This document shows positions 1-64,000 of a DNA stretch of 64,000 nucleotides, piece after piece. A program made the position numbers and the translations under genes. The notes beneath the pieces were generated by a model. That model had not been told where the DNA came from. It worked only from the letters and a program-made list of their open reading frames with translations, and made no database searches. This DNA comes from Caldisericales bacterium (GTDB taxonomy: Bacteria; Caldisericota; Caldisericia; JAAYUI01): the NCBI GenBank assembly GCA_022707885.1, contig JAKIZT010000004.1, forward strand, positions 103,697 to 167,696, written 5' to 3'. Within the stretch, counting starts at the first letter, position 1, and each line of letters starts with the position of its first letter.

Positions 1-43
1 CGACTTTATACTGTTTTCCACCTGTTTTAACAATTGCGTACAT
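1..43 (-). CDS. rplU: 50S ribosomal protein L21, 5' fragment (runs off left edge)
   Basis: Reverse complement of 43..1 reads MYAIVKTGGKQYKV, the L21 N-terminus; GGAGG SD just upstream. Not in the ORF track. Confidence 0.9.
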   Translation of the reverse strand, partial: MYAIVKTGGKQYKV

Positions 44-122
44 GGGGTCCTCCATTTCAATAGTTCCAACTTAATAAGGCTATCTGATAGGTAATTCTTG
101 TCAAGAAAAAAGGTTTGACTAT

Positions 123-2594
123 TTACCAGTCGTCGGGATATTTTGGGCGTTGGCCAAAACAACTCAATCTGTGGTCTGTTGTTGCGACCAAAACACATAC
201 AAAACCATTATCAAAAACAGATGGCGATGCAACCACCGACCCTGTGAGTTTTTCAGACCAGAGTAGCTTGCCTGTTTTGGCATCAATCATGGAAAATATC
301 CCGGAATCAGAACCTGCGAAGATCATCTGTGATTGGGAGCAATTTATGAGTATGGGACTTGATCTCATTGATTCGTCAATCTTCAGGCTCCACTGGAGAC
401 TGTTCTTGAAAGAATATATCCAACCTTGTTTTCCTTCATAAATGACCCTGCAACCAGTCTGGTCAAGAATGGCTGATGAAGTAAGCTGGTGTTCGGTGTT
501 CTGTTTGAAAAAAACGTATGGCTTTTGCCCCCAGGCAAAAAAGTGCAAACCATAAAAATTGCCATCCTTTGCACCAGCCATAACTGTTGCTCCATCACAA
601 ACAGGGGTGGCTTCAATTGATGATCCAGTTTTGAATTCTGACAGTATTTGTCCCGTCGAACATTGCACGCACAGGATTCTGTTATTTGAAATGCCAACAT
701 ACAGCACTTTTTGCACTGGTTCCTGGTCGCTGTATCTTATAAATTGGTTGTAGTCTACAGTTGGTGCGCCATAAGACCATCCGCCAAGATCAATTGTCCA
801 CTTTACCACGGGCGTAAGAGACAAAGCGTTAAACATGTAGAGTTTTCTGTCTCCAGAACCTATTACAACACAACCGTAATGGTCGGTATCTGACTGAAAA
901 ACTGTTGGCGAACCATCAATTGGACCTGCTGTCTGGTATTCCCATATCGCTTGACCCGTGTCGGTGTCCAGACAATAGAACTTGCCATTCTGGTCGCCAA
1001 AAAACAGCCTTTCCATATAAATTGCCGGTGATGACCTTATTTTACCAGATGTTTTGAATTTCCATATCAGAGAACCGTCGCTCACAGCTATCTTGTACAT
1101 GCTGCCATCATCACAACCAACATAGGCATAGCCATTTTTTGAAAAACATGGCGTTGAATATACGGCCTCTTTCAATTCAACCTGCCACTGGAGAATAAAT
1201 GGGAATTTGTCAATGGGCTTAATGTCAATGGTTGATGTTCCATTATGTTTCTGGTCTCCCCGGAACATCGTCCAGACTTTTTTCTCCTGATAACCATAAA
1301 AAACCTGCTCTGGTGATTCCTGTGAAAAACTGAGGCAAGTACCCCATATTGATACTTCCTCGTCATCTTGAGACAACTGGTCTTCCCACACAACAAAATC
1401 ACCATAAATTCTGGGGTTCCTTTGATCACCTATGCCTTTTGCAACACAATATGTTTGCCCTGTATTTAAATTATATGCCATTATGTCAGAACCAAACCTG
1501 TCAGATCCCGTAACCACTTCATAAATAACATACTGCCCGTCCGCACAGACATTCCTGTAATTGCCTGGCTCCGTTGTTACCGTTATCATCTTGCTAGTCA
1601 ACACGTCATAACCTTTGATGATCGGCCTGGATACGCCAGCAAAATTGGGTTCAGTATCCTCATACCAGAAAACATACCGGTCAGCACCAATCACAAGGCC
1701 ATACTCTCTGTTCAGATTTGTAGAGATTGTAAGGGTCTTTTTCGTCGCTATGTTGTAACCGTAAATATCGGTCTGCCTCGAATCAGGGTTGTCCTGTGAA
1801 TTTCTGTTATCCAACCACATAACAACGTCTCTTACCATTTTGGGAGTGATTTGGTCGCCAAAATCATTACAGATCGGGATTATTTTTTTATTCGAGCAGT
1901 TAAAAAGCTGAACATCCCAGTCACCTCTTGAATTCTTTACGGTCATCGCAACAAAATTGCCAAAGAGTTCACCAGTTCCAGGGGTATCAAACTGTTTTAC
2001 GAGGAACTCCTCGCCACCATCGGATGGCAAACCATAAATGGCGAACAACATCGGATCTTCTTTACCCTTGGGAACATCCCTCCAGTCCCTCCAGACAACA
2101 AAGTTTTCTGAAATCTGCGGATTGTCCTGCTTGTTTTTTTCCTTGCACACATAATCAGTAGCACCCTTCTTGAAATCAAAAATCTTTATGTCATAGTTGT
2201 CGGTCCTCAGCCTGTCAGTGTTCTCCGCCCAGACAAGCTTGTTTCTGTACTGTGCCCTGGCCCCGGATTTTTTTGCATAATTTGGTGTTGCTTTTTCTTC
2301 CCCACGGGCCAGATCCATCATGTAGATGCGTGGCATTATTTTGCCTTCACGGTCATGCAACCTGGTATCTAGCCAACTCATATAACCACCGTGCAGCAAG
2401 GGGGCATTTTGGGTATGCTCGTAGTTGGTGAGTTTTTTGGGTTGAAAATTTGAATATATCATCCTCTTCATAATTCCAGCATTAGAGTTTGGTATTATCC
2501 AGAAATCATGAGGAGAAATTAAAATTGCCATCAAAAAGAAAATGAGCCAGCACAAGGCCGGCCTGTTACTTAAATAGCGATTACAGGATGGCAT
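123..2594 (-). CDS. Secreted tandem beta-propeller protein: Methanosarcina-type surface propeller repeats + C-terminal PQQ/BamB-like propeller
   Basis: N-terminal hydrophobic segment; repeats like QDNPQISENFVVWRD, DQITPKMVRDVVMWLDNRN, DQRNPRIYGDFVVWED; then WKFKTSGKIRSSPAI / WEYQTAGPIDGSPTV PQQ-type blades. Start codon uncertain. Confidence 0.75.
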   Translation of the reverse strand: MPSCNRYLSNRPALCWLIFFLMAILISPHDFWIIPNSNAGIMKRMIYSNFQPKKLTNYEHTQNAPLLHGGYMSWLDTRLHDREGKIMPRIYMMDLARGEEKATPNYAKKSGARAQYRNKLVWAENTDRLRTDNYDIKIFDFKKGATDYVCKEKNKQDNPQISENFVVWRDWRDVPKGKEDPMLFAIYGLPSDGGEEFLVKQFDTPGTGELFGNFVAMTVKNSRGDWDVQLFNCSNKKIIPICNDFGDQITPKMVRDVVMWLDNRNSQDNPDSRQTDIYGYNIATKKTLTISTNLNREYGLVIGADRYVFWYEDTEPNFAGVSRPIIKGYDVLTSKMITVTTEPGNYRNVCADGQYVIYEVVTGSDRFGSDIMAYNLNTGQTYCVAKGIGDQRNPRIYGDFVVWEDQLSQDDEEVSIWGTCLSFSQESPEQVFYGYQEKKVWTMFRGDQKHNGTSTIDIKPIDKFPFILQWQVELKEAVYSTPCFSKNGYAYVGCDDGSMYKIAVSDGSLIWKFKTSGKIRSSPAIYMERLFFGDQNGKFYCLDTDTGQAIWEYQTAGPIDGSPTVFQSDTDHYGCVVIGSGDRKLYMFNALSLTPVVKWTIDLGGWSYGAPTVDYNQFIRYSDQEPVQKVLYVGISNNRILCVQCSTGQILSEFKTGSSIEATPVCDGATVMAGAKDGNFYGLHFFAWGQKPYVFFKQNTEHQLTSSAILDQTGCRVIYEGKQGWIYSFKNSLQWSLKIDESMRSSPILINCSQSQMIFAGSDSGIFSMIDAKTGKLLWSEKLTGSVVASPSVFDNGFVCVLVATTDHRLSCFGQRPKYPDDW

Positions 2595-2648
2595 TTAACT
2601 ACCAATTTTAGATGCTGGAGTTCAATAATGCAATAGCTCCAATGTTTC

Positions 2649-4142
2649 TTAGACTTTTGCTTTTTTCCAGCTGCCTTTTCGAACCAGAAAAGTGTTAACA
2701 GCTGTAGACATGATTGCAGAAAATATTCCAATATAGAATATCCATACATAACCCTGATCAAAAACTTTTACCGCCAGATAAACAAGAAGAATATTGAATA
2801 GCCAGTTGTTCACCTGACCAAGTATCGATGGCCACATTGTATATCCTGATCCTTCAAATACCGCCCACAACATCCACTGTGCGGCATTTATCATATTCCC
2901 AATCATAGAAAGTGCAAAAACACTCTTTCCAACTGCAATTACTGCGGGATCTTTATTGAATACCCAGAAGATCTGCGGGGCGAAAAAATACCCGACAACA
3001 ACCATTACAAAACCAAGGCAAACCCCTATTAGCACAGAATACCAGCCAGTCTTTTCCGATCTTTCCGGCTTTTTTGCGCCAAGGTTCTGGCCAACCAGGG
3101 CGGAAGTCGCCTGCTGGAGACCAAGCAATGGAAGATTTACGAGTCCTGCAACTTTTCCACCTATTCCAAAAGCGGTAACCACACTCTGGCCAAAATTTGA
3201 AATAAGGTTCATGAAAATTATCTGCGAGCTTGAACCAACAAACTGTGTAATAGTAGGTGTAAAACCAATCCTTAGATAATTAATCAATATCTGGAGGTCT
3301 GGTTTGAATAATCTCCCAAAAACAATTTTTATTCCACCTTTTTCAAAATGGAACTTCCAATATGGTATCCTGATCAAATATTTGTAGTAATCACCTTTCC
3401 TGTACGGCAACGCGAGGAATGTAAATCTCGATATTTTGAATTTTAAGCCATTGCAAAGCATATATAGCCCAATTACAACGGCATAGATATACGCAAGAAC
3501 TGTTGCCAGTGCAGCACCAACAATCCCCATTTTGGGTATCGGGCCAAAACCATGAATAAAAAAGGGATCGATTACGATGTTGACAAGGGAAGATGTGGCA
3601 ATAACAAACATACTTGATTCAGCATCAGAACAACATCTGAAAATCGTATTTATCGTGTAATAGACGAAGATTAATGGCAACGCAGCTACAATAAACCACC
3701 CATACAACAAGGCCAAATCAAAGGTACTATAAGTGCAACCTACAACAAGATCAGTTCGTGCACCAGCAAATCTCACCAGATACGGAAGAGTAAACAGGCT
3801 TATAATCGTACCGGCCAAACCAGCCAAAAATTTATAAAGGATTGTTTGTTCAGAAGCCCATGCAGCCTTTTCATAGTCCCTGGCTCCCCAGAACCTCGAA
3901 ATAACCGTTATAGATCCGGGACCAAAAATCGAATTCAGCATCTGCATGAACGAATTGGCGACGTTAAAAAAGAGTATCCCTGCCTGGGCCTGTGTGGCCA
4001 ACACTCCACCAAGAGTGCCTATCCAGAACATGTCTACTACATCATAAAGGTTTTCGAAGAGCCTCCCAAGTGCACCTGGCCATGACAATTTTATCAGGTT
4101 TTTGAAGATACTGCCTTCGGTGAGGTCGTGGCTTGGGTCCAT
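2649..4142 (-). CDS. MATE family efflux transporter
   Basis: DLTEGSIFKNLIKLSWP start, NIVIDPFFIHGFGPIPKMGIVGAALAT motif, GQNLGAKK, about 12 TM segments. Confidence 0.92.
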   Translation of the reverse strand: MDPSHDLTEGSIFKNLIKLSWPGALGRLFENLYDVVDMFWIGTLGGVLATQAQAGILFFNVANSFMQMLNSIFGPGSITVISRFWGARDYEKAAWASEQTILYKFLAGLAGTIISLFTLPYLVRFAGARTDLVVGCTYSTFDLALLYGWFIVAALPLIFVYYTINTIFRCCSDAESSMFVIATSSLVNIVIDPFFIHGFGPIPKMGIVGAALATVLAYIYAVVIGLYMLCNGLKFKISRFTFLALPYRKGDYYKYLIRIPYWKFHFEKGGIKIVFGRLFKPDLQILINYLRIGFTPTITQFVGSSSQIIFMNLISNFGQSVVTAFGIGGKVAGLVNLPLLGLQQATSALVGQNLGAKKPERSEKTGWYSVLIGVCLGFVMVVVGYFFAPQIFWVFNKDPAVIAVGKSVFALSMIGNMINAAQWMLWAVFEGSGYTMWPSILGQVNNWLFNILLVYLAVKVFDQGYVWIFYIGIFSAIMSTAVNTFLVRKGSWKKAKV

Positions 4143-4274
4143 AATAGAGAGAAATTTTATGCAGTTTGGGCGATGCTAGCAAGGAACCCGAAAAAGGTAA
4201 TGTTAAAAGAGTGTTTTCAGTTTGTGATTTTTTCATGTCTGGATTAGAGAAGAATGTTTCTATATAATGAAATT

Positions 4275-4628
4275 GTGCATGAACTTGGTATAGCAAGAAA
4301 CGTTCTCGAAATAATAATAGGCGAAGCCGACCAGAGAGGTGGCAGGGCAAAATCTGTCCTTTTGAGGGTTGGACAGATATCCGGTATTGTCCCCGAATCA
4401 CTCGAGTTTCTCATAAAATGCCTTTCTGAAGGAACTCCGGCGGAGGGCCTCGAGGTAAAAATCGATATCGTCAAACCAGTGATGGTTTGCAAGTCATGCG
4501 GCGAGAAATTCACCGTAGAGGAGCTCTCATTCTATTGCCCCAAATGCGGGGGTGGCGACTGTGAAACTATCGAGGGCAAAGATCTCGTTATAGAAACAAT
4601 TACACTGGAGGGCGACAATGGATCTTGA
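4275..4628 (+). CDS. hypA: Hydrogenase maturation nickel metallochaperone HypA
   Basis: GTG-start (M)HELGIA, LRVGQISGIVPESLEF, CKSC and CPKC zinc motifs, IEGKDLVIETI. ORF track starts at 4254. Confidence 0.93.
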   Translation: MHELGIARNVLEIIIGEADQRGGRAKSVLLRVGQISGIVPESLEFLIKCLSEGTPAEGLEVKIDIVKPVMVCKSCGEKFTVEELSFYCPKCGGGDCETIEGKDLVIETITLEGDNGS

Positions 4629-5301
4629 ACTATCAAGAAAAGTTGACTTCAGGCATGAAGAAATAGCTTCAAGGATAAAAGAAAAGCTCTATAAAAATGG
4701 CACTCTCTGCCTCAATTTCATAAGTTCTCCTGGTTCAGGAAAGACCTCACTGCTTGAGAGAACGCTCGATGCACTCAAGGAAACATACAATCTGGCAGTC
4801 ATCGAGGGTGATCCTGAGACAGACAGGGACGCAAGAAGGTTGGAAAAACTCCATGTACCGGTAATACTGATCAATACATCCGGAACCGGAGCATCCTGTC
4901 ACCTTTCCCCAGCCGAAATTGAGCAGGCAGTAGATGATCTCCTCCTTGAAACACCACCACCAGACATAATTTTTATCGAGAATGTAGGAAACCTTGTCTG
5001 TCCTGCCGCCTACGATCTCGGAGAACACCACAAAGTTTTGTTGTTTTCAGTGCCGGAAGGCTGTGACAAACCGGCAAAATACCCGGTGGCCTTCAGGGAA
5101 TCTGACCTTGTGCTCATAAACAAGATGGATCTTGCCCCATACTGCGACTTTGATCTTGAATCCTTGAAGAAAGATGCCCTGTCTGTTAATCCGTCTCTGG
5201 AATTCATTACAATGTCGATAAAAAAGGGCGACGGCCTTTTGGAATGGTTTTCATGGATTGAGAAAAAACTTGCTGAGGTAAGAAAACAAGCCAGCAAATA
5301 A
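4618..5301 (+). CDS. hypB: Hydrogenase nickel incorporation GTPase HypB
   Basis: SSPGSGKTSLLE P-loop, AVIEGD, CHL, ENVGNLVCPAAYDLGE, NKMDL; overlaps hypA. Confidence 0.96.
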   Translation: MDLELSRKVDFRHEEIASRIKEKLYKNGTLCLNFISSPGSGKTSLLERTLDALKETYNLAVIEGDPETDRDARRLEKLHVPVILINTSGTGASCHLSPAEIEQAVDDLLLETPPPDIIFIENVGNLVCPAAYDLGEHHKVLLFSVPEGCDKPAKYPVAFRESDLVLINKMDLAPYCDFDLESLKKDALSVNPSLEFITMSIKKGDGLLEWFSWIEKKLAEVRKQASK

Positions 5302-5328
5302 AAAAGGCTCCTTAAAAGGAGCCTTTTT
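5301..5328. terminator. Bidirectional intrinsic terminator between hypB and hutU
   Basis: AAAAAGGCTCCT-TAAA-AGGAGCCTTTTT inverted repeat between convergent genes. Confidence 0.85.
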
Positions 5329-5345
5329 TATAGACTAATCTTTTA

Positions 5346-7043
5346 TCAGGCTTCCCACATAGGTATCCTGACACCCTTTTTCTTTGCTACCTCGATTGCT
5401 TCTTCGTACCCGGCATCAACATGCCTGATTACACCCATCCCAGGATCAGCAGTCAAAACTCTGTTCAATCTCTTTGCGGCGGCATCAGTTCCATCAGCGA
5501 CAGTCACCTGCCCGGCATGGACAGAGAAACCTATACCAACACCTCCACCGCCATGAACAGAAACCCATGAGGCACCGCAGGACGTGCTTGTCAATGCGTT
5601 GAGGATTGCCCAGTCGGCGATTGCATCGCTGCCATCCTTCATTCCCTCAGTTTCTCTGTTCGGAGAGGCTACCGAGCCACAATCCAGATGGTCCCTTCCA
5701 AAAACTATCGGGGCCGAGATGGTGCCTTTTTTAACCATCTCGTTGACTGCAACACCAAACCTGTTTCTCTCCCCATATCCAAGCCAGCATATTCTTGAAG
5801 GGAGACCGGGGATGTTTTTGAAATTGAGCTTTTCCCTGACCATTTTTATCCATCTGGCAAGTGACTTGTCATCTTTGTACATATCAAGAACGAGCTCATC
5901 CGTCCTATAGATGTCTTCAGGGTCTCCTGAAAGCGCGGCCCACCTGAACGGGCCCTTGCCTTCACAAAATAACGGCCTGATATAGGCTGGGACAAAACCT
6001 TTAAAAGAAAAAGCTTTTTCATATGCAAGGCCAGCTTTTACAGCCTGCTGTCTTATGTTGTTTCCATAATCGAAAGTTATCGATCCCATTTTCATGAGAT
6101 CAGTCATTGCCTCAACATGCTTTCTGGCGGTCTGGTAGGAAAGCTCAAGATATTTCTTCGGATCGGAAGCTCTCAGCTTTAATGCTTCGCTGTAAGGCAT
6201 GCCATTCGGTACATATCCTCCAAGCATATCATGTGCAGAAGTCTGGTCTGTAAGCACTTCTGGGATAAAATTTCTTTTGACGAATTCAGGCAGGACATCG
6301 GCACAATTTGCAACAAGACCAATGGAAACAGCCTTTCTTTCTTCCTTTGCCTTTTTGGCCATTGCAACAGCCTCATCAAGACTGTTGGTCTTGCAGTCAA
6401 GGTAACCTTCACTGATGCGCTGGTCTATCATCCCCTCGTCAACATCAACAATGAGGCAGACGCCCTCGTTCATAGTAACAGCAAGCGGCTGGGCGCCACC
6501 CATCTGTCCGCATCCACCAGTCACCGTTATTGTACCTTTGAGTGTCCCACCAAAATGTTTCTCGGCAACGGCAGCAAGAGTATTATAAGTACCCTGCAGT
6601 ATTCCCTGGGTACCTATGTAAATCCACGAGCCTGCGGTCATCTGGCCGTACATCATCAGACCTTTTCTTTCAAGCTCGTCAAATTTTTCCTGTGTGCTCC
6701 AGAATGGAACAATCATCGAATTGGAGATGAGAACTCTTGGTACATCCTCATGTGTTTTGAATATGCCAACCGGCTTTCCGGACTGGACAAGCAATGTTTC
6801 ATCATTCTCAAGGCGCATGAGGGCCTCTACGATTGCGTCGTAGGCCTGCCAGCCCCTTGCCGCCCTTCCGGTCCCGCCATAGACAATGAGCTCTCTCCAC
6901 TTTGTGGTCTGTTCCAGGTTGTTCTGGAGCATCCTCAATGCAGCTTCCTGGATCCAGCCCTTACATACAAGCTCTTTTCCCCTTCTTGCCTTTATTTGTT
7001 CGGCGGGTGCGTCTTTTTCGTAGGAAATATTATATTGCGGCAT
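5346..7043 (-). CDS. hutU: Urocanate hydratase
   Basis: [65 protein letters not shown]. Start placed at MPQY (track 7067). Confidence 0.97.
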
Positions 7044-7045
7044 TA

Positions 7046-8365
7046 TTAAATCACCTTCTTTTTGCATACATAAGCAAAATCGCTTTGAGTGAATTCAATT
7101 TTTGTGTTACCAAGGACAATGATGTCACCATTTTTCAGCAATACCGGGCCACTGATTTTTTTGTCATTTACAAATGTGCCGGAATCGGATTTCAGGTCGA
7201 CGATAACAAAACCATCTCCAGTTTCACTTATTCTGGCATGTTCAGGTGAGACAGTCTCATCATCAATCATGAAGTCGGCATCTTTTTTTGTTCCAAGCAC
7301 AACCGAGCTGTTTCTGATCCTGTAATGCTCAGTGTCTGATCCATAGAGGTTTATCCACGCTATGTAGTGGACTTCACCTTCCTTGCGCTTCTTGACGACC
7401 TTTTCCCCGGGTTTGACTTTGTGTCTCAGTGCCCACATCAAAACAAAGACCAGCGCAAAAACAAGCAGGATGCCAAGCAAGACCCACACCCAGAGGAGAT
7501 TGACAGAACCCTTTATTTCAACCTGTTTTTTCTGTTCAAGAACATCTGGGCCGACAATGCATTTCAGGGTCAAGTCAACCATCGAGCCGGGTTTTGCTTC
7601 CGGCAGACTCCTGAAAGTTACAAGGTATGAATTCCCAAGGTCACCCCTGATCTGTCCAATAAAAGGAACGATTTTCACCGTGTCAAAATCCGGGAGAAAG
7701 AGACCATTTGTCTGCTGGGCGAGGTTTCTCAGATAAACAATGTCGATCCCACCAGCGGGAGCAACGGTCACAACTGGAAAATCCGGCTTTGTTGGCTTGT
7801 TGATGCTTTCAATGTCATTCCCGTCAGATATGAGAAAAATTATCCCCTTCTCTGAATCAGGCCTTGAGTGCAACAGGTCATTGCATTCAATTATTGCATC
7901 ATTGATTCTGCTTATCTGCCCTTGAGCTTTCAGTTTACCCATCTGCAAGGCAGCCTCAGCCGGATTGCTGGAGAATTTTATTAGTGGCTCAATGTTTTCT
8001 GCAAAAGCCACAAGTGAAAAAGTATCATTTTTCGTGAACAGACCAGCTATTTTTGATAGCTGAGTCTGCATGGCCGGGAAGTTGTAATCAAGAGAACCCG
8101 AAATATCAACACAGAACATGACATTTATTCTTGGCCCTTCAGATTCAAACGCTCTGGTTTCCGAAGACGAATAAACCTGGTTGTCATACTGGAGGCTGAA
8201 TGCTGGTTGTTGCTGGTCCAGATTAAAAACTGTGCATTTGATATTAACAGAGGGCCATGAAGATGTATCAACCGAGTCGATAACAAGGCTGGGTTTGGCA
8301 AGGGCGGAAGGAATTGTGGCAAGAAGTGCCACAAATAGGCAAACCGCCAGAATTTTTTTCATCAA
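7046..8365 (-). CDS. Single-pass membrane protein: exported vWA domain + cytoplasmic FHA domain
   Basis: Signal peptide; MIDAS DISGS...LISDG; [26 protein letters not shown]; FHA-like C-terminus ([29 protein letters not shown]). Confidence 0.85.
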
Positions 8366-9561
8366 TCCCTCCTGACCAGCCTCACATATCTTCTCTTGCC
8401 AACTTTTATCAGAACGGGTTTTTTGGGTTCATGTATTTCTTTTGTGGGGTCATCGACCAGCTCTTCATCAAACTTGACTGCGTTTGACTGCACCAGCCTT
8501 CTGGCTTCAGAGGTTGAGGGAACAAGCTCAAGTTTTGTCAAAAGCTTTGCAATCTGTATCGGGTAATCATCGCGTTCAAGCGCCACATCCGGGATATCGG
8601 AAGGCAGGGAATGTTCAGAGAAGACCCTCAAAAATTCTTCCCTGCAGGATTTCCCGGCACCTTCACCATGCCAGATATCAACAACTTTTTCAGCCATCAT
8701 CAATTTTATGTCTCTGGGATTGACAACACCACCTTCAAAATCTTTTGTCGCCTGCTGTATTATGGAAGGATCGGCAAATGCGGCATACTGAAAATAATTG
8801 ATTATAAGGCTGTCCGGAATGCTCATCAGCTTGCCAAACATGTTCGTGGGCTCATCAAGCAGATCAACCGTGTTTCCGATAGATTTGCTCATTTTTATCA
8901 CGCCATCAGTGCCGGGCAATATTGGCATGGTCATCATAACCTGAGGCTCCATGCCCATTTCTTTCTGAAGTTCCCTCGCGGCCAGGAAATTGAATTTCTG
9001 GTCCGTACCACCAATTTCCACATCTGCCTTTATTGCCACAGAATCAAACGCCTGGAAAACAACATACAACAGTTCGTGGAGATATATCGGCGCTTCGGCT
9101 TTCATTCTTTTTGTAAAATCATCACGTTCCAGAACCCTGGCAACAGTGAATTTTGCAAGGAGTTTTACTATGTCCCTTCCTTCAAGCTTGCTAAGCCACT
9201 CGGAGTTAAACCTGACCATTCCACTCTGTGGTTCAAGAACTCTGATCACTTGATCAATATACGTCCTTGCACTGTCTTTTATCTGTTCTTCAGAAAGAGG
9301 CTTCCTGGTTTCTTTGCGACCGGATGGATCGCCTATCATTGCTGTGTAATCACCGATGACAAAAATAACCTTGTGTCCCATGTCCTGGAACTGACGAAGC
9401 TTTTTTAGTACTACAGCATGTCCAAGGTGAAGATGTGGAGCAGTTGGATCAGCTCCAAGCTTGATTATGAGGGGTCTGCCAAGTTTAAGCTTTTGCTCAA
9501 GGCCGTCTTCGGGGATAATCTCGGCACAACCATATTTCAACAACTCCAGTTCTCTAGTCAT
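8362..9561 (-). CDS. tyrS: Tyrosine--tRNA ligase
   Basis: GADPTAPHLHLGH, GGTDQKFN, KMSKS, C-terminal S4 domain (IKVGKRRY). Confidence 0.97.
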   Translation of the reverse strand: MTRELELLKYGCAEIIPEDGLEQKLKLGRPLIIKLGADPTAPHLHLGHAVVLKKLRQFQDMGHKVIFVIGDYTAMIGDPSGRKETRKPLSEEQIKDSARTYIDQVIRVLEPQSGMVRFNSEWLSKLEGRDIVKLLAKFTVARVLERDDFTKRMKAEAPIYLHELLYVVFQAFDSVAIKADVEIGGTDQKFNFLAARELQKEMGMEPQVMMTMPILPGTDGVIKMSKSIGNTVDLLDEPTNMFGKLMSIPDSLIINYFQYAAFADPSIIQQATKDFEGGVVNPRDIKLMMAEKVVDIWHGEGAGKSCREEFLRVFSEHSLPSDIPDVALERDDYPIQIAKLLTKLELVPSTSEARRLVQSNAVKFDEELVDDPTKEIHEPKKPVLIKVGKRRYVRLVRRD

Positions 9562-10192
9562 AGTTCACCCATGTATATGAGAATGTGGCGATGCCGATCA
9601 GGTAGAGAAACGATGACCCGGACACCGCAGAGTTCCCCTGGCCAAAAAGAAGCATGAGGGAACCTAAAACAATAAAAGAAAAAGAAACTGAGCTATAAGC
9701 CTCGTATAGTTTGACCCTTGAATTTATAAAACCAAGCAAAAACGAGAGAAAAATCCCTGTCGAGGCAAATGAATTTAGAATTAGAAAAACATTGTTTATC
9801 AAACTACTGCCAATCACAATATCAGTTGACGAGGGAACAAGAAAAGTAAGTCCAGACAAAAATGGTATTACAAAAATAACAGCTGATGTGGCCCTTTTTG
9901 AGGAAGAAGGGTTGGAGTTGTCAAACGCCATCGCATGGATAATACCGATACTGAAGCTGGCAAGAGCCACGAAACCTACAATCATGTAAGCATCGTGCTT
10001 TGTGATTGCCCAAAGCAGAAACATGATGGAGCCAAACAGCAAATTACAAAAAGCGAGAAACCATGCAAAAATGGCAAAATCATTCCTCCTGTAGAAATAC
10101 TTTCTGAGACAATCCTGGGCAAGGAAGACGGCAAAAATTGAGGTTACCGCAAAACATACTGCTGTCAGGAGAGTATACGAGAGTTGATTCAT
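9554..10192 (-). CDS. Uncharacterised polytopic membrane protein (about 6-7 TM)
   Basis: 212 aa, almost entirely hydrophobic helices; overlaps both neighbours. Confidence 0.7.
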   Translation of the reverse strand: MNQLSYTLLTAVCFAVTSIFAVFLAQDCLRKYFYRRNDFAIFAWFLAFCNLLFGSIMFLLWAITKHDAYMIVGFVALASFSIGIIHAMAFDNSNPSSSKRATSAVIFVIPFLSGLTFLVPSSTDIVIGSSLINNVFLILNSFASTGIFLSFLLGFINSRVKLYEAYSSVSFSFIVLGSLMLLFGQGNSAVSGSSFLYLIGIATFSYTWVNYD

Positions 10193-11022
10193 TTTGAATC
10201 CCCGATTGATGCTTTTTCCAAAGGAATATTATTTCCCTTGGCATCAACCAGTGATATCAACCCCTGTCTGTAGAGTTGTGTTATTACAATAGAAATGCGC
10301 TTCTGATCAAGATGAAGCCTCGCGGTGATTCTTTCAAGCGTATTGTGGCCGTCGATTTGCTGGTACACAAGATCCTGCATCGCGGTCTCTACGCCAACTT
10401 TTGGCGAAACTATCCTGTTTTTTGGCACAAAAAGCGATTGCCCCCTGTGTGGTTGCGGGATCAGCGTCAAATCAATAAGTTTATATTTCAGGGAAGTAAT
10501 TATCCCCGCCGATTTTAATGCAAACAGTATCCTGTAAGTCGAGAGGTAGCCAAGGCCAGATTTTTCTGCAATCTGCCTGGCATTGAGTTTTCCATCAACA
10601 AGCCTGAGCGTCTTCCAGTCATCAGGCTTCATGGTAAAATCTGATGAGGCCTCCTGTATATTGTCCTGTACCTCAAAAACTTCGTCCTCGAAAAAACCTT
10701 GTGATTTTATTACTTTCCATTCTTCAAGGAGTCTCGAGCCCTGGATGAGAAGGGAGTCTATTGGCTCATAGATCGTTCTGAGATCTATCCTTCCGCGCTC
10801 ATCGAACATAAATTCTCCCTCTTCCCATATCAAAAGCTCAAAAAATGCCGCACTGCCAGTCAGCTTTGCAATGGAACAATGATAAAGCCTGCCAGCCTGA
10901 AAATAGCATTTGGCCTGTCTTTCTCCATCATCAATCTTCAGGGCACCAGATTTGCCCTCCATGGTGATCAGCTGGAGCAGCGAGTTCAATTTGAAACTTT
11001 TTATATCTCCGACAAGCGCCAT
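10189..11022 (-). CDS. DUF4388 (PatA N-terminal-like) domain protein with two winged-helix-like repeats
   Basis: LVGDIKSFKLNSLLQLITMEGKSGALKI...CYFQAGRL...WEEGEFMF; then two xxDGxxxxxxIAxxxxL...LxxxGLI segments. Confidence 0.8.
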   Translation of the reverse strand: MALVGDIKSFKLNSLLQLITMEGKSGALKIDDGERQAKCYFQAGRLYHCSIAKLTGSAAFFELLIWEEGEFMFDERGRIDLRTIYEPIDSLLIQGSRLLEEWKVIKSQGFFEDEVFEVQDNIQEASSDFTMKPDDWKTLRLVDGKLNARQIAEKSGLGYLSTYRILFALKSAGIITSLKYKLIDLTLIPQPHRGQSLFVPKNRIVSPKVGVETAMQDLVYQQIDGHNTLERITARLHLDQKRISIVITQLYRQGLISLVDAKGNNIPLEKASIGDSK

Positions 11023-11146
11023 AGGCCCTCCAAAGTCGAATTATTCAAGTCAAGTTTAATATAGGAGTTGGTTTTGTCAACTTGACCAGTGACAAAAAAC
11101 ATTTATAGACAAAGATTGGCACTTTGTTACAATCACCCAAGGATCA

Positions 11147-12295
11147 ATGCAAAAACCAAACTTGCAGATTTTAGGCCTTTCTTTTTCGATTGTAATTGCC
11201 GCAATGAGCTTTCAGGTTGCGCCCTCTACGGTTATGGGAATCATAAGGGAGCTTAACCTCCTTAATTTCACACAGGCCATGTTATTGGCAAACGCACCGG
11301 CTTTTACGAGCCTGTTTATAATGCTGCCCGTTGGAAGATTTTTAAACACAAGAAACCCTATCAGATGGTCCCTTTCAGTCAGTATATTGCTTGCATTGGT
11401 CTCAGCATTGCTCCTTTTCATGGCAAGCTATCCATTCATGCTGTCCCTCAGGTTTCTAGGCGGGCTGGCAACAGCACCAGCGTATATCATTGGATCACAG
11501 CTTCCGCTGGTTGCTTTCCAGCCAGAGCACAGAAACAGGTTTTCAGCCATCCAGACACTTGCCTCACCGATTGGAACAATACTTGCCACTCAAACTGGCG
11601 GGATGATCGCTTCCAGGTTTGGACATACACTTGTTTACATTGTCCCTTTGCTCTTTAGTTTTATTGCCATCATTTTTGCCATCAAACTATGGGGTGCAAA
11701 GCTTCCAGAAATAGAAAAACCCGCGCAAAAAAAGGTTTTTTTGCCCTCAGTAAAAACCATGTTGATGGCAATAATTTGGGCGCTTTTTTCTGGTGCCACA
11801 GCAGGTGCTTTTATAAATACATCTACTGAAATCGGGATTTTTGATGGACTTGCAAGACCAGTTGCATCTCTTGGGCCATTGTTTCTGATGGTTCCATCTT
11901 TTTTCATAAGCCCCTGGGTAGGTTCAATGCTGGACAAAAAAACAAGGAGAGGAAATATGCTTATTGTTGCAGGACTGGCAATGACATTATCCATCCTGAT
12001 ATTGCCAATAGGAAAACCACTCTGGTTTGTTGGCTCAATTTTGCTTGGTTTGTCAGCATCACTTATTCCGCCAGTGGTTTTTTCTTCGCCAGGAAAGTTC
12101 GAGCCCAGACACAACATGGCATACTCGCTTTCAATAATAAATCTTTTTGGGACAATAGGTCTCATAGCATCAACACCCCTTGTTGGAACAATAAGGGATG
12201 CAACACAAAGTTGGCCAGCCACAATGATTGCAGTTTCAGTCTTTTGTTTTGCAATATCACTTATAGGTCTGGCTTTTGCAAAGGAGCATGAATGA
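11147..12295 (+). CDS. MFS transporter
   Basis: About 12 TM; motif-A-like GRFLNTRNP and GSMLDKKTRR; LRFLGGLA. Confidence 0.85.
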   Translation: MQKPNLQILGLSFSIVIAAMSFQVAPSTVMGIIRELNLLNFTQAMLLANAPAFTSLFIMLPVGRFLNTRNPIRWSLSVSILLALVSALLLFMASYPFMLSLRFLGGLATAPAYIIGSQLPLVAFQPEHRNRFSAIQTLASPIGTILATQTGGMIASRFGHTLVYIVPLLFSFIAIIFAIKLWGAKLPEIEKPAQKKVFLPSVKTMLMAIIWALFSGATAGAFINTSTEIGIFDGLARPVASLGPLFLMVPSFFISPWVGSMLDKKTRRGNMLIVAGLAMTLSILILPIGKPLWFVGSILLGLSASLIPPVVFSSPGKFEPRHNMAYSLSIINLFGTIGLIASTPLVGTIRDATQSWPATMIAVSVFCFAISLIGLAFAKEHE

Positions 12296-15200
12296 TGAGA
12301 AAAACAATTGTAATTTTGATAGCTGTTTTATTTGTCCTGCAACCCCTCCCAAAAAACAGTAGTGCACAGGAGGGCTGGTACCAGAAAGATGTTGAGATTG
12401 AGATACCACCGCAATCCGAAATCTCAATCGACATAAAAGACGGACTTCCTGTTGTTAATGGAAAAAACAACAAATGGGCTGAGCTGAGGTGTCCGGAGTG
12501 GATCAGGGAGGACTTGGTACTTGCCTTCGAGAAACTTTCAAAAACATCAACAAGGCTTTCTCCATCAACATTTGTTCAGGCAGCAACACTCCTGCCAGAC
12601 AAAATCGAGGTACTTGTCATCTCGTCATCTGGAAGAAAGCCAGAGGTCATAAGGGTGGGCGATTTTGAAAAAATGCCAATCCTGCCAGATTCAATCGATA
12701 ATGGCGCCAGACTCGCAATTGCAGACGTTGACGGTGATGGAAATTCCGACCTTGTAGTATGCCCCCAAAATGGTGGATGGTACTATTTTAAAGGCCCAAG
12801 CTTTTCTGTGCCTGCCCAATCAGAGCAGGCAGACGACAGGGAATGGCTTTCCCCAATGACAACTCCATCCGCGCCAGACAAGGTGGTTTTTGCAAAAAAT
12901 ACCGACACATCAAAGGGCATGATCTATTACGACGGAACAGAAATAAAAAAACTGGACCAGACAAACTTTACAACGATGCTCCCAAACACCTTTGCAACAC
13001 TTTGTTCAAAAGGCATGATTTATGTTGACCAGTTTGGAGTGATTCGTCTTGTAGAGTCAAAAAATGGCACACCTTCAGGGTATTCATCCTCAACCGATAC
13101 AATAATGCCATCATTTGATGATGAAGTAAGATTGGCCATCTCGGGCAATCTTCTCATCGCAGGCAACAATGACGGCATCCTTCTTTCAATGGAAAGAAAT
13201 GGAACAGACTTTACCTTCCAGAAAAAAGAGCTTGGCACAAAACTCGCTTTTGGAAGAGACCTCAGCCCTTGCCTTGCCGATATGAATGGTGATGGAAAGC
13301 TGGATCTGGTCTGGAGGGACAGCACAGGCGTATACGTCTCAGATGGGCCGGATTTTGTCAAAAAAACGAAGCTCTCTGTTACATCTGCAGGGCCAATTGC
13401 TGTGGGTGACCTGAATGGCGATAAAAAACCAGACATTGTCACCACTGAGAAATCGTCCATTAAAATATTGACTGGGCCAGGCTTCAATCCGCTTGGCAAC
13501 CAGCCAAACGCTGAATGCGGGGAGTATGTTTCACCTTCGATCGGCGACCTTGATGCTGATGGCAAGGCAGACATAGTCCTTGGCAATGAAAAAGGCCTGA
13601 TTTGCTTCCTCAAAGGCCCTGATTTCAAGAAAACATCCCTTACCGATGGCATCGATGTTGGCGATTATTCAAATCCCTGCATTGCCGATGTTGACCAGGA
13701 CGGCAAGGTTGAACTGGCAATCGCAAATGTCGATGGAAGGGTGATTGTCTACAAGTACAACGCCGGGGAACTCCAGGAGTTCAGGTCATGGTCATTCATC
13801 CCGACACCACCTTTCATGACAAGGTCAGATTATTTCACAAAATATTACAGGGAGTCTTCAATACTGCCCTGGGACGATGACAAGCCAGCTGTTGAGGCAT
13901 ACAAGAAACTGCTGCAGGAATGCCCCGAAAAATATCTCGATGAAGTTGCGTTCTCCGTTGCAAACACAAACCCGGAAGTTTTGAGGCTTGTTACAAGAAT
14001 GGGGCAGCAGAGTGTGTTCCTGAGAAACGCAGTTTCAATCTATGAAACGGACAAGAAGCTCGGATATGTCGAAATCATTGAAAAGGGTGACTGGACAACA
14101 TGCGCCTACCAGACATCTGAGGGAAGGATTGAGCTTTCAAAGTACGATTATTACTGGTTTGTCGTCCATCCACGCGTGTACTACGAAATGCCAATTGCCG
14201 TCAATGCGTCATGGTGGGAAAAAGGGCCCGATGACTACGGGATCACAAAAGAGGCATGGTGGCAGCACCAAGAAAACATATTCGAGGGGAACGGCGTTTT
14301 CTGGAGAGAGGGCATGGCCACAGATACAAAATCATACGGCGATTCAATGATAAACACCGCATCAAAAGGAAAAACGCTTGAAGAAGCCATAACGAACCTC
14401 CATGTTCTCGTTAATCCAGGCAAAAAGGACTCCAGAAACACTTTCGGCTACCTGACACAGGATCTTTACCCATGGCACATATTCAGGAAACGCTATGGCT
14501 CATGCGGAGAGCAGTCGATCGTGTTCTGTGCAATTGCCAGAACAGCACTCATCCCATGCTATGTCGTTGCCGACAGGGGTGAAGACCACCAGTGGAACGA
14601 GGTCTGGCTCCCGCAAGGCTGGACACACTTTGAGCCAAGCGCTGGCGACACCAACTTCATGGACGAACCATGGGGTTCCTCGGAGGGATTTGACCACAAG
14701 GCAAAGACCACATCGACAGTGATGGGCTGGCGTGGTGATGATTCTTACTTTGACGTCACAACCACGGTACACAACCAGAAAGACAAGAAATACACCCAGA
14801 AAGGCTCTGGTTACACTGACACGGCAAAGGTCGTATTCACAGTTACCGACGCCGACAATCAGCCGGTCGAGGGTGCAATGATCGTTGCCAGGTCAGGCTG
14901 GCAGGCAAGAAACATGATATCGTTCTGGAGGTACACAAACGCTGAGGGAAAATGCACATTTGATCTTGGCTACGAGCCCTATTACATCATTGACTGCGTA
15001 ACAAAATATGGTTTTACAGGACTTTCACGCTTCGTGGTCAATGAAGGCTCCTCCTATAATGTAAAACTCTCTGTTCCTGGGCGCATTGGGAAACAGAGCC
15101 AAACCCCAGAAGTATTCTCATCAAAAGAAACCAGCATAAAACTGGAAGTGCTGGAAAATTCAGACGAATTGAGACCACCAAACTTCATAAGCGGTGGAGG

Positions 15201-16059
15201 ATACACTCCCGGGAGTTACACTTTTGAAAAGTACAGCTATATGGGCACGTTCTTCTCGAAGGTCAAAGTTGAAGCGACTCCAATAAAGGTTTCTGCAAAC
15301 AGCAAAAATTACACCATGGGCAATACAGTATTTCTCGATCCGCAAAAACCCCTGAGGCTGGTGAACGATTCAGATAAAACCTGGAAAAAAATCAAAATCC
15401 GCTTCACCTTCTCGGCAAAAGAGTTCAAGCTGGACATCAAGACGCCAAAGGAAGGAATAAAAGTAAACAGTGGCAGCCCGTTCAAACTTGAAGCATCTAT
15501 TGAGAGCACAACGCCAGTTGTTGGCTTCTATTGGTCATGGGACAGCAAAAACTGGAACAAACTGGACAAGGAAGGTGCAACAATTGAAACAGGGCTGGGT
15601 GGTGCCCCAAGTCCCGGCAAGAAAACAATAAACCTCAAGGCCGTGGCGCTTTTCAAGGATGCAATCCAGGAGGTAACAAAGACGTTCGAGGTTGAGCTTC
15701 TTCCAACAAACGAGTTCAAAAACCAGCCAGTGTTCCAGGACCCGCCAAACCAGCTCGAAGGCTCTTCATGGAAGCTCCAGTCATTCAGGATTCCAAAGGG
15801 TGAGAGATACCTGATGATAAAAACAGACAGCCAGTCGCCAGGGCTTGATCTTGATGTGTTCCTCTACCTGGACAAGAATGGCGACGGCAAACCGGCAGAG
15901 GACGAGCAAATCGGCGTCTCAAACGGGCCAACCTGCCAGGAGAGGATACTCATAAACAATCCAGTTGAAGGTCCATACATACTTCTTTGCCAGGGATGCA
16001 CATGTCCCACTGAAAATTCCACATTTGATGTGAAGCTCTCCTGTGTTCCAATCTGGTAA
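12292..16059 (+). CDS. Large secreted protein: FG-GAP/VCBS repeats + transglutaminase-like domain + Ig-like + pre-peptidase-C-like domain
   Basis: Signal peptide; DVDGDGNSD, DMNGDGKLD, DLNGDKKPD, DLDADGKAD, DVDQDGKVE; GSCGEQSIVFCAIARTALIP...HQWNEVWLPQGWTHFEPS; C-terminal GLDLDVFLY...GPYILL. Confidence 0.8.
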   Translation: MMRKTIVILIAVLFVLQPLPKNSSAQEGWYQKDVEIEIPPQSEISIDIKDGLPVVNGKNNKWAELRCPEWIREDLVLAFEKLSKTSTRLSPSTFVQAATLLPDKIEVLVISSSGRKPEVIRVGDFEKMPILPDSIDNGARLAIADVDGDGNSDLVVCPQNGGWYYFKGPSFSVPAQSEQADDREWLSPMTTPSAPDKVVFAKNTDTSKGMIYYDGTEIKKLDQTNFTTMLPNTFATLCSKGMIYVDQFGVIRLVESKNGTPSGYSSSTDTIMPSFDDEVRLAISGNLLIAGNNDGILLSMERNGTDFTFQKKELGTKLAFGRDLSPCLADMNGDGKLDLVWRDSTGVYVSDGPDFVKKTKLSVTSAGPIAVGDLNGDKKPDIVTTEKSSIKILTGPGFNPLGNQPNAECGEYVSPSIGDLDADGKADIVLGNEKGLICFLKGPDFKKTSLTDGIDVGDYSNPCIADVDQDGKVELAIANVDGRVIVYKYNAGELQEFRSWSFIPTPPFMTRSDYFTKYYRESSILPWDDDKPAVEAYKKLLQECPEKYLDEVAFSVANTNPEVLRLVTRMGQQSVFLRNAVSIYETDKKLGYVEIIEKGDWTTCAYQTSEGRIELSKYDYYWFVVHPRVYYEMPIAVNASWWEKGPDDYGITKEAWWQHQENIFEGNGVFWREGMATDTKSYGDSMINTASKGKTLEEAITNLHVLVNPGKKDSRNTFGYLTQDLYPWHIFRKRYGSCGEQSIVFCAIARTALIPCYVVADRGEDHQWNEVWLPQGWTHFEPSAGDTNFMDEPWGSSEGFDHKAKTTSTVMGWRGDDSYFDVTTTVHNQKDKKYTQKGSGYTDTAKVVFTVTDADNQPVEGAMIVARSGWQARNMISFWRYTNAEGKCTFDLGYEPYYIIDCVTKYGFTGLSRFVVNEGSSYNVKLSVPGRIGKQSQTPEVFSSKETSIKLEVLENSDELRPPNFISGGGYTPGSYTFEKYSYMGTFFSKVKVEATPIKVSANSKNYTMGNTVFLDPQKPLRLVNDSDKTWKKIKIRFTFSAKEFKLDIKTPKEGIKVNSGSPFKLEASIESTTPVVGFYWSWDSKNWNKLDKEGATIETGLGGAPSPGKKTINLKAVALFKDAIQEVTKTFEVELLPTNEFKNQPVFQDPPNQLEGSSWKLQSFRIPKGERYLMIKTDSQSPGLDLDVFLYLDKNGDGKPAEDEQIGVSNGPTCQERILINNPVEGPYILLCQGCTCPTENSTFDVKLSCVPIW

Positions 16060-16065
16060 AACCGG

Positions 16066-16094
16066 TTGACAACAAGCGTGCCGGATTTTAACAT
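16066..16094 (+). promoter_or_regulatory. Putative sigma70 promoter of tRNA-Arg
   Basis: TTGACA (16066-71), 17-bp spacer, TAACAT (16089-94), about 10 nt before the tRNA. Confidence 0.6.
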
Positions 16095-16104
16095 AATCCG
16101 GCAC

Positions 16105-16178
16105 GCGCCCATAGCTCAACTGGACAGAGCGGTGGCCTCCGGAGCCGCAGGTTAGGGGTTCGAATCCCCTTGGGCGCG
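16105..16178 (+). tRNA. tRNA-Arg(CCG), CCA not encoded
   Basis: GCGCCCA/TGGGCGC acceptor stem, TAGCTCAACTGGACAGAGC D arm, anticodon loop CT-CCG-GA, GGTTCGAATCC T arm; followed by GCTT, not CCA. Confidence 0.95.
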
Positions 16179-16475
16179 CTTTCTTTTTATGACATACACC
16201 CCGGCACATTCGGAAATTTGAGAATAGGACACCAAATAGCCCAAATCAGAAATTCTTTTTACAAGAAAATCTACATCGACAGCTACACAAAAAGGGGCCG
16301 ATACCAATAACAACCGCTCCCGAACTCGGCACCGTTCCGGCAGACCTCATCAACGCGCTCAATCTGATATTTTACAACACCCCACAAGAAGTCATGTTAA
16401 GGTTTTGGGCGTGGAATAGAGAAGACGTATATCATACAATAAATCGTAGATTAATTTCAGAAGGGAGGTCCTTTC

Positions 16476-17669
16476 ATGACGGCAAGAATTGACGCAAATA
16501 TTAATAAAGAAACCGTCAGCTTCATCTGCACGCAGATAAGCGTATCAACCGCTTTTCTCGCACAGAAAACTGGGCTTGCCGAGGATAAAGTTGGCTCGTG
16601 GCTTGACGTTTCAAGTGATGCTTACCCGACCTTAAATCAGGCAAAGACCATCGCAAAAGTCCTGAAGGTGCCGTTTGCCGGCTTGTATATGCATAAAGGC
16701 AACCTTCCAATTAAGCAGTTACCTTCGCTACGCAATCTGCGAAGATTGCCCGAACCATTATCCGATGACAGTTCGTTGAATCTGGCGGTTGTCGAGTTAA
16801 TCCGTTATCACGATTTCCTGACATCGACTGAATCAGAGTTGGAAGTCACCGCCCCACCGTTAGCTCTGCCTTCTATTCCTGATACAGCAAGCAAAGCGGA
16901 GTATGCAGGGCATATCAGAACTTTTTTCGGATTGGAATTGAACGACCAATTTAGGTTGCAGTCCGCCCGTCAGTTTTACTTATATGTTCGCCAGCAGATT
17001 GAAAGAAAGGGCGTCTTCGTTCATTGCTTTACTGGCGTAGACGTTGAGGTAGCTCGTGGTATCTCCATTTTCAATGAGTCCGCTCCCATAATCGGAATCA
17101 ACGATAAAGACAGATATCCGGCCAAGACATTTTCCATCATTCACGAATTAGTTCATATCCTGAAAAAGCAGTCCACACTGTGCAATGAGATGTTTGCTTC
17201 GTTCTCCTCTCAGGACGAGGAAGTATTTTGTAATGCTGTTGCTGGTGAAGTGCTTGTGCCAGAGGCTTCACTCAACACCGTTTTAACCACGCAGAATATA
17301 ACCAGCATCAGCTTAGATACCATTGAAGCCATTGCCAAAAGGTACAACGTCAGTAAAGAAGTAATTACTCGCAGACTGTATGACACGAGTCGGATTTCAA
17401 AAGATGAGTACGACACCTATACAAACGAAATTCGCCAGAACTTCCTGCAGGAAGAGGAAGCCAAGAAAATAGCTCGTCAGGAGGGCAGAGGGAATCAGGG
17501 TTTCACAAATATGAGCCAATACGCCGTTGACAAGACTAGCCCTGCTATTTGCAAGGTTTTACTTATTGGATACAGTAATGGTTACTTTAGTAAACAAGAG
17601 GTATCTGGGCTTCTCGGAATCAAAGAAAAAAACATATCTAAATTCTTGACGGAGGTTGCGAAATGGTGA
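16476..17669 (+). CDS. Xre-HTH + ImmA/IrrE (peptidase M78) metallo-endopeptidase
   Basis: N-terminal HTH (LAQKTGLAEDKVGSW...PTLNQAKTIAKVLKVP), RGISI, FSIIHELVHIL (HExxH), EEVFCNAVAGEVLVP, YNVSKEVITRRL. Confidence 0.9.
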   Translation: MTARIDANINKETVSFICTQISVSTAFLAQKTGLAEDKVGSWLDVSSDAYPTLNQAKTIAKVLKVPFAGLYMHKGNLPIKQLPSLRNLRRLPEPLSDDSSLNLAVVELIRYHDFLTSTESELEVTAPPLALPSIPDTASKAEYAGHIRTFFGLELNDQFRLQSARQFYLYVRQQIERKGVFVHCFTGVDVEVARGISIFNESAPIIGINDKDRYPAKTFSIIHELVHILKKQSTLCNEMFASFSSQDEEVFCNAVAGEVLVPEASLNTVLTTQNITSISLDTIEAIAKRYNVSKEVITRRLYDTSRISKDEYDTYTNEIRQNFLQEEEAKKIARQEGRGNQGFTNMSQYAVDKTSPAICKVLLIGYSNGYFSKQEVSGLLGIKEKNISKFLTEVAKW

Positions 17670-18160
17670 CACCTGCTTATGGAGAGCAAGACACATTGTT
17701 CCCACCTCCATATCGCTACATAATTGATACTTGCTCGATTCTTTCGCAAAAGTCGGACGAACCTCACCGCCGCAATGTGTACAGCACCCTGTGGCAAAAC
17801 ATCGACGAAATGGTAAAATCAAAAGCGATAGTCATCTGCTCAGAGATAGAGGATGAGGTCGAAGATGATGAGTTGAAGCAGTGGCTTCAACAGAACGAGT
17901 GCGAGGTTCTGCCTATAGATACAGTTGTCCAGCAGAACGTGACGAAAATCGTAAATGAGCATCCAAGATTGCTTGATTTTTCAAATACGAAGTCATCCGG
18001 TGATGCTTTTATCATTGCCACCGCGATGAAATATCAGATTACCGTGATTACGGAAGAGAACAAGAACTCGCAGAAGAAAATACCGCAGATATGTGCAGCA
18101 TACAGCATTCCATGTCTTAATGTGATTGAACTGGCAGAGCAGGAGGGCTGGACATTCTAA
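17663..18160 (+). CDS. DUF4411 family PIN-like domain protein
   Basis: YIIDTCSIL, SEIEDEV, GDAFIIATAM, VITEE...KIPQICAAYSIPCLN...EGWTF; overlaps the upstream stop (ATGGTGA). Confidence 0.88.
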   Translation: MVTPAYGEQDTLFPPPYRYIIDTCSILSQKSDEPHRRNVYSTLWQNIDEMVKSKAIVICSEIEDEVEDDELKQWLQQNECEVLPIDTVVQQNVTKIVNEHPRLLDFSNTKSSGDAFIIATAMKYQITVITEENKNSQKKIPQICAAYSIPCLNVIELAEQEGWTF

Positions 18161-18778
18161 CGTAAAAAAAATTAAAAAACCCGTAATTGCAATCAAAATC
18201 GGATATTCACATGTTTTAGGGGCTGGTCCATATGGCGTGTCTATATCCCAGTAAAACTCGTCATCGTCCCAGAGATCAAGGTTTCTGTTTCTGCATTCAT
18301 CAAGCCCGGTTCTATCCTCAAATGAGATGTCACCAATAACCATGAATCCAGCTTCTTTTATGTGATCACCAAAGCATCTTTCGATTATCTGGAGTTTTGC
18401 CTCATCACAAAATTCATGAAAAAGATAGTTCGAAACCACTCTGTCAAACTTCTGTTCATCCAGAAAATCAAATGGTTTTGTGACATCAGCCTGGAATATC
18501 CTGGCCTCTGGAACGTTGGTTTTGCATCTTTCAACCATTTTTGGCGAAAAATCAACACCAGTAATATCTTTTGCTATATCGGCATACATCGTGGCAAGCA
18601 TTCCAGTGCCAATGCCAAGTTCAAGTACGGAACAATTCTCATTAATATCCGAGTGGTTTAAAACAGAAAAAAGCACGTCCCTGAAATCAATAAAGGGAAA
18701 TTCATTGCTCTCTGTGCAATTATCATATCGGGCCGACCACTCATCAAATAGGATTTGCCTGTCGGGTTGTTCAGTCAC
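17993..18778 (-). CDS. Class I SAM-dependent methyltransferase (3' end aberrant)
   Basis: LFDEWSARYD, VLELGIGTG motif I, GVDFSPKM, VVSNYLFHEF; the last ~56 codons overlap DUF4411 antisense. Confidence 0.8.
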   Translation of the reverse strand: MTEQPDRQILFDEWSARYDNCTESNEFPFIDFRDVLFSVLNHSDINENCSVLELGIGTGMLATMYADIAKDITGVDFSPKMVERCKTNVPEARIFQADVTKPFDFLDEQKFDRVVSNYLFHEFCDEAKLQIIERCFGDHIKEAGFMVIGDISFEDRTGLDECRNRNLDLWDDDEFYWDIDTPYGPAPKTCEYPILIAITGFLIFFTLECPALLLCQFNHIKTWNAVCCTYLRYFLLRVLVLFRNHGNLIFHRGGNDKSITG

Positions 18779-19241
18779 CCTGTTTGCTGTTTTTGGCTTC
18801 CCTGGACTGGGATTTCAAGTAGTCCCTTATCTTTGCGGCGTCTTCGAAACGCTCTTCCTGGATGGCCCTCTCGAGGTCGCTCCTGAGTGATTCGGTGCTT
18901 TCCTTGGAGAGTGAAAACTCGTTTATGATTGCGCCAAGCCTCTCCTTGAAGGCGATATAGCAGGCCGGGCAACCAACATAATTGTCTTTTACAAAAGCAA
19001 GGTATTTTTTGCCACAATTGGGACAGGCCAGATCAATATCCTTCTGTTCTCTTGCCTGTGCAACAACGCTTGAGAGCCAGTCAGAAACACCCCTTTGACC
19101 AAAAGTGGCCTGGGCCCTCCTTGACTCCAGCATTTTTTTTGCGCAATCGTCGCATATGTATAATTCAAGGACTTTCGTTGAGCCTATCACCTGAACATAG
19201 TGCCCAGTCGCTTCCTTTTGTTTGCAAATCTGACAAAGCAT
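18771..19241 (-). CDS. mcsA: McsA-like protein (four CxxC + UVR domain)
   Basis: CQIC, CDDC, CPNC, GCPACYIAF, and LERAIQEERFEDAAKIRD UVR motif. Confidence 0.8.
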   Translation of the reverse strand: MLCQICKQKEATGHYVQVIGSTKVLELYICDDCAKKMLESRRAQATFGQRGVSDWLSSVVAQAREQKDIDLACPNCGKKYLAFVKDNYVGCPACYIAFKERLGAIINEFSLSKESTESLRSDLERAIQEERFEDAAKIRDYLKSQSREAKNSKQGD

Positions 19242-19283
19242 TTACACTTCCTTTCGAAACCAATTATAATATAGGGGAACCAG

Positions 19284-19631
19284 ATGTCCACCATTAAAGG
19301 AATAGGTTTTGATCTAGTAGATTGTGACAGATTCAGGGCCATGGCCCAAAAAAGGCCGACCCTGATTGAAAGGCTATTTTCCGCGGAAGAAATTGCCTAT
19401 GCGAACAAATATTCGGACCCGACAGTCCACCTTTGCGCGTGCTTTGCGGTCAAAGAGGCTTACCTGAAAGCATTGGGTACTGGAATCAATGGCCAGGTGC
19501 TGAAACAAATAGAGATGGGACATGAAAAAACCGGGACCCCCTTTGTCACCATCTGCGGTGAGAGGGTCCCGGCTCTTGTTTCAGTCAGTCACACCGACAA
19601 AACTGCCGGCGCTGTCGTGGTACTTTTTTAA
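19284..19631 (+). CDS. acpS: Holo-[acyl-carrier-protein] synthase
   Basis: GIGFDLVD, FAVKEAYLKALGTG, VSVSHT. Confidence 0.93.
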   Translation: MSTIKGIGFDLVDCDRFRAMAQKRPTLIERLFSAEEIAYANKYSDPTVHLCACFAVKEAYLKALGTGINGQVLKQIEMGHEKTGTPFVTICGERVPALVSVSHTDKTAGAVVVLF

Positions 19632-19638
19632 TCTACAA

Positions 19639-22600
19639 TTACTTCTTACACTTTGTCGAATCGGGCGGAATGATTACCGTTATCTGCTTGAGCGCACCAT
19701 TCCATTCGACTTTCTGTCCAAGCCCGTCTTCAATGAACTTTCTCATTGGAAGGAAAAGCGAGCCATTTTTATTTTCTGATTTTATTGGCATCGTAATCAC
19801 CACCGGTTTTTTCCCTTTTTCCGTTTTTGTGAAAGTGTCTTTTTCCGCAGTGTGCTTGATTACGGTACCATTTGACAATGTGATTGTTACCAGTTTTGTC
19901 GTTGCATCATACTTTACCACACCACCCATCATCTTTTCTGCAAGATATCTCAATGGGACGAGTGTATTGCCTTTTGAAACATACGGAGCCGTGGAAAGTG
20001 GCGGATCTGGTTCCGCTCCATTGATATTTGGCTGTTTGCCATCACCAGTTACCCAGAGCCTGGCTTCAGTGCCCCACCATATTGTGTACTTAAGCGTTGT
20101 CTTGTTGCCAGCCTGGTCAACGATTTCAAACGATACTTCGTTGGCCCCAAACTTCTTTGGCTGGTAATCGTAGTAGAACATGCCATCAGGCTCGACCTGG
20201 ATTATCTGGGAACCAACAGAAACCAGTGCCTCCGGTTCTGTTTTTCCCTGAATCTCGATTGTATTGCAGTGTGATGGTTCTGCCGGGCCTGGTTTGATTA
20301 TGCTGGCCTGTGGTGCAATTGTATCCTTAATGATGGTGACCTGTTTTGTCTGGCTGTTACCCGCATCATCTTCTGCAACGACTGTGAATACATTCTTGCC
20401 TTCGTTCAAAGTAACGATGCTTTCAAAATAACCGGCATTCGGAACTTTTGTTGTGTCACCTTTCGGATCTGGCTGGACAATTGGAACCTGCTTGCCATTG
20501 ATGAGGATGTTCGGGACAACAAAGCGGAGCTTTTCAGTGTCCTCATACATCGCAAGTTCAGTTGAATCGCCAATGCCTGCGATTTTGTAGGTATTTTCCC
20601 TTGTAAGGACAGTATCGCCAACTGGATAAGTTACATTGAAAGTCGGAGCAATCGTGTCAATCTTGAAGTCATAAGATTTGAGCTCTTCGGTTCCGTATGT
20701 ATCCTCAGCGTACCAGTAAAGGGTGTCAATACGCTGCGCATCAGCAAGCGGTGACCAGTTCCCAGGTTCCCATTTGATGTACTGGTCCTTTTTCCAGTTC
20801 CACCAAACCTTTATTGTTGCGGTTTTGGAGGTGCAGACAAAATCAATTGATGGTGGATGGATAAACCAGCCATTTTTGCCGTCTGGTTGTGGTGGTTTTA
20901 TCAAAAGTGTTGTTTCTGGAATTGGAGGAGCAATAAAGAAAGTCACCGATTCTCCACCCTGCTGGTCTTTGCTGGTTATCATGGTGATCTTGTAATCTGT
21001 TGAACTGACCTCCGGAGAGACAATACCAGAAGTTGGGTTGATCACAATTTTGAAGGCCCCGCCACTCTTGATTTTTGAAGGTATCTGGATTGTGAGCACA
21101 TTGCCAGAACCAGTTGCAGACTGCACCTGGACACCATTAATGGTTATGCTGTCAGAAGGGATATTTTCTGGTATGACGGTTGTGTTCGGGAAGGTAAGGG
21201 TAAAGGATGATCCGGCATCAAGATCACCTGTGAAAGCAAGACTTCCCTCAATAACCCAGGTAGCTATGGCCTTTGCATTGATTGGCTTCACAGAAACATT
21301 GTCAATGGTGATGCGCTTGATGATGATTGAATATTCATCTGTTGTGAGGACGCCGTCAGAACCCTGTGATGTGAACTTGATAGCATAAGAACCTGGCTGT
21401 TCAGGGTTTCTTATCTTCGAGGTTTTCGTGAATTCAATCATTACTCCGCCTGGCTGGATTACTTTTGGTGCATAGAGCTGAACCTTGAGTTCATCAACGA
21501 CAACCCTTGGTTTTAGCTTGCACGGTGTTCCATCAACCAATACTGAATCAGCCTGGATGAATTGATTAACTGTTGTTCCTTTTGGGAAAGAAACTTCGAT
21601 TATATCATTCTCTTGTAGCTTGTTTCCAATCTCCACGGAGAATTTGTAATCTGCGATCTGTGAGGCATAAGGAGGATCAACAACCGGCCTCTGACCAGCT
21701 CTTTTTATTTCATAAGGATTTGAGTCAACAATCGTTGGCTCAAAATTGGTATATATCTTTACCTGATAGCTCCCTCTTGTTGGAGGGTTGATTATCCCGG
21801 CTTTTTCAGAGATCTGAACATCAACCTTGCCGCTATTTTCTATTGAGACAGGGGTAATGAAAGACATGGTGCTTGATAACTGGTGAATGTTTACATCAAC
21901 GCTAAGAGGCATCCCATTGACCTTTACAAGTGATGGGTCAATTGTAACGGGAAGCTTTGTCGTCTTTGGGAAAACAACGGTAACACGGGATTCTCTGGCA
22001 TCAATCGAGCCACCTTCACCAACATTGAACGAAATATTATATCCAGAAGCTTCTCCAATTGCCGGATTCGTAACTGTGACATTGGCAGGTGAAACCTGGG
22101 AGCGCACGACTTTAAGAGCATTTGAGAAAACAACATCAGGTTCAGCCTCTGTTGATATGCCAACCTTGTAATATCCCGGTTCAGGGGCATTTGTAAAACC
22201 AGCTCTGTCAGCAATCGTTATCGGAACTGGATCATAGGGGCCATTTGGATCAAGCTGGATGTGAGTTCTGAAAAGGATCGAATTTTCGTTGTCAAGCCCA
22301 AATTTCTCAATAAATTCAGGGTTTTTGCGCTTGTTTGTCTTTATTTCTGGAAGGCCCTGACATTTCGTGCAAGGAGAGGTTCCAATGTAAATGGAGGTCA
22401 GTATTCTCTCAAGCTCATGGTCCCAATACTCGGAATAGCCACCTTTTGGCGGGACATCAGGCATGGTCCACTCTGGTGGAAAGGTAACTTTGAGCCAGCC
22501 ATGGATTCCGACTGTTTCATTGATATCGATGAGAACCTTATATGTTGCCGACGTTGAAACCTGCGACGGCTTGAAATACCAGATATTGAAATTCGATATT

Positions 22601-22695
22601 TTTTCAGTCCTTGCATAAGAGGGTGACGGGACATTGGCAAACAATGAGAGGATTATTGCCAGGATTGCCAGGAACGTAGAAGTTCTCTTTATCAT
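19639..22695 (-). CDS. Surface protein with repeated Ig-like domains and C-terminal copper-amine-oxidase-N (stalk) domain
   Basis: Signal peptide; repeats of ...FPxxTxLPxxI...VNG; PDGKNGW; DTIAP bacterial Ig-like units; PYVSKGNTLVPLRYLAE...YDATTKLVTI. Confidence 0.82.
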   Translation of the reverse strand: MIKRTSTFLAILAIILSLFANVPSPSYARTEKISNFNIWYFKPSQVSTSATYKVLIDINETVGIHGWLKVTFPPEWTMPDVPPKGGYSEYWDHELERILTSIYIGTSPCTKCQGLPEIKTNKRKNPEFIEKFGLDNENSILFRTHIQLDPNGPYDPVPITIADRAGFTNAPEPGYYKVGISTEAEPDVVFSNALKVVRSQVSPANVTVTNPAIGEASGYNISFNVGEGGSIDARESRVTVVFPKTTKLPVTIDPSLVKVNGMPLSVDVNIHQLSSTMSFITPVSIENSGKVDVQISEKAGIINPPTRGSYQVKIYTNFEPTIVDSNPYEIKRAGQRPVVDPPYASQIADYKFSVEIGNKLQENDIIEVSFPKGTTVNQFIQADSVLVDGTPCKLKPRVVVDELKVQLYAPKVIQPGGVMIEFTKTSKIRNPEQPGSYAIKFTSQGSDGVLTTDEYSIIIKRITIDNVSVKPINAKAIATWVIEGSLAFTGDLDAGSSFTLTFPNTTVIPENIPSDSITINGVQVQSATGSGNVLTIQIPSKIKSGGAFKIVINPTSGIVSPEVSSTDYKITMITSKDQQGGESVTFFIAPPIPETTLLIKPPQPDGKNGWFIHPPSIDFVCTSKTATIKVWWNWKKDQYIKWEPGNWSPLADAQRIDTLYWYAEDTYGTEELKSYDFKIDTIAPTFNVTYPVGDTVLTRENTYKIAGIGDSTELAMYEDTEKLRFVVPNILINGKQVPIVQPDPKGDTTKVPNAGYFESIVTLNEGKNVFTVVAEDDAGNSQTKQVTIIKDTIAPQASIIKPGPAEPSHCNTIEIQGKTEPEALVSVGSQIIQVEPDGMFYYDYQPKKFGANEVSFEIVDQAGNKTTLKYTIWWGTEARLWVTGDGKQPNINGAEPDPPLSTAPYVSKGNTLVPLRYLAEKMMGGVVKYDATTKLVTITLSNGTVIKHTAEKDTFTKTEKGKKPVVITMPIKSENKNGSLFLPMRKFIEDGLGQKVEWNGALKQITVIIPPDSTKCKK

Positions 22696-22818
22696 AAATG
22701 CCTCCTTGAAAAGCTTGATTACAGACTATTTTAGCTTTTCACAAGTACAACCTTAAGCCTGTTAAGGTTTTCAAAACATAACCCCATTCTTGACTTTGTT
22801 TCTTTACTTTGTTAACAT

Positions 22819-24117
22819 TTGCCAAGCCACAAAATGCAGATAAATCCAACGCAATTTAAGTTCAATGGACAATATCGCCAAAACCAAATTTTTACTTTTT
22901 TTAAGACATATCCAATAAACACAAGGCTTATTTTAATGGCTACTTTCTTTGCGGGTCTTGGTGCAGGGATAAACGAAGTCAACTTCAATTATTATCTATT
23001 GTCTCTCGGCTACAATGAAATTTTCATCGCAACACTCACCTCGCTTGCAACACTGACAGCGGCAATTGCTTCCATACCAATGAGCTTTCTTGTCAATAGA
23101 ATAGGTAGAAGAAATGCAATTGTGGTTAACCAGCTGATTTCATGGCCATTGTTTCTACTACAAGTCTTGTTGCCAATTTCTCCAATAATCCTGGGTGCTT
23201 CCGTAGTCAGCTCACTGGTCTCGACAATGCAGGGTCTTTCAGAAAGACCACTCCTCATTGAATCGACCGAAGAGGACAAGAGGGTGAATGTTTTTTCTCT
23301 TGTGACCATGACATCCCTGGTTGCCGTAATCTCCGGGAATTTCTTTGGTGGAAAATTAACTTATCTTGCAACACAAATATTCTCCTTGCCTGCTGAATCT
23401 CCATGGGCTTACAGGGCAGCACTTTTTTGTACCTCACTTCTCTCCGGAATAGCCATGAGCTGTTATTTGAGACTAAAGCATATACCGATAAGCGCGGACC
23501 ACCTGGACACAAGAACAAACAGCCATTTTTTCAAAAGGCTTTTCGGCAACCTGGAGAGTTTTGGTTTTATCTGGAAACTGCTTCTGGGACAGATGCTCAT
23601 TGGATTTGGAGCAGGATTCACTGTTCCACTCTTCTCCCTTTTCTTCAAAAAAGTTTATCATGCCACAGCGGACCAGTGGGGAACAATAAGTTCCATAGCC
23701 AAATTGCCAATGTTTTTTGGCGTAATGATATCCCCAAAAATCGCCAGGAAATTTGGCAGCCTGAAAACTGTTGTATTCTGTCAATACCTTTCAATACCAT
23801 TCCTCTTGCTGACGCTTTTTGCACCAAACATAGCTGTGGCAGGTTTTGGGTTTGCAATAAGGCATGCCCTTATGAACATGACAGAGCCGATCTGGGCAAG
23901 CTTCTACATGGGCATGCTCAAACCAAAGGAGCTTAGCACTGTTTCAAGCTTTATAACTGTTGGATGGAACACACTCAATGCCACAGGAACAAGGATTGGC
24001 GGCAGTTTTCTGGAAAGTGGCAAACACCAGTGGAGTTTCTATATAACAGGCCTCGCCTATGTTATTGCATCAAGTTTCTATTCAATCGTCTGGCGAAAAC
24101 ACATGCGCAAAACATAA
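22819..24117 (+). CDS. MFS transporter
   Basis: About 12 TM; motif A FLVNRIGRRNAI and KIARKFGSLKTV. Start could be the ATG at 22834. Confidence 0.88.
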   Translation: MPSHKMQINPTQFKFNGQYRQNQIFTFFKTYPINTRLILMATFFAGLGAGINEVNFNYYLLSLGYNEIFIATLTSLATLTAAIASIPMSFLVNRIGRRNAIVVNQLISWPLFLLQVLLPISPIILGASVVSSLVSTMQGLSERPLLIESTEEDKRVNVFSLVTMTSLVAVISGNFFGGKLTYLATQIFSLPAESPWAYRAALFCTSLLSGIAMSCYLRLKHIPISADHLDTRTNSHFFKRLFGNLESFGFIWKLLLGQMLIGFGAGFTVPLFSLFFKKVYHATADQWGTISSIAKLPMFFGVMISPKIARKFGSLKTVVFCQYLSIPFLLLTLFAPNIAVAGFGFAIRHALMNMTEPIWASFYMGMLKPKELSTVSSFITVGWNTLNATGTRIGGSFLESGKHQWSFYITGLAYVIASSFYSIVWRKHMRKT

Positions 24118-24121
24118 AAAC

Positions 24122-24154
24122 AAAAAAGGGCCGCTTTGTGCGCGGCCCTTTTTT
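24122..24154. terminator. Bidirectional intrinsic terminator
   Basis: AAAAAAGGGCCGC-TTTGTGC-GCGGCCCTTTTTT between convergent genes. Confidence 0.85.
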
Positions 24155-24176
24155 GTTCAAGTTAATCTAATCTAGA

Positions 24177-26633
24177 TCATCCAATTTTTGGGTTTGGTGG
24201 ATAATATATGTTGATCGTTTTTGACTGAGCTATCCATTCAACGGTTGCCCCAAGTGCTTCACCAACTGCCCTCAATGGGACCATTGTGCTTCCCTTGACA
24301 ATTACTGGTGCTGCTGTGAACTCAACTTCCTTGTTGTTGACAAGTGCTGTTTTACGCCCGATCCAGAGAACAACTGTCCTGTTTGCAAGAACATACGTCA
24401 CTTTTTTCTCATTTGCATCCCAGTCAACCTTTGCACCAAGTGCCTCGCCGATGAAACGAAGTGGAACAAATGTTGAACCACCAATGATTGATGGTGGGTT
24501 GGCCATTGAAATTTTTTTATCATCAACAACGGCCGTTGGTGAATTTACTTGCAAAGTTATGAGCTTTCCTTTTTTTGTACCCTTGCACTCGATTTCAATA
24601 TTGCCACCGTTGCTCCTTATGATGATTTTGGCAGTCGATCCCCAGTACTCCATCTTTTCTGAAAGCACTTTCACTGTGAACACAGTTTCGTTGCCGGTTA
24701 ATTTGTTTCTGGAAATTTCAATCCAGTTACCCTGAAGTTCAATTGTTCCGTCAAGAACACCACTCCCAGAATTCTTTATAGTTATCTGTTTTGTTTGGCT
24801 TTCTCCTTGTTTTACCACTCCAAAATCAAGAGACTTTTGATCTGAAGAAATTTTTGGAGAAATCTTTTCTTTCTGAAAAACCTGCACTCTGAGGTTCCCA
24901 TGGTCTAGCACATATAGCACACCATTTGCTGATCTTACTTTCGTGGGCTTTCTAAACGTGCCGAGATCGGACCAGTAATCTTTGATGGTGTCTCTGGATT
25001 TCGAAGGACTTGTCGAACCTATTGAATAGGTGAAAACTCCATCAAGGCCAAAAACAGCAAGTCTGTCATTGCCAGTATCTGCAACAACAATCTGGTAATC
25101 ACTCGTCAAAGTGAAACTTTCCGGCCTTGAAAGTAATTTCTCGCCAAACATCCTGACAAATGTTCCATCCGGCTTGAAAACCTGTATCCTCGAATTGACC
25201 GCTTCAAGCACATACACATTGCCATCTGGCCCAACAAAAACATCGGACGGTTCGGCAAGCTGGCCTTCCCTCACACCTTGCGATCCAAACTGGTAAACAA
25301 ATTTACCTATCTTGTTGAACCTTATTACCGTGGCTTTTTCACGGTCAACGGCAAGAATCTCGCCATCTTTTGACTGGGAGAATGAAGCAATATTTTGAGA
25401 TACTTTGTCGACATTTACCACGTCCGTGGAGGGATTTCCAGAGCAATCATAGGTTCTAAGGGTGCTATTTGAAGAATTATATGCAAGTACATTTCCTTCC
25501 TGGGAAGTTGAAAGTGTCATTTTGACAGTATTCTGCCCATACTGTCTTGTTCCAGTAACACCATTCTGGCCAAAAAATTGCATGTCGTTTCTGTGGGAGT
25601 CAAAAACTGCAAAACCATTTTGTCCACAAACCGCAAGGTCGGTGGGGTTCCCAAACTGCATCGGTTTGCCACCAAATGCACCAAATTCGCCAAGAGATTT
25701 GCCTTGGGAATTGGTTGCAAAAAATTTGGAGCCATCAACTGCATAGATATTCCCGTTAAAAGCAATGCAAAAGGCTAAAGGCATAGAACCAAATCCTGCA
25801 ATTGCAAATTCCGAAATTTTGCTGCCTGTTTTGTCATAGACTTGCAACAGGGAAGAATTGTCGCCCATAAAACAGACATTGCCTTTTGGGTCAAATCGTA
25901 CTTGTCCAGCAGATGGATTGAAACTTTGACTGGTTTCTATCGGGAACTCAAGTTTTTTCTGCCCATCCTTGTCAAAAATAGTCATTTTTATTGAATTGAA
26001 CGGCACCTTGTCCACAGGTTCCTCGCCAACTGTTGGAGGGGTTATAGTGAGTATGACTACTGATCCATCTTTGTTTATATCACCACCATCAATTGTCGCA
26101 ACATCTTTGCCAACATCGATAAATCTCGATAAAAGTTTCCCTTTGTCTGAAATCTTGAGCAAACCCGATATTGAATCTATAACCCATATTGACTGGTCAG
26201 AATTCAATCTTGCAATAAGAGGATTGACAATGCTCTCGCTACCAATTGGTATCTTGGCAAGAATCTCTCCTGTACGGTTTGCTTTTACAATTTCGCTTCC
26301 GGTTATATAACAAACAACACCTTCTGAAGCAGAGATGTTTGATCTTATTCTGCTTACATCAATATAATCTGGAATTGCAAAAGATTTATTCAAAATGCCA
26401 TTTTGCATGTATATAGAACAGGTTTTGCTTGCGGAATCGACAACATATATCCAGGCACCGGATGATTCATCGATACCTATTGCAGTTGGTCTGATCAATT
26501 CACCCGCAAGAGGCCCGTAGCCAATTGCCTTTACTGGAGTATATCTCTCTTCGGCGGAGTAAACGGCCCCGGACAAAGAAGCAAAACACAAGGGCAGAAC
26601 GAGCAAGACAGCAATTTTTTTCCAAACAGCCAT
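24177..26633 (-). CDS. NHL-repeat beta-propeller surface protein with Ig-like and stalk domains
   Basis: Start MAVWKK after GGAGGT (track 26705); NHL blades (GQLAEPSDVFVGPDGNVYVLEAVNSRIQVF); PSIIGGSTFVPLRFIGEALGAKVDWD. Confidence 0.87.
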   Translation of the reverse strand: MAVWKKIAVLLVLPLCFASLSGAVYSAEERYTPVKAIGYGPLAGELIRPTAIGIDESSGAWIYVVDSASKTCSIYMQNGILNKSFAIPDYIDVSRIRSNISASEGVVCYITGSEIVKANRTGEILAKIPIGSESIVNPLIARLNSDQSIWVIDSISGLLKISDKGKLLSRFIDVGKDVATIDGGDINKDGSVVILTITPPTVGEEPVDKVPFNSIKMTIFDKDGQKKLEFPIETSQSFNPSAGQVRFDPKGNVCFMGDNSSLLQVYDKTGSKISEFAIAGFGSMPLAFCIAFNGNIYAVDGSKFFATNSQGKSLGEFGAFGGKPMQFGNPTDLAVCGQNGFAVFDSHRNDMQFFGQNGVTGTRQYGQNTVKMTLSTSQEGNVLAYNSSNSTLRTYDCSGNPSTDVVNVDKVSQNIASFSQSKDGEILAVDREKATVIRFNKIGKFVYQFGSQGVREGQLAEPSDVFVGPDGNVYVLEAVNSRIQVFKPDGTFVRMFGEKLLSRPESFTLTSDYQIVVADTGNDRLAVFGLDGVFTYSIGSTSPSKSRDTIKDYWSDLGTFRKPTKVRSANGVLYVLDHGNLRVQVFQKEKISPKISSDQKSLDFGVVKQGESQTKQITIKNSGSGVLDGTIELQGNWIEISRNKLTGNETVFTVKVLSEKMEYWGSTAKIIIRSNGGNIEIECKGTKKGKLITLQVNSPTAVVDDKKISMANPPSIIGGSTFVPLRFIGEALGAKVDWDANEKKVTYVLANRTVVLWIGRKTALVNNKEVEFTAAPVIVKGSTMVPLRAVGEALGATVEWIAQSKTINIYYPPNPKIG

Positions 26634-26692
26634 GTTACCTCCTGTAACACTTACCATTTTATTATACACCAAGTTCAAATGGCAATGTAAAG

Positions 26693-27334
26693 TCATAACC
26701 TCCACGAATGCGCATCCAGAAAGGGGCCACCCAGGTGTTGTGTCGAGTTAAGCGCTTGCAAGACCCAATTTTCATCATGTTTTGAGAAAACGCTTATCGA
26801 GCAATTGTCCATCCCAATCAAACCACCATAGGAGGCAACAGGGAAACCAAGAACATACGGTACCATTGCCCAAAGTACGCCACCATGGGAAACAAGCAAG
26901 ACATTTTTCCCCTCATATTCGCGCATAATCATCTCGCAGGATTCAGAAATTCTCTTTGAGAAATTAACAATACTCTCCCCGCCTTCCAATGTGAAATTTG
27001 AATCATTCACAAAGCTTTCCCAAGATTCATGGTTTTTCAAATCATCGATCTTCTTGCCATCAAATATGCCACATGAGCGTTCTCTAAATCTCTCATTAAA
27101 ACAAACACCCAATTCGAGATGTTTCGAAATGATGAGAGCCGTTTGTTTTGCCCTCTTGAGATCAGAGCTGATTATGACATTTATGCTGGCATCTTTCAGA
27201 GCCAAGGCAACCCGCTCTGCTTGAGCAATTCCCTTTTCCGTAAGGCTGGAATCGTGCCATCCGCACAAAATTCCCTCGCTGTTTCCTTCACTCTCGCCAT
27301 GCCTGATAAAGATTAATCTTGTTATTTTCGACAT
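26693..27334 (-). CDS. Histidine phosphatase family protein (phosphoglycerate mutase-like)
   Basis: RHGESEGN, SSDLKRAKQTA, ERSCG, LVSHGG. Confidence 0.92.
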   Translation of the reverse strand: MSKITRLIFIRHGESEGNSEGILCGWHDSSLTEKGIAQAERVALALKDASINVIISSDLKRAKQTALIISKHLELGVCFNERFRERSCGIFDGKKIDDLKNHESWESFVNDSNFTLEGGESIVNFSKRISESCEMIMREYEGKNVLLVSHGGVLWAMVPYVLGFPVASYGGLIGMDNCSISVFSKHDENWVLQALNSTQHLGGPFLDAHSWRL

Positions 27335-27398
27335 TTTTGCTCCTATGATTTTATGTTATAATACAAAATACAAAACAAAAACGTCAAGGAGCCACATA

Positions 27399-28346
27399 AT
27401 GAAGAGTATCGACCTGTCGAAAGAACTTTTCGAGTCTGAGGGCAAGTCAATAATTGAAAAAATAGGCCCCGGTGTATTGCAAAACATCAGCATCGGACTA
27501 ATAAACGGCGAATACATTTTTGATGATCCCAAACAAATTGCCAAGTTCCAGGTTTTCATGTTTGAACAAGATGAAAGCCTACAAAATAAAATAAGTGACG
27601 CTTTAAACACAAAATTACCAAAAACATACAAGGGAAGGGATGTCCCGTTTTCAGATGAAAATGGTGTATGGGTATGGTTCTGGCCTGATTTTACAGAATA
27701 CATTCTGGGTCTTCGAAGGAGACCGATCGACCCAATCTCCTACGCCAAAGTTTCGGAGGCCCAATTTTATGCGCTGCTCTCCGGTACGATCTTCTGGGAC
27801 CCCAGCTATGAGCTCCGGAGAGCACAACTCCAGTGGGACCACATGCCACAAGAAGTGTGGTACTGGAGACACCACTGGGTGCTCAAAAATCTTGAAAACA
27901 GGAAACTCGTTCAACTCGCAATCGAAGATGATGACAAAATGACTGCGAAAATAATGGTTTCAAGGTACGTTGAGTGGACGATAAGGTTGAGTTTTCTTGC
28001 CGCAAGGAAATATTCTCCCAGAAGGACGCTCCTGCTTGAAATGCATAGCCAGCTCCAAAGGATGGAAGAAATACACCAGCTTGTAACATCAGCAATTGAA
28101 AGCCACTCGGCTGAAGGAGCACTAGAAAAAATAGAACAGGCCATCCTTGCAATAAGATTGAGGATGGTTGAGAAAAAATACCTGCCAGAGAATATCGGGC
28201 TTGATGAAAATGGAAACGCAGATTGCCTCGCCATGTCAGAATACTTCCTCTCGGCAATGCCAGGCGACTTCAGGAAACAGGCTTCAAGGGTTTGTCCGGT
28301 TGACCTTTTGGGATCACTTGAACAGAGGGCAAAAAATACACCATAA
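27399..28346 (+). CDS. DUF4037-like protein, N-terminal nucleotidyltransferase motif degenerate
   Basis: MKSIDLSKELFE..., LLSGTIFWDP, PQEVWYWR, FLAARKYSP resemble DUF4037 proteins; AGGAG SD (track start 27345). Confidence 0.6.
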   Translation: MKSIDLSKELFESEGKSIIEKIGPGVLQNISIGLINGEYIFDDPKQIAKFQVFMFEQDESLQNKISDALNTKLPKTYKGRDVPFSDENGVWVWFWPDFTEYILGLRRRPIDPISYAKVSEAQFYALLSGTIFWDPSYELRRAQLQWDHMPQEVWYWRHHWVLKNLENRKLVQLAIEDDDKMTAKIMVSRYVEWTIRLSFLAARKYSPRRTLLLEMHSQLQRMEEIHQLVTSAIESHSAEGALEKIEQAILAIRLRMVEKKYLPENIGLDENGNADCLAMSEYFLSAMPGDFRKQASRVCPVDLLGSLEQRAKNTP

Positions 28347-28375
28347 ATAAAACCAAAATATTGGGGAGGTGCCAA

Positions 28376-29578
28376 ATGAGGAGGTTTTTATCTTATCTTC
28401 TAGTGTTGTTAGTGGTCATAAGTTGTAGTTGTTCCCAACCCTTTAAACTTCAAACAAAAACATACAATACAAAACCGATAAACGGAAAATATATTGGCAA
28501 TATTGTAGATGATAATTCACAAAGCTCCTACAGCATAATTGCAGATGGTAATACGCTAAAGATATGCGACAGGAGAACAAGATCTCTTGTCTTCTCGGAA
28601 TTAAAGCTTCCTGGAGCAGTCATATCAAGCTATGATGCAGGATATGATTATTATGTGATTTGTAAATCTCAAAACAGCAACTTCTTGGTTTGTTTCTCAT
28701 ATGATGATACTCTTCACAAGCTAGAATTGCGCAAAAAATTTGAGGTCAAAACACGATCGTCACAAATTATTGGTGTTTTATCACATGAAACTACCATCAT
28801 TACACAATCAGAAGATAAAACTATCCTATATCTCTACGAAAAGGGCAATCTGATAAAAAACATCAAATATCCCAAACCTACAATCTGGTGGCTCTCTAAT
28901 TTTGATGGCTTTGTAAATATCGGTTTCGATGGACAGGATTTGATATTCCAAACAGATGGCAACCATGATAACATTGTTGATGAAATCAGGGAGAAGATCA
29001 AAGAACCTTCACCGATTGATAATGCTTTTTTCCAAATGACCAGATTCTACACTAGATATATTGACTTGTATGATGGTAAGAATCTATGGAGAATACAAAC
29101 TCAATTAAATAATTTAGATAATATGTATATTAGAGGTCCTCTTGAAATAGAGAACCTGGAAAAAGGTATCAATCTTTTTCTATACCCATACAAAAATGGC
29201 CTATGCATGGTAGAAATCAATAAAAAAGATTCCAGCAAACTTGTCTTAAGACATGTTGATGATAGAAAGATGTATCCCATTACTGGATATTCTGGTAATT
29301 GGTGGCCTCCTGATCCTGGGGGTTACTATCTTTATGGGTATGAAGAAAACAACACTTATAGGATAAAATGCTTTCATCTCTTCACAAAAGAAAATGGAAA
29401 TAGTGACACCATAGATTTTAAAGAATGCAATGTCGAGCCTTTCCATGATTCTAGAGAGAATATTATAGATGGTGACTATTACAATTCGGATAATGACTAT
29501 TCAAGCATCAGGGATGTTTCTTTTATCATTTTTGTCAAAGATGGCTTTTACTACATACCCAATGCCACGAATTGGTGA
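28376..29578 (+). CDS. Hypothetical lipoprotein, AT-rich
   Basis: MRRFLSYLLVLLVVISCSC lipobox-like leader after GGAGGT; no family recognised. Confidence 0.7.
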   Translation: MRRFLSYLLVLLVVISCSCSQPFKLQTKTYNTKPINGKYIGNIVDDNSQSSYSIIADGNTLKICDRRTRSLVFSELKLPGAVISSYDAGYDYYVICKSQNSNFLVCFSYDDTLHKLELRKKFEVKTRSSQIIGVLSHETTIITQSEDKTILYLYEKGNLIKNIKYPKPTIWWLSNFDGFVNIGFDGQDLIFQTDGNHDNIVDEIREKIKEPSPIDNAFFQMTRFYTRYIDLYDGKNLWRIQTQLNNLDNMYIRGPLEIENLEKGINLFLYPYKNGLCMVEINKKDSSKLVLRHVDDRKMYPITGYSGNWWPPDPGGYYLYGYEENNTYRIKCFHLFTKENGNSDTIDFKECNVEPFHDSRENIIDGDYYNSDNDYSSIRDVSFIIFVKDGFYYIPNATNW

Positions 29579-29654
29579 TCCAATGCTGAAATTTTAATTC
29601 TTGGCGCACAAAAAAATACTTTCTGTAACTATTTTCGCAATTCCAAACTAAAAC

Positions 29655-29674
29655 CCCCTTGGAAAACCAAGGGG
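29655..29674. terminator. Hairpin between convergent lipoprotein genes
   Basis: CCCCTTGG-AAAA-CCAAGGGG; weak U-tracts. Confidence 0.5.
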
Positions 29675-29699
29675 TCACTATTTTTCGTCACTTTATCAT

Positions 29700-31199
29700 T
29701 TACTTGCAGAAACTTCCTTTGCACGACAAGGCATACAACAATCCATAATAATCCCTCGTTTTGCCTGGTTTGGGATCAAAACTGTTTCTGTGCACAAAAT
29801 AGATCGTATGTGTTCCAGGGGTCAAGACTATTTGCAAATTGACAATCATTCCTCTCCTCTGCTTGTCTGCTCTGCCAATATAGTAATACGAGGTTTCTGG
29901 CTGGTTCGAATGAGGAGGGTTGCCCAAACCGAAAGTTGGCGACTGGAGCACGAGTTTGGTTGATTGCCCCGGATTGGCAATGCTGATGAATGGGTCAATG
30001 TATATGTCCACATCATCATTTGTGTAGACTGTAAGTTCAGCAGTGCAGTGCTTGTCAACAGTAAATGCCTGCCTGTAGATATTGGTTACGTTTTTTGGAC
30101 AGCTGTTCCAGCCTATATTGCCAGGAGGGAACATCCCGGCCACACCACCAGAGGGAATATGAGTTATCCAGTTGGCACCCATATCATAAAGCTTTCTCCA
30201 TGGTGCCCCCTGAACATCAACACCCCAGGCATCGTTGTCTGCTCTCTCCCATGGGATAACAGTGACAGGTGCCCAATTGCCGCTTACCCACTCAGTGCCC
30301 TTTGGTAACCCAAGAATTTCCCATTTATTGCTTGCTGGGTTATTGCCAGAATCATTATGAACAAGATATTCTGCCGTCTCATTGCTGACAGCACAGGCAC
30401 AATCTCCATTTGTAATGTCCCATCCACATGCAGATTTTTGGCCAGGCAGGGAGAACGTTTCAAGCCCAAAAATCATTCCAAAGAAATTTGAATAAGGATC
30501 TGATCTGTGCACAAAATAAACGCAATGGGCACCAGGATTTATAAGGGGCAAATTTACCACATTTCCAGATTCTTTATCAATCCCGGAGTAGCTTCCAAGG
30601 TAGCTCTTGGAAGTTGAGTTCTTAACAAGGCGGGTTCCCACTGGTGGATCAAGGTAGACATCAACTTCTCCAGAAACCCAGATAGTCAAAAAACCGGAGG
30701 ATTTACTGCTGACCTTAAAAAAATGCCTGTAGTAACTGGGCAGAGTTTGAACTGTACGTTCTGGTGGAAGGGGTTTTCCGGGTTTTATTATATCTGGTGC
30801 GTTGAGCTTTGTTGGCGGAGGATTGTTCCAGGAATAATATGGATTGCACCCATAAACCCATTGTGCTCCTCTTTCATAAAGCTTTAACCACGGCATTACT
30901 GGTCTATTGATGGCATAGCTTGCTTCTTTGCCATCAACAAACTTCACACTCTCCCAAGAACCATACATCCACTGTTCGGCATCCCAGCTCTTATTGAGAA
31001 GCCACTTTGTCTGAGTCGAAAGGTACTCAGTGTCACCACCAGAAACAGCAATCATCTGAGTTCTGTTGTTCCATAATCCGCCATCATTTGTCGGAGGAGA
31101 GATGATATCTTTTTTATCAATCAAACCCGCTGTTTGGGCAGTTGAACAGGAGCATAAAGCCATGATAGCAATCAGGACAATAACCTTGATATGGTTCAT
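29700..31199 (-). CDS. Lipoprotein with two internally repeated galactose-binding-like (jelly-roll) domains
   Basis: Lipobox IMALCSC; two copies of EYL...PWxKLYxxGAxW...YRxxFxV...VDxYxDP...PGxHxxYFVHR...Y/FGxxxxL. Confidence 0.65.
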   Translation of the reverse strand: MNHIKVIVLIAIMALCSCSTAQTAGLIDKKDIISPPTNDGGLWNNRTQMIAVSGGDTEYLSTQTKWLLNKSWDAEQWMYGSWESVKFVDGKEASYAINRPVMPWLKLYERGAQWVYGCNPYYSWNNPPPTKLNAPDIIKPGKPLPPERTVQTLPSYYRHFFKVSSKSSGFLTIWVSGEVDVYLDPPVGTRLVKNSTSKSYLGSYSGIDKESGNVVNLPLINPGAHCVYFVHRSDPYSNFFGMIFGLETFSLPGQKSACGWDITNGDCACAVSNETAEYLVHNDSGNNPASNKWEILGLPKGTEWVSGNWAPVTVIPWERADNDAWGVDVQGAPWRKLYDMGANWITHIPSGGVAGMFPPGNIGWNSCPKNVTNIYRQAFTVDKHCTAELTVYTNDDVDIYIDPFISIANPGQSTKLVLQSPTFGLGNPPHSNQPETSYYYIGRADKQRRGMIVNLQIVLTPGTHTIYFVHRNSFDPKPGKTRDYYGLLYALSCKGSFCK

Positions 31200-31309
31200 A
31201 TAACCACCTTCCCAATACTCTCTATTATATGAAAACTAATCTAAAATTTAATCATGTTAAATCAAGTTGTTAAAAAGGCGAAAAGAAAGAAAAATATTAT
31301 CAAAATATA

Positions 31310-31339
31310 AAAAGCCCCCACTTCTAAGTGGGGGCTTTT
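31310..31339 (-). terminator. Intrinsic terminator after pruA
   Basis: AAAAGCCCCCACTT-CT-AAGTGGGGGCTTTT. Confidence 0.8.
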
Positions 31340-31359
31340 AAAATGATTGTTGTTCCTTG

Positions 31360-32952
31360 CTATTTTATTCCAAGATATTTGGCAAACTGGTCAGAATCGA
31401 GCCTTTCCGAGCAGGACTTGCCCTGCATAAAGAGGTAGAGGTAGTCGAATGCACCAGCTTTTGAATCAGTACCTGACATATTGAAACCACCAAACGGTTG
31501 TGAACCAACAAGGGCTCCAGTGCACTTCCTGTTGAGATAAAGGTTGCCAACATGGAATTCTCTTCTGGCTCTCTCAAGATTTTTGCCAGAATCAGACAGA
31601 AGAGCACCAGTGAGTCCATATATTGTTCCGTTTGCATAATCAAGTGCTTCGTCAAATGATTTTGCTCTCGAGATCGAAAGCACTGGCCCAAAAATTTCTT
31701 CCTGGGAAATCCTGGCTGTTGGGCTTACATCACCAAAAACCGTTGGCTGGATAAAATATCCAGTGCTGTCATCACAGGTACCACCGGTAAGCAGTTTGCC
31801 TTCGCCCTTGCCTATTTCGATATACCCCTTGATTGTAGAGAATGCCTGTGCCGAGGAAACTGGTCCCATGCCAAAAGAGGCATCTCTGGTGTCTCCGACC
31901 TTTATTGTCTTTGCTTTTTCCACAATCCGGCCAACTATATCGTCATACTGGTCACCGACTATGATAAGCCTTGAGCAGGCAGAACACTTTTGACCCTGGA
32001 AACCAAATGCTGCAGCGACAGTTTCTGCGGCTGCAAAATAAGGCTTGCTGTAGTTGTCATCTATGATCATACAGTCTTTGCCACCCATCTCGGCAACGAC
32101 CCTCTTGAGCCAAATCTGGCCCTTGTTGACTTTTGAAGCCCTCTCGTAAATCCTTTTGCCAACATCCATGGACCCAGTAAAGCTGATGAAACGGGTGAGT
32201 GGATGGTCAACAAGATAGTCTCCAACTTCACTGCCTGGTCCTGGAAGGAAATTGATGACGCCATCTGGAATACCAGCTTCTTTCATTACCTCCATGAATT
32301 TCGCACCGATGATTGGGGTGACTGAAGCCGGTTTCAGGACAACTGTATTTCCTGTGACAACAGCTGCAACAGTCATTCCAGTCAAAATTGCAAGCGGGAA
32401 ATTCCACGGTGGTATCACAACACCAACACCAAGCGGGATATGCCAGTATTGATTGTCCTCACCAGGGATTGAAGGGATATTATATGGAACAGAGATATTT
32501 TCCATCAGTCTTCCATAATATTCCAGGAAATCTATTGCCTCTGCAGTATCAGCGATGGCCTCAATCCAGCTCTTGCCAACTTCATAAACCATCCATGCAG
32601 AAAGCTCCAGTTTCCTTCTTCTCATGATGCTGGCGGCTCTGTAAAGGTATCTGGCACGTTCATGCGGGTCGGTAAAACGCCAATACTCCATAAAAGTCTT
32701 GTGAGCGGTCTGTAAAGCCTCCTCAGCTAATTGGCTGGTACCTTTGCTTGCCGTTCCCACAATCTCGTTGTGCTTTGATGGATTGTTTGATTTAATCACA
32801 TCGCTGGTCTTGATGTTCCTTCCACCGATTATGATGTCATAATGCTTGCCAAGATTTTTACCAACAAAATCAATAGCATCTTGCATCATTTTTTTCTGTT
32901 CGGGGTTGGACAAATTAAGAAGATACGGTTCAGATACAAACTGCTGTCTCAT
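31360..32952 (-). CDS. pruA: L-glutamate gamma-semialdehyde (P5C) dehydrogenase
   Basis: PPWNFPLAI, FISFTGS, AEMGGKD, FGFQGQKCSACSR, EEIFGPV, NRKCTGALVGSQPFGGFNMSGTDSKAG. Start at MRQQF with AAAGGAG SD (track 33045). Confidence 0.95.
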   Translation of the reverse strand: MRQQFVSEPYLLNLSNPEQKKMMQDAIDFVGKNLGKHYDIIIGGRNIKTSDVIKSNNPSKHNEIVGTASKGTSQLAEEALQTAHKTFMEYWRFTDPHERARYLYRAASIMRRRKLELSAWMVYEVGKSWIEAIADTAEAIDFLEYYGRLMENISVPYNIPSIPGEDNQYWHIPLGVGVVIPPWNFPLAILTGMTVAAVVTGNTVVLKPASVTPIIGAKFMEVMKEAGIPDGVINFLPGPGSEVGDYLVDHPLTRFISFTGSMDVGKRIYERASKVNKGQIWLKRVVAEMGGKDCMIIDDNYSKPYFAAAETVAAAFGFQGQKCSACSRLIIVGDQYDDIVGRIVEKAKTIKVGDTRDASFGMGPVSSAQAFSTIKGYIEIGKGEGKLLTGGTCDDSTGYFIQPTVFGDVSPTARISQEEIFGPVLSISRAKSFDEALDYANGTIYGLTGALLSDSGKNLERARREFHVGNLYLNRKCTGALVGSQPFGGFNMSGTDSKAGAFDYLYLFMQGKSCSERLDSDQFAKYLGIK

Positions 32953-33198
32953 GTGGCTCCTTTCAGGTGCTTGTTGACAACCAACATTATATATATGAAA
33001 AAAGGTTAAATCCAGTATTGATGACATAAACTCGTGCACAAGCACAACAAATGAAAAAAACGCCTGATACGAGATTGTGGGTAAGAATACAAATCGAAGA
33101 AATTACTGGCAAGCAGCCCAAAAATCGCAAAATATAAGGGAATAATTCTTGAAATGGCCTTTTCCCATCAATATGCTCTCTTGGTGAGGTGGTGAAAC

Positions 33199-33378
33199 AT
33201 GAGCTTTGGTGCCAAAGAAATTATAGTAATACTGATCGTCGGATTGATCCTTTTTGGATCAAGCAAAATACCGGAGTTTGCAAGATCCTTGCGAAAAGGA
33301 ATTGAAGAATTCAAGAAAACCGGCGAAGAATTATCAAAAGGGATTGAAACAAAAAACGACGAGCAAGCCAAAAAGTAG
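33199..33378 (+). CDS. tatA: Twin-arginine translocase subunit TatA/E
   Basis: MSFGAKEIIVILIVGLILFGSSKIPEFARSLRKGIEEFKK...; 59 aa, below the ORF-track cutoff; directly upstream of tatC. Confidence 0.92.
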   Translation: MSFGAKEIIVILIVGLILFGSSKIPEFARSLRKGIEEFKKTGEELSKGIETKNDEQAKK

Positions 33379-33384
33379 GCGCAC

Positions 33385-34146
33385 TTGTTGAACGACAAGC
33401 CAAAACCTGTCCTTGAGCATATTGAGGAGCTCAGGAAGAGGCTCATCTACTCTTTGCTCTTTGTGTTGATTTTTTCAGTTGTCTGCTGGATATATTCGGA
33501 CCAAATAATTGCCTGGTTGACTGGCCCGGTACCTTTTCTTGATGTCCCACCAATCCAGCTCCACTTCACAGATGTCACAGAAGCTTTCGGCGCTAAATTC
33601 ATGATCTCGGTCATTGGTGGCATCATAATTGCTTTCCCATTCCTGATATACCACGTGTGCATGTACATCCTCCCTGGAATGAAAAAAAATGAACGGAAAG
33701 CCTTTTTTGCATATCTCCCATCAATGATCTTGCTCTTTATTGCTGGTGCAGCATTTGCCATTTGGCCAATAGTTCCCATCGCAAGAAAATTCTTCGTCGA
33801 TTATGGCGGCCAAAACATGGTCCCAATTATCACAGTATCTTCCTATATCGATTTTGTAACATTGCTCACTCTTGGAATGGGGATTGTCTTTCTGCTCCCT
33901 GTCGTTGTGATGTTCATTACTTCAATAGGCTTTGTTTCACCATATACGCTGGCAAAAGGCAGAAAAGGCGTGTGGCTAGGGATTCTGATCGCTGCTGCTG
34001 CCATTGCACCAAATGATGGGCTATCAATGTTAATAATAGCTTTGCCGGTTGTCATTCTTTTTGAAATTTCGCTGTTTCTTTCTAAAATCAAATGGAGAAG
34101 ACGCCAAAAAATTGAGTCAGAATCGGTTAAAACTCCATATCAATAA
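33385..34146 (+). CDS. tatC: Twin-arginine translocase subunit TatC
   Basis: HIEELRKRLIYS, TEAF, ILPGMKKNE, ILFEISL. Confidence 0.94.
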   Translation: MLNDKPKPVLEHIEELRKRLIYSLLFVLIFSVVCWIYSDQIIAWLTGPVPFLDVPPIQLHFTDVTEAFGAKFMISVIGGIIIAFPFLIYHVCMYILPGMKKNERKAFFAYLPSMILLFIAGAAFAIWPIVPIARKFFVDYGGQNMVPIITVSSYIDFVTLLTLGMGIVFLLPVVVMFITSIGFVSPYTLAKGRKGVWLGILIAAAAIAPNDGLSMLIIALPVVILFEISLFLSKIKWRRRQKIESESVKTPYQ

Positions 34147-36304
34147 TTATTGATTTTGCAACAGAAATCCACCTCACTGTTGCCCCAAGTGATTCTGCAA
34201 CAGAGCGGAGCGGTACGAGCGTTCTCCCATTTCTTATCAGTGGGCCAACATCTATTTTGACCACCTTGTTGTCAAATTCTGCCTTATCTTCTCCAATCCA
34301 GTATTTCAGGATTTTCCCCTTGCGGCTTATCTCCACTTTTTTCTCTGTCGCATTCCAGTCTACCTTGCATCCGAAGGTTTCTGCAATAAATCTAATCGGG
34401 ACAAGTGTTCTCCCTTTATAAACTTCCGCAGGCACATCAAGCGTGACCTTGCCATTATTTATTAATGCTTCATTTGAACCAGGCTCCATCTGTATCCGGA
34501 GCCTGGGATCAGTCACAAAATCAAGTGAAAGCTCATCTTCCCATGACGACATACCCCCGTTTCTTTCCGGGCATGTGTTGCACGTTATCTTTATCGGCAC
34601 AGAAAAATCAGAGCCTCCAGGGAGGTCCATGCAGTTAAAGCTGAAAGAAAAGGAGGTTGTTCCATTCTCCTGATATTTTCCGCTCTGGCCATCAACCTTC
34701 AACCAGTCTGGTTTGTCTATATCCAGTCTGATGTATCTGTCTTCGCCATCGGTTGAATTGACCCGAACTTCAAACTGACCCTGAGAGGAGCGTGGGAAAT
34801 ATGGTGCATCAGATGGATTGACCACAACATCAAAACATGGCTCACAGGTCTGGCATTTTTTTTGTTGGCTCACAACATCCACCGTGAAAAAAACCAGAAC
34901 CCACCCGGATATTCCCGGTTCATCATATTGCCCGTCACCCCCCATGACAGGACAACCGGGCTCAATTGCAACGCCAAACTTTTGCTTGCCATCACAAAAA
35001 GAAGGATCAGAAGGATCGATGATCATTGTATATTTATAACCCCTTCTCATGCCTTCAGAAAATGTCTTCCCACCAATAAAACTTACCGATTTGCATCTGC
35101 TGCCAGCTTCAAAGGGCATCCCCTCAAATTTTGGCGGTGGCAACCTGCCGTCTTTTCTTCCAAAAAGAAGTGTAAATGAGAACCTTCTTGTGCCATCTGA
35201 TGCGACAATTGTTCCGAGGTCCCTGTTTTCAAGGACTTCCACATACGGACACTCATCCCAGCAAAACAACTGGCCATCAGAGGTCACATAAGAGATCCTG
35301 CCATCTTCTATCAAGACAGACGATCTTGTTGCATGGATCAGCTTTCTTTTCCACACCACGGAGCCTTCAGGATCAATTCCCCAAAAGATTTTGCTTCCAT
35401 CAATAAAATAAATGCTTCGGCCATCAGTTGCCAATGGCCAGGAAACCGGGCCAAAACCTTCCTTCTTCCATTCCTGCCTGCCAGTTTCGACATCAACTGA
35501 ATACAAAATGCCTGATTCATCTGCAAAGATACATTTGCCCTCAATCAATACTGGGTTTGAGCGGATAGGCGCCTCTGCAATGTAACGCCAGAGCAACGAT
35601 CCATCTTCAGCATTGAGACAATACAGAACATGATCCAGGGAACCAGCAATGATTTTTTGTCCAGAAACCAGAGGTTGTGTCTCAACCCAGCCACCAGTTT
35701 CAAAAGACCAGATTGTTTTTCCTTCCGGAACGGAAATGCGCCTGATTCTATTGTCATCACCACCAAAAACAACTGATCCGGCATAAATCGCAGGCGTTCC
35801 CCAGATGGGGGATTTTGAATCAAACCTGAAAACAAGAGAACCATCTGTGGCGTTCAGGCAATAGAGATTGCCATCAGAACACCCAAAAATGATCTTTCCG
35901 TCAAAAAGCACTGGCATTCCGTATATCGCATTGCCAGCCCTGAAGCTCCAGACAATTTTTTTGCCAAGCAAATCAACAAGCGCGAGTGTTCCAGCTTTGG
36001 TCCCGACAAAACAGCTGGCATTATAAACGAGCGGCGAGCTTGCAATATCGGCACCATCAATTTCAAGCTCGAATTTTTTCATGCCTGCTTTGATATAGAC
36101 AAGTTTCCCGCTGGCATTTCCAACAAGGTAGCCGGAATCAAACGGCGCAGGTGGATAGACTGAAAGGTAGCTCCCACCAACAGAACATTTTGATGCAACC
36201 TGAAAAGGTGGTGTGGCAGATGATTTTGCATCGCCAGAAACAGGCAGAACAGCCTGAAAAGAAAAAATAAATGTCAGGGCAACCAAAAATGAAATTTTCT
36301 TCAC
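34127..36304 (-). CDS. PQQ/BamB-like beta-propeller surface protein with C-terminal stalk domain
   Basis: Signal peptide; WSFRAGNAIYGMP, WSFETGGWVETQP blades; GRTLVPIRFIAETFGCKVDWN; GRTLVPLRSVAESLGA. Confidence 0.85.
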   Translation of the reverse strand: MKKISFLVALTFIFSFQAVLPVSGDAKSSATPPFQVASKCSVGGSYLSVYPPAPFDSGYLVGNASGKLVYIKAGMKKFELEIDGADIASSPLVYNASCFVGTKAGTLALVDLLGKKIVWSFRAGNAIYGMPVLFDGKIIFGCSDGNLYCLNATDGSLVFRFDSKSPIWGTPAIYAGSVVFGGDDNRIRRISVPEGKTIWSFETGGWVETQPLVSGQKIIAGSLDHVLYCLNAEDGSLLWRYIAEAPIRSNPVLIEGKCIFADESGILYSVDVETGRQEWKKEGFGPVSWPLATDGRSIYFIDGSKIFWGIDPEGSVVWKRKLIHATRSSVLIEDGRISYVTSDGQLFCWDECPYVEVLENRDLGTIVASDGTRRFSFTLLFGRKDGRLPPPKFEGMPFEAGSRCKSVSFIGGKTFSEGMRRGYKYTMIIDPSDPSFCDGKQKFGVAIEPGCPVMGGDGQYDEPGISGWVLVFFTVDVVSQQKKCQTCEPCFDVVVNPSDAPYFPRSSQGQFEVRVNSTDGEDRYIRLDIDKPDWLKVDGQSGKYQENGTTSFSFSFNCMDLPGGSDFSVPIKITCNTCPERNGGMSSWEDELSLDFVTDPRLRIQMEPGSNEALINNGKVTLDVPAEVYKGRTLVPIRFIAETFGCKVDWNATEKKVEISRKGKILKYWIGEDKAEFDNKVVKIDVGPLIRNGRTLVPLRSVAESLGATVRWISVAKSIIIDMEF

Positions 36305-36400
36305 ACTTCAAATACGTCAAAAAACCGAACATAGTTTCAAGTCAGTTTCTCACCGGCTTAACAACAGATTGACAAGAGTGTCCCAAAGATTATCGTTGAA

Positions 36401-36928
36401 TTGTTGAGGAAAAAACTTCTACTTTTGGTTGTCCTGGGAGCGGGAACAGTTGTCGCACAAATAATTGTTGCCCTGTTTTATTCGGGAAACGGCGAGAATC
36501 TCTGGCAAATTCTGGGGTTCGGAAATTTATTTGTGCTTATTGCCTGCTTTGCGGCATTTTCCAGGAACAAATTGCATGTATTGCCATTGCTTGGGCTGGT
36601 AATTGGAATTTCGGGCCCTGTTTTTGGTTTGATCTGGACAGGAAGAGGCATTGCCGGACAGGCGGTTTCATATTCACTCTCATATCTTTGTTTTTCAATG
36701 CATTGCATTTTCCAGAGAGAAAAACCCCTGACATATTTCGGATGGCCTCTTCTGCTGTGTTCTTTCTTGCTTTGGTCTTTCCATGTTTTTCTGGCAAATG
36801 CCGGATCAGATCTTCCACCATTTGACATAATTGCATTCTTCTTCAGCCTGCTGATGCTTTTGGTGGCATCAAGCATTCTGCTGATCATCATTTTTGAAAA
36901 AAATACAATACAGGAGGATATTTCATGA
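36401..36928 (+). CDS. Hypothetical membrane protein (about 6 TM)
   Basis: TTG start, hydrophobic throughout; coupled to the next gene. Confidence 0.65.
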   Translation: MLRKKLLLLVVLGAGTVVAQIIVALFYSGNGENLWQILGFGNLFVLIACFAAFSRNKLHVLPLLGLVIGISGPVFGLIWTGRGIAGQAVSYSLSYLCFSMHCIFQREKPLTYFGWPLLLCSFLLWSFHVFLANAGSDLPPFDIIAFFFSLLMLLVASSILLIIIFEKNTIQEDIS

Positions 36929-37518
36929 ACCAGATTCTGAAGAGCAAGTTTAATGCGTGGGGATTTTTTATTGTGGCATGCGTGTGGGTATTGATAATGA
37001 TTTGTAGTTTTATGTTTTCCATTCTGGACATCAATGCTGGTGTGCTATCCCCAATAATAAGGATGTTGACGGTTGGGACAGGAATGGTAATGACTTTCTT
37101 CTTTTTTTCCATCTCAAGGTCAGAGCCTGGACTCGCAGCAATTGGTTTGGTACTAGGAACAATTGGAGCAATGGTCCAAACATTCCCAATGCAGAGTGGG
37201 CTTTCTGAAATTATGGGTTTCATTATTGGAATAAGCTACATCTTTTTTGCCTTTGCAATCTTGAAGCAGGAATCAAAAACGGCAAGCTGGTTAGGCTGGG
37301 CAATGATTCTTTCGGGTATCATAAAACTGTCTTCAATTGGAGCAGTCACCAATATGATGGATGGCGAGATCGGCAATATAATGGTTTTCCTTACAATAAC
37401 AGTCCTTTTTGAAATCCTTGTCGCACTTGCAGCAATCTACTACATCATAGTTGAGGGCAATCTGTTCGAAGGGAATACAACACCGAAAACAATCAATGCT
37501 CCAGAAAATTTGAACTGA
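36925..37518 (+). CDS. Hypothetical membrane protein (about 6 TM)
   Basis: AGGAGG SD, ATGA overlap with the previous gene, hydrophobic helices. Confidence 0.7.
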   Translation: MNQILKSKFNAWGFFIVACVWVLIMICSFMFSILDINAGVLSPIIRMLTVGTGMVMTFFFFSISRSEPGLAAIGLVLGTIGAMVQTFPMQSGLSEIMGFIIGISYIFFAFAILKQESKTASWLGWAMILSGIIKLSSIGAVTNMMDGEIGNIMVFLTITVLFEILVALAAIYYIIVEGNLFEGNTTPKTINAPENLN

Positions 37519-37534
37519 AACTAAACGGTATCAA

Positions 37535-37580
37535 AAAGAGAGGTTGCATGTCTTGAGTAAAACAGATGCAACCTCTCTTT
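37535..37580 (+). terminator. 15-bp-arm inverted repeat, probable terminator
   Basis: AAAGAGAGGTTGCAT-16 nt-ATGCAACCTCTCTTT just after the 37518 stop. Confidence 0.65.
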
Positions 37581-37659
37581 CAAAAAAAATAAACTCCAAT
37601 CAGACCTAATTTTGCGCCAATAGTTTCAAAAACTGGCAAAAACCCATATATTTGAAACC

Positions 37660-38349
37660 ATGGAAGAAGGACAAAGGGACATTCTGGAATGTGCCAGATA
37701 TCTGGCCTCAAGGGGATGGGCAGAAGCTGGTGCAGGAAATATAAGCATCAGAACAAAACAAATTGGCATTCACAACACAAACGCAATACCGATCAACTAT
37801 CCGGCAAAGCCCAGTTTGGCAATTTATGCCACAAGGTCAGGCTCAAACTTCAGATTGATGGCTGAAGATGACGTATCATCAGTTGTGGTGGGCGAGGACG
37901 GGCAAAGCATAGCCCATGATTTCAAACATGGGAAACCAACCAGCGAACTCTCTACGCACCTTCTTCTACAAAGTCATTTTGCCGACAAAAACAGTCTGGC
38001 GATCATACACGCCCATCTGACAAACCTTGTTGCCGCAACACATGTTTTCAGATCAGAGCAGGAGCTCAATGAAGCTGTCTTTTGCCATACCGAAATGCCC
38101 CTTCTTGTCCCTGGTGGAATAGGTCTTGTGCCTGTGATCACCCCTGGCTCAGTCGAGATAGCACAGGCAACGCTGGAAAAAATCAAACAGGGAAAAACAT
38201 GTGTCGCATGGGCTTGCCATGGAATAGTGGCCATCGCTGAAAACCTTCTTGGGGCAACAAATATCATTGAGGCAGTGGAAAAAGCTTGCGAGATTGCATT
38301 AAAAGTAAAATCTGCCGGCGGGAAAACCATTTTTGTGGGACAATCGTGA
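37660..38349 (+). CDS. Class II aldolase/adducin family protein (RhaD-like)
   Basis: GWAEAGAGNIS, PTSELSTH, IIHAH, WACHG zinc ligands. Confidence 0.85.
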   Translation: MEEGQRDILECARYLASRGWAEAGAGNISIRTKQIGIHNTNAIPINYPAKPSLAIYATRSGSNFRLMAEDDVSSVVVGEDGQSIAHDFKHGKPTSELSTHLLLQSHFADKNSLAIIHAHLTNLVAATHVFRSEQELNEAVFCHTEMPLLVPGGIGLVPVITPGSVEIAQATLEKIKQGKTCVAWACHGIVAIAENLLGATNIIEAVEKACEIALKVKSAGGKTIFVGQS

Positions 38350-38363
38350 CTGGAGAAAAAAGA

Positions 38364-38450
38364 TGGTGCCGAAGAAGGGACTTGAACCCCCACCCCGTTG
38401 CCAGGACATGGACCTGAACCATGCGCGTCTGCCAATTCCGCCACTTCGGC
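38364..38450 (-). tRNA. tRNA-Leu(CAG), CCA encoded
   Basis: Reverse complement GCCGAAGTGGCGGAATTGGCAGACGCGCATGG-TTCAGGT-CCATG...GGTTCAAGTCC-CTTCTTCGGCACCA; long variable arm. Confidence 0.95.
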
Positions 38451-38639
38451 AACCTTTATGAGGTTATACAAAACCACATCTGTCAAGTCAAGGAGAACCT
38501 TGGTTTTTTTATCGTGCAATGGCTCTGATTCATGCCAGTAGCAAAAACTGACTTTTTGAGTGGTGTTTTGCGTACTCAAAGTTGAGTTTTTTGGGAACTC
38601 CTGCAATATTGTTTGTGTAAAAACAAAGGAGAGTAAAAA

Positions 38640-39908
38640 ATGAACAGGATTGAAGATGTATATGCAAGGCAAATACTCGATTCCAGGGGCAACCCGACAG
38701 TTGAAGTAGACTGCAAGACAGATGATGGTATCCTCGCCAGAGCGGCCGTACCATCCGGTGCTTCAACCGGAATCAGGGAGGCGCTGGAGCTTCGTGACCA
38801 GGACCCGAAAAACTACAAAGGCAAATCAGTCGAGAAAGCTGTTTTGAATGTCAATGAAACAATCTCGGCAGAACTTTATGACCATGATGTCCTCGACCAG
38901 AGGGGGGTAGATTCCCTCATGAACGAACTGGATGGGACAGACAACAAAAGTGACATGGGTGCAAACGCCATACTGGCAGTTTCGATGGCAGTGGCAAGGG
39001 CTGGAGCCGCAACATGTGATGTCCCTCTTTACCGCTACCTTGGTGGTGCGATGGCCAACAGGCTCCCCGTTCCATTCATGAACGTGATAAATGGTGGCGT
39101 ACACGCAGACAACAATCTTGATCTGCAGGAATTCATGATTGCCCCTTCCGGTGCCACAAGCTTCTCAGAGGCACTCAGAATGGGCACTGAAATCTATCAT
39201 ACCTTGAAAGCGATCCTCAAGAAGAACGGCCTTTCAACAGCTGTTGGTGATGAGGGTGGTTTCGCGCCAAATCTCAAAAATCATGAGGAAGCACTAAAAG
39301 TGCTGGTCCAGGCCATCACGGAAGCAGGCTATGTTCCCGGCAAAGATTGCTCGATAGCAATGGATGCTGCTTCATCTTCAATCTACAAAGATGGCAAGTA
39401 TGGATTCGAGGGCAAGCAGCTGAGCAATGCAGAACTGAATTCATGGTATATGGAAATGGTTTCAAAATATCCGATCATTTCTATTGAAGACGGCATGGCA
39501 GAAGAGGACAGGGATGGTTGGAAGATGCACACCGAATCACTCGGAGGAAAAATCCAGCTGGTTGGCGACGATGTATTTGTGACAAATCCAGCGATCTTTG
39601 CTGAAGGAATAAAAAATGGCATCGCCAATGCTATTTTGATAAAACTCAATCAGGTTGGAAGTGTCAAAGAGACTTGGGACACGATTGAATTGGCCAGAAG
39701 GAATGGCTATGGTTACATGATCTCGCACAGATCAGGTGAAACAGCCGATTCTTTCATCGCCCATTTGGCTGTGGCATCATCTTCAGGCCAGATAAAAACA
39801 GGTGCCCCATGCAGATCTGAAAGGGTCGAGAAATACAATGAACTCCTGAGGATCGAAGAAGAACTTGGGCAATCAGCCATCTATGGCCTGCCCGAAAAGG
39901 AGAGGTAA
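38640..39908 (+). CDS. eno: Enolase
   Basis: [45 protein letters not shown]. Confidence 0.98.
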
Positions 39909-42900
39909 TGAAAAAATTTTTTATTGCGCTTTTGGCCTTAACAATGGTGATGCCTACTGTAGTACTCCCGGCATTCTCCGAAACAACGGATTGGCCAGAA
40001 CCTTTTTACAACCAAACCCATGCAAATAATTCCAATGGGCCTGCCGTACCAATCCCGTTACAGAAATCCTGGGCATACTATCCGGAAGGTGATTCTCTTG
40101 GGATGCCAATAACTATCGGCGATTCAATAATCGTCTCAGACACTATGGGTTATATAGTCTCTCTGGACAGAAAAACTGGCCAGCCCAAATGGAGTTATGA
40201 TATTGGTTTTGAAGCCCAAACCATGGTTGCTGGATCAGGTGACAAGCTTGCTTTCGCCACTGCTTCAGTGATGATGGTCAGTGGCAGGAGAAGGGGTGGC
40301 CGTGGCGGCGGTGGAGGAGGTGGACCACCACCGCTATCTGTAATCAACCAATTCACCCAATTCCCAAATTCAATCAGGGAAGATGAAACACAAAAAATGT
40401 ATTTTGGTGTCATTGATCTCAAGACTGGCAAAGAATTATGGAAAAAAGAGCCAGAGTCTGGACTCTCAATTGGCCAGGGCTGCATCAGTGGGAACAAGAT
40501 AATAATACCATTTTCCATTATGAGGACCAATGGCTCAATAGAATCAAAACTCATTGCCTACTCGATAATTGACGGTTCCCAAATCTGGGCAATAGATTAT
40601 GCGAAATCCATGGCTTCAAGCATGCCCACTATTGCAGAGGGAAAAATTTTTATTGGCGCAATGACAATAAAAATCCCGCAAGAAGATGACCCAGTTAACC
40701 AGACACCAGAAATGAAGGACCCGGAAATACTTTGCCTCGACGAATCAAATGGCAAAATATTATGGAAAAAGGGTGAGTTTGAAGAGAACCTGATGGGGAT
40801 CATAAGCTATGCGGACGGGACCCTCTATACATGCCTCACAAAGATAGACTTGACCGGCGGTGGTGGTGGCAGATTCACCATGCCAGAATCAAATGTTTCT
40901 GCATTCAGTGCTTCGGATGGCACCCTAAAATGGATTCGCAAAATAGAAGGCGACTTCATGACAACTGGCATCATGGCAGTAACAAAATATGGCCTTGTTG
41001 TGCAGTGCACAATGAGCTCGACGATGTGCCTTGACCTCAAAGAGGGGACCGTCAAATGGAATCAGGAAAAAACACCGGGTGGAATGTGCTTTGGGATCCA
41101 GTACGTATGTAATGGTGAACAGGTAATAAGCACAAGACAGAGTAAAATCTCGGTCATTAATCTTAGCGATGGTAAAATTGTCTTTCAGGAAGACACAGGG
41201 ATGAAATCTGGGTTTGGAATGATGGGCGGCGACATGGTCCTTTCTTACCCAATCGTGAGCGGCGACAAGGTTTTTGTTGCTGGTGACAAATTGATATGTT
41301 ATGGAGAAAAAATCATAGGTCTCTCATCCGATCCAGACAGAATAAAACTCGATATTGAAGCAGGGCAAACAAAGACGCTTAAATTGAAGCTTGTTTATAA
41401 CGCACAAGCTGAGATTAAAGGCACTATTGCAGCCTCACAACCATGGATAAAACTTAGTGCAAATGACTACTCCACAGCATCACAAACCTATGAAGTAACA
41501 CTTTCAACAGAAGGGCTGGAGCCTGGAGTATACAAAGGTTCAATAGATGTTGATGCCTCGGTTGGCAAACTGTCAATACCAGTTGAGATGACTGTTGTTC
41601 CAAAACCACCAATCAAACTTGAGGTAAACCTGGAGGATCCTACTTACACAAACAAAAATCCGTTTAAGGTGACAGGCCAGACGGTCCCAGGTGCAAAGCT
41701 GACGATAAGCGGAAGGCCAGCAAATGTTGCATCTGATGGTTCTTTTGCAGAAGAAATCCCACTTGAACAGGGCCCTAATAAACTCACTTTCGAAGCCAAG
41801 GATTCAAAAGGGAACGTTGCAAGCGCGGCCAGAACTGTTATCTTTGATGACAAAAAGCCTCAACTCAACACATCTCTTAAAGATGGCGACACAATAAAGA
41901 AATTTCCATTCACAATTTCTGGCCAGACCGAGAAAAACGCAAAAGTCAAAGTGAATGGGATCCCTGTTGAAGTAAAAGACAATGGCGAATTTGAAGCTGT
42001 CATTGAAGATCTGGAACAGGGAGAGCAAACAATAACCATAACAGCAGAGGATCTTGCTGGAAACGTAACCAACATTGAACGTAAGGTATTGGTTGCCACA
42101 ATAGAACTCAAGCTCATCCTCGATCAAAAATCTCCCATTCTTACAAATAATCCAAATATAACAATTACAGGGCAAACCGAGGCTGGTGCTTCGATTGCAG
42201 CAATAATTCTTGGTGGGAAGCCTACCGATCCAGTAACAGCAGGTCAAGATGGAAAATTCTCGATAACAGTAGCACTTGAAGAAGAAGGCCGGTTCAGAAT
42301 CATACTTCAGGTTATGGCCGAAAATGGTCAATCAACAAATGCAAGCTTTGATGTGCTTTTTGATAAAACACCACCTCTCATAGAATCCACAATCCCTGCC
42401 GTTTCAAAGGAAAAAACTGTCGACATAAAAGGGAAACTTTCTGAGTATTGCATGCTCACGGTCAATGATAACCCTGTTGAAGTCAGCAAAACCGATTTCA
42501 CATTCAACACAAAGGTGGAACTGAAGCCAGGTTTGAACTCCATCATTATCAAGGCAACTGACTTGGTCGGCAACATCTCAAAACTTGAAGGGTTCACCAA
42601 ATTTGAAGATGCAACCCAGGTGCAAACAGTGGTAATTAAGCTATGGGTTGATAAACAGGATATGACAATAAACGGCAAAGCAATCAAGCTTGCAGTTGCT
42701 CCGACAACGTCATCTCCACCACTTCCAAAACAACTTGCAGGATCAACCTACATGCCAATCAGGGAAGTCGCGGAAGCACTCTTCGCATCAGTTGGCTGGG
42801 ATGCCAAAGAACAAAAAGTGACCCTCACCCAGAAAACACCTGACGGGAAGACAAAAATTATCGAACTCTGGATTGGCAAAAAGCTGGCCAAGATTGATGG

Positions 42901-43054
42901 CAAGGAAATAAACATTGACTCCCAGGGAAAACTTTACCCAACAATAGTCCAGGGCAAAACAATGTTGCCATTGAGGTTTGTTGGAGAAGCTCTCGGTGCA
43001 AAAGTCGAGTGGGACGGCAAAACAAAGATGATTACGTTGACATTCCCAAAGTAG
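39908..43054 (+). CDS. PQQ-like propeller + Ig-like repeats + stalk domain surface protein
   Basis: Signal peptide; propeller blades; repeated xxGQTExxAxxxxNG Ig-like units; GKTMLPLRFVGEALGAKVEWD. Confidence 0.85.
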   Translation: MKKFFIALLALTMVMPTVVLPAFSETTDWPEPFYNQTHANNSNGPAVPIPLQKSWAYYPEGDSLGMPITIGDSIIVSDTMGYIVSLDRKTGQPKWSYDIGFEAQTMVAGSGDKLAFATASVMMVSGRRRGGRGGGGGGGPPPLSVINQFTQFPNSIREDETQKMYFGVIDLKTGKELWKKEPESGLSIGQGCISGNKIIIPFSIMRTNGSIESKLIAYSIIDGSQIWAIDYAKSMASSMPTIAEGKIFIGAMTIKIPQEDDPVNQTPEMKDPEILCLDESNGKILWKKGEFEENLMGIISYADGTLYTCLTKIDLTGGGGGRFTMPESNVSAFSASDGTLKWIRKIEGDFMTTGIMAVTKYGLVVQCTMSSTMCLDLKEGTVKWNQEKTPGGMCFGIQYVCNGEQVISTRQSKISVINLSDGKIVFQEDTGMKSGFGMMGGDMVLSYPIVSGDKVFVAGDKLICYGEKIIGLSSDPDRIKLDIEAGQTKTLKLKLVYNAQAEIKGTIAASQPWIKLSANDYSTASQTYEVTLSTEGLEPGVYKGSIDVDASVGKLSIPVEMTVVPKPPIKLEVNLEDPTYTNKNPFKVTGQTVPGAKLTISGRPANVASDGSFAEEIPLEQGPNKLTFEAKDSKGNVASAARTVIFDDKKPQLNTSLKDGDTIKKFPFTISGQTEKNAKVKVNGIPVEVKDNGEFEAVIEDLEQGEQTITITAEDLAGNVTNIERKVLVATIELKLILDQKSPILTNNPNITITGQTEAGASIAAIILGGKPTDPVTAGQDGKFSITVALEEEGRFRIILQVMAENGQSTNASFDVLFDKTPPLIESTIPAVSKEKTVDIKGKLSEYCMLTVNDNPVEVSKTDFTFNTKVELKPGLNSIIIKATDLVGNISKLEGFTKFEDATQVQTVVIKLWVDKQDMTINGKAIKLAVAPTTSSPPLPKQLAGSTYMPIREVAEALFASVGWDAKEQKVTLTQKTPDGKTKIIELWIGKKLAKIDGKEINIDSQGKLYPTIVQGKTMLPLRFVGEALGAKVEWDGKTKMITLTFPK

Positions 43055-43082
43055 CAATCAAGACAATTTCCGACTATAAAAT

Positions 43083-43115
43083 AAAAAAGACCTCCTTTTT
43101 CAGGAGGTCTTTTTT
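43083..43115. terminator. Bidirectional intrinsic terminator
   Basis: AAAAAAGACCTCCT-TTTTC-AGGAGGTCTTTTTT between convergent genes. Confidence 0.87.
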
Positions 43116-43148
43116 ATTTATTTGTGGTAGAAATAGGATTTTTTATTG

Positions 43149-44123
43149 CTACTTGATCGGTGGCTTTATCTCTGAGGGTATATTGAAGTTTGAAAGGGTA
43201 GTTTTTGACCAGGTTTTTACCTCTCTGGCACTCTGATAGGTGATAAGCTCTGCTTGCACCGGAACACCAGCAAGTTCACCGCTCTCTATAATGGCAACAT
43301 TGAATTCAACAAAAAGCTTCTGGGTTTTATTGCTTTTGCTGTCCAGCTGCTCTTCTATTACTGATACTCCCCTGAGCTGTCTGCATTGCTTATCACCAAT
43401 CTGGACCAATCCATTGTCGACAAAAGCTTGTGGGGCACTAAAAGATTTTGTTAACCGACTCACATCCAAATTGATGATAGAGAATATGTCATTGAACCCA
43501 GGAAACCACTCGTTGCTGGGCTTATATCCGGACCCATCATCAATCCACTGTTTATTTCCAATCTGGACTGCCTTTTTTACTCTTTCTTGTGGTTCTTCGG
43601 GTTTCCCGTTGTTTATCTCGGGTGTATTGCTGCGCTCTTTGGATTTCATTTCGAAACTATAGCTGCCTGGGGCGACAAAAGATCCCGTCATTGTAAGGGC
43701 AACATCCTTGCTATCACTGCCAAAGGCTATATCGAAGTCATACGATTTTAGTTTTGCGATACTGACTTCTTTTATTGGCGAAGCAAATCCTTCAGCAACC
43801 TTTTTGAGCTTGAGGTTTACTTCTTTGGTAGTGGTTGGATAAACAGCAACAATATCTTCCTCGAAGGGTTCAAAATATTCCTTGGTCACCTTCAGTTTGT
43901 ATGTCGCACCAGGTTCCAGTTCAGAAAAGGTAAATTGCGCATCGGCACCAGTATCCAATCTTGCATCATTGAGATATACAGTTGCTCCTGAAAGTGGTGT
44001 TTTTGTTGACTCTTCATATACAACACCGCTCATAAAAGCCTTTTCCTTTTTTTCACCACAGGCCACAAAGCCAAAAGGAACAATGGCCAGCGTAATAAGC
44101 AAAGCAATAATTCTCTTGTTCAT
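43149..44123 (-). CDS. Lipoprotein with carboxypeptidase-regulatory-like Ig domain and possible LolA/LppX-like C-terminal domain
   Basis: Start MNKRII after GGAGG (track 44177); lipobox FVAC; SGVVYEESTKTPLSGATVYL...TGADAQFTF. Confidence 0.7.
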   Translation of the reverse strand: MNKRIIALLITLAIVPFGFVACGEKKEKAFMSGVVYEESTKTPLSGATVYLNDARLDTGADAQFTFSELEPGATYKLKVTKEYFEPFEEDIVAVYPTTTKEVNLKLKKVAEGFASPIKEVSIAKLKSYDFDIAFGSDSKDVALTMTGSFVAPGSYSFEMKSKERSNTPEINNGKPEEPQERVKKAVQIGNKQWIDDGSGYKPSNEWFPGFNDIFSIINLDVSRLTKSFSAPQAFVDNGLVQIGDKQCRQLRGVSVIEEQLDSKSNKTQKLFVEFNVAIIESGELAGVPVQAELITYQSAREVKTWSKTTLSNFNIPSEIKPPIK

Positions 44124-44334
44124 ACAACCTCCTAGCGGTTGAAGTTTATTTGATGGCAAAAACGTTTCAATGAACAAACTTAATCCATGGTTAACTAATC
44201 GTTACTCCAAATACAACTAAAGAGATGAAGGAATTCCGCTATCTTCTATTAATAATCACTTTAACCTTTGTTGAACAGGTATTTTAAAAGGCTAGAATGA
44301 TTCGGTAGTCTTGCGGAATCGAAAGGAGCTTATC

Positions 44335-47300
44335 ATGAGGAACAAGTTTATCAAGCTTATGGCCCTGTTGCTTGTGCTTGGGATGTTTTTCACAACAAGC
44401 GGGACAGCTTACGCACTTCTTGGCCCGGTCCATATCGAACTGAACGTAATGGGCGAACGTCCATCTGGAGTAAGAGCAGGCCAGGTGACCGCATTCAAAA
44501 TCCACATCAGATTCAATGTAAACATCAAGGTCCACGACTGGATCAAGATATGGTTCCCGATTGACGAAAATTCATGCGACCTGAAGGACATCTGCGACGG
44601 GATCCCCCAGGTAACCGGGGCTAAGGAAAGCCCAAGATTTGTTCCAAATGAAGCATACTTTGCAAAATACCAGAACAAGGACGAGTCAGACGTTGGAAAG
44701 CTCTATGAAGTTCTTGATGATCGCAAGGGACTCACAAGGTTCGACAAGTGCGAGTGTTCTGCTGCCGCAAAAGATTATGGCAATTGTGCCCAGGAAGGCA
44801 AATGCAGGGTCATCTCCGATCCCACAGGCCTTGGCTGCTGGGTGACAGGTTCTGTTCTGCCAGCTCTCCCAAGAGACGAAGCTGAAAGATACAAAAGGCT
44901 TGCCCAGATAATCGTCACAACATCAATTGGATACACTCCCTGCACGGCCTGCCAGGGTCTTCCATATCTCATCAACACTGCAAAAGAAAGATCATATCAG
45001 GTCAACTCTCCACTTGAAGTAGAAGCTTGGCGCAAGGGATACAACCCAATCGATTTCAACACCTCAAAGGGCACTGGAATCATTGCACCAATGACGCCTG
45101 GAAGATACAGATTGACAATCGCAACTGCTCCAGAACCAACACCTGTTGAATCAGAATATTTTGTTCTTCCATGTTCTGAAATTTCAAAACCAAAAGTAAC
45201 GCTTAAGCCACCAGACACCGACACTGTCACTGAAATGAAGATAAAATTCAATACAGGTGAAGGCGGTGCACTTGATGCCGACACCTCCAACATAATGATC
45301 CAGTTCCCGAATGACTATGTGCTCCCTGGATCCATCAAACCAAAAATGATCACTGTCAACGGGACTCCACTCAACAAACCGCCACAAGTCGTCAAAACAC
45401 TGAACCAGGTAACAATCACTTCCCCTGTTGCAATCAATAACCTCAGCGAAGTTGCAGTAGTTTTCTCCGATAAAATCGGAATGAAGAACCCGGTAAAGAT
45501 CGCTGACTATACCCTCAAAGTAAAGACTGACTCAGAGCCAGAAACAATCGAATCAGAACCATTCAAAGTGGCCACTGTTCCAGTAGTCGAAGTAAATCCA
45601 AACATGGAATACAACACTGCTGAATATTACGCAGTCGGCATCCTTCCGGCAGATTCACCAATCAAATCTGGCCAGGAATTCACGGTCAACTTCCCAAAGG
45701 GGACCAGCATTCCAAAAACAATCCAGCCATCATCGGTCATAATCAATGGCCAGCCGTACAAAGGCACTGTTAACACTGGCTCGGAGACAATTTCTCTTGT
45801 CGCCCCATCTGATATTGTCGGCGCATTGAAGGTGAGGTTCCTTGTAAGTTCAGGCATCAAGAACACCGCACCAGGAACATACGAACTCACTTTCACAACC
45901 GGTGGAAAATCATTCACATTCGAGAAGTTCGAGATCATCAAATCCAAACCGATAATCGCCAATGTTGATATAACCGAGGAACAGGGTTGTGAGCAATCCG
46001 GATACAAGTTCACCTACATACCGTCATTTGCAGGCGACCTTAACCCAGGTGACAAACTGACAGTGGAGTTCCCGGAAAATACCAGACTTCCGCAGGCAGT
46101 ATCAGGGGACAAGGTAACCATCGGCGGCAAACCATCCCAGGCAGTTGAAATTGATGGCCTCAAACTCGTCATAACAGTAGACACAGAGGTCAAGGCAGCA
46201 AACGGCGGAGCACTGGTAGACATTACAAAAGACGCTGGCGTCATAAACACCAATTATCCAGGCGGATATTCACTCAAGGTGTCGACAAACAAGGACGAAC
46301 CAATTTCGTCACCGCAGTTCACAATCACAATGCCAAAGGTGACCTCACAGCTCGCATTCAAGGACCCGGCACAGCCGGATGGCCTCGAATTTGAAGGCTG
46401 TCTCTGGTACAAGACGCCGCCGGTGCTTTCAATCACAAGCTGCAACCCATACGCAAAGATCTTCATGTGGTACGACAACAAAACAGATTCAATCGTCCAG
46501 TATACTGGTGAGAAGAGGCTAAGCCCTGCTTCACAGCGCACAACAATCTGGTACTACGCCCAGGTTGGAGATGTGAAGGAAGAGCCAAAACCAATGAAAC
46601 TTTGTCTTGATACAATTCTGCCATCATTCTCAGTCATACAGCCAGATATGGAAAAAACCATCACCAATAAAAAAACTTATACCATCAAAGGCGAACGTCA
46701 GCCAACTGAAATGCTCACCGATGGCGACAATGAGAAATACCAGGTTGTTGATGGCGTTTATATAAACGGCAAACAGCTCCTCTCCCCGGAAATATTCGAA
46801 ACAGCAAACAGGGACAGCATTAAAATGACCTTTGAGGCAACAGTCGACCTTAAAGAAGGGGAGAATGTTGTCGAAATAAAGGGTATTGACCAGGCAGGAA
46901 ACGAAAGAACAATCAAGAAAATCATCATTCTCGACACAAAGGCACCAGAGATCGTGGTCGTCAAGCCAGATCCAAAAGAGCTCCAGAAACCAGGTGAAAA
47001 CATCGCCATCCAGGTCAAGTCGGAGACCGATGCTTCAGTGTTCATTAATGGCCAGATTGCCCAGAAGATAGAAGAGCTTCCCGATGGGAAAACGGCCATC
47101 TTTGAAGCTGGCTGGGATGTCGTCAAGGGCGAAAACAAGGTTGAAATCACCTCCACAGATGTGGCAGGCAACACAGCAACAACCTACTTAACGTTCAAGG
47201 GTGCTACAGTTATCGAACTCTGGCTCGAAAAAACAGATTTCGTAGTTAATGGTGAGAATATGCCAAGTCTTGCCACAGCACCAACAATAAAGTCTCCACC

Positions 47301-47637
47301 ACTTCCAAAAGTATTTGCAGGAACAACATTCATGCCTATCGCTGATGTTGCGAAAGCCCTTGGTGTAGAAGTTAAATGGGATCAAAAAACCAAGATGGTC
47401 ACACTCACCCAAACTCTCGAAAACGGCACCAAGAAAGTCATCCAGCTCTGGATAAACAAGAAACAGGCAAAGATCGACGGCAAGGATGTCTGGATTGATG
47501 CAAAAAAGGTTCTTTATCCAACAATCCTTTCTGGCAAAACCCTTCTTCCACTCAGATTTGTTGGTGATGCCCTCGGTGCACTTGTCGAGTATGATACAAA
47601 AACCAAGAAGATAACACTTACTTACCCAAAACCATAG
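44335..47637 (+). CDS. Surface protein with repeated Ig-like domains and stalk domain; paralogue of 19639..22695
   Basis: Start MRNKF after AAGGAG (track 44311); same repeat unit (FNTGEGGALDA...FPxxxxLPxxI...VNG); GKTLLPLRFVGDALGALVEYD. Confidence 0.85.
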   Translation: MRNKFIKLMALLLVLGMFFTTSGTAYALLGPVHIELNVMGERPSGVRAGQVTAFKIHIRFNVNIKVHDWIKIWFPIDENSCDLKDICDGIPQVTGAKESPRFVPNEAYFAKYQNKDESDVGKLYEVLDDRKGLTRFDKCECSAAAKDYGNCAQEGKCRVISDPTGLGCWVTGSVLPALPRDEAERYKRLAQIIVTTSIGYTPCTACQGLPYLINTAKERSYQVNSPLEVEAWRKGYNPIDFNTSKGTGIIAPMTPGRYRLTIATAPEPTPVESEYFVLPCSEISKPKVTLKPPDTDTVTEMKIKFNTGEGGALDADTSNIMIQFPNDYVLPGSIKPKMITVNGTPLNKPPQVVKTLNQVTITSPVAINNLSEVAVVFSDKIGMKNPVKIADYTLKVKTDSEPETIESEPFKVATVPVVEVNPNMEYNTAEYYAVGILPADSPIKSGQEFTVNFPKGTSIPKTIQPSSVIINGQPYKGTVNTGSETISLVAPSDIVGALKVRFLVSSGIKNTAPGTYELTFTTGGKSFTFEKFEIIKSKPIIANVDITEEQGCEQSGYKFTYIPSFAGDLNPGDKLTVEFPENTRLPQAVSGDKVTIGGKPSQAVEIDGLKLVITVDTEVKAANGGALVDITKDAGVINTNYPGGYSLKVSTNKDEPISSPQFTITMPKVTSQLAFKDPAQPDGLEFEGCLWYKTPPVLSITSCNPYAKIFMWYDNKTDSIVQYTGEKRLSPASQRTTIWYYAQVGDVKEEPKPMKLCLDTILPSFSVIQPDMEKTITNKKTYTIKGERQPTEMLTDGDNEKYQVVDGVYINGKQLLSPEIFETANRDSIKMTFEATVDLKEGENVVEIKGIDQAGNERTIKKIIILDTKAPEIVVVKPDPKELQKPGENIAIQVKSETDASVFINGQIAQKIEELPDGKTAIFEAGWDVVKGENKVEITSTDVAGNTATTYLTFKGATVIELWLEKTDFVVNGENMPSLATAPTIKSPPLPKVFAGTTFMPIADVAKALGVEVKWDQKTKMVTLTQTLENGTKKVIQLWINKKQAKIDGKDVWIDAKKVLYPTILSGKTLLPLRFVGDALGALVEYDTKTKKITLTYPKP

Positions 47638-47667
47638 AGCACATATAACTAGAATTGCCAACCAATT

Positions 47668-47698
47668 AAAAAAGCCGCCCCAAAAGGGCGGCTTTTTT
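47668..47698. terminator. Bidirectional intrinsic terminator
   Basis: AAAAAAGCCGCCC-CAAAA-GGGCGGCTTTTTT. Confidence 0.87.
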
Positions 47699-47923
47699 AA
47701 TTTTATAAGACAGACACAGACCTGAATGATTCTTTCAAATAACTACCCACATAAATTTCATGCAACATCATTGCAATCAAGGATTTATGGGCATTTTATA
47801 TTGAAATTCAATAATCTGTTTGACTTCAGATAAACCCATAGAGGGGGAAAACATTATCTAAATACAGGAAGTCTCACATATAGTAATTGGGTACAAGGTA
47901 TAACTCTACAATGTAATTAATGG

Positions 47924-48490
47924 TTATATCCCCGTGTCAACAGTCAGATAAAGCTCCTTGTCGCCAGCCGGGTTGTCGCGGTAGGCGTTTATGACCCAGC
48001 CGTAAGAGGCACCCTCAACCACAAAAGCAAGAAAGTACTTTTTGGGTCCGGATGTGACAATTGCCGGTTCCAGGCGTTTCAAACCGGTTATCATTTCAAT
48101 CTGCCTGTTTATACTCTCATCATTGCACAACGGATTGTCCCACCCAACAACAGCGATTGATTCCATCGGCGGAAGGGTCTTTTGTGCTATCTCGCCAACC
48201 TCTTTTGCTTCAAGGGTCACAATAAGAAATCTGCCCTTTGGAGAATAAATCTCCGGGAAAGGGCTCTGCTTGTCCGGATTGACAAGGCTGTAGTGGTCCT
48301 TTGCGGAGACAATTTTAGCCTGGAGGCCCGGCAGGAGCTGGAAATCACTCTGTGGGCCAACATAAGCAAAATCTGCTGACCTGGGAGTGTTTATCCTCTC
48401 AACATCGGGAGCAACAGAAGGGAGGCCCTTTGCTCCGCAACCTGCAACAACAAGGAGCCCGCCAAGAACCAGCAATAAAGATTTCTTCAT
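47924..48490 (-). CDS. Lipoprotein, possibly DUF4352-like
   Basis: Lipobox VVAGC; PKGRFLIVTLEA segment. Confidence 0.6.
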   Translation of the reverse strand: MKKSLLLVLGGLLVVAGCGAKGLPSVAPDVERINTPRSADFAYVGPQSDFQLLPGLQAKIVSAKDHYSLVNPDKQSPFPEIYSPKGRFLIVTLEAKEVGEIAQKTLPPMESIAVVGWDNPLCNDESINRQIEMITGLKRLEPAIVTSGPKKYFLAFVVEGASYGWVINAYRDNPAGDKELYLTVDTGI

Positions 48491-49032
48491 TCTTTCAGAT
48501 CAACAACCGCGAGGCGCTGCTCCGGATCGGAAGCTGTCGAGATAATTTCGAGCGTTACGCCCTTCATGTTCTGCTGGCAATCCATCAGAAGGAAGCATTT
48601 TACTGGTTTTGTGACATCGTCCTTGATTTTGGTCAGGGATTTTACACCAAGGTTCTTTTCGGTGGCCTGGATGGCCATCTCGTTTTTGGTTTCGTAATAC
48701 CTGTTGCCATCGACATCGACGATTTCATACCTGGTGAATTTTGGCTGGAAAGTTGGTGTTTCACCCGGCTTGATTTCCATTTCCAGGAGGTAGAAAAATC
48801 CCTGTTCTGGCCACAATGGAGAATCGGTCGTCCCGTCCTTTTTGATTGCCCTGATATCAACCGATTTTGTCAGTTTTGTGACATTGAAGGTGCAACCCCT
48901 GACTTGAAACTCTTTCCCCATTACTTCATACACCGAGCCGCTGTCCTGACCCTGTTTGGATTGACCACCGCATGAAACTGTCGTAAAAGCGATTGCAAGA
49001 CAAACAAGCACCATCAAGATTTTCTTTTCCAT
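48487..49032 (-). CDS. DUF4352-like lipoprotein
   Basis: Lipobox TVSC; PEQGFFYLLEMEIK...YEIVDVDGNRY. Confidence 0.65.
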   Translation of the reverse strand: MEKKILMVLVCLAIAFTTVSCGGQSKQGQDSGSVYEVMGKEFQVRGCTFNVTKLTKSVDIRAIKKDGTTDSPLWPEQGFFYLLEMEIKPGETPTFQPKFTRYEIVDVDGNRYYETKNEMAIQATEKNLGVKSLTKIKDDVTKPVKCFLLMDCQQNMKGVTLEIISTASDPEQRLAVVDLKE

Positions 49033-49337
49033 AGTTCCTCCAGATTGTAATAAATCCTCTCTTCCTTGCCAAACAGGTGGACTATCAAATCACCAAGGTC
49101 GACAAGTATCCATCTCGAAGAAGCCCCGCCCTCAAAATTTCTTGGCACTTTTTGCTTTTTGCCAAATTGTTCCAGCCTGTCAACGATGGCCTGGCTCTGG
49201 AGCGGAGAAATGATTGTTGCGACGACAAAATAATCACACATTGGCGTCATTCCACTGACATCAAGCAGCACAATGTTTTCCGCCTTCAGCTCATCGAGAA
49301 TTTCTACGACTTTTTTTGCCAATTCAAGGGGTTCCAG
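49014..49337 (-). CDS. rsfS: Ribosome silencing factor
   Basis: KAENIVLLDVS...CDYFVVAT...WILVDLGDLIVHLF...YYNLEELW. Start placed at CTG 49337 behind AAGGAGG (track ATG 49370). Confidence 0.93.
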   Translation of the reverse strand: MEPLELAKKVVEILDELKAENIVLLDVSGMTPMCDYFVVATIISPLQSQAIVDRLEQFGKKQKVPRNFEGGASSRWILVDLGDLIVHLFGKEERIYYNLEELWKRKS

Positions 49338-49941
49338 CTTTGGCCTCCTTGTAGAGTTTATTTTCTTCAATATACATCAAAACCTTGTCCGGAACCAGAT
49401 ATCTGCAGTCTAAGCCTGCTTCGAGCCTTTCCCTGACAAGGGTCGAAGAAATGTCAATTCTTGGAAAATCGAGCATTAATACTGTTTTGTCAATTGCACC
49501 ACACCCCATCAAAACAGATCTGGCCTCTTCAAAACTTGTTCCAAATCTTGGGGCAACAATAAAATTGGTAAGTTTGGCAATTTTTTCCGGCTCACGCCAG
49601 TTTTTGAAAGTGACCACCAAATCTGAACCGGCAATAAAAAAGAACTCATTTTCAAGATTTTCTGACTTCAAAGCAGACAGGGTTTCCACTGTATAAACAG
49701 TCTTCGGGCCAATCTCCCTGTCGCTGACCCTAAAAAATAGATTATCTTCACAGGCGATGCGGGTCATATTTAATCTGTGGGAACCATCTATCTGCGGTCT
49801 ATTCTTATTTGGGGAAAAAGTCGAACCCGGAATAACAACAATCTCGTCAAGCTGGTATTGCTCCCTGGCAAAAACGCCAAGCAAGAGGTGCGCGTTGTGG
49901 GGTGGATTGAAGGTTCCGCCCAATATCCCAATCCTACTCAA
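49324..49941 (-). CDS. nadD: Nicotinate-nucleotide adenylyltransferase
   Basis: GILGGTFNPPHNAH, YTVETL, FIAGSD, ISSTLVRE. Confidence 0.95.
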   Translation of the reverse strand: MSRIGILGGTFNPPHNAHLLLGVFAREQYQLDEIVVIPGSTFSPNKNRPQIDGSHRLNMTRIACEDNLFFRVSDREIGPKTVYTVETLSALKSENLENEFFFIAGSDLVVTFKNWREPEKIAKLTNFIVAPRFGTSFEEARSVLMGCGAIDKTVLMLDFPRIDISSTLVRERLEAGLDCRYLVPDKVLMYIEENKLYKEAKAGTP

Positions 49942-51187
49942 AAGTGAAGCGCTTTCCGGCGATGGTCACCTTGTCGCCTTCTTTTATGCCCATCTGCTTC
50001 AATTTTTTCTCAATTCCAAAACGGTTCATTTGTTTATAAACAAATGCCAGCCCATCGAGGCTTTCAAGATCGGTTTTTGCGACAATTCTCTCCAGATATG
50101 AATTTTTGACGAGGAATTCTCCACCATCGCTACGTTCAATTTTCGTATCGGTCTGGACTTTCGAAACAATGATCACTTCTTCAGACTTCTTGGCCTGTGG
50201 CAGAGGAACAGCTTTCACTTTTTGCCAGAGTGCATCAATCAGATCTTCTGTGCCAATCCTCTCTTTTGCAGAGATTTTCAGATACGGGATATCTCTCTTT
50301 GAGATAAAATCCTCCAGAGGATCTGGTTTTCCATCCATAAGATCAATCTTGTTTCCAACAACAAAAGCGGGTTTTAAAAAAGTTTCTTCCGAATAAAGCT
50401 TGACCTCTCTCCAGAGCATCTCCAGTGTTGCACATGGATCATCCGAAGCCAGGTCAATAAGATAAAGCAAAACTCTGCATCTTTCTACATGACGCAAAAA
50501 TTCGAACCCAAGCCCCTTGCCCTGCGATGCGCCCTCAATGAGGCCAGGAATATCGGCGACAGTGAATCTGTTCCAGTCTTTGGTCGTTATGACCCCAAGC
50601 GATGGTTCGAGGGTAGTAAAAGGATAGTCGCCAACTTTTGGTGAAGCCCTTGAAATTGCACCGAGCAATGTTGACTTGCCTGCATTGGGCATTCCAACAA
50701 GCCCGACATCGGCAAGTATTTTCAGCTCGATGATGAGTTTGGATTTTTCGCCCCTCTCGCCAGCCGTGGCAATATGGGGCGCCTGTCTTCTCGCATTGGC
50801 AAAGTTGGCATTCCCAAGGCCACCTCTTCCACCCTTTGCAACAAGAAGCTCCTGTTTGTCTTCCAAAAGTTCCGCAATCAGATTGTCTTTGTCTTCCAGA
50901 TAAATGGCGACACCAACCGGGACCTTGATGTAAACATCATCGCCATCGGCACCGGTGCAATTTTCCGAAGAACCGTTTACACCATCTTCAGCTTTCCAGT
51001 TTACACGGTCAACAAGATAGGAGAGGTCTCTTAGATTGGAGTCTGCAACAAGATATACGTCACCCCCATGACCGCCCTTCCCTCCGGAAGGGCCGCCTCT
51101 GGGGACAAATTTCTCTCGTCTGAAAGTAACGACACCATCGCCACCTTTTCCAGCAGCGACCTTGATCGTCACTTCATCTACAAACAT
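49934..51187 (-). CDS. obgE: GTPase ObgE/CgtA
   Basis: MFVDEVTIKVAAGKGGDG, GMPNAGKSTLL, YPFTTLEP, DIPGLIEGA, NKID, C-terminal OCT domain. Confidence 0.97.
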   Translation of the reverse strand: MFVDEVTIKVAAGKGGDGVVTFRREKFVPRGGPSGGKGGHGGDVYLVADSNLRDLSYLVDRVNWKAEDGVNGSSENCTGADGDDVYIKVPVGVAIYLEDKDNLIAELLEDKQELLVAKGGRGGLGNANFANARRQAPHIATAGERGEKSKLIIELKILADVGLVGMPNAGKSTLLGAISRASPKVGDYPFTTLEPSLGVITTKDWNRFTVADIPGLIEGASQGKGLGFEFLRHVERCRVLLYLIDLASDDPCATLEMLWREVKLYSEETFLKPAFVVGNKIDLMDGKPDPLEDFISKRDIPYLKISAKERIGTEDLIDALWQKVKAVPLPQAKKSEEVIIVSKVQTDTKIERSDGGEFLVKNSYLERIVAKTDLESLDGLAFVYKQMNRFGIEKKLKQMGIKEGDKVTIAGKRFTFE

Positions 51188-51447
51188 CAGTTGGCTTTTG
51201 GAAGAACCACCACACGCTTGCCGGTTTTTCCGACTCTCTGGAACTTGACTACTCCCTGTGTGATTGCAAAGATCGTGTAGTCCCTTCCAATATCAGTGCC
51301 TTCACCTGGATGAAAATGGGTCCCGCACTGCCTGATGATTACTCCACCTGGTAAAACTTCCTGCCCGTCGGCGACTTTTACGCCCCTGTATTTCGGGTTG
51401 GAATCTCTTCCGTTATGACCGGATCCACCTGCTTTTTTGTGTGCCAT
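51187..51447 (-). CDS. rpmA: 50S ribosomal protein L27 (short form)
   Basis: MAHKKAGGSGHNGRDSNPKYRGVK...RQCGTHFHPG. Confidence 0.97.
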   Translation of the reverse strand: MAHKKAGGSGHNGRDSNPKYRGVKVADGQEVLPGGVIIRQCGTHFHPGEGTDIGRDYTIFAITQGVVKFQRVGKTGKRVVVLPKAN

Positions 51448-51456
51448 GATATCCTC

Positions 51457-52524
51457 CTATACAAAAACTTTTTCAACAAAAGGCGAAGTTACAAGCGACA
51501 AAAGTGCACCGTAACCAGGCCTGAACCTGAGCATGTCTCCAACACTCAGACCTGTTGCATCTTCAACATCACATACGACATGGTCCGAAGAACCACCAAG
51601 AACAACAACACCTTCATCAAGCGGCGTGAGGAGCTCCGGGATGCAATCTCCTCTTCCAATATTGATGATGGCACGTCTCCTTGTTCCTCTATCTTCAAAA
51701 ACCGGGTGTGAGCCGTATGCGTCCTGTGAGACAATCCCTGTGGGTTTGGATGGTTTGGATTTGAGCTCGATTATCTCGCATGAAAGTTCCACAGTATCAA
51801 CATCAAAACCGGGTAGTGGTGTCCTGTCAAGGACATTCATACCCAAAATAATCCCCTCGCCAATCCTGAAATCATTTATGGCCCTGGGGAGCTTGCCAGC
51901 CATCAGCATTGGAACAAAATTTGTTGCTGCAGGAGCAAGATATTTGATTTCCACTTTGTACTCGGAAGATATTTTTGAAGCGAGCTCAATGAACTTTGAG
52001 ACCATATTTTGATCCGGGACAACACCGGCAAAACACGTCAATACTGCCCCCAATCCTTCAAGTTCGATCCCAGGTGTCCTTAGCACCTCAAAAACATAAG
52101 GAAAAAGCTCTTCTTCTGTAACACCTTCGCGCAAATCACCAAGCTCAACCATCAAAACGATCTTCTGGGTCCTGCCCATGGATGATGAAACTTCACCAAG
52201 GATTTTTATCGTTTCAAGATCGCTTTGGAGACTGACGCAATCAACTTGTACAAGCTCTTTAAGTCTGCTCATCGAAGGCGGACGAATGAGAAGAAGCGGG
52301 GTTTTAGGGAAAGCCTGCCTCAACTTTTTGAGGCTTTCAATCCTGGAATCAGCCAAACCATCACACCCGCCCTGGAGCATCGATTTTGCAACAGCAACAT
52401 CACCCAAAACGACTTTGGTAACACCCCAAAGCCTGGCCCCATGCTCATGAACGAGGGTGGCCATCTTTTTGGCATTTTGCTCAATCTTTTTAGTGTTTAC
52501 GGTTAAAAATGGAGTGTTTGGCAT
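51457..52524 (-). CDS. Alanine/ornithine racemase family PLP enzyme (Orr-like)
   Basis: GVTK PLP lysine, LADSRIESL, LMVELGDLREG, FRIGEGIILG, GGSSDHVVCD. Start at MPNT (track 52611). Confidence 0.88.
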   Translation of the reverse strand: MPNTPFLTVNTKKIEQNAKKMATLVHEHGARLWGVTKVVLGDVAVAKSMLQGGCDGLADSRIESLKKLRQAFPKTPLLLIRPPSMSRLKELVQVDCVSLQSDLETIKILGEVSSSMGRTQKIVLMVELGDLREGVTEEELFPYVFEVLRTPGIELEGLGAVLTCFAGVVPDQNMVSKFIELASKISSEYKVEIKYLAPAATNFVPMLMAGKLPRAINDFRIGEGIILGMNVLDRTPLPGFDVDTVELSCEIIELKSKPSKPTGIVSQDAYGSHPVFEDRGTRRRAIINIGRGDCIPELLTPLDEGVVVLGGSSDHVVCDVEDATGLSVGDMLRFRPGYGALLSLVTSPFVEKVFV

Positions 52525-52594
52525 ATTCCGAATTTTCAATAATACAATATAGTTGAATCCAGTCAATAAAGTCTCGTTCATAGCTGATTTATCC

Positions 52595-52624
52595 TTGACA
52601 ATCAGAAACACCTTCCACTAATAT
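52595..52624 (+). promoter_or_regulatory. Putative sigma70 promoter of the secDF operon
   Basis: TTGACA (52595-600), 18-bp spacer, TAATAT (52619-24). Confidence 0.5.
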
Positions 52625-52707
52625 AGTTAAGTTGTGTAACCATATTTGTCCGACCTGGCAAGGCTTTTATTAGCGGTTGGAAAATACTGGAGACTGAAAA
52701 ACAAGGG

Positions 52708-52735
52708 GATCATTAACCCTTAAGGGTTAATGATC
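52708..52735. repeat. Perfect 28-bp palindrome in the secD leader
   Basis: GATCATTAACCCTTAAGGGTTAATGATC equals its own reverse complement. Confidence 0.95.
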
Positions 52736-52757
52736 AAACACGTTAATGAGGTGAGTA

Positions 52758-54110
52758 ATGAGAAGTAACGACTATGTGAAGCTAGTTTTGATTTTGTTGA
52801 TTGTGGCTTTCTCGGCGTTGATTGCATTTTTCCCGACAGTTTTTACAAAAGAGGCTACGATCGTCGACAGCAAGGGAACCCCAAAAACAGTAACAGGTCC
52901 TGCTTTCCCTTACAGGCTCGGTCTTGATCTCAAGGGTGGAATTCACGTCGTACTTGATGCTGTTGATACCCCGGAGCAACCGGTAACTGACGAAAAGATA
53001 GAGCGCGCAATTGCAGTGCTCGAAAGTCGTGTTAACAAGCTGGGTGTTTCAGAAACAACAATACAGCGTCAAGGCAACCTCAATCGTATTTCCATCGATC
53101 TGCCCGGTTACCAGAACAAGGATGAGGCAATGGCAATCCTTGGCAAGACCGCTCTCCTCCAGTTCAAGGACGCTGACGGAAAGCTCATAATGACGGGCGA
53201 CAAAATCAAGGATGCACAGGCAGTTTACGGACAGGCAGGCAACGGCCTGGGTCAGGAATGGCACATCGTCATGACCATGACTCCAGAAGGCAGGGATGCT
53301 TTCAAACAAGCTACAAAAGCTGCTGTTGCACAAACTGACGAGAAGAAGCGAATCATTGCAGTCTATCTTGACGAAGAACTTCTAATGAAGCCTTCCGTCA
53401 AAGAAGAAATAGACTCTGATACAGTTTCGATTACCTCAGGTTCAGGTGATCCAACAGAAAAACAGGCCTGGTCGCAACAGTACGCACTTCTTATCGCTGG
53501 CGGCGCACTTCCAATCAAGCTCAGCTCAGATCCAGCAGAACTTCGTGTTGTTGGTGCTTCACTTGGTCAAGACACAGTCAATAATGTATACCTCGCGGCA
53601 ATCCTCGCACTGATGCTTGTCGGTATCTACATGCTTCTCTATTACAAGGGAATGGGTCTTGTATCAATCGTGGCTCTTGCTGTATACGCAACAATTTACC
53701 TTGCCGCACTTCTCATCGTCGGAGCAGTTTTCTCACTCCCGGCAATTGGAGCTGCAATCATCTCTGTGGGTATGGCGGTTGACTCAAATGTCATCATTTT
53801 TGAGCGTATCAGAGATGAAATAAACGAAGGCAAAACCCCAACATCATCAGTTGCACAGGGATTTGGCAAAGCATTCAGGACAGTTCTCGACTCCAACATA
53901 ACAACCCTCGTTGGTTGTGGTGTCCTATACTGGCTCGGAACCGGTGCCGTAAAGGGTTTTGCTTTAACCCTTTCATTTGGAATCTTCACCTCATTCTTTA
54001 CAGCGGTGTTCGTGACAAGATTCATCATGGACATGATAATAAGGTTCTGGAAACCAGAGCCAGGCTCGCCAATGTTTAAGTTCTTCTATGGCAACGGAGG
54101 TGCTGCATGA
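52758..54110 (+). CDS. secD: Protein translocase subunit SecD
   Basis: LGLDLKGG, RVNKLGVSE, GGALP, GMAVDSNVIIFERIRDE, DSNITT. Confidence 0.96.
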   Translation: MRSNDYVKLVLILLIVAFSALIAFFPTVFTKEATIVDSKGTPKTVTGPAFPYRLGLDLKGGIHVVLDAVDTPEQPVTDEKIERAIAVLESRVNKLGVSETTIQRQGNLNRISIDLPGYQNKDEAMAILGKTALLQFKDADGKLIMTGDKIKDAQAVYGQAGNGLGQEWHIVMTMTPEGRDAFKQATKAAVAQTDEKKRIIAVYLDEELLMKPSVKEEIDSDTVSITSGSGDPTEKQAWSQQYALLIAGGALPIKLSSDPAELRVVGASLGQDTVNNVYLAAILALMLVGIYMLLYYKGMGLVSIVALAVYATIYLAALLIVGAVFSLPAIGAAIISVGMAVDSNVIIFERIRDEINEGKTPTSSVAQGFGKAFRTVLDSNITTLVGCGVLYWLGTGAVKGFALTLSFGIFTSFFTAVFVTRFIMDMIIRFWKPEPGSPMFKFFYGNGGAA

Positions 54111-55525
54111 AATTCCTCAATCCAACACACTGGGACATCATCGGAAAACTCAAATGGCTTATTGTGAGTTTTATAGCAGTTATTTGTTTTGGAGTATTGG
54201 TAATCGGTTTCAGATGGGTAACTACAGGTTCAAAAATTGATACCGCGTATTTCATTTTCGAAAAAGCCATTCCAGGACAGGTAACCGAGATTGCAAAAAC
54301 AGTCTATCAGTTCGAAGAGATACAGAAGCTCTCAAACTTCTCAATCGAAGTTCCTGCACCAGATGCCAATTATAAAGAGCAAGTCAGATTGAACATCAAA
54401 GCAGACAAACTCACCAATGATGAGGTAAAAAAGATTGGTGAAAGGCTTTCCACAGAATATGGCAAACTTGCAAAAGATCCGGCAATTGAAACTACCTCTC
54501 TTTCAGGACAGCCATTCAACTGGGGCCTTGATTTCACTGGTGGAACAATCCTTGAAATGACCTTCAAGAATCCTTTTGTGGACAATACAGGCAAGGCCAT
54601 GGCAGACGAAGAGGTGATTGGCAAGGTCAGAACAGCTTTTGCAAAAAATGGCGTTTCACTGACAGTTGTTCAGGTTCAACGTCTTGCAATGGAAGCTGAG
54701 CAAGGAAAGGATATAGCCAATTCTATCCTTATTCGTACACAAGAATCATCTGATACCAAACTTAAATCAGTAATTACCGATCTCATCTCAACATTTGGCG
54801 AAGAAGATGTCGCCAACAGAAAGATTGATACAATTGGTCCAGTTGTGGGTCAGGAGCTCAAAAGATCAGCTGTTCTTGCACTCGTTATCGCGCTAGCAGT
54901 TATTTTCATCTATATTGCGTTCAGGTTCCAGCCAAGAGCTGGAGTTGCAGCTATTGCTTGCCTTATTCATGACCTTGCGCTCACACTCGGCGTCCTTTCT
55001 CTTGCTTGGGTTGAAATAAATTCAGCAGCAGTAGCAGCTTTGCTTGCACTTATCTCATACGATGTACAAGACACCGTCGTTGTTATGGACCGTGTCAGAG
55101 AGAACACAAAGCTATATCTCGGCAAGATGCCTTACGATAAGCTCATCAATATGTCTATAACCCAGACTTTTATGAGATCATTTAACACATCTTTCACCAC
55201 TATGATTGGTATCTTGGTCATCCTCTTCCTTGGCGGAAAAACAATCCTAGATTTCTCCCTCATCTTCCTCTTCGGTTTGACTGCTGGAACATGGAGCTCA
55301 ATCTATATTGCCGCCCCGCTACTCGTTGTCTGGAAGAACTTTGAAAACAGAGTAAGCACCAATCAGCCTAGAAAAACCTATCAACTATCAACTCCAGAGG
55401 GCATTAAGGTAGCAGTAAAAGAAACACAGCCACAGATTAACAAGCCAGCAATTAAAGATAATCTTGCTGGTAAGCCGCCGGCCAAAAAAGGCCCGCCAAA
55501 GAAAAAATCCAACAAAAGACGTTAG
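54107..55525 (+). CDS. secF: Protein translocase subunit SecF (enlarged)
   Basis: GLDFTGG, IGPVVGQEL, LIHDL, DTVVVMDRVRE, QTFMRSFNTS, GTWSSIYIAAP. Confidence 0.94.
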   Translation: MKFLNPTHWDIIGKLKWLIVSFIAVICFGVLVIGFRWVTTGSKIDTAYFIFEKAIPGQVTEIAKTVYQFEEIQKLSNFSIEVPAPDANYKEQVRLNIKADKLTNDEVKKIGERLSTEYGKLAKDPAIETTSLSGQPFNWGLDFTGGTILEMTFKNPFVDNTGKAMADEEVIGKVRTAFAKNGVSLTVVQVQRLAMEAEQGKDIANSILIRTQESSDTKLKSVITDLISTFGEEDVANRKIDTIGPVVGQELKRSAVLALVIALAVIFIYIAFRFQPRAGVAAIACLIHDLALTLGVLSLAWVEINSAAVAALLALISYDVQDTVVVMDRVRENTKLYLGKMPYDKLINMSITQTFMRSFNTSFTTMIGILVILFLGGKTILDFSLIFLFGLTAGTWSSIYIAAPLLVVWKNFENRVSTNQPRKTYQLSTPEGIKVAVKETQPQINKPAIKDNLAGKPPAKKGPPKKKSNKRR

Positions 55526-55555
55526 GATTTGAAAATACTATTCAGGGAGGCCTGA

Positions 55556-55939
55556 GTGAAAAAGCTGATCCTTGTTGCTCAAGAAACAGCTGATGCGAGA
55601 AAGGGCGTATTAAACGCCCTTTCTCCATTATATGCGGAAGGATATTCAATCCTTACATGCATGAGTGGTGAAGAGCTCATCAAAAAAATGTCCCTCGGGC
55701 AGGCCTGTCTGGCCGTGGTCGACCTGACAATGCCTGAATTGAACGGGTTTGAACTCATCAACAGGCTCACTTCGGATCCTTCTACAGCAAATGTTCCAAT
55801 AATGGCACTCACCCCACCAACACTGGGAGTTTTCAAATATATCACAAGGTGCATGGGCGTTACCTATTTCTTCAACAGACCCACATCACCAGCCAAAATC
55901 CTCGAAATGGCAAGGGAATGTATGGGGAGGGCAGAATGA
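55556..55939 (+). CDS. Stand-alone, atypical response regulator receiver domain
   Basis: GTG start; VVDLTMPELNGFELINRL...VPIMALT...FFNRP. Confidence 0.85.
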   Translation: MKKLILVAQETADARKGVLNALSPLYAEGYSILTCMSGEELIKKMSLGQACLAVVDLTMPELNGFELINRLTSDPSTANVPIMALTPPTLGVFKYITRCMGVTYFFNRPTSPAKILEMARECMGRAE

Positions 55940-56826
55940 ATTTCATTTTTGACAGATTGCCAAAAGGAGCAAAACCAAAACCACTGGCCCAAGAATTCAC
56001 ATCTTCACCAAAAGACGCCATTTATACAATGAGAACGTCCATGTTCTCAGGTTATCTTGAGGGCAATTTTGGAAACTCAAAATTAGGCATCTACTTTTAC
56101 AAGGGAAGGCCAATATTCACGATATACCAGTCCAAAGACTGGTTCGAATTTGGGCAGAAAGCCATAGACTTTGCCACAAAGGACCAGGGATCATCCAGGA
56201 ACTGCTACTCCACAAGCGACATCGATCCGGATATTTTAAAATGTTTTTGCTCACTGCTTTCCCCATATCCAATATTCAGGAATTTCTACCCTCAAATGCT
56301 TGTTATTGATGAGCTTTTTTCAAGAATGGTGCAAGAGAAATTTACCGGGTGCATATATATTTCAACACTGTCTGACCAGGTTTTGCTTTTTGTTCATGAT
56401 GGCATGATCCTTGAGTGGGAAGAGGGCAAGATAACCAGCCGCTACCCAATCGACGAATCTCCAGTTACAAAAGACATGGCAAAAGCAGTCGCCCTGATGA
56501 GCGACGAGAGGGCAGGCATCGACATATACGAAATGCCTGAAAATCTTTATTCAGACCTGACTTCTTTTGAATATGGCGTAACATTCAAGACAACCAAAAG
56601 CCTGCTGATACTCAAGGATGCTTTGAGCAAAATTGCAGGAGATGAACTAAAAGGCAAGAGCGTCGATTTCGACAGGGCACTTGACGAGAACGCAGCCGAT
56701 ATAAACAACATTGAAGAGTTTGTCACCAATCTGGAAAAACATCTCACAGTCGATATTTCAAGAAAAATCCTTCAGGGATTGACTGAAAAACTGATGGTTG
56801 AAATAGCAGAATTCAAAAAATCCTGA
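55936..56826 (+). CDS. Hypothetical protein with two DUF4388/PatA-N-like repeats
   Basis: FSGYLEG...IYFYKGRP and FTGCIYI...LFVHDGMI; ATGA coupling with the receiver gene (track start 55849). Confidence 0.55.
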   Translation: MNFIFDRLPKGAKPKPLAQEFTSSPKDAIYTMRTSMFSGYLEGNFGNSKLGIYFYKGRPIFTIYQSKDWFEFGQKAIDFATKDQGSSRNCYSTSDIDPDILKCFCSLLSPYPIFRNFYPQMLVIDELFSRMVQEKFTGCIYISTLSDQVLLFVHDGMILEWEEGKITSRYPIDESPVTKDMAKAVALMSDERAGIDIYEMPENLYSDLTSFEYGVTFKTTKSLLILKDALSKIAGDELKGKSVDFDRALDENAADINNIEEFVTNLEKHLTVDISRKILQGLTEKLMVEIAEFKKS

Positions 56827-57637
56827 CTTTGTGGCAAGTATATTTTTTACCAAGTTCCTGGGCCGCCTCAAAGAGGGCGGCTTTTTGTTTAAAAAGTGCA
56901 AAAACCGAACTGCCTGAACCGCTCATGCTGGCAATATTTGCACCATGATCCAGAAGTGAATTTATCGCCTGGCCAATTTCGGGGCATACCAGATTGGCCG
57001 CCTCAAAAAGGTCATTTTGCGGCAATTCCAACCGGTCTGGAATACTGGCCGGTTTTGACGAAACAGGTTTCTGGTCCCAGTTTGAATACACTTTTGGTGT
57101 GGAAACATGACAGTCTGGGCAAACAAGCAAGATTTCTCCTTCAAAACCTTTCAATGGCTCAACGATTTCACCCCTGCCGGTCATCCTTCTCCATCCCTCA
57201 AGCAGAAACGATGGTACATCAGAACCAGCCTTGGCGGCAGTTTCAAACAAAAGGCTTTCTTTCATGCCAATAAAAGAGCCAAGACAGGAGATTACCGCGG
57301 CTGCGTCTGATGAGCCACCGCCAAGCCCTGCTCCATGTGGTATGTTCTTTTTTATCTTTATTTCAAGCGAAAGGTCTGCACCAAAAGATTCGAGCAAGAG
57401 AGATGCGGCTTTGTATGCCAGATTATCTTTTCCTGGTGATATTTCACAATCCACAATGATTCCTTTGCCATTACTTATTGAAATGTCTATTTCATCATAA
57501 AGGTCTATTCTGACAACAAGGGAATCGATTTCATGATAACCATCAGGCCTTCTGGCCAGAACATGCAGGTCCCAGTTTATTTTTGCGTATGCCCTAACGT
57601 GGAATGAAACCGGCAAGTCTCTTGAATTGATCGACAT
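56813..57637 (-). CDS. ispE: 4-diphosphocytidyl-2-C-methyl-D-erythritol kinase
   Basis: AYAKINWDLHV, KNIPHGAGLGGGSSDAAA, GSDVP, MSGSGSSVF. Confidence 0.95.
   Translation of the reverse strand: MSINSRDLPVSFHVRAYAKINWDLHVLARRPDGYHEIDSLVVRIDLYDEIDISISNGKGIIVDCEISPGKDNLAYKAASLLLESFGADLSLEIKIKKNIPHGAGLGGGSSDAAAVISCLGSFIGMKESLLFETAAKAGSDVPSFLLEGWRRMTGRGEIVEPLKGFEGEILLVCPDCHVSTPKVYSNWDQKPVSSKPASIPDRLELPQNDLFEAANLVCPEIGQAINSLLDHGANIASMSGSGSSVFALFKQKAALFEAAQELGKKYTCHKVRIF
56862..56886 (+). terminator. Probable terminator of the secDF-receiver operon, inside the ispE 3' end
   Basis: GCCGCCTC-AAA-GAGGGCGGC-TTTTT (one bulge). Confidence 0.5.
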
Positions 57638-58418
57638 TTAATGTTTCACCCCTCACATTGGGTTCCAGCCCAATGAATGACATTGCGCTCTTCACATCAT
57701 CCGCGTCAAACCCTGCTTCAGAAAGCGAGTTAACCATCGTTTTTCTCCTAAGCATAAAAGCGCCTTCTACCACACTGATAAAATGGTCCTCGGCCTGTTT
57801 TGGCAACCTTGGTGTTTTTGGCTGGTTGAATGAAACAAACGCAGAACCAACATTTGGCCTTGGAAAAAATGATGATGGATGCACTTCAAAAAGTTTTTTG
57901 AACGAAAAAGCATACTGGGCATAAACGGAGAAAGCCGTGTATGAAGAATCCCCTGGCGATGCCAGCAGGTGTTTGACAACATCCTCCGGCAACATGAAAA
58001 AAGCCGGAACATCCGGTGTCTGGTTTGCCCATCTCCTAAGTATGGCCGAAGAGCAGTAATAGGGGAGATTTCCAACAACAACGGTTGGTTTGAGCAATGA
58101 CAGATCCATCTCGAGAACATCGCCAAAAATGAGTCTTATATTTGAAGTGAGGCCAGTTGTTTTGAGTAGAAGCGGGCGGAGGTCAGTGTCTATTTCAATG
58201 GCAATTACCTGGTGAGCATTCATGGCTAGAGTAGAGGTGAGATAGCCAGATCCTGCACCAATTTCCACCACCCAGTCAGAGTGCTTGATATTGCAAGCAT
58301 CCATGATTCTGTCTATCGCAACAGGGTCATGAAGAAAATTCTGACCAAAACTTTTTTTGAGCCTTATCTCAAACCTTTGAAGGTCATCTTTGAGATCTTT
58401 TAGGCCATTCGAGGACAT
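57594..58418 (-). CDS. rsmA: 16S rRNA m6,2A methyltransferase
   Basis: KKSFGQNFL, VEIGAGSG, GNLPY, FFPRPNVGS, RRKTMVNSL. Confidence 0.95.
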   Translation of the reverse strand: MSSNGLKDLKDDLQRFEIRLKKSFGQNFLHDPVAIDRIMDACNIKHSDWVVEIGAGSGYLTSTLAMNAHQVIAIEIDTDLRPLLLKTTGLTSNIRLIFGDVLEMDLSLLKPTVVVGNLPYYCSSAILRRWANQTPDVPAFFMLPEDVVKHLLASPGDSSYTAFSVYAQYAFSFKKLFEVHPSSFFPRPNVGSAFVSFNQPKTPRLPKQAEDHFISVVEGAFMLRRKTMVNSLSEAGFDADDVKSAMSFIGLEPNVRGETLNVDQFKRLAGFIPR

Positions 58419-59388
58419 ACATGTTTACCTTTCTTCTGCCCCATCTCATAGCCTCTTCGGGCTTGTAGAAGAAGACGTCAATAATGTTGTTTTTTATTGC
58501 CCCGCCACAATCGCCAGCAATGGCATACCCATAACCTTCAACATAGACTTTAGTAAAATAAGGGATAACTGCTGGATCAACCGCAATAATCCCATATCCT
58601 GACCTCATTCCGGTTGCCGTTGTCCATGGGTCAGCATCGCACTCTGCCACAGTTGGAGAATAAGCAGTAGCTTCCACAAGGATCTTCTCTATTGCCCCAC
58701 CAGGCATCTCGGCCTCTCCTATTGCCATTTCTTCGTGGATTGGCCTATGGGAGATTCTCGTTGAAATAAAGGTGGAGGTAACAAGTTTTCCATCCTCATA
58801 AATTTCCCTGTAAAGGTCTTCCCTCTCCCCGCCTGATCCAAGTTTCCACACCGCAACCTTGCCCTGATGGACCTGGTTGTTCGGAACATAATCAATCTCG
58901 TAAGGTATTCTTTCTTTCCTTCTTACAAGTTTGTGTTCCACTCTTACCACTCTCGTAAGCATTGTGCCTGGCCTATAGGGGTCTTCGGAGACCTGGATCC
59001 TGTCCAGTGGGCCAAGCTTTATGCCAATCTTCGAAACAGCATTTCGCAGATTTTTGCGAGTGCAGAGTATCTGCTTGCGCATGCCATCAAACTGGATGAT
59101 GACCGGGTTTGCCTTTTCGAACTCTATTTTTTCGCCAGACCTGAATGTGCTGTCCATATCTGAAACAACAAATCCCGCTGGTTTTATTACGACCCTGTCT
59201 GAGGGGTCAATCTTAAGCCCCATCTCTTGCAGGGCGCCACTTATAGTTTTTTGAAAAGTAACTCCCACATGGAGTTCCTGGCCGATATAAACCGCCACTG
59301 CTTTTGAGCTTGCAAATCCAAGAGTGGCAAAAACAAAGCCCAGTACGGCAATAATCCAATAAGCTGTTTTGGTGTCTTCACAATTCAT
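58384..59388 (-). CDS. YabE-like DUF348/G5/3D domain cell-wall protein
   Basis: N-terminal TM; G5-like segment; 3D domain VEATAY...AVDP...DCGGAIKNNIIDVF. Start at MNCED (track 59469). Confidence 0.88.
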   Translation of the reverse strand: MNCEDTKTAYWIIAVLGFVFATLGFASSKAVAVYIGQELHVGVTFQKTISGALQEMGLKIDPSDRVVIKPAGFVVSDMDSTFRSGEKIEFEKANPVIIQFDGMRKQILCTRKNLRNAVSKIGIKLGPLDRIQVSEDPYRPGTMLTRVVRVEHKLVRRKERIPYEIDYVPNNQVHQGKVAVWKLGSGGEREDLYREIYEDGKLVTSTFISTRISHRPIHEEMAIGEAEMPGGAIEKILVEATAYSPTVAECDADPWTTATGMRSGYGIIAVDPAVIPYFTKVYVEGYGYAIAGDCGGAIKNNIIDVFFYKPEEAMRWGRRKVNMYVLEWPKRSQR

Positions 59389-59437
59389 ACATTTTATGTA
59401 GTATATACTTGTGAACGTAATTCTGTCAAAGGAAACA

Positions 59438-60826
59438 ATGATAAGAAAGGCCAGGGAAACCCTGGCCAATCATTTTCGGGGCATAAAGCTCCACGATGAT
59501 GCAATGATGGTTGGCGGAACCATCAGGGACATACTCCTTGGAAGAACGCCAAAGGACATTGACATTGCAACCCCGAAAACTGCCGAACTTGTCCAGGGCT
59601 TTGTCGACAAGGGATTCACCCATGTCCTGCTGGATGAACAGCGCGACATCCACAGGATGGTTGGGAATGGCGTACACATAGACATCACGCCACTTCACCA
59701 TGACCATATCCATGACCTGATCGGAAGGGACTTCACCATCAACTCCATCGGTCTTGTGATAAGCACAGAGGAAATCCTGGACCCGCAAGGCGGAATGAAA
59801 GATCTCTCCAAAGGCCTCGTAAGGGCGCTTTCAGAAGACAGGTTCCTTGAAGACCCGCTCAGGCTGATAAGGGCATTCAGGATAGCCGCGGACCTCTCCT
59901 TCTCCATAGATCCCGTCACAAAGCGCTTCATAACAAAACATGCCCACCTGATAAACAGGCCAAGCAAGGAAAGAATAAGGGACGAGATTTGCTGGACAAT
60001 CGAGGCCCCAAGGTCATACCCGGTCATAGAAGAACTCACAAGAACGGGCATTCTGGGAAGAATACTGCCAGAATTTGCTTCCGTGTCACAGGTAATAGCC
60101 CACAAACCACATGCACTTGGCCTGACCGAGCACCTTCTCTGGACATACAAGTACCTTGAAGACATCCTGGAAGATCTCGACTCAATGCTTGGCGATTATG
60201 CCGACAACGCAAGGGAATTGCTTTCAACGGTTATGGCCTCCGACAGAAGAATATTCATTTGCACAAAATTGGCAGGCCTCCTTCATGACATAGGCAAGCC
60301 ACAAACAATAACCTATGAGGAAGAAGTGCATTTCCTTGAACATGACAGGGTCGGTTCTGAAATGGTTTCAAAAAGGATGGAGGAATTGAAGTTCTCATCC
60401 GCAGAAACCAAAACAGTTTCCGGAATAGTTTTAAACCACATGAGGCCACACAATCTCCAAAAACTGGACAGTGTGAGCCCCAAAGCTGTTTTCAAATATT
60501 TCAGGGATCTCGAGCAGATAGCCATACCAACCCTTCTGGTTGCTGTTGCAGATGCTTACGCAACCCAGATGATGCCATACGGGTCTTTGGACGCATACCA
60601 CGAATTTGTCAAATCGATGGTTGCCGAGAACCAGCAAATGGGCAAACCAAAACCACTGCTCACCGGAGACGAAATCATGAAGCTCCTTGGAATTGACCCC
60701 GGGCCAGAAGTAGGTCTTGCTGTCAGTTATCTTGCCGAAGCACAGGCACTCGGACAGATAACTACAAAAGCGCAAGCCAAGGAGCTAATAAAATCGAAAG
60801 GCTACCTAAATGAAGGAAACGCTTGA
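59438..60826 (+). CDS. Class II tRNA nucleotidyltransferase with HD domain (short-loop type)
   Basis: VGGTIRD...KDIDI, RDFTIN, EDPLRLIRAFR, LLHDIGKP, PGPEVG. Track start 59411. Confidence 0.88.
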   Translation: MIRKARETLANHFRGIKLHDDAMMVGGTIRDILLGRTPKDIDIATPKTAELVQGFVDKGFTHVLLDEQRDIHRMVGNGVHIDITPLHHDHIHDLIGRDFTINSIGLVISTEEILDPQGGMKDLSKGLVRALSEDRFLEDPLRLIRAFRIAADLSFSIDPVTKRFITKHAHLINRPSKERIRDEICWTIEAPRSYPVIEELTRTGILGRILPEFASVSQVIAHKPHALGLTEHLLWTYKYLEDILEDLDSMLGDYADNARELLSTVMASDRRIFICTKLAGLLHDIGKPQTITYEEEVHFLEHDRVGSEMVSKRMEELKFSSAETKTVSGIVLNHMRPHNLQKLDSVSPKAVFKYFRDLEQIAIPTLLVAVADAYATQMMPYGSLDAYHEFVKSMVAENQQMGKPKPLLTGDEIMKLLGIDPGPEVGLAVSYLAEAQALGQITTKAQAKELIKSKGYLNEGNA

Positions 60827-61841
60827 AAAATTCGTTCGGATAAGCTCTTCATCATGCCACGAGGAGAAAGTGGCAGAGCTTTTCCGGCAGATGATATCTG
60901 AAGCAGGCTACGAGACAAGAATCGACAGAATGGGAAATGTTTATGCAGAAATCTCCTGTGGTGTTGATGGGGCAAAAAAAATCATGATCACCGCCCACAG
61001 CGACGAGCCTGCACTGGCAGTCCAGGGGTTTACGGAAGATGGTTTTGTAAGAATATGGGACTGGTCGGGAGTCGACCACAAAGTGCTCCCAGGTCAGGAA
61101 GTCGTAATACACGGCACTTGCGAGATTCCTGCCATAATAGGAATTCTGCCCCCGCACCTGACAAAACCGGGCGACAAAAAAGCTGTTCCAATAACAAAAC
61201 TCTACGCCGACACCGGCATGCCGGCAGACTGGGTGACCGGCAAGGTAAAAATAGGCGACCAGGTTACATTCAAAAAACGCTTTTCCGAGCTGAAGAATGG
61301 CCGTGTTGCAGGTTGTGCACTGGACAACAGGTTAAGTGTAACAATGTTGATTGAACTGGCGAAAAAGCTGAAAAGGGTAAAACTTGATGTCGATGTTGTC
61401 CTGGTGTGCACCACGCAGGAAGAAATCGGCGGATACGGAGGATTTTCCGCTGCAATGGATGTAAAACCTGACCTTGCCATAGCTGTTGACACAACAACCG
61501 CAGAACAGCATGGGGAGTCCGGCAAATCATACTTGCCATTTGACAAGGTTTGCCTTGATAACGGGCCGATAATCAACCCAAAAATCAGGTCAGCATTTAT
61601 GAATGCTGCCGAGAAGCTAAACATAAAAACTTCAGAATACATTTTTTCATCAACCAGCATGACGGAGGCCGATTCGGCATGGGAAGCAGAGCTAGGAAGA
61701 CCAATATCTGTTGTCTCGATACCAGTCAGGTACCTCCACCAGCCGGTAGAGACAGTTGATCTCTCGGTCGCAGAAAGTGGCGTCGACCTGATATGCGAAT
61801 TTCTAATGGGGCTGCCGGCAAGCCTGGAAGGGGTGATCTGA
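60810..61841 (+). CDS. M42 family metallopeptidase 1
   Basis: AHSDE, ALDNR, QEEIG, VDTT, RYLH all present. Confidence 0.92.
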   Translation: MKETLEKFVRISSSSCHEEKVAELFRQMISEAGYETRIDRMGNVYAEISCGVDGAKKIMITAHSDEPALAVQGFTEDGFVRIWDWSGVDHKVLPGQEVVIHGTCEIPAIIGILPPHLTKPGDKKAVPITKLYADTGMPADWVTGKVKIGDQVTFKKRFSELKNGRVAGCALDNRLSVTMLIELAKKLKRVKLDVDVVLVCTTQEEIGGYGGFSAAMDVKPDLAIAVDTTTAEQHGESGKSYLPFDKVCLDNGPIINPKIRSAFMNAAEKLNIKTSEYIFSSTSMTEADSAWEAELGRPISVVSIPVRYLHQPVETVDLSVAESGVDLICEFLMGLPASLEGVI

Positions 61842-62866
61842 TGGAGCTCCTGAAAAAACTTTGCAATGCTTCCGGTGCGCCTGGCGACGAGAGCGAGATA
61901 AGACAGATATTGACCGATTTCTATTCCCAAATGGGCATCGCACCAACAACAGATCACGTTGGCAATATTTTCTTTGTAAAAGAAGGGAAACCAGGCAAGC
62001 CAATAATCATGCTTGACGCGCACATGGATGAGGTTGCCCTCCAGGTCACAGGACATACTTCCGAAGGTGAGTTGAAAGTTGCCCAGCTTGGCGGGATTGA
62101 CGACAGGGTGCTGGCATCCAAGCACGTCCTTGTTGGAAAAGAAAAAACAAGAGGTGTTATAGGTCTAAAACCAATCCACAACCAGAAACATGAGGAATGG
62201 GACGTTGTAACACCAACAAACGCTCTCGTTGTTGATATAGGTTGCAAGGATAAGGCAGAAGCTGAAAGAATGGCCCCACTTGGAACCACAATAGTTTTTG
62301 ATACCGAGTTCGAAGACTGGGGTGAGGTTGTAAAAGCAAAGTCTTTTGATGACAGAGCCGGGTGCTGGGCCGTATGCAAGACAATGGAAATGGAAACGGA
62401 ATGCACGCTTGTCGGATCATTCACCTTTGGCGAGGAGATAGGCATGAAAGGCGCCGTCTTTGCAGTTAGAAGATTCATGCCCGACCTGGTTGTTTCGCTC
62501 GAGGGAACATCTGCTGGTGACATGCCAGAGGTCCCAGAACACCAGAACTGTGCAAGGTTCAGGTGCGGCCCGGTAATAACATTTGAAGACCGCAGCGTGA
62601 TCATCCCAAGGAATTACCGCCTCCTGCTGGAAGACACTGCCCAGAAAAACAGCATCCAGTACCAATATAAGGGAACAGTAACTGGTGGAACAAATGCGGG
62701 AAGGATGCAATTCGAAAACGGTGGCACCCCATGTGTGGTCATCGCAGCACCTTGCAGGTACATCCATTCTCCAGTTTCACTGGCCGCAAAATCAGACCTT
62801 GAAGCAATGGTCGAACTTTCAAAGGCATTCATACAAAGAATTGACAAGGAAGGACTTCCGCAATGA
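61841..62866 (+). CDS. M42 family metallopeptidase 2
   Basis: AHMDE, FDDR, GEEIG, LEGT, RYIH; TGATG coupling (track start 61793). Confidence 0.93.
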   Translation: MELLKKLCNASGAPGDESEIRQILTDFYSQMGIAPTTDHVGNIFFVKEGKPGKPIIMLDAHMDEVALQVTGHTSEGELKVAQLGGIDDRVLASKHVLVGKEKTRGVIGLKPIHNQKHEEWDVVTPTNALVVDIGCKDKAEAERMAPLGTTIVFDTEFEDWGEVVKAKSFDDRAGCWAVCKTMEMETECTLVGSFTFGEEIGMKGAVFAVRRFMPDLVVSLEGTSAGDMPEVPEHQNCARFRCGPVITFEDRSVIIPRNYRLLLEDTAQKNSIQYQYKGTVTGGTNAGRMQFENGGTPCVVIAAPCRYIHSPVSLAAKSDLEAMVELSKAFIQRIDKEGLPQ

Positions 62867-63843
62867 AAGATATAATCCAGAAGCTGATTTCAATCCCATC
62901 TCCATCGGGTTTCGAGGAAAAACTCAGGGAACAGGTCACAAAACTCCTAGAGGGTAAAATAGGGGAAGTTGATTTCATGGGCAACCTCGTGGTCAAGCAC
63001 CCTGGGAAGGGTCCCAAAATCCTCGTTGAGGCCCAGATGGATGAAGACTCCATAATAGTAAACCACGTCGATAAAAATGGTTTTGTCAGGTTCTATCCGT
63101 CAACTGCAATGAAAGAAGCAGACATCCTGAACCGCCAGGTCATTTTCCCAAGCGGGGCCTGTGGCTACATCGGAGCTGAAGAAGTAGCAGAAGGGACCGT
63201 GCTTGGTTTTGACAAAATGTTCGTAGATATTGGGGCGCACGACAAAAAAACCGCAATGAAGATGGTCCAGATTGGGGACCACGCATCCTTCCACACGGAA
63301 TCCAGACTTGAAGGCGGAAGAGTCATCGGAGCTTCAAACTGTAAGGTTCCAGTTGCGGTATTGACATGGCTTGCAAACGAATATGATGGCGATGCCAATC
63401 TTGTATACGCCTTCACTGCACAGGGAAGACTTGGTGGCAGGGGCGCTGCAGCCATCATAACAAGAGAAAATCCGGACATCATTGTCACAATAGATTCAAC
63501 ACCAGCCACAGACACGCCAAACTGTCCGGACAAGGCAAAAATTGATCTGGACGCCGGTCCCGTCCTTGTTGTAAAAGGCAATATTGTTCCAAGAGACATG
63601 CACGCCATCTCTATTTTCGAGGAAGTGGCAGAGGCCTCTGGAATCCAGACCCAACGGACCGTGAAAGATGTCTACGATATGCATGATATGCGTATCGCAC
63701 GACTTGTTTCTTCAGTGTCGATTGTAACAATCGGCATACCAACCAGAAGGTTTGGCATGTTTGGCTCGGTTTCTTCAGTTTCTGATGCACAGGCTGCAGG
63801 AAAACTGCTCTCCAAAGCTTTGCGCAAAAAACTCGTCAAGTAA
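62863..63843 (+). CDS. M42 family peptidase homologue, catalytic residues lost
   Basis: M42 fold motifs (SPSGFE, DFMGNL, MFVDIGA) but AQMDE, ASNCK, QGRLG, RRFG in place of the metal ligands. Confidence 0.85.
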   Translation: MKDIIQKLISIPSPSGFEEKLREQVTKLLEGKIGEVDFMGNLVVKHPGKGPKILVEAQMDEDSIIVNHVDKNGFVRFYPSTAMKEADILNRQVIFPSGACGYIGAEEVAEGTVLGFDKMFVDIGAHDKKTAMKMVQIGDHASFHTESRLEGGRVIGASNCKVPVAVLTWLANEYDGDANLVYAFTAQGRLGGRGAAAIITRENPDIIVTIDSTPATDTPNCPDKAKIDLDAGPVLVVKGNIVPRDMHAISIFEEVAEASGIQTQRTVKDVYDMHDMRIARLVSSVSIVTIGIPTRRFGMFGSVSSVSDAQAAGKLLSKALRKKLVK

Positions 63844-63887
63844 GTTGAAATTTTCCAGCCCACAACTAGACTCGCTTCGGAGGAAAA

Positions 63888-64000
63888 ATGAAAAGAACAC
63901 CGCTTTATGAAAAACATGTAGCACTAGGGGCACAGATTGTCCCGTTCGCAGGTTATGAGATGCCAATCCAGTACACGTCAATTCTTGACGAACACAAAAC
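63888..64000 (+). CDS. gcvT: Glycine cleavage system aminomethyltransferase, 5' fragment
   Basis: [36 protein letters not shown] after GGAGG; runs off the right edge; not in the ORF track. Confidence 0.92.

What the first reader, a model, noticed from the sequence alone, without database searches (positions are those of the whole stretch)
16476..18160. Xre-ImmA/IrrE peptidase + DUF4411 PIN islet after tRNA-Arg: candidate toxin-antitoxin/antiphage system
Seen: two genes overlapping by 7 nt (ATGGTGA), about 300 nt after the tRNA 3' end. The first has an HTH plus an intact HELVH; the second has PIN-type acidic residues (DT, E, D). Arg codons here are often CGT/CGC/CGA, whereas flanking genes mostly use AGA/AGG (by eye). 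There is no integrase or att repeat. Known: Xre-COG2856 peptidase genes paired with PIN/DUF4411 genes were predicted as TA-like modules by comparative genomics; HTH-Zn-peptidase antitoxins occur in RosmerTA; IrrE-type peptidases respond to ssDNA/DNA damage. To my knowledge this pair is not experimentally characterised. Inference: a horizontally acquired module in which the peptidase senses stress or phage and controls a PIN RNase.
Basis: partly seen in the sequence, partly recalled or inferred. Interest (0 to 1): 0.72.

Follow-up and report, generated by a model that had tools for sequence, protein, structure and literature searches.

The report
VapBC52-type toxin-antitoxin pair, recently inserted
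The two genes are a real, horizontally acquired toxin-antitoxin pair (a zinc-peptidase antitoxin plus a PIN RNase toxin), but a member of this family, VapBC52 of Mycobacterium tuberculosis, was solved and characterised in 2026, so this is a new member of a known kind.

Summary
ORF A (16476..17669, 397 aa) has an Xre-like HTH and an M78/IrrE peptidase domain with HELVH. ORF B (17663..18160, 165 aa) is a DUF4411 PIN protein. They overlap by ATGGTGA, 296 nt after tRNA-Arg(CCG).

Both proteins match, as a pair, the crystal structure of M. tuberculosis VapB52/VapC52 (PDB 9vzy; E 1e-16 and 6e-19; 31% and 33% identity). Every published functional residue is kept: Zn ligands H223/H227/E249, switch Cys C236, an invariant Arg at the proposed self-cleavage site (L88-R89, versus F-R in VapB52), and PIN residues D22/E65/D114/E132. 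So "not experimentally characterised" is out of date.

Horizontal acquisition is shown. A relative about 90% identical has an empty site. The ~1.97 kb insert lies inside the 3' end of a methyltransferase gene, so the tRNA is only a neighbour. The insert carries a frameshifted remnant of a BREX brxL gene. Arg codon usage is atypical.

In other genomes the pair sits directly downstream of BREX, type I or type III restriction genes.

Most likely mechanism, by homology: ssDNA triggers antitoxin self-cleavage, which frees a tRNA-cleaving PIN toxin.

Caveat: selection looks relaxed within this lineage (dN/dS 0.45 and 0.73).

The parts
16105..16179 (+). tRNA-Arg(CCG). A neighbour, not part of the insert and not the integration target.
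   Evidence: ARAGORN; Rfam tRNA at 65.7 bits. The empty-site relative L004 has the same tRNA followed directly by the methyltransferase gene.
16152..16277 (-). Orphaned 3' end of the host methyltransferase gene, coding for ...LVKRISDLGYLVSYSQISECAGVYVIKRKRAQGDSNP. The insertion cut it off from the rest of the gene.
   Evidence: The minus-strand ORF 16152..16313 matches the C-terminus of the intact 218-aa methyltransferase of L004. blastn collinearity with L004 ends at 16277.
16278..18244 (+). Inserted DNA, about 1.97 kb, with junctions ambiguous by 3 nt. It contains the brxL remnant, the antitoxin, the toxin and an 84-nt tail. It is flanked by imperfect direct repeats TCTACATC (16270..16277) and TCTATATC (18240..18247).
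   Evidence: Absent from L004, whose flanks are 89-91% identical. The sister lineage L087 has CCTGCATC and TCTGCATC at the two junctions, and the empty site has a single TTTGCATC.
16289..16423 (+). Frameshifted remnant of the 3' end of a BREX brxL gene.
   Evidence: tblastn against BrxL of L089 gives 25/38 identical residues, E 2e-14, over 16289..16402. The last residues (LGVE*) continue in another frame up to the TAG at 16421..16423. DNA homology to L007 starts at 16301.
16476..17669 (+). Antitoxin, VapB52-like (397 aa). It has an Xre-like five-helix N-terminal domain (aa 11-71), a linker with L88-R89, an IrrE/M78 peptidase plus helical middle domain, and a four-helix C-terminal domain (aa 346-396).
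   Evidence: Pfam. PDB 9vzy_A at E 1e-16, and 4e-25 with a family profile. AlphaFold model with pLDDT 87.5 and pTM 0.87. Foldseek hits to CapP, IrrE and PprI.
16737..16742 (+). Codons L88-R89, aligned with the F75-R76 'FR motif' that is the proposed self-cleavage site of VapB52.
   Evidence: Alignment to 9vzy_A. R89 is invariant in 65 of 65 antitoxins, and position 88 is L/M/Y/F in 55 of 65. The model is disordered at aa 91-95. IrrE cleaves DdrO at L106/R107 (PMC6868357).
17142..17222 (+). Peptidase active site: H223-E224-L-V-H227 (17142..17156), Cys-switch C236 (17181..17183) and third Zn ligand E249 (17220..17222).
   Evidence: These align with H216, H220, C229 and E245 of VapB52. H, E, H and E are invariant in 65 of 65, and C is kept in 58 of 65. 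Codons checked.
17663..18160 (+). Toxin, VapC52-like DUF4411 PIN nuclease (165 aa). Catalytic residues are D22 (17726), E65 (17855), D114 (18002) and E132 (18056).
   Evidence: Pfam DUF4411 at E 3e-25. PDB 9vzy_D at E 6e-19, aligned end to end. The residues align with D6, E48, D99 and E117 of VapC52 and are conserved in the family.
18161..18244 (+). 3' tail of the insert, with a decayed terminator hairpin.
   Evidence: L008 and L009 have intact hairpins at the same place (GCCCGTGAA...TTCACGGGC and CCCATG...CATGGG). The window has mismatches in the stem. Homology to L009 runs to the right junction.
17993..18778 (-). Host methyltransferase ORF. The true gene is 18245..18778. The ORF now reads through into the insert and overlaps the toxin 3' end by 168 nt.
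   Evidence: ORF list. Pfam methyltransferase domains cover only aa 29-160. Comparison with L004. The NCBI and JGI gene calls for the same contig omit the toxin gene.

Best explanation
The pair is a type II toxin-antitoxin module of the VapBC52 type.

Shown from the sequence: the 165-aa protein is a DUF4411 PIN nuclease with a complete four-residue acidic active site. The 397-aa protein is a three-domain antitoxin. It has an Xre-like N-terminal domain, an IrrE/CapP-like zinc peptidase held by a cysteine switch, and a four-helix C-terminal domain.

Inferred by homology to VapBC52: in the resting state one antitoxin binds a toxin dimer. The N-terminal domain grips the outside of the dimer and the C-terminal domain covers the active site. 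C236 blocks the peptidase zinc. Single-stranded DNA, from DNA damage or phage replication, displaces the cysteine loop. The peptidase then cuts its own linker, here at L88-R89. The N-terminal domain is lost, the toxin is freed, and it cleaves tRNAs in or near the anticodon loop. Translation stops, giving growth arrest or abortive infection.

Shown for the locus history: the module arrived as a ~1.97 kb fragment from a donor in which it followed the BREX gene brxL. It inserted into the 3' end of a methyltransferase gene in an ancestor of this lineage, whose sister MAG is labelled Caldisericales.
For: - Paired homology: antitoxin to 9vzy_A (E 1e-16; profile 4e-25; 31% identity over 302 aa) and toxin to 9vzy_D (E 6e-19; 33% over 146 aa, end to end).
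- Every residue that PMC13273310 assigns a function is present. All but C236 (58 of 65) and the residue before R89 (position 88) are invariant or nearly so across 58-65 family members.
- The AlphaFold model (pLDDT 87.5) reproduces the architecture: 5-helix N-terminal domain, peptidase, 4-helix C-terminal domain. The low-confidence stretches are aa 91-95, just after L88-R89, and aa 240-245, between C236 and E249.
- Best structural matches are CapP, IrrE and the PprI-ssDNA complex.
- The gene pairing is near-obligate. In 67 of 79 loci from many phyla a DUF4411 ORF lies immediately downstream, usually overlapping.
- Long-term purifying selection: dN/dS is 0.05-0.13 against the 80-83% identical homologues.
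- Defence context elsewhere: the pair lies directly after pglX-pglZ-brxL, and after type I, type III and type ISP restriction genes. Roughly 20 of 53 immediate upstream genes are of these kinds.
- Acquisition: empty site, brxL remnant and codon bias.
Against: - Nothing here is experimental for this locus.
- Identity to the prototype is only about 31-33%.
- The C-terminal, toxin-occluding domain does not align by sequence. It is supported only by the predicted four helices.
- The residue before the conserved Arg is Leu, not Phe.
- Between the two lineages that carry the insert, dN/dS rises to 0.45 (antitoxin) and 0.73 (toxin; 13 non-synonymous against 4 synonymous codon changes). Flanking genes give 0.01-0.12. 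Constraint may therefore be relaxed here.
- No sigma-70-like promoter was found upstream, and the terminator hairpin is decayed.
- In the 2026 paper, phage protection was seen only with the toxin over-expressed alone, not with the pair.
Confidence: 0.72

Rival explanations
1. The pair is mainly an addiction or stabilisation cassette. It keeps the DNA it rides on (BREX or restriction islands, plasmids, integrative elements) from being lost and has no direct anti-phage role. In this genome it is a hitch-hiker that lost its island.
For: - It sits at the 3' end of restriction and BREX operons and next to serine recombinases.
- A 6.6 kb block carrying it is 96-98% identical across genera.
- 42 plasmid records carry relatives, 18 of them on conjugative plasmids.
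- In the 2026 paper, co-expression of antitoxin and toxin gave no phage protection.
- Here only a brxL stump is left.
Against: - An ssDNA-activated peptidase switch is more machinery than plain addiction needs, and it matches known phage and damage sensors (CapP, IrrE, PMC13273310).
- Addiction and abortive infection are not mutually exclusive.
- The pair has persisted intact in two diverged lineages without any island to stabilise.
Confidence: 0.15
2. In this lineage the module is an inert or decaying remnant. Both frames are still open but are no longer expressed or selected.
For: - dN/dS is 0.45 and 0.73 against the sister lineage, versus 0.01-0.12 for flanking genes.
- The terminator is decayed.
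- No promoter was found by the consensus scan.
- Convergent read-through from the methyltransferase ORF covers 168 nt of the toxin gene.
- Gene callers skip the toxin.
Against: - Both ORFs are full length in both lineages after a synonymous divergence of 0.05-0.13.
- All catalytic and switch residues are intact, and both ribosome-binding sites are intact.
- Antitoxin dN/dS is still well below 1.
- A live toxin with a dead antitoxin would be lethal, so decay usually removes the toxin first. That has not happened here.
- The exact antitoxin protein is indexed in 124 blocks of the contig collection, of which 23 contigs were read.
Confidence: 0.1
3. The peptidase acts in trans, like ImmA on ImmR, IrrE on DdrO or CapP on CapH. 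It would cleave a separate repressor to switch on neighbouring genes, and the PIN protein would be an accessory rather than a neutralised toxin.
For: - PADLOC's best hit for the antitoxin is capP (E 5e-13).
- The fold matches CapP and IrrE.
- Makarova et al. 2009 proposed a three-component circuit for this gene association.
Against: - The Xre domain is fused to the peptidase, and the conserved [L/M/F/Y]-R site lies in its own linker.
- No separate small Xre gene and no CBASS or other regulated operon lie beside the pair here.
- In the prototype the antitoxin binds the toxin 1:2 and cuts itself (PMC13273310).
- The DUF4411 partner is near-obligate.
Confidence: 0.03

Closest known systems
VapBC52 (Rv2515c/Rv2514c) of Mycobacterium tuberculosis; PDB 9vzy and 9vzz; Singh et al., Nucleic Acids Res 2026 (PMC13273310)
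   Same: - Same two families in the same order. The antitoxin is large (about 400 aa) with an Xre-like N-terminal domain, an IrrE peptidase and a helical C-terminal domain. The toxin is a DUF4411 PIN protein.
- Both proteins match significantly over nearly their full length.
- The HExxH motif, the Glu ligand, the switch Cys, the Arg of the cleavage motif and the four PIN acidic residues are all kept.
   Different: - Identity is only 31-33%.
- The residue before the conserved Arg is Leu, not Phe.
- The C-terminal domain cannot be aligned by sequence.
- The disordered 23-residue N-terminal extension of VapB52 is absent.
- Different phylum and different genomic setting: a recent 2 kb insert carrying a BREX remnant.
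Predicted 'Xre-COG2856 + PIN' three-component TA modules (Makarova et al. 2009, PMC2701414; Matelska et al. 2017 subfamily DUF4411.1, PMC5499597)
   Same: This is exactly the gene association those surveys described: a fused HTH-DUF955/COG2856 gene upstream of a DUF4411 gene.
   Different: Those were predictions only. They assumed a separate repressor as the protease substrate, whereas the prototype cuts itself.
RosmerTA (RmrT/RmrA) anti-phage system
   Same: The antitoxin has the same kind of architecture (HTH plus M78 peptidase). PADLOC RmrA models hit ORF A at E 4e-12 and weaker.
   Different: The partner is not RmrT. The toxin here has no RmrT hit and is a PIN/DUF4411 protein.
CapP/CapH regulators of CBASS (PDB 7t5t), and IrrE(PprI)/DdrO of Deinococcus
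   Same: - Same peptidase fold (top Foldseek hits).
- Same cysteine-switch and ssDNA-activation logic, according to PMC13273310.
- IrrE cuts at Leu-Arg (PMC6868357), the same dipeptide as L88-R89.
   Different: - Those peptidases cut a separate Xre repressor to induce genes. Here the Xre domain is fused and the output is release of a toxin.
- No CBASS or DNA-repair regulon lies nearby.
Canonical VapBC modules
   Same: A PIN-fold toxin with four acidic residues. The prototype of this subfamily cleaves tRNA, like many VapC toxins.
   Different: - The antitoxin is not a small RHH, AbrB or Phd protein degraded by Lon or Clp. It is a self-processing sensor protease.
- The stoichiometry in the prototype is 1:2.

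Membership tests
VapBC52-type (HTH-IrrE peptidase antitoxin + DUF4411 PIN toxin) | The toxin belongs to DUF4411 (PF14367) and keeps the four PIN acidic residues (D6, E48, D99 and E117 in VapC52). | tested here: met
   Pfam E 3.3e-25 over profile positions 1-159 of 159. 9vzy_D at E 6e-19. D22, E65, D114 and E132 align with these residues and are conserved in 57-58 of 58 relatives.
VapBC52-type (HTH-IrrE peptidase antitoxin + DUF4411 PIN toxin) | The antitoxin has three parts: an Xre-like five-helix N-terminal domain, an IrrE/M78 peptidase middle domain and a four-helix C-terminal domain. | tested here: met
   9vzy_A aligned over aa 11-341. The AlphaFold model shows five N-terminal helices and four C-terminal helices. 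Foldseek matches CapP and IrrE for the middle domain and C.BclI and SinR for the N-terminal domain. The C-terminal domain is supported by predicted structure only, not by sequence alignment.
VapBC52-type (HTH-IrrE peptidase antitoxin + DUF4411 PIN toxin) | Zn site HExxH plus Glu, and a cysteine-switch residue. | tested here: met
   H223, E224, H227 and E249 are invariant in 65 of 65. C236 aligns with C229 of VapB52 and is Cys in 58 of 65.
VapBC52-type (HTH-IrrE peptidase antitoxin + DUF4411 PIN toxin) | A conserved 'FR' self-cleavage motif in the linker between the N-terminal and middle domains. | tested here: inconclusive
   The Arg (R89) is invariant, but the preceding residue is Leu here. 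Across the family it is L 31, M 12, Y 8, F 4 and R/K 10. Position and disorder fit. Cleavage itself was not tested.
VapBC52-type (HTH-IrrE peptidase antitoxin + DUF4411 PIN toxin) | Antitoxin gene directly upstream of the toxin gene in one operon. | tested here: met
   7-nt overlap here. The same arrangement is found in 67 of 79 loci.
VapBC52-type (HTH-IrrE peptidase antitoxin + DUF4411 PIN toxin) | The toxin arrests growth, the antitoxin neutralises it, ssDNA induces self-cleavage, and the toxin cleaves tRNA. | not testable with these tools
   Needs expression and biochemistry. Shown only for the M. tuberculosis prototype (PMC13273310).
RosmerTA | An RmrT toxin partnered with RmrA. | tested here: not met
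   ORF A hits RmrA models (best E 4e-12). ORF B has no RmrT hit in PADLOC-DB, only weak PDC-M07B hits at E 0.007.
CapP/CapH-regulated CBASS | A separate CapH repressor gene and an adjacent CBASS operon. | tested here: not met
   No such genes within +/-10 kb. The Xre domain is fused to the peptidase.
tRNA-targeted genomic island | An integrase and a direct repeat of the tRNA 3' end at the far junction. | tested here: not met
   No integrase and no tRNA-derived repeat. The junctions lie in the methyltransferase gene about 100 nt beyond the tRNA.
spr1629 family repressor/antitoxin (NCBIfam NF052239) | Score above the curated cut-off of 335 bits. | tested here: not met
   25.3 bits.

The most novel reading that the evidence does not exclude
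This clade of VapBC52-like modules may be a dedicated accessory of restriction and BREX operons. It is co-oriented immediately downstream of res, hsdR, brxL or type ISP genes in many unrelated genomes. It could act as an ssDNA-triggered abortive back-up that fires when restriction or BREX is overrun or when restriction damages the cell's own DNA.

It may also move as a minimal ~2 kb cassette by crossover at a 6-8 bp core (TGCATC) without a recombinase of its own.
Probability: 0.12. Interest if true: 0.55.

Novelty: new member of a known kind. Interest (0 to 1): 0.27.

Why it matters
The finding extends a toxin-antitoxin family that has just been characterised, and so far in a single actinobacterial pathogen. 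It places the family in a distant, barely cultured lineage whose sister MAG is labelled Caldisericales, and beyond that in Bacillota, Paceibacterota, Proteobacteria and methanogenic archaea.

The family survey gives three useful generalisations:
- The Arg of the proposed self-cleavage site is universal, while the residue before it is any large hydrophobic residue.
- The cysteine switch is replaced by Ser in a gammaproteobacterial clade.
- The pair is habitually attached to restriction and BREX operons. This is independent genomic support for an anti-phage role that the 2026 paper showed only by toxin over-expression.

The locus is also a clean natural example of a defence gene pair moving alone, still carrying a stump of its former BREX neighbour. 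None of this changes how such systems are understood.

Tried and rejected
- Foldseek against the PDB could not test the match to VapB52 directly. That library stops at April 2026 and lacks 9vzy. The sequence search of the newer PDB copy was used instead.
- NCBIfam gave nothing above cut-off.
- PADLOC has no model for the toxin, so PADLOC 2.0 would not call this system.
- The promoter scan found no sigma-70-type site upstream of the antitoxin, and counts in the region were not above shuffled expectation. A TACAAT/TATAAT hexamer about 35 nt before the ATG is conserved with L007 by eye, but its spacing to any -35 is not conserved, so I make no claim.
- Rfam found only the tRNA, so there is no sign of an RNA antitoxin.
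- No terminal inverted repeats. The best pair is 72% complementary over 25 nt. No tRNA-derived att repeat.
- The metagenome scan with the 1255-aa flanking protein returned only three loci, of which one (L004) spans the site. The presence/absence evidence therefore rests on one empty-site contig plus one sister lineage with the insert.
- Weak hits of the toxin N-terminus to thymidylate synthase (E about 0.01) were treated as chance.
Full report
**1. The observation**

The window holds two co-oriented ORFs exactly as described.
- Gene A: 16476..17669 (397 aa).
- Gene B: 17663..18160 (165 aa).
- They overlap by ATGGTGA.
- tRNA-Arg(CCG) lies at 16105..16179, so the first ATG is 296 nt downstream.

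Each start is preceded by a ribosome-binding site.

Pfam assigns Peptidase_M78 (E 1.2e-12) and a threshold-level HTH_26 to gene A. It assigns DUF4411 (E 3.3e-25, whole profile) plus PIN (E 6e-8) to gene B. HELVH is at aa 223-227. The PIN acidic residues are D22, E65, D114 and E132.

The codon claim also holds.
- 13 of 23 Arg codons in the pair are CGN, against 18% in 45 other genes of the window (Fisher p 5.5e-5).
- The antitoxin gene has the most atypical synonymous usage of all these genes (z -3.3).
- The toxin gene is unremarkable (z 0.0).

No integrase lies within 10 kb, and there is no tRNA-derived repeat.

**2. What it is**

A sequence search of the PDB returns a single entry for both proteins, 9vzy.
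- The antitoxin matches chain A at E 1e-16 (aa 26-341), or E 4e-25 with a profile of 28 relatives.
- The toxin matches chain D at E 6e-19 over aa 19-165, up to its last residue.
- Identities are 31% and 33%.

9vzy is the VapB52-VapC52 complex of M. tuberculosis (Rv2515c/Rv2514c), published in June 2026 (PMC13273310). That paper reports the following.
- VapC52 is a DUF4411 PIN toxin that cleaves tRNA.
- VapB52 is an unusually large antitoxin with three parts: an HTH-like N-terminal domain needed for toxin binding, an IrrE/CapP-like zinc peptidase, and a four-helix C-terminal domain that covers the toxin active site.
- The complex is 1:2.
- Zinc is held by H216, H220, E245 and a "switch" cysteine C229.
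- ssDNA makes the protein cut off its own N-terminal domain, probably at a conserved F75-R76.

The window proteins carry the equivalent of each of these.
- H223, H227, E249 and C236 in the antitoxin.
- R89, preceded by Leu, at the proposed cleavage site.
- D22, E65, D114 and E132 in the toxin.

An AlphaFold model built on 28 relatives (pLDDT 87.5, pTM 0.87) shows five N-terminal helices, the peptidase core and four C-terminal helices. The only very-low-confidence stretches are aa 91-95, just after L88-R89, and aa 240-245, between the switch Cys (C236) and the Glu ligand (E249).

Its best structural matches in the older Foldseek library are CapP, IrrE and the PprI-ssDNA complex. These are the structural relatives the paper also points to (CapP, an IrrE-family peptidase).

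**3. Family survey**

A scan of one genome per species found 79 loci. They come from Bacillota, Paceibacterota, Spirochaetia, Deltaproteobacteria, Gammaproteobacteria, Methanobrevibacter and Bathyarchaeia.
- In 67 loci a DUF4411 ORF follows immediately, usually overlapping the antitoxin stop.
- Most exceptions are contig ends or truncated antitoxins.
- Only two loci have a full antitoxin without a toxin.

Conservation across 65 antitoxins:
- H, E, H, E and R89 are invariant.
- Position 88 is L, M, Y or F in 55 of them.
- The switch Cys is present in 58. A gammaproteobacterial clade has Ser.

Leu-Arg is also the bond that IrrE cuts in DdrO (PMC6868357). The Leu here is therefore compatible with self-cleavage.

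The toxin family has 1549 clusters at 50% identity with E <= 1e-3 in 1.8 billion representatives. Relatives occur on 42 plasmid records but on only 2 phage records.

The gene association itself was predicted in 2009 and 2017.

**4. How it got here**

The contig belongs to a MAG lineage whose sister assembly is labelled Caldisericales.

A metagenome contig with about 90% identical flanks (L004) has the tRNA followed directly by a convergent, intact 218-aa methyltransferase gene. In the window, about 1.97 kb (16278..18244) splits that gene near its 3' end.
- The orphaned C-terminal coding piece survives at 16152..16277.
- The truncated gene now reads through into the insert and overlaps the toxin gene by 168 nt.

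This overlap probably explains why the NCBI and JGI gene calls omit the toxin.

The left 135 nt of the insert is a frameshifted remnant of the 3' end of brxL (E 2e-14). In Firmicutes bacterium ADurb.Bin182 and three other contigs, the 82%-identical pair lies 52 nt after pglX-pglZ-brxL and ahead of variable restriction genes. The donor was therefore a BREX island.

The junctions carry a short direct repeat.
- It is TGCATC, perfect on both sides in the sister lineage.
- Each copy is mutated once in the window.
- The empty site has a single copy.
- The same hexamer ends the homology with another relative.

This could be a target duplication or a short-core or microhomology crossover. The insert encodes no recombinase.

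**5. Context elsewhere**

Among 53 non-redundant loci, the gene immediately upstream is usually co-oriented and very often a defence gene.
- ResIII-type restriction subunits: 10.
- Type I HsdS: 3.
- BrxL or Lon-like: 3.
- AAA_13: 2.
- One each of AlwI, type ISP and a Schlafen-type helicase.

A 6.6 kb block holds the 3' part of a type III res gene (the mod gene lies upstream), the pair and a serine recombinase. It is 96-98% identical in Christensenella, Pseudoflavonifractor, Agathobaculum and Anaerotruncus.

This supports a defence-island lifestyle. It is genomic evidence independent of the 2026 paper. In that paper only over-expressed toxin protected M. smegmatis from phage D29, and co-expression with the antitoxin removed the protection.

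**6. State of the module in this lineage**

Against the 80-83% identical relatives, dN/dS is 0.05-0.13, which is clear purifying selection. Against the sister lineage that shares the insertion, it is 0.45 for the antitoxin and 0.73 for the toxin. Flanking genes give 0.01-0.12.

The terminator hairpin seen in relatives has decayed, and no consensus promoter was found. Both frames and all key residues remain intact.

I read this as relaxed or possibly diversifying selection, not proven decay.

**7. Verdict**

The system is now a known kind, and this is a new, divergent member.

The remaining open points are these.
- Whether the native pair, rather than the free toxin, defends against phage.
- Whether the linkage to restriction and BREX operons is functional.
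- How a 2 kb cassette without a recombinase moved.

Noticed in passing
window 17993..18778 (-) and 16152..16313 (-): The insert split the host SAM-methyltransferase gene near its 3' end. Its ORF now reads through into foreign DNA and overlaps the toxin gene by 168 nt. The NCBI and JGI gene calls for this contig list the methyltransferase and omit the DUF4411 gene.

The methyltransferase core is only 78% identical in protein to that of the empty-site relative, while neighbouring genes are 93-97% identical. It is still under purifying selection between the two insert-bearing lineages (dN/dS 0.11).
   Followed up: partly
window 16289..16423: A frameshifted remnant of the last ~45 codons of a BREX brxL gene lies just upstream of the antitoxin. 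It marks the donor context.
   Followed up: yes
window 16270..16277 and 18240..18247; L087 around 7795 and 9770; L004 3791..3798: A short direct repeat lies at both junctions of the insert. Its core is TGCATC: perfect in the sister lineage, single-copy in the empty site. It is also present at the right end of homology in L009, and as TGCCTC inside brxL of L007. The mechanism is unresolved (target duplication versus short-core crossover).
   Followed up: partly
L023, L025, L026, L027, L028, L033, L068 (for example L028 2856..9491): A ~6.6 kb block is 96-98% identical across different genera of Clostridia, pointing to very recent inter-genus transfer. It holds the 3' part of a type III restriction res gene, the antitoxin-toxin pair, a serine recombinase and a small ORF.
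   Followed up: partly
L079-L085 (Gammaproteobacteria and Betaproteobacteria): In this clade the switch cysteine of the antitoxin is replaced by Ser, while the zinc ligands and the Arg of the cleavage motif are kept. These members may be regulated differently.
   Followed up: no
L034 7191..7675; L058 1422..1903; L064, L071, L075, L076: Some loci carry frameshifted toxin genes or truncated antitoxin genes, that is, decayed copies of the module. Homologues also occur in archaea (Methanobrevibacter, Bathyarchaeia: L058, L070, L072, L074, L076).
   Followed up: no
window 16076..16106: A perfect 12-bp inverted repeat sits between the stop of the 1255-aa FG-GAP/transglutaminase gene and the tRNA. 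The scan called it terminator-like on the minus strand only. It overlaps a TTGACA-17-TAACAT promoter-like site just upstream of the tRNA.
   Followed up: no
window 16476..18160 versus L087 8001..9685: Synonymous divergence of the pair between the two insert-bearing lineages (dS 0.05-0.13) is lower than for most flanking genes (0.12-0.48). The insert may have spread between lineages by recombination after they split, or it may mutate differently.
   Followed up: no
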